Shown: positions 1 to 9,149 of the stretch, piece by piece | How positions within the stretch are numbered: the first letter of the stretch is position 1 | How the letters are laid out: each line of letters begins with the position of its first letter | Origin: Halalkalibacterium halodurans | GTDB lineage: Bacteria > Bacillota > Bacilli > Bacillales > Bacillaceae_D | Assembly: GCF_004376175.1 (NCBI RefSeq) | Contig: NZ_SNUY01000083.1 | Span: 1 to 9,149 of the forward strand | Length of the DNA stretch: 9,149 nt | Direction of reading: 5' to 3' | Notes under the pieces: model-generated | Databases searched by the model: none | Seen by the model: only the letters and a program-made list of their open reading frames with translations | What the model was told of the DNA's origin: nothing | Translations under genes and position numbers: made by a program

Positions 1-354
1 GCACAGCATTTCTTCGCAGAGAACCACATATCGTTTGACGTAAAACAGGTCATCGGGCTAACAAATGAAGACGATGTCTCTAGAGAGTATCGACCTCTCA
101 AGCAAATCATCGAGAGACTAAATCGCACGTTTAAAGGGAATTATCGATCGACGCACGGCTTTGGTTCTGAACAAGGATCTGTTTCTTTTGTGACATTGTT
201 TGTGGCTTACTTTAACTTCTTACGTCCACATTCTTCACTCGAAGGGAAAGTGCCAGTAACAATTCCAGAATTAGAAAAGCTACCAACCATGCCAGCGAGG
301 TGGACAGCCCTTATTGGATTAGCTCAAGACTGGATTCAACAACAGTCAGCCTAA
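1..354 (+). CDS. DDE (rve/integrase-fold) transposase, C-terminal part; the 5' end lies outside the window
   Basis: Frame 1 is open from base 1 to TAA at 352-354. It is absent from the ORF track because it has no start in the window. The translation ...KQIIERLNRTFKGNYRSTHGFGSEQGSVSFVTLFVAYFNFLRPHSSLEGKVPV... has the catalytic-Glu segment (ERxNRTxK) and the FNxxRPHSSL tail typical of integrase-fold IS transposases. IS family not resolved. Confidence 0.7.
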   Translation, partial: AQHFFAENHISFDVKQVIGLTNEDDVSREYRPLKQIIERLNRTFKGNYRSTHGFGSEQGSVSFVTLFVAYFNFLRPHSSLEGKVPVTIPELEKLPTMPARWTALIGLAQDWIQQQSA

Positions 355-379
355 CTTTTGTTTAGCTGAGCCCTATTCA

Positions 380-530
380 GCTATCGGCGAAGCGAACTCT
401 TGACAAACCGAACTTGCCAATGGTTTAAAATGGAAAAAGTCAAGGGTTTATTTAGCATGCCTTCTTTTGTTCCCTTCGCCCTTGATTGACCTCTGAATAA
501 ACCATTGGTGTGTTTGTCAAGAGCGATAGC
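380..530. repeat. Long nested imperfect inverted repeat downstream of the transposase stop; possibly IS-end architecture or a structured RNA
   Basis: Three arm blocks pair exactly: GCTATCG 380-386 with CGATAGC 524-530; CTCTTGACAAAC 397-408 with GTTTGTCAAGAG 512-523; CCAATGGTTTA 417-427 with TAAACCATTGG 498-508. An inner pair TCAAGGG 440-446 / CCCTTGA 479-485 is nested in the loop. Confidence 0.6.
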
Positions 531-747
531 GTGGCATTTCCACCTAATAAATGGTAGGTAGTATGAACCGTGCTAGTTTTTCATAGAACTTTTGGCACTA
601 CCCATTGAATCGTTTTCTTATTACTTTAACACGGAATAACCATTTTTTGTATCCGTTCTAATTCTTTAAGGACATTTCCTCACCATTTTTTATAAGTCCC
701 ATCTTTCCCATGCGCATAGATAAATGCCCCTCGCATCAACACAGGGC

Positions 748-951
748 CTATAAAGCGTTTGCCGTTTTCATTAACGAATTGTATCTTCTCCTTTTGTGAA
801 ATGGTTCTCTTTTTATTCGAAACCGCATGAATTTATTCCAACCTACTTGACCAATTAAACCGGTCTGATCAAACAGAAATTGTTGTAGTATGTCGTTACC
901 TTCTATGCAATAGCGAATAGCCTCTTTCATCTCAGCATTCATAAATGACAT
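748..951 (-). CDS. Hypothetical small protein (67 aa as read); probably the 5' part of a frameshifted ~90-aa gene
   Basis: ATG at 951 has a good RBS (AAAGGGGG about 7 nt upstream). No family recognised. A second frame continues to TGA at 680-682 (see finding). Confidence 0.4.
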   Translation of the reverse strand: MSFMNAEMKEAIRYCIEGNDILQQFLFDQTGLIGQVGWNKFMRFRIKREPFHKRRRYNSLMKTANAL

Positions 952-985
952 GAAAAACCCCCTTTAGAGATAGTATCCAAAGGGG
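952..985 (-). terminator. Candidate intrinsic terminator after the GlpQ-like gene; it overlaps the RBS of the next ORF
   Basis: On the minus strand, CCCCTTT (985-979) and AAAGGGG (965-959) form a 7-bp stem with a 13-nt loop, followed by GTTTTTC. The stem is short and the U-tract is only 5 nt. Confidence 0.35.
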
Positions 986-1031
986 AACGGGAGTTCATTA
1001 TTCACGCGGCCAACTTTTACTTTTTTAACTC

Positions 1032-1886
1032 CTATTGATTTTTCACAGGGTGAAAGTACACATGCTCCGGAAAATCCGTAATTATGCCATCGACTTTTAG
1101 TTCAAACAACCGGTTCGCTTGCTCTTGCGTTCTGGATGTGTAAGGGAAGATCTTCATGCCGACTGCGTGAACACGACTCACTAGCTCAGGTGTTACGATC
1201 GTCATGTTCGGATTAAAATAATCGGCATAGGTCGAAAATTCCTCCAGCTGTTCATCGGTCACATTCGCCCAGCTAGGTCCTGCTAACACTCCATGAGGAA
1301 TGTGGGGCAAAAGCTCCTTCGATTTTTTCATCGATTCATGGTTGAAGGATTGAATAATCACTTTATGGTTACTACTCCGATCCATCTTGCGCTCCTTTAA
1401 GGCTTCCGCTACCTTCTCCTCCATACCTGGGTACCGCTCAGGCGATTTTAACTCGATTAAAAGCCCAACCTTCCCGCGAAAAGCATCTAACGTTTCTTCA
1501 AATGTAGGCACCTTCTCCCCAACAAAATCTTCATGAAACCAGCTGCCCGCATCAAATTGTTTAATCTCGTCTAACGTCAGGTCACTTACATAGCCATGAC
1601 CACTTGTCGTGCGATCAACGGTTAAGTCATGCATGAGAACAAGCTCGCCATCCTTTGTCATATGGACGTCAAATTCAATGTAGTCTACCTTCATGTCAAA
1701 CCCTTTTTGAAAGGCAGCCATGGTGTTCTCCGGGGCATGTCCGGAAGCTCCACGATGAGCAATGTTGATCATTTTTTGTTGATCTCCTTTAGAGTTGGGG
1801 TTCGTCTGGGCTGAGACTGTAGGGACAGTGAACATAGTGATGACCATTACTACGGCGACAAAAAAGGTAAGGGTTCGCTTCATCAT
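1032..1886 (-). CDS. glpQ: Secreted glycerophosphodiester phosphodiesterase (GDPD family, GlpQ-like)
   Basis: 284 aa. The N-terminal signal peptide MMKRTLTFFVAVVMVITMFTVPTVSA-Q is followed by the GDPD signature INIAHRGASGHAPENT...DYIEFDVHMTKDGELVLMHDLTVDRTT. It is collinear with remembered B. subtilis GlpQ motifs (DAGSWF, VPTFEE, YPGMEEK, IIQSF). The RBS AAGGAGTG lies upstream of ATG 1886. Confidence 0.9.
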   Translation of the reverse strand: MMKRTLTFFVAVVMVITMFTVPTVSAQTNPNSKGDQQKMINIAHRGASGHAPENTMAAFQKGFDMKVDYIEFDVHMTKDGELVLMHDLTVDRTTSGHGYVSDLTLDEIKQFDAGSWFHEDFVGEKVPTFEETLDAFRGKVGLLIELKSPERYPGMEEKVAEALKERKMDRSSNHKVIIQSFNHESMKKSKELLPHIPHGVLAGPSWANVTDEQLEEFSTYADYFNPNMTIVTPELVSRVHAVGMKIFPYTSRTQEQANRLFELKVDGIITDFPEHVYFHPVKNQ

Positions 1887-2104
1887 AAAAGATCACTCCT
1901 TATCGTTTGTTCCTTTAGCGTACAGAACAGATATAAAGGTGATGTTAAAGGAAGTTTAAAAACATCTAAAAAACCAATATTTCCACATTACATTGTAGAG
2001 GTCCCTTTTCATAAGGTGGGATAACACGTAGAAAAAAACACCGTCTTTTTGAAAGAGCTGCTTTCTTTGCATGATAAATAGAGAAGTTCAATGAAATAGA
2101 AATA

Positions 2105-2129
2105 GGGCCGTATGCCCAACATACGACCC
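2105..2129 (-). terminator. Stem-loop downstream of the GH42 gene; likely an intrinsic terminator
   Basis: GGGCCGTATG 2105-2114 pairs with CATACGACCC 2120-2129: a 10-bp stem with one G-U on the minus-strand RNA and a 5-nt loop. On the minus strand it is followed by TATTTCTATTTCATT, an interrupted U-rich tail. Confidence 0.5.
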
Positions 2130-2158
2130 CCGCTTTCTACATTAGGTTTTCGATTTGG

Positions 2159-4177
2159 CTACCGCTTTACGATCATCACTCCATAAGCCTCCAATGAGGT
2201 AGCCCCTGTTAATTCCTTCCCTGTTAACAGGTCAGTTCCTTCGCCTATTTCCAATTCTACTGTAGATGCATTGTGGTTCATGATAAAAAAGTAAGAAGCG
2301 CCGTCCTTTCGTCTCTCCGTCACTTCCACGCCTTTTGGAACATTCAATAATGGAGCGATTTCCTTTTCCGCACAAACCGTCTTCATGAAATCCGTTAAAA
2401 AGGCTTGATCAGGGCATGTTCCTACGTAATACGCTTTTCCTTTTCCATAAGCATGACGCGTAATGACGGGTGTACCTGCATAAAAATCAGAGCCATATTC
2501 AGCCAGCACGTCTGCACCCTCTGAATGAATAATATCAAATAACAACCGGCACTCATAGGTACCTGTTAGACTACCGGTATCATTTGTTATCACAATCTGA
2601 TTTTTTACTTCAGGTGGCAGAGCATCGATTTCCTCTACCCATATTCCAAGGAGATCTCTTAGTTCGCCTGGATAACCGCCAAGAGTGACAAGATCATGCT
2701 CATTCACGATTCCACTAAAGAACGTTGTCACAAACGTTCCCCCATTTTGAACAAACTCTTTTACACGATCGGCATACCCTGATTTCACCATATACAATAC
2801 AGGAGCAATGACAATTTCATACTTGCTTAAATCCTCATCGACTCCAATCATGTCGACCGGGATATTTTCATCAAATAAGGCGGCGTAATAGTTGTGAACT
2901 TCTTTTACATAATCCAATGCCTTGGATGGGCCGCTTGATAGCTCCGTCGCCCAGCGATTTTCCCAGTCAAACACGATCGCCACCTTCGCTTGCACACGTG
3001 CATCGAGCAATGCATCGGAAAGGTTGCCCAACTCCTTGCCAAGTGCAGCCGTCTCTCGGAATACCCTTGTATTCTCATGACCCACATGCTCGATGACGGC
3101 TCCATGGTATTTTTCACAAGCTCCAACCGATCGCCTCAATTGAAAAAACATCACTGTATCTGCCCCACGGGCCACCGCTTGATAGCTCCATAAGCGCATC
3201 ACACCCGGGCGTTTCAACGAATTATAAGGCTGCCAATTTTGCTGGCTTGGCGTCTGCTCCATCAGCATAAATGGCTGTCCGCTTTTTAAGCCTCTCATAA
3301 GATCGTGAGCCATCGCCGTAAAGCTTACAGGCGTATCATACGCAGGGTAGTTGTCCCATGACACGACATCCATTTCCTTACCCCATTTAAAATAATCCAG
3401 CTCTTTATACGTACCCATTAGATTCGTTGTTACTGGAAGGTTAGGCGTATGTTTTTTCAACGCGTCCCTCTCAAGTTTAAAGCACTCTAGTAAGCTATCG
3501 GACTGAAAAATGCGATAATCTAAAGAGATGCCTTGGAAATTCGTAGAATCCCCCTCCCATTCTTCACTTAACGCATTCGGAGGGACAATTTCATCCCAAT
3601 CATAAAACGTATGCCCCCAAAAGCGAGTGTTCCATTCTTTATTGACATTTTGTAAAGTCCCGTACTTTTGCTGGAGCCATTTTCGAAAGCTGGCAGCACA
3701 GTTGTCACAATAACAATAGCCACCATATTCATTGGACACATGCCAAATTAATACGCCAGGATGATCCTTATATCTTTCACCTAATCGATCGGCCATCCGT
3801 TCTGCATACTTTCGATACGTTGGGCTGTTCGGGCAAGAATTGTGCCTGCCGCCAAATGCACGTTTTCTCCCTTGATAATCAACCCTTAGGACGTCTGGAT
3901 ACTTTTTTGCCATCCACGCAGGATGTGCCGCTGTACTCGTGGCCAAACAAGTATAAATTCCGTTTTCATACAACCGATCAATTTGCTCATCCAGCCAAGT
4001 AAAATCATAGGTTTCTTCATCAGGCTGATTTAACGCCCATGAAAAAACATTTAATGTGGCCACATCAATTCCTGCTAGTTTAAACATACGGATATCTTCG
4101 TCCCAGACCTCTTTCTCCCACTGCTCCGGATTATAATCTCCACCATACCAAATTTTTGGTAGCTTTTCGTTGATCAT
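2159..4177 (-). CDS. Beta-galactosidase, glycoside hydrolase family 42
   Basis: 672 aa. N-terminus is YGGDYNPEQW. The acid/base motif is HVSNEYGG and the nucleophile motif is FMLMEQTPS. The GH42 zinc-cysteine cluster is present (NSCPNSP ... YCYCDNC). It is collinear with the remembered Geobacillus BgaB sequence through the trimerisation and C-terminal domains. The RBS GGTGA lies upstream of ATG 4177. Confidence 0.93.
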   Translation of the reverse strand: MINEKLPKIWYGGDYNPEQWEKEVWDEDIRMFKLAGIDVATLNVFSWALNQPDEETYDFTWLDEQIDRLYENGIYTCLATSTAAHPAWMAKKYPDVLRVDYQGRKRAFGGRHNSCPNSPTYRKYAERMADRLGERYKDHPGVLIWHVSNEYGGYCYCDNCAASFRKWLQQKYGTLQNVNKEWNTRFWGHTFYDWDEIVPPNALSEEWEGDSTNFQGISLDYRIFQSDSLLECFKLERDALKKHTPNLPVTTNLMGTYKELDYFKWGKEMDVVSWDNYPAYDTPVSFTAMAHDLMRGLKSGQPFMLMEQTPSQQNWQPYNSLKRPGVMRLWSYQAVARGADTVMFFQLRRSVGACEKYHGAVIEHVGHENTRVFRETAALGKELGNLSDALLDARVQAKVAIVFDWENRWATELSSGPSKALDYVKEVHNYYAALFDENIPVDMIGVDEDLSKYEIVIAPVLYMVKSGYADRVKEFVQNGGTFVTTFFSGIVNEHDLVTLGGYPGELRDLLGIWVEEIDALPPEVKNQIVITNDTGSLTGTYECRLLFDIIHSEGADVLAEYGSDFYAGTPVITRHAYGKGKAYYVGTCPDQAFLTDFMKTVCAEKEIAPLLNVPKGVEVTERRKDGASYFFIMNHNASTVELEIGEGTDLLTGKELTGATSLEAYGVMIVKR

Positions 4178-4202
4178 ATCCTATCACCTTTTCCTTTGTA
4201 TC

Positions 4203-4253
4203 ATAATAATTACATTGTATGCGATTACAAAGCGGGATTATATATAATATAAT
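4203..4253. promoter_or_regulatory. Back-to-back divergent sigma-A-type promoters for the GH42 gene and the AraC-family gene, sharing one -35 position
   Basis: Plus strand: TTACAA 4225-4230, 17-nt spacer, TATAAT 4248-4253. Minus strand: TTGTAA (same bases 4230-4225), 16-nt spacer, TATTAT 4208-4203. This is hexamer matching only. Confidence 0.35.
4216..4229. promoter_or_regulatory. cre-like (CcpA) catabolite-responsive element
   Basis: TGTATGCGATTACA has 2 mismatches to the palindromic cre core TGTAAGCGCTTACA and 1 mismatch to the degenerate WTGNAANCGNWNNCW. It overlaps the shared -35 and spacer of the divergent promoters. Confidence 0.4.
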
Positions 4254-4311
4254 AGAAAGAGATATAAAAATAAGGAACTCTTTATTGATTGCTTGGAGGG
4301 AAGGGGTCCCA

Positions 4312-5151
4312 ATGAAAAAACACGTTCTCATCCCATTAAATGAAAATAAACTACCCCTTTTCGCTGAAACGATTGGGTTTAATCCTGTACAAGAATATGT
4401 CACACGGCCAAATGGCTACCCTTATTACCATTGGATTCAAACAGTGAGCGGACAAGGCTCCATCATGTTTCAAAATAGACAGATCAACTTGACGACGAAT
4501 AACGGGGTCCTCCTCCTGCCACATATCCCCCACTCGTATCAAAACGCGCAAAGTGATTCCACTCCATGGCAAACACTGTATGTAACCTTTAGCGGGACGA
4601 TGGTGAAAGAGGTGTTGATTACACTGGAACTGTATCAATCTGCTTTTTTTCACTGGAATCAAGAAGCTCCGATATCCACATTCCTTGCGAAAGTATTGAA
4701 ACAAAGCGACGAAACAAGAGACAGCTTTAGCATCAGTGCCTCTTCTGCGGTCTATGAATTCCTTCTGCTTTTAAAAAAGTATGGAAAAACGAATAATAGC
4801 AACGCAAAAGAGACGAATCACTTAGTGCGGTTATATTCACTGATTGATTGGATGAAGACTCAACTTTCCAACCCAGATGTAGGCCTTGATGAAATGGCAC
4901 GCTTTATTAATACGTCCAAACGCCATTTGAATTCGCTGTTCCAAAAGAACTTCCACTTGACGCCCTATGCCTATTTTGTTAATTTGCGAATCCAACAATC
5001 AAAAAAGCTCTTATTAGAAGACAACTGTGCCACCATCGGTGAGATTGCCAAGCAAGTGGGGTTTCGCTCGACAAGCCACTTTGTCGCCACTTTCAGGAAG
5101 ATGGTCGGCATCCCTCCGGAAAAATACCGTCAGCTCAATGGAGGGGTTTGA
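4312..5151 (+). CDS. AraC/XylS-family transcriptional regulator (cupin-like sensor domain plus C-terminal double HTH)
   Basis: The C-terminus LDEMARFINTSKRHLNSLFQKNFHLTPYAYFVNLRIQQSKKLL...IGEIAKQVGFRSTSHFVATFRKMVGIPPEKYR is a canonical AraC HTH pair. Start chosen at ATG 4312 (MKKHVLIPL...), which has the RBS GGAGGGAAGGGG. The track's 4219 start lies in AT-rich promoter DNA. Confidence 0.85.
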   Translation: MKKHVLIPLNENKLPLFAETIGFNPVQEYVTRPNGYPYYHWIQTVSGQGSIMFQNRQINLTTNNGVLLLPHIPHSYQNAQSDSTPWQTLYVTFSGTMVKEVLITLELYQSAFFHWNQEAPISTFLAKVLKQSDETRDSFSISASSAVYEFLLLLKKYGKTNNSNAKETNHLVRLYSLIDWMKTQLSNPDVGLDEMARFINTSKRHLNSLFQKNFHLTPYAYFVNLRIQQSKKLLLEDNCATIGEIAKQVGFRSTSHFVATFRKMVGIPPEKYRQLNGGV

Positions 5152-5200
5152 CTTTTGCAGCAAAGGAAAGGCCGATGGACCAACGCTTGAAGAGGGAGCT

Positions 5201-5238
5201 CAAAAAAGAAACGGCGAATCCCATCGTGCGGACTCGCC
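5201..5238 (-). terminator. Intrinsic terminator, minus strand
   Basis: Minus-strand RNA: GGCGAGTCC (5238-5230), 8-nt loop, GGATTCGCC (5221-5213). This gives a 9-bp stem with one G-U, followed by GTTTCTTTTTTG (5212-5201). Confidence 0.5.
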
Positions 5239-5335
5239 ATCTAATTTACATGTACTTATCGAAGCCTATACGAGTTTTCAGCCGTATAGTATTTCCAATC
5301 CCAGAATATGTTCCCCTGTGCGAGAATGATAAGCT

Positions 5336-5524
5336 CTAACCATAGTTCGAAATTCCTGTTAAGGAAGTATAGATAGTTTGAGCTTTTGCTTCATCAAATG
5401 TCATGTCTAAATACTTACAGACAGTCGGTCTTGAAACTTTCAGCTCCTTAGCGATTTGTGCTACTTTAAACTTTCTCTTACGTAATTCATGGATCTTTAC
5501 ATATAAAACTAACTTCTCCTCCAA
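5336..5524 (-). CDS. Small HTH protein; most likely the N-terminal remnant of an IS21-family IstA-type transposase
   Basis: 62 aa with a TTG start. [35 protein letters not shown] resembles the N-terminal HTH of IS21-family transposases (pattern ...S.reIAk.l.iSRnTVrKYL). No transposase catalytic region follows in any frame. Confidence 0.5.
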
Positions 5525-5641
5525 AACCCTAACCCCCAGTAAAATAACATTACTATCTATTTTACTAAAGTAGTAGGTTGATTGAGCAAAAGTGTAAAAT
5601 CTTATCGAGCAAAAACTGTCAACTTCATTCTAGCGTTTACA
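5525..5641 (-). mobile_element. Putative IS21-like left end (terminal TG plus repeated subterminal motif)
   Basis: Read on the minus strand from 5641, the sequence starts TGTAAACGCTAG.... Two copies of ACA-N-TTTTGCTC(G/A)AT follow (plus-strand coordinates 5604-5619 and 5581-5595). They sit just upstream of the HTH ORF, as expected for multiple IstA-binding repeats. The end position is a guess. Confidence 0.3.
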
Positions 5642-5661
5642 CCGACTAGGAATGTATCAAA

Positions 5662-5793
5662 TTAAATGCCAGCGATGGGCTTCTCAAGAATTGTAAATCC
5701 GTCTCCTGCGGTGTAGCTACTATTCAAAACCTGTGAACCAACAAAGCCAAAAATGAAACTTGCTGCAATGAGAGTTAAAAAGACACTTTTCAT
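5662..5793 (-). CDS. phr: Phr-like secreted signalling pre-peptide, orphan copy (phr2), 43 aa
   Basis: Not in the ORF track (<60 aa). Translation: MKSVFLTLIAASFIFGFVGSQVLNSSYTAGDGFTILEKPIAGI. It has a hydrophobic signal sequence, a GAGGAGG RBS, and an ATG overlapping the stop of the rap stump (ATGA). It is a paralogue of the phr at 6072-6206. Confidence 0.6.
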   Translation of the reverse strand: MKSVFLTLIAASFIFGFVGSQVLNSSYTAGDGFTILEKPIAGI

Positions 5794-5907
5794 GCGCCCC
5801 CTACCTCCTCATATAAAGATGGAATTTTTTGTTGGGCGTTTAACCCTTCCTCGTAATATTTCGACGCCAATTGATAGATGCCTTTTTTAAAATGCTAAAT
5901 TTCTTAC
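5790..5907 (-). pseudogene. 3'-terminal stump of a deleted rap paralogue
   Basis: Bases 5790-5888 read HFKKGIYQLASKYYEEGLNAQQKIPSLYEEVGGA-stop, against the intact Rap tail FYKKEGFYQLASKYYEEGLNAQQKIPSLYEEVGSA. There is an in-frame TAG at 5889-5891, and DNA similarity fades by about 5907. Confidence 0.8.
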
Positions 5908-5979
5908 AAATTTTACATACCTAAAAATCAAAATGAGATAAGGGTAAATGGTGGGCATTTATCTGTCATTCAAATTGGA

Positions 5980-6011
5980 AACAAAAAAATTACCCCGTGT
6001 ATCTCACGGGG
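5980..6011 (-). terminator. Intrinsic terminator of the rap-phr operon
   Basis: Minus strand: CCCCGTG (6011-6005), 5-nt loop, CACGGGG (5999-5993), then TAATTTTTTTGTTTCC. It lies 60 nt after the phr stop. Confidence 0.7.
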
Positions 6012-6071
6012 CTATCTAAGCTTGTACAAGTTGCTAATGCTTCCATTTTGACCAAGATGAAATACAATTAA

Positions 6072-6206
6072 TTAAAATCCACCTATTCTAGGCTTTTCAA
6101 GAGTGGTGAAGCCGTCTCCTGAGCTACATTGACTTTGCAGTTCTTGAGGGTTAGCAAAACTGAACAACAAACTTGCTACAATGATAGTTAAAAAGACACT
6201 TTTCAT
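6072..6206 (-). CDS. phr: Phr signalling pre-peptide cognate to the adjacent Rap (phr1), 44 aa
   Basis: Not in the ORF track. Translation: MKSVFLTIIVASLLFSFANPQELQSQCSSGDGFTTLEKPRIGGF. ATG 6206-6204 overlaps the rap TGA 6205-6203 (ATGA). It has a signal-peptide-like N-terminus and the classic rap-phr gene order. Confidence 0.8.
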   Translation of the reverse strand: MKSVFLTIIVASLLFSFANPQELQSQCSSGDGFTTLEKPRIGGF

Positions 6207-7318
6207 GCGCTCCCTACCTCCTCATATAAAGATGGAATTTTTTGTTGGGCATTTAGCCCTTCTTCGTAATATTTCGACGCCAATTGATAAAATCCTTCTT
6301 TTTTGTAAAAACGAGCCGCGTTAAATGCCAAATCTTCGACATCATGCCACAAACTTTGCTCTTTCAACACTTTTAGCCCTTCATCAATCGACAATTCTTT
6401 TTGGTCAAAATAAACAGCGTGAATAATTTCGAGCTTTACTTGATAGATTTTGTCGTTTGTTTCGTTTGCCAGTTGTACTGCATCCTCAAACCATTTTACT
6501 CCCTCTTGTAAGAATCCCATTTTAAATAAAACTCTGCCTAACATATATTTAATTCTTAAATAAGTTTCTTTTTTATTTTCTTGTGGAAAATCAAAATCAA
6601 GTGCCTTTTCAAAACAATCCCTAGCTAGTTCGAGTTTCTCTTGCACCTCATAACAGAGGCCTAAATTATAGTAACCGAGTAATTCGATAAATGTTTGATT
6701 AGAGTCTACTGCAATAAGAATCGCCTTTTTATACAACTTTTCAGCCGCAAGATATTGATTTAAATCTAATTTATTTGCCGCAATGATCATTTGAGTTAAT
6801 GCGATTCTACTTACATAGTTCTCTTGCTTTAAATAAATATCTAATGCTTTTTCTGCATGGTTTATCGAAAAGAAATTTTGATCTATACTTTGATAGGCAA
6901 CTGCAAGTTGAAAATGAAATTCAGCGTGTTCGATTTCGTCTGGAATCGTAGTGAGATGATTTTCTGCCTTATGATAAAGACGTATGGCATGGGTGAAGTT
7001 ATTCATGTTGAATTCATAGAGGCCACTAAAAAAGTAGTAATAATACTGTAGAAGGTTGTCTGTATCTGCTCTCTCCGTCTGATCCTTAAGGCTTTCCAAA
7101 ATGGTGCCCGATTCATCATATTGCTCGAGTAATAGCTTGTACCTTGAGTCAATCAAGTTGTAATACAGTAGGACATTTTGATCTTCCTCCATGTCATCCA
7201 TGGCTTTCTGAAGATCGTGTTTCATGATCGCCGCTTTTTTTATGTCTTGACGCTTGATGGTGTCATACCATTCATTTAGCCTGTTGGCTACTTCACTACT
7301 AGCAACTCTTTCAACCAT
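6203..7318 (-). CDS. rap: Rap-family response-regulator aspartate phosphatase / TPR quorum-sensing receptor (RRNPP family)
   Basis: 371 aa with no N-terminal HTH. It is collinear with remembered B. subtilis RapA motifs: NEWY, DMEEDQ-LLYY, YYYFF-G-YEF, Y-KAE, D-IE-AEF-F, YNLG-CYE, and a C-terminal ...YYEEGL-AQ-KI. The RBS GGGAGGGG lies 7 nt before ATG 7318. Confidence 0.92.
   Translation of the reverse strand: MVERVASSEVANRLNEWYDTIKRQDIKKAAIMKHDLQKAMDDMEEDQNVLLYYNLIDSRYKLLLEQYDESGTILESLKDQTERADTDNLLQYYYYFFSGLYEFNMNNFTHAIRLYHKAENHLTTIPDEIEHAEFHFQLAVAYQSIDQNFFSINHAEKALDIYLKQENYVSRIALTQMIIAANKLDLNQYLAAEKLYKKAILIAVDSNQTFIELLGYYNLGLCYEVQEKLELARDCFEKALDFDFPQENKKETYLRIKYMLGRVLFKMGFLQEGVKWFEDAVQLANETNDKIYQVKLEIIHAVYFDQKELSIDEGLKVLKEQSLWHDVEDLAFNAARFYKKEGFYQLASKYYEEGLNAQQKIPSLYEEVGSA
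6270..6300 (-). promoter_or_regulatory. Sigma-H-like internal promoter for phr1 inside the rap 3' end (tentative)
   Basis: Minus strand: GAAGGATTT (6298-6290) fits RNAGGAWWW. After 11 nt, GTCGAAA fits RNNGAAT except at the last base. B. subtilis phr genes commonly have sigma-H promoters inside rap. Confidence 0.3.
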
Positions 7319-7369
7319 CGGAACCCCTCCCTTTATTGGATGTCACGAAGCATAGATTTACCTACTTTC

Positions 7370-7398
7370 ATCTTAAAGATAGGTATCTTTTACATCAA
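7370..7398 (-). promoter_or_regulatory. Candidate sigma-A promoter of rap
   Basis: Minus strand: TTGATG (7398-7393), 17-nt spacer, TAAGAT (7375-7370). It lies about 50 nt upstream of the rap start. Moderate hexamer matches only. Confidence 0.3.
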
Positions 7399-7609
7399 TC
7401 ATCAAAATTAGCGCACAATGTAAATAATTGAGAGGTTAGAGACGAAAAATGCCAAGTTGTGACCTTTTACGCCCTTGTCCATTAAAATACTTATATCTTT
7501 GGTTGTGTCCGATTATTAATAATATCGACAAAATATGGAGCTTTTTACAGCTGTGGTGTTTAAGCTGATCTAAATATTCCGAAAGTTGATGCTAATGCCT
7601 GGCCGAAGG

Positions 7610-7638
7610 TTGACCGATATAATGACCAGAAGTATAAA
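7610..7638 (+). promoter_or_regulatory. Sigma-A promoter for the DUF6431-like/transposase operon
   Basis: TTGACC 7610-7615, exact 17-nt spacer, TATAAA 7633-7638. It lies about 35 nt upstream of the GTG at 7672. Confidence 0.45.
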
Positions 7639-7671
7639 ATCTGGAGAAAGGAAAAGACGTCCCCCATAAAT

Positions 7672-8280
7672 GTGAAACTACGCCAACAGTTTCACAGGAG
7701 ACGTCCACCCCAAAAAAGATTATGGTCATTATATCAAATTATTCCTTGGTTGAGAAGCAATCTGGCGTTTTTTGTTAGAAGTACGGAACGAATCCCCTGC
7801 CCTTGTTGTGGAGGAACACTTTCAGTGGCAGGAAGCCGGAAACGTGCATGGTATAAAAGCAGTGGCGAGCGCTCCAGGCTTGTGATTCGAAGGCTATATT
7901 GTGAGGCATGCGATAAGATTCATCATGAACTCCCTGATATTCTTGTGCCTTATAAAAGGTATGATGCGGAGAGTATAGAAGGTACCGTTTCTACACCACC
8001 ACGTACAGAGGCAGCGGTGGATGAAGCAACCATCTTTCGATGGAAGAACTGGTTTCAGGTGTGGGTGGCGTATGCCATCGGCTGCCTCCGGTCTATCGCG
8101 ATACGTTTTGATCTGCCTGTGGAGGAATTGTCCGAATCTCCACAAACCGTACTTCACTCCCTGGGACAATATGTAGGTATGGAGGAGGGATGGCTGAAGA
8201 GAGCTGTCCGTTCCATGACAAATTTAAATCTTTGGGTCACAGACCCGTTCCGCATTTCTGGCCGGACTGCTCTGGAGTAA
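7672..8280 (+). CDS. Zinc-ribbon transposon accessory protein, DUF6431-like
   Basis: CPCCGG-17 residues-GERSRLVIRRLYCEACDKIHHELPDILVPYKRY matches the remembered DUF6431 pattern (CPxC...R..C..C...LP..L.PY..Y). This domain is typically encoded just upstream of DDE integrase-type transposases in Firmicutes. The GTG start is uncertain. Confidence 0.65.
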   Translation: MKLRQQFHRRRPPQKRLWSLYQIIPWLRSNLAFFVRSTERIPCPCCGGTLSVAGSRKRAWYKSSGERSRLVIRRLYCEACDKIHHELPDILVPYKRYDAESIEGTVSTPPRTEAAVDEATIFRWKNWFQVWVAYAIGCLRSIAIRFDLPVEELSESPQTVLHSLGQYVGMEEGWLKRAVRSMTNLNLWVTDPFRISGRTALE

Positions 8281-8316
8281 ACTCATGCTATACCAATGAA
8301 TGGGAGGCATGAGAAG

Positions 8317-9149
8317 ATGAAAAGTCAACGGAAAGCGGAAGAAACAGCCGCGGAACGTATGCAGTTAATCTCCCCTCTTTTGGCGGAGGGGTTGGATGCT
8401 GGCAAAGCAAGGAAAATCAAGGCTGATATCTGTGAAAGAGCAGGTGTTTCGGAAAGGACCATCCGCCGGTATCTTTCCCAGTACCGTAACGAAGGGTTCG
8501 AAGGCTTAAAGCCGAAGGAAAAAGGAAGAAAACCTGCCAGGACAGGGATCCCTCCTGCTTTACTGGAGGAGGCTATCCTTTTGAGGAGGGAGGTTCCGGG
8601 GCGGAGTGTCAGCCAGATCATTCAGATTCTTGAGTGGGAAGGAAAGGCAGAGCCGGGAGAATTAAAAAGGAGTACGCTCCAGGAAAAACTGGCTGAACGG
8701 GGCTACAGTTCCCGGCAAATGCGGATGTATACAAGCAGTGGAGTTGCCGCAAGAAGATTTCAAAGAAGGTACCGGAACAGCCTTTGGCAGTCTGATATCA
8801 AGTATGGCCCCTTTCTACCGATTGGTCCCAACGGGACCAATAAGCAGGTATACCTAGTCTTGTTTATTGATGACGCCACAAGATATGTTCTTCATGGTGA
8901 GTGGTATCCCACACTGGATCAGTCCATTGTCGAAGACTGCTTCCGTAAAGCGATACAAAAGGCGGGACTGCCTGAGGCCGTCTACTTTGATAACGGAAAA
9001 CAGTACCGGACGAAGTGGATGGGGCGAACCTGTTCTAAACTGGGTATCCGTTTATTATACGCAAAGCCGTACTCACCTGATTCGAAAGGGAAGGTGGAAA
9101 AGTTTAATAGGAACGTTCAGGCCTTTATGGATGAAGCAATGTTGGAAAA
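8317..9149 (+). CDS. Mu/Tn552-like DDE transposase (HTH plus rve core), 3' end outside the window
   Basis: Not in the ORF track because there is no stop in the window. ATG 8317 has the RBS GGGAGG 9 nt upstream. N-terminal HTH: ICERAGVSERTIRRYLSQYRNEGFEGLKPK. DDE core: WQSDIKY (D), LVLFIDDATRY, VYFDNGKQY (D), YSPDSKGKVEKFNR (E). Confidence 0.85.
   Translation, partial: MKSQRKAEETAAERMQLISPLLAEGLDAGKARKIKADICERAGVSERTIRRYLSQYRNEGFEGLKPKEKGRKPARTGIPPALLEEAILLRREVPGRSVSQIIQILEWEGKAEPGELKRSTLQEKLAERGYSSRQMRMYTSSGVAARRFQRRYRNSLWQSDIKYGPFLPIGPNGTNKQVYLVLFIDDATRYVLHGEWYPTLDQSIVEDCFRKAIQKAGLPEAVYFDNGKQYRTKWMGRTCSKLGIRLLYAKPYSPDSKGKVEKFNRNVQAFMDEAMLE

Follow-up and report, generated by a model that had tools for sequence, protein, structure and literature searches.

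A second phr gene without a receptor gene of its own in Halalkalibacterium halodurans is probably one unit of a strain-variable array of phr cassettes

We analysed a 9,149-nucleotide stretch of DNA from Halalkalibacterium halodurans (contig NZ_SNUY01000083.1 of assembly GCF_004376175.1, hereafter the window), in which a single rap gene is followed on the minus strand by two phr genes, the second of them standing behind a short copy of the rap 3' end. Based on the anatomy of the locus and its comparison among strains, we suggest that this second gene, phr2, is live and belongs to a tandem array of self-contained phr cassettes that varies between strains, and we put the probability of this reading at about 0.6. 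Each cassette would consist of a copy of about 100 nt of the rap 3' end (with the ribosome-binding site for phr and probably an internal promoter for it), the phr open reading frame (ORF) and an intrinsic terminator. The anatomy points to the duplication of a segment of about 0.35-0.4 kb that begins within the 3' end of rap and stops shortly after the terminator. The array would have been re-amplified later, giving three units in one strain, and the units may have swapped their variable middle and C-terminal modules by recombination, with the conserved stump and 5' part of phr as one arm and the terminator as the other. The architecture of the array, its polymorphism and its mosaicism are observed directly.

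The only rap gene at the locus lies at 6203-7318 on the minus strand and encodes a Rap-family receptor/phosphatase of 371 amino acids. The protein matches Pfam RapH_N (E=4e-25) and TPR_12/TPR_2, that is, an N-terminal three-helix bundle with a TPR receptor region, and it aligns over its full length with the solved structures of Rap3T, RapI, RapJ, RapF and RapH in a phmmer search. An identical protein is present in Halalkalibacterium (Bacillus) halodurans genomes. Directly downstream on the same strand is phr1 (6072-6206, minus strand), a short pro-peptide ORF placed as in Rap-Phr (RRNPP) systems, whose ATG overlaps the rap stop codon (ATGA) and whose 44-residue product has the C-terminus EKPRIGGF. 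This C-terminus is found in the first position in every strain that has the window Rap allele, and Phr1 is presumed to be the cognate signal of the window Rap. The pair is closed by an intrinsic terminator (5982-6012, minus strand; stem 5992-6012 and a T run) with an 8-bp stem containing 6 G-C pairs, followed by AATTTTTTTG. A terminator of this type is found after every cassette in the strains with intact arrays.

In Rap-Phr systems, the pro-peptide is processed to a peptide of 5-6 residues, which is imported by Opp and binds to the TPR domain of Rap; the peptide is ERPVGT for RapK-PhrK and EKMIG for RapG-PhrG. The window resembles the canonical Rap-Phr units of the B. subtilis group in its RapH_N and TPR receptor, in the overlapping downstream phr with a signal-bearing pro-peptide of about 44 residues, and in a C-terminal peptide with an acidic-basic start (E-K/R-P...). 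It differs from them in that they have one phr per rap and the window has two.

The second cassette is separated from the first terminator by a spacer (5895-5981, minus strand; about 95 nt from the terminator to the stump) with an in-frame TAG at 5895-5897. The stump itself (5794 to about 5894, minus strand) is a copy of about 100 nt of rap, corresponding to codons ~338-371, and it stands in the same register with phr2 as the rap tail does with phr1. The phr2 gene (5662-5793, minus strand) is an uninterrupted 43-codon ORF for a pro-peptide of 43 residues, MKSVFLTLIAASFIFGFVGSQVLNSSYTAGDGFTILEKPIAGI, whose product is annotated as hypothetical protein WP_276399900.1. Its Shine-Dalgarno (SD) sequence GAGGAGG is located inside the stump at 5804-5810, and stop and start codons still overlap as ATGA. 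These features, and the terminator between the two copies, confirm the description in an earlier note made from the DNA of the window, and its central observation of a separately terminated, intact signal gene without its own receptor gene is borne out. Given the first terminator, it is reasonable to expect that phr2 would not be a simple read-through product, as the note had argued. Several of its boundaries have to be corrected: the TAG had been placed at 5889-5891; the stump, described as having 32 codons, is open for 34; and the homology to rap, said to be lost by about 5907, is firm only as far as about 5888-5894, beyond which a weaker stretch to about 5911 needs a 20-nt gap and is insignificant alone.

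When we searched the window for repeats, positions 5678-5888 were paired with 6091-6301 (81% identity over 211 nt, spacing 413), and the alignment agreed. The repeat is real and well above chance, and the identity between its copies is very uneven along the length: 78/82 in the stump from ATCAATTGG to the phr ATG, 36/39 in phr codons 1-13, 34/60 in codons 14-33 and 25/36 in the remaining 3' end. The four differences between stump and rap listed in the earlier note (GAA/GAG, CTA/TTA, AAT/AAC and AGC/GGC) are correct, and its ratio of three synonymous changes to one non-synonymous change holds for the 28 codons chosen. It does not hold beyond them, since more differences, some of them non-synonymous (KEGFY to KKGIY), are found in the six codons at the upstream end of the stump. 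At the protein level, Phr1 and Phr2 both begin with MK followed by about 17 hydrophobic residues, an N-terminus that is signal-peptide-like as judged by inspection, and they have a common E-K-P core with only the following residues differing. A homology search with the single Phr2 sequence returned no match besides Phr2 itself, a DNA-pattern scan of metagenomes for the stump returned no match, and an Rfam scan of the window returned no RNA family. The NCBIfam search with both Phr sequences gave no meaningful match; a sub-threshold AimP-family resemblance concerned the signal peptide only.

We then compared eight strains or alleles of the rap locus, which is a limited sampling. The locus order in complete genomes is a vanZ-like gene, rap, the phr array and an LXG toxin gene, and in each strain or allele examined, one rap precedes an array of two or three stump-phr-terminator cassettes. 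Strain C-125 (BA000004.3, L013), CP040441.1 (L001) and GCA_001274915.2 have the same Rap allele as the window and carry EKPRIGGF and EKPIAGI, each cassette with its terminator. The same two peptides are encoded behind an identical Rap protein in GCA_036223865.1 and a Logan assembly (L002/L003), where the end of an IS21-family element lies at the nucleotide at which the window has its insertion. In GCA_036223705.1 (L094), the Rap differs from that of the window by 2 amino acids and the peptides are EKPRIGGF and EKPHFGN, and in GCA_034259345.1 (L012), the Rap differs by 22 amino acids and three cassettes, again each with a terminator, encode QQKPRIGGF, EKPHFGN and EKPNVGGN. The metagenome allele L008 has a Rap with 66 differences, all within residues 61-270, that is, a diverged TPR region; its first phr encodes EKPHFGN, and the contig ends in the spacer. 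At least two homologous phr genes thus stand behind a single rap (two in the window, C-125 and L094, three in L012), and their autoinducer-coding ends have diverged into EKPRIGGF, EKPIAGI, EKPHFGN and EKPNVGGN.

The junction between spacer and stump is identical in all downstream cassettes of all strains. Units 2 and 3 of L012, spaced 359 nt apart, are 88% identical over 300 nt, spacer included. The phr genes themselves are mosaic. In the window phr2, the middle corresponds to cassette 3 of L012 (53/60) and the C-terminus EKPIAGI to phr2 of C-125; cassette 2 of L012 equals the first phr of L008 across the pro-region (60/60 and 18/18 nt); and phr1 and phr2 of C-125 are identical at 58/60 positions in the middle and at only 22/36 at the 3' end. 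In L002/L003, a 1-nt deletion breaks the rap frame of the stump and phr2 is intact. The short-read Logan contigs L005, L006 and L007 break in or just before the second stump, and cassette number will be under-reported in draft genomes because the repeat collapses or interrupts short-read assemblies. The intact phr2 of C-125 (L013 5412-5543) is absent from the called genes of the BA000004.3 record as used here.

The array is located in an IS-rich, rearranged region. On the minus strand of the window, the end of an IS21-family element (5382-5641), 99% identical to the IS21 copy in L001, starts 20 nt past the phr2 stop codon, within the sequence that serves intact strains as the phr2 terminator; L001 and L013 show the intact site. 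The terminator of the window phr2 has therefore been destroyed by the insertion, which counts against its reading as a live cassette. A truncated istA ORF of 62 codons (5336-5524), with matches to a helix-turn-helix (HTH), is joined to an AraC/GH42 region, and because of this truncation and joining, the LXG-toxin neighbourhood of the other strains is absent from the window. Two independent IS21-family insertions are found at the same nucleotide of the phr2 terminator stem, in the window and in L002/L003 (about 2031 in L002), in opposite orientations, with the istA-proximal end in the window and the istB-proximal end in L002/L003. With a slash marking the junction, they read ...AGTCGG/TGTAAACG and ...AGTTGG/TGTAACCG, and the intact site reads ...AGTTGG/CCTCGTGAGATTCACGGGG (about 7672-7700 in L001); this suggests that IS21-family elements may prefer the phr2 terminator hairpin as a target. 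In CP040441.1, the same IS21-type element is inserted in the Shine-Dalgarno region of rap (L001 3495-3510 and 5985-6001), with the junctions AAAGGGAGGGG/TGTAGACG ... GCGTTTACA/AGGGGTTCCGATG and a 5-bp AGGGG duplication. It parts rap from its promoter by about 2.4 kb, and this strain might express its phr genes even if rap is not expressed. Upstream of rap, the window has a DUF6431 ORF of 202 amino acids (7672-8280, plus strand; E=8e-29), and its ends (8300-9149 and 190-354) hold many short overlapping ORFs and a transposase-like fragment.

When we examined the downstream cassettes for decay, 9/9 were found to keep the SD, the ATG, an ORF of 43-44 codons and a signal-peptide-like N-terminus, and neither loss of start or ribosome-binding site nor a frameshift or premature stop was found among these nine. 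In the pro-region, pS and pN were 0.72 and 0.24 between phr1 and phr2 of the window, 0.47 and 0.21 between the phr2 genes of the window and C-125, and 0.51 and 0.32 between cassettes 2 and 3 of L012. The comparison of phr2 between C-125 and L002 counts against maintenance, with 0 synonymous and 5 non-synonymous changes. Taken together, the excess of pS over pN, the intact ORFs and the intact phr2 beside a broken stump frame are signs that the downstream cassettes may be maintained, and the first two could also stem from time spent in the first position in other alleles, followed by recent recombination.

It is established that phr is often served by an internal promoter within rap (PMC5199041; PMC7641744 citing McQuade 2001). 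A scan for sigma-70-type promoters between the first terminator and phr2 predicted none. The sigma-H consensus is AGGAWWW-N14/15-GAAT. The rap tail contains the sigma-H-like boxes AGGATTT-N14-GAAAT and the stump contains AGGCATC-N14-GAAAT at 5858-5883, which is a resemblance only, and the stump motif departs from this consensus in both boxes (AGGC for AGGA and GAAA for GAAT). The strict motif showed no enrichment at the rap 3' ends of 75 Rap genes, and good sigma-H-like matches are scattered at -124 to -151 in some rap genes of the B. subtilis group.

With regard to origin, the earlier note had taken the stump for the relic of a tandem paralogue, in which a whole rap2-phr2 pair once followed rap1-phr1 and a deletion spared only the last ~34 codons of rap2. 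The stump is indeed a genuine 3' end of rap, and its register with phr2 is correct; paralogue duplication is known in Rap-Phr evolution (PMC5199041). A leftover of the lost gene could also be sought in the spacer, where no source was found for about 65-80 nt and about 16 nt more of rap homology is possible if a 20-nt gap is allowed. However, when the spacer was aligned with rap and 380 nt upstream of it, the best local score was 22, compared with a shuffle mean of 21.5 (sd 2.5), so that no remnant of rap2 is seen there. The full second rap that might have been expected in relatives was found neither in the eight strains or alleles nor, as a second Rap match, inside the fetched flanks of 93 Rap loci. 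For the three-cassette strain, rap would have to have been lost twice, independently and at an identical junction; moreover, units 2 and 3 of this strain are mutual duplicates, spacer included, with no rap between them, and therefore the stump-phr-terminator unit duplicates without any rap. The substitution pattern, which had been read as the trace of a selected, functional rap2, fails when the differences are polarised. Functional rap alleles vary at GAA/GAG and CTA/TTA, and the real rap genes of C-125 and L008 carry the states of the stump; two of the three synonymous differences are thus polymorphisms of functional rap, and the stump is frameshifted in L002/L003. The Ser/Gly difference (AGC/GGC) is private to the window strain. 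Based on these observations, we regard a lost second rap as very unlikely. Duplication of the cassette itself has a weak point in the spacer. Homology between units extends from about rap codon 338 to about 30 nt past the terminator, and the first ~30 nt of the spacer are homologous to the sequence after the last terminator; no source was found for the remaining ~65-80 nt, which indicates that the first event was not a clean tandem duplication and counts against the cassette model. A copy of the sequence after the last terminator was considered for the whole spacer and rejected, since only the first ~30 nt match (z = 0.8-3.1). A recent slippage copy was also rejected, in agreement with the earlier note: pS of 0.5-0.7 in the pro-region indicates that the cassette types are old, though the flanks are about 95% identical.

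Even if the cassettes duplicate as units, phr2 might do nothing, or it might act on the very Rap beside it. In the former case, the downstream cassettes would be neutral leftovers of unequal crossing-over and recombination between alleles, silent behind the terminator and kept intact by gene conversion from phr1 or other alleles. The locus is recombination-prone and rich in IS elements, a strong terminator stands upstream with no clear promoter found, and gene conversion is evident in C-125, where the middles of phr1 and phr2 are nearly identical and the C-termini differ. Furthermore, the content of the second cassette is not tied to the Rap allele, and IS insertions beside phr2 are tolerated in two lineages. 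Nevertheless, all nine downstream cassettes are intact despite pS of up to 0.5 between types (0.7 for phr1 versus phr2), and the part encoding the C-terminal peptide, which lies beyond repair by conversion from phr1, is intact in four versions. The SD and the start codon survive even in cassettes whose stump has lost the rap frame, and a genuine relic in Bacillus inaquosorum, described below, decayed fast. We consider a silent by-product doubtful for these reasons. In the latter case, Phr2 would act on the product of rap (6203-7318) as an extra agonist of other affinity or by competing with Phr1 as an antagonist, in analogy to phage Rap systems, in which duplicated propeptides yield several pheromones. 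Such a role would fit the E-K-P core common to Phr1 and Phr2, which differ only in the following residues, and the binding of duplicated pheromones to one Rap with different affinities, as PMC11343458 describes for Rap3T and Rap105. On the other hand, a Rap with only 2 amino acid differences is paired with EKPHFGN, not with EKPIAGI, in other strains, and RapK2-KR, the one natural case that has been tested (PMC5199041), answered only one of its two encoded peptides. A second ligand for the adjacent Rap therefore appears improbable to us.

If phr2 is a live cassette, as we prefer, its product may be exported by means of the signal sequence, trimmed outside the cell to a short peptide starting from the conserved E-K-P, EKPIA(GI), and re-imported by Opp. 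Because nearly the same Rap and the same Phr1 are accompanied by different second cassettes, it is unlikely that Phr2 has co-evolved with the adjacent Rap as its ligand. A spare signal or one of a foreign pherotype is likelier, since EKPHFGN stands in first position behind a Rap whose TPR region has diverged. Phr2 is better seen as a spare, diverged copy of the signal, an intermediate in the turnover of Rap-Phr specificity of the kind proposed by Even-Tov et al., and other Rap alleles in the population could receive its signal or be disturbed by it; the suggestions of the earlier note of a cross-talk peptide and a snapshot of pherotype turnover remain live ideas. A more far-reaching possibility, which we offer as a tentative and rather unlikely one, is a population-level system of signal cassettes, in which the stump and the terminator would serve as recombination arms for adding, swapping or promoting phr genes, and the extra cassettes would be the cognate signals of other Rap alleles in circulation. 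A deletion between the rap tail and a stump would join the next phr to rap with the frame preserved, and EKPHFGN, encoded by the second cassette in some strains and by the first phr behind the L008 Rap, could be an example. A cell would then broadcast signals that it does not sense itself, manipulating neighbouring pherotypes or proofing itself against their eavesdropping. If this were true, the strain series would present all three stages of the turnover of Rap-Phr specificity in nature.

A long-standing problem in the evolution of quorum sensing is how the specificity of a receptor and its signal can change while the pair stays functional throughout. For Rap-Phr, the published answer is a transiently duplicated phr, supported for the most part by intragenic duplications and by a single trio of RapK2 variants that was tested. 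Even-Tov et al. (2016, PLoS Biol; PMC5199041) also report that whole phr genes have been duplicated, with divergence of their autoinducers, in two B. subtilis subclusters and other bacilli, and they interpret the extra phr as a transient promiscuous intermediate in the divergence of specificity. The cases named in their text are the B. subtilis subclusters, B. clausii and B. cereus (S10C,D and S11 figures); the text, figures apart, makes no mention of the H. halodurans array, and a literature search on orphan phr found no relevant paper. Like the duplications described there, the H. halodurans locus has one rap followed by at least two homologous phr genes with diverged putative autoinducers, and its strain series fits their scheme: RapA+PhrA, RapA+PhrA+PhrB, RapB+PhrB. 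Unlike that kind, each extra phr in H. halodurans stands behind its own terminator with a rap-tail stump of about 100 nt, and copy number (2-3) and content vary between strains with the same Rap. Whole-gene duplication of phr is thus already known, and what differs here is the cassette form, the variable copy number and the swapping of content under a constant Rap. The intragenic pheromone duplications of Rap3T and Rap105 (Felipe-Ruiz et al. 2024, PMC11343458) are similar in providing more than one related peptide per Rap; in those systems, the repeats lie inside one propeptide, whereas H. halodurans has separate genes with separate terminators.

The value of the H. halodurans locus lies mainly in a natural series of putative ancestral, intermediate and derived states, by which the published model becomes directly testable. 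The strains appear to hold an ancestral state (Rap A with EKPRIGGF), apparent intermediates (Rap A with EKPRIGGF plus EKPIAGI, EKPHFGN or EKPNVGGN) and an apparent derived state (a Rap with a diverged TPR region and EKPHFGN as its first phr), and four peptides and two or three Rap alleles would allow a direct test of the turnover model. In addition, a small phr behind a terminator is missed by gene callers, and catalogues built on one phr per rap may therefore list too few signals. Should Phr2 prove silent, the locus would remain a clear case of recombination-driven mosaicism at a pherotype locus, and its wider interest would be limited.

Finally, we surveyed 72 other Rap loci from species-representative genomes. 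Among these, one type has two adjacent phr genes (L030/L031) and one locus has a decayed relic (L054), and otherwise only intragenic repeats were found. The relic is in Bacillus inaquosorum KCTC 13429, where a copy of the rapI tail and phrI with about 95% identity (3950-4300 versus 5230-5560) lies 1.2 kb downstream of rapI-phrI (AADRVGA). As in the window, a copy of the rap 3' end and phr lies downstream of an intact pair with no second rap; the B. inaquosorum copy is a genuine, decayed relic, whereas phr2 of the window is intact. At about 5% divergence, this phrI copy has a 66-nt deletion that removes the ribosome-binding site and start codon and a 1-nt deletion that frameshifts the part encoding DRVGA. 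In L030 (1332-1604, also 1745-1939) and L031, a Bacillus-type rap is followed by two phr genes of 41 and 43 amino acids, 16 nt apart, with no stump and no terminator between them and possibly a third signal-peptide ORF. These small contigs are filed under Paenibacillus, Nocardia, Streptomyces and Pseudarthrobacter 'NPDC' assemblies, and this filing looks like cross-contamination of those assemblies. Long internal tandem repeats within phr were observed in L037 (about 1380-2310, 39-nt units) and in L038/L040 (about 4190-4390, 45-nt units), and these genes would encode autoinducer propeptides with multiple copies of the peptide.
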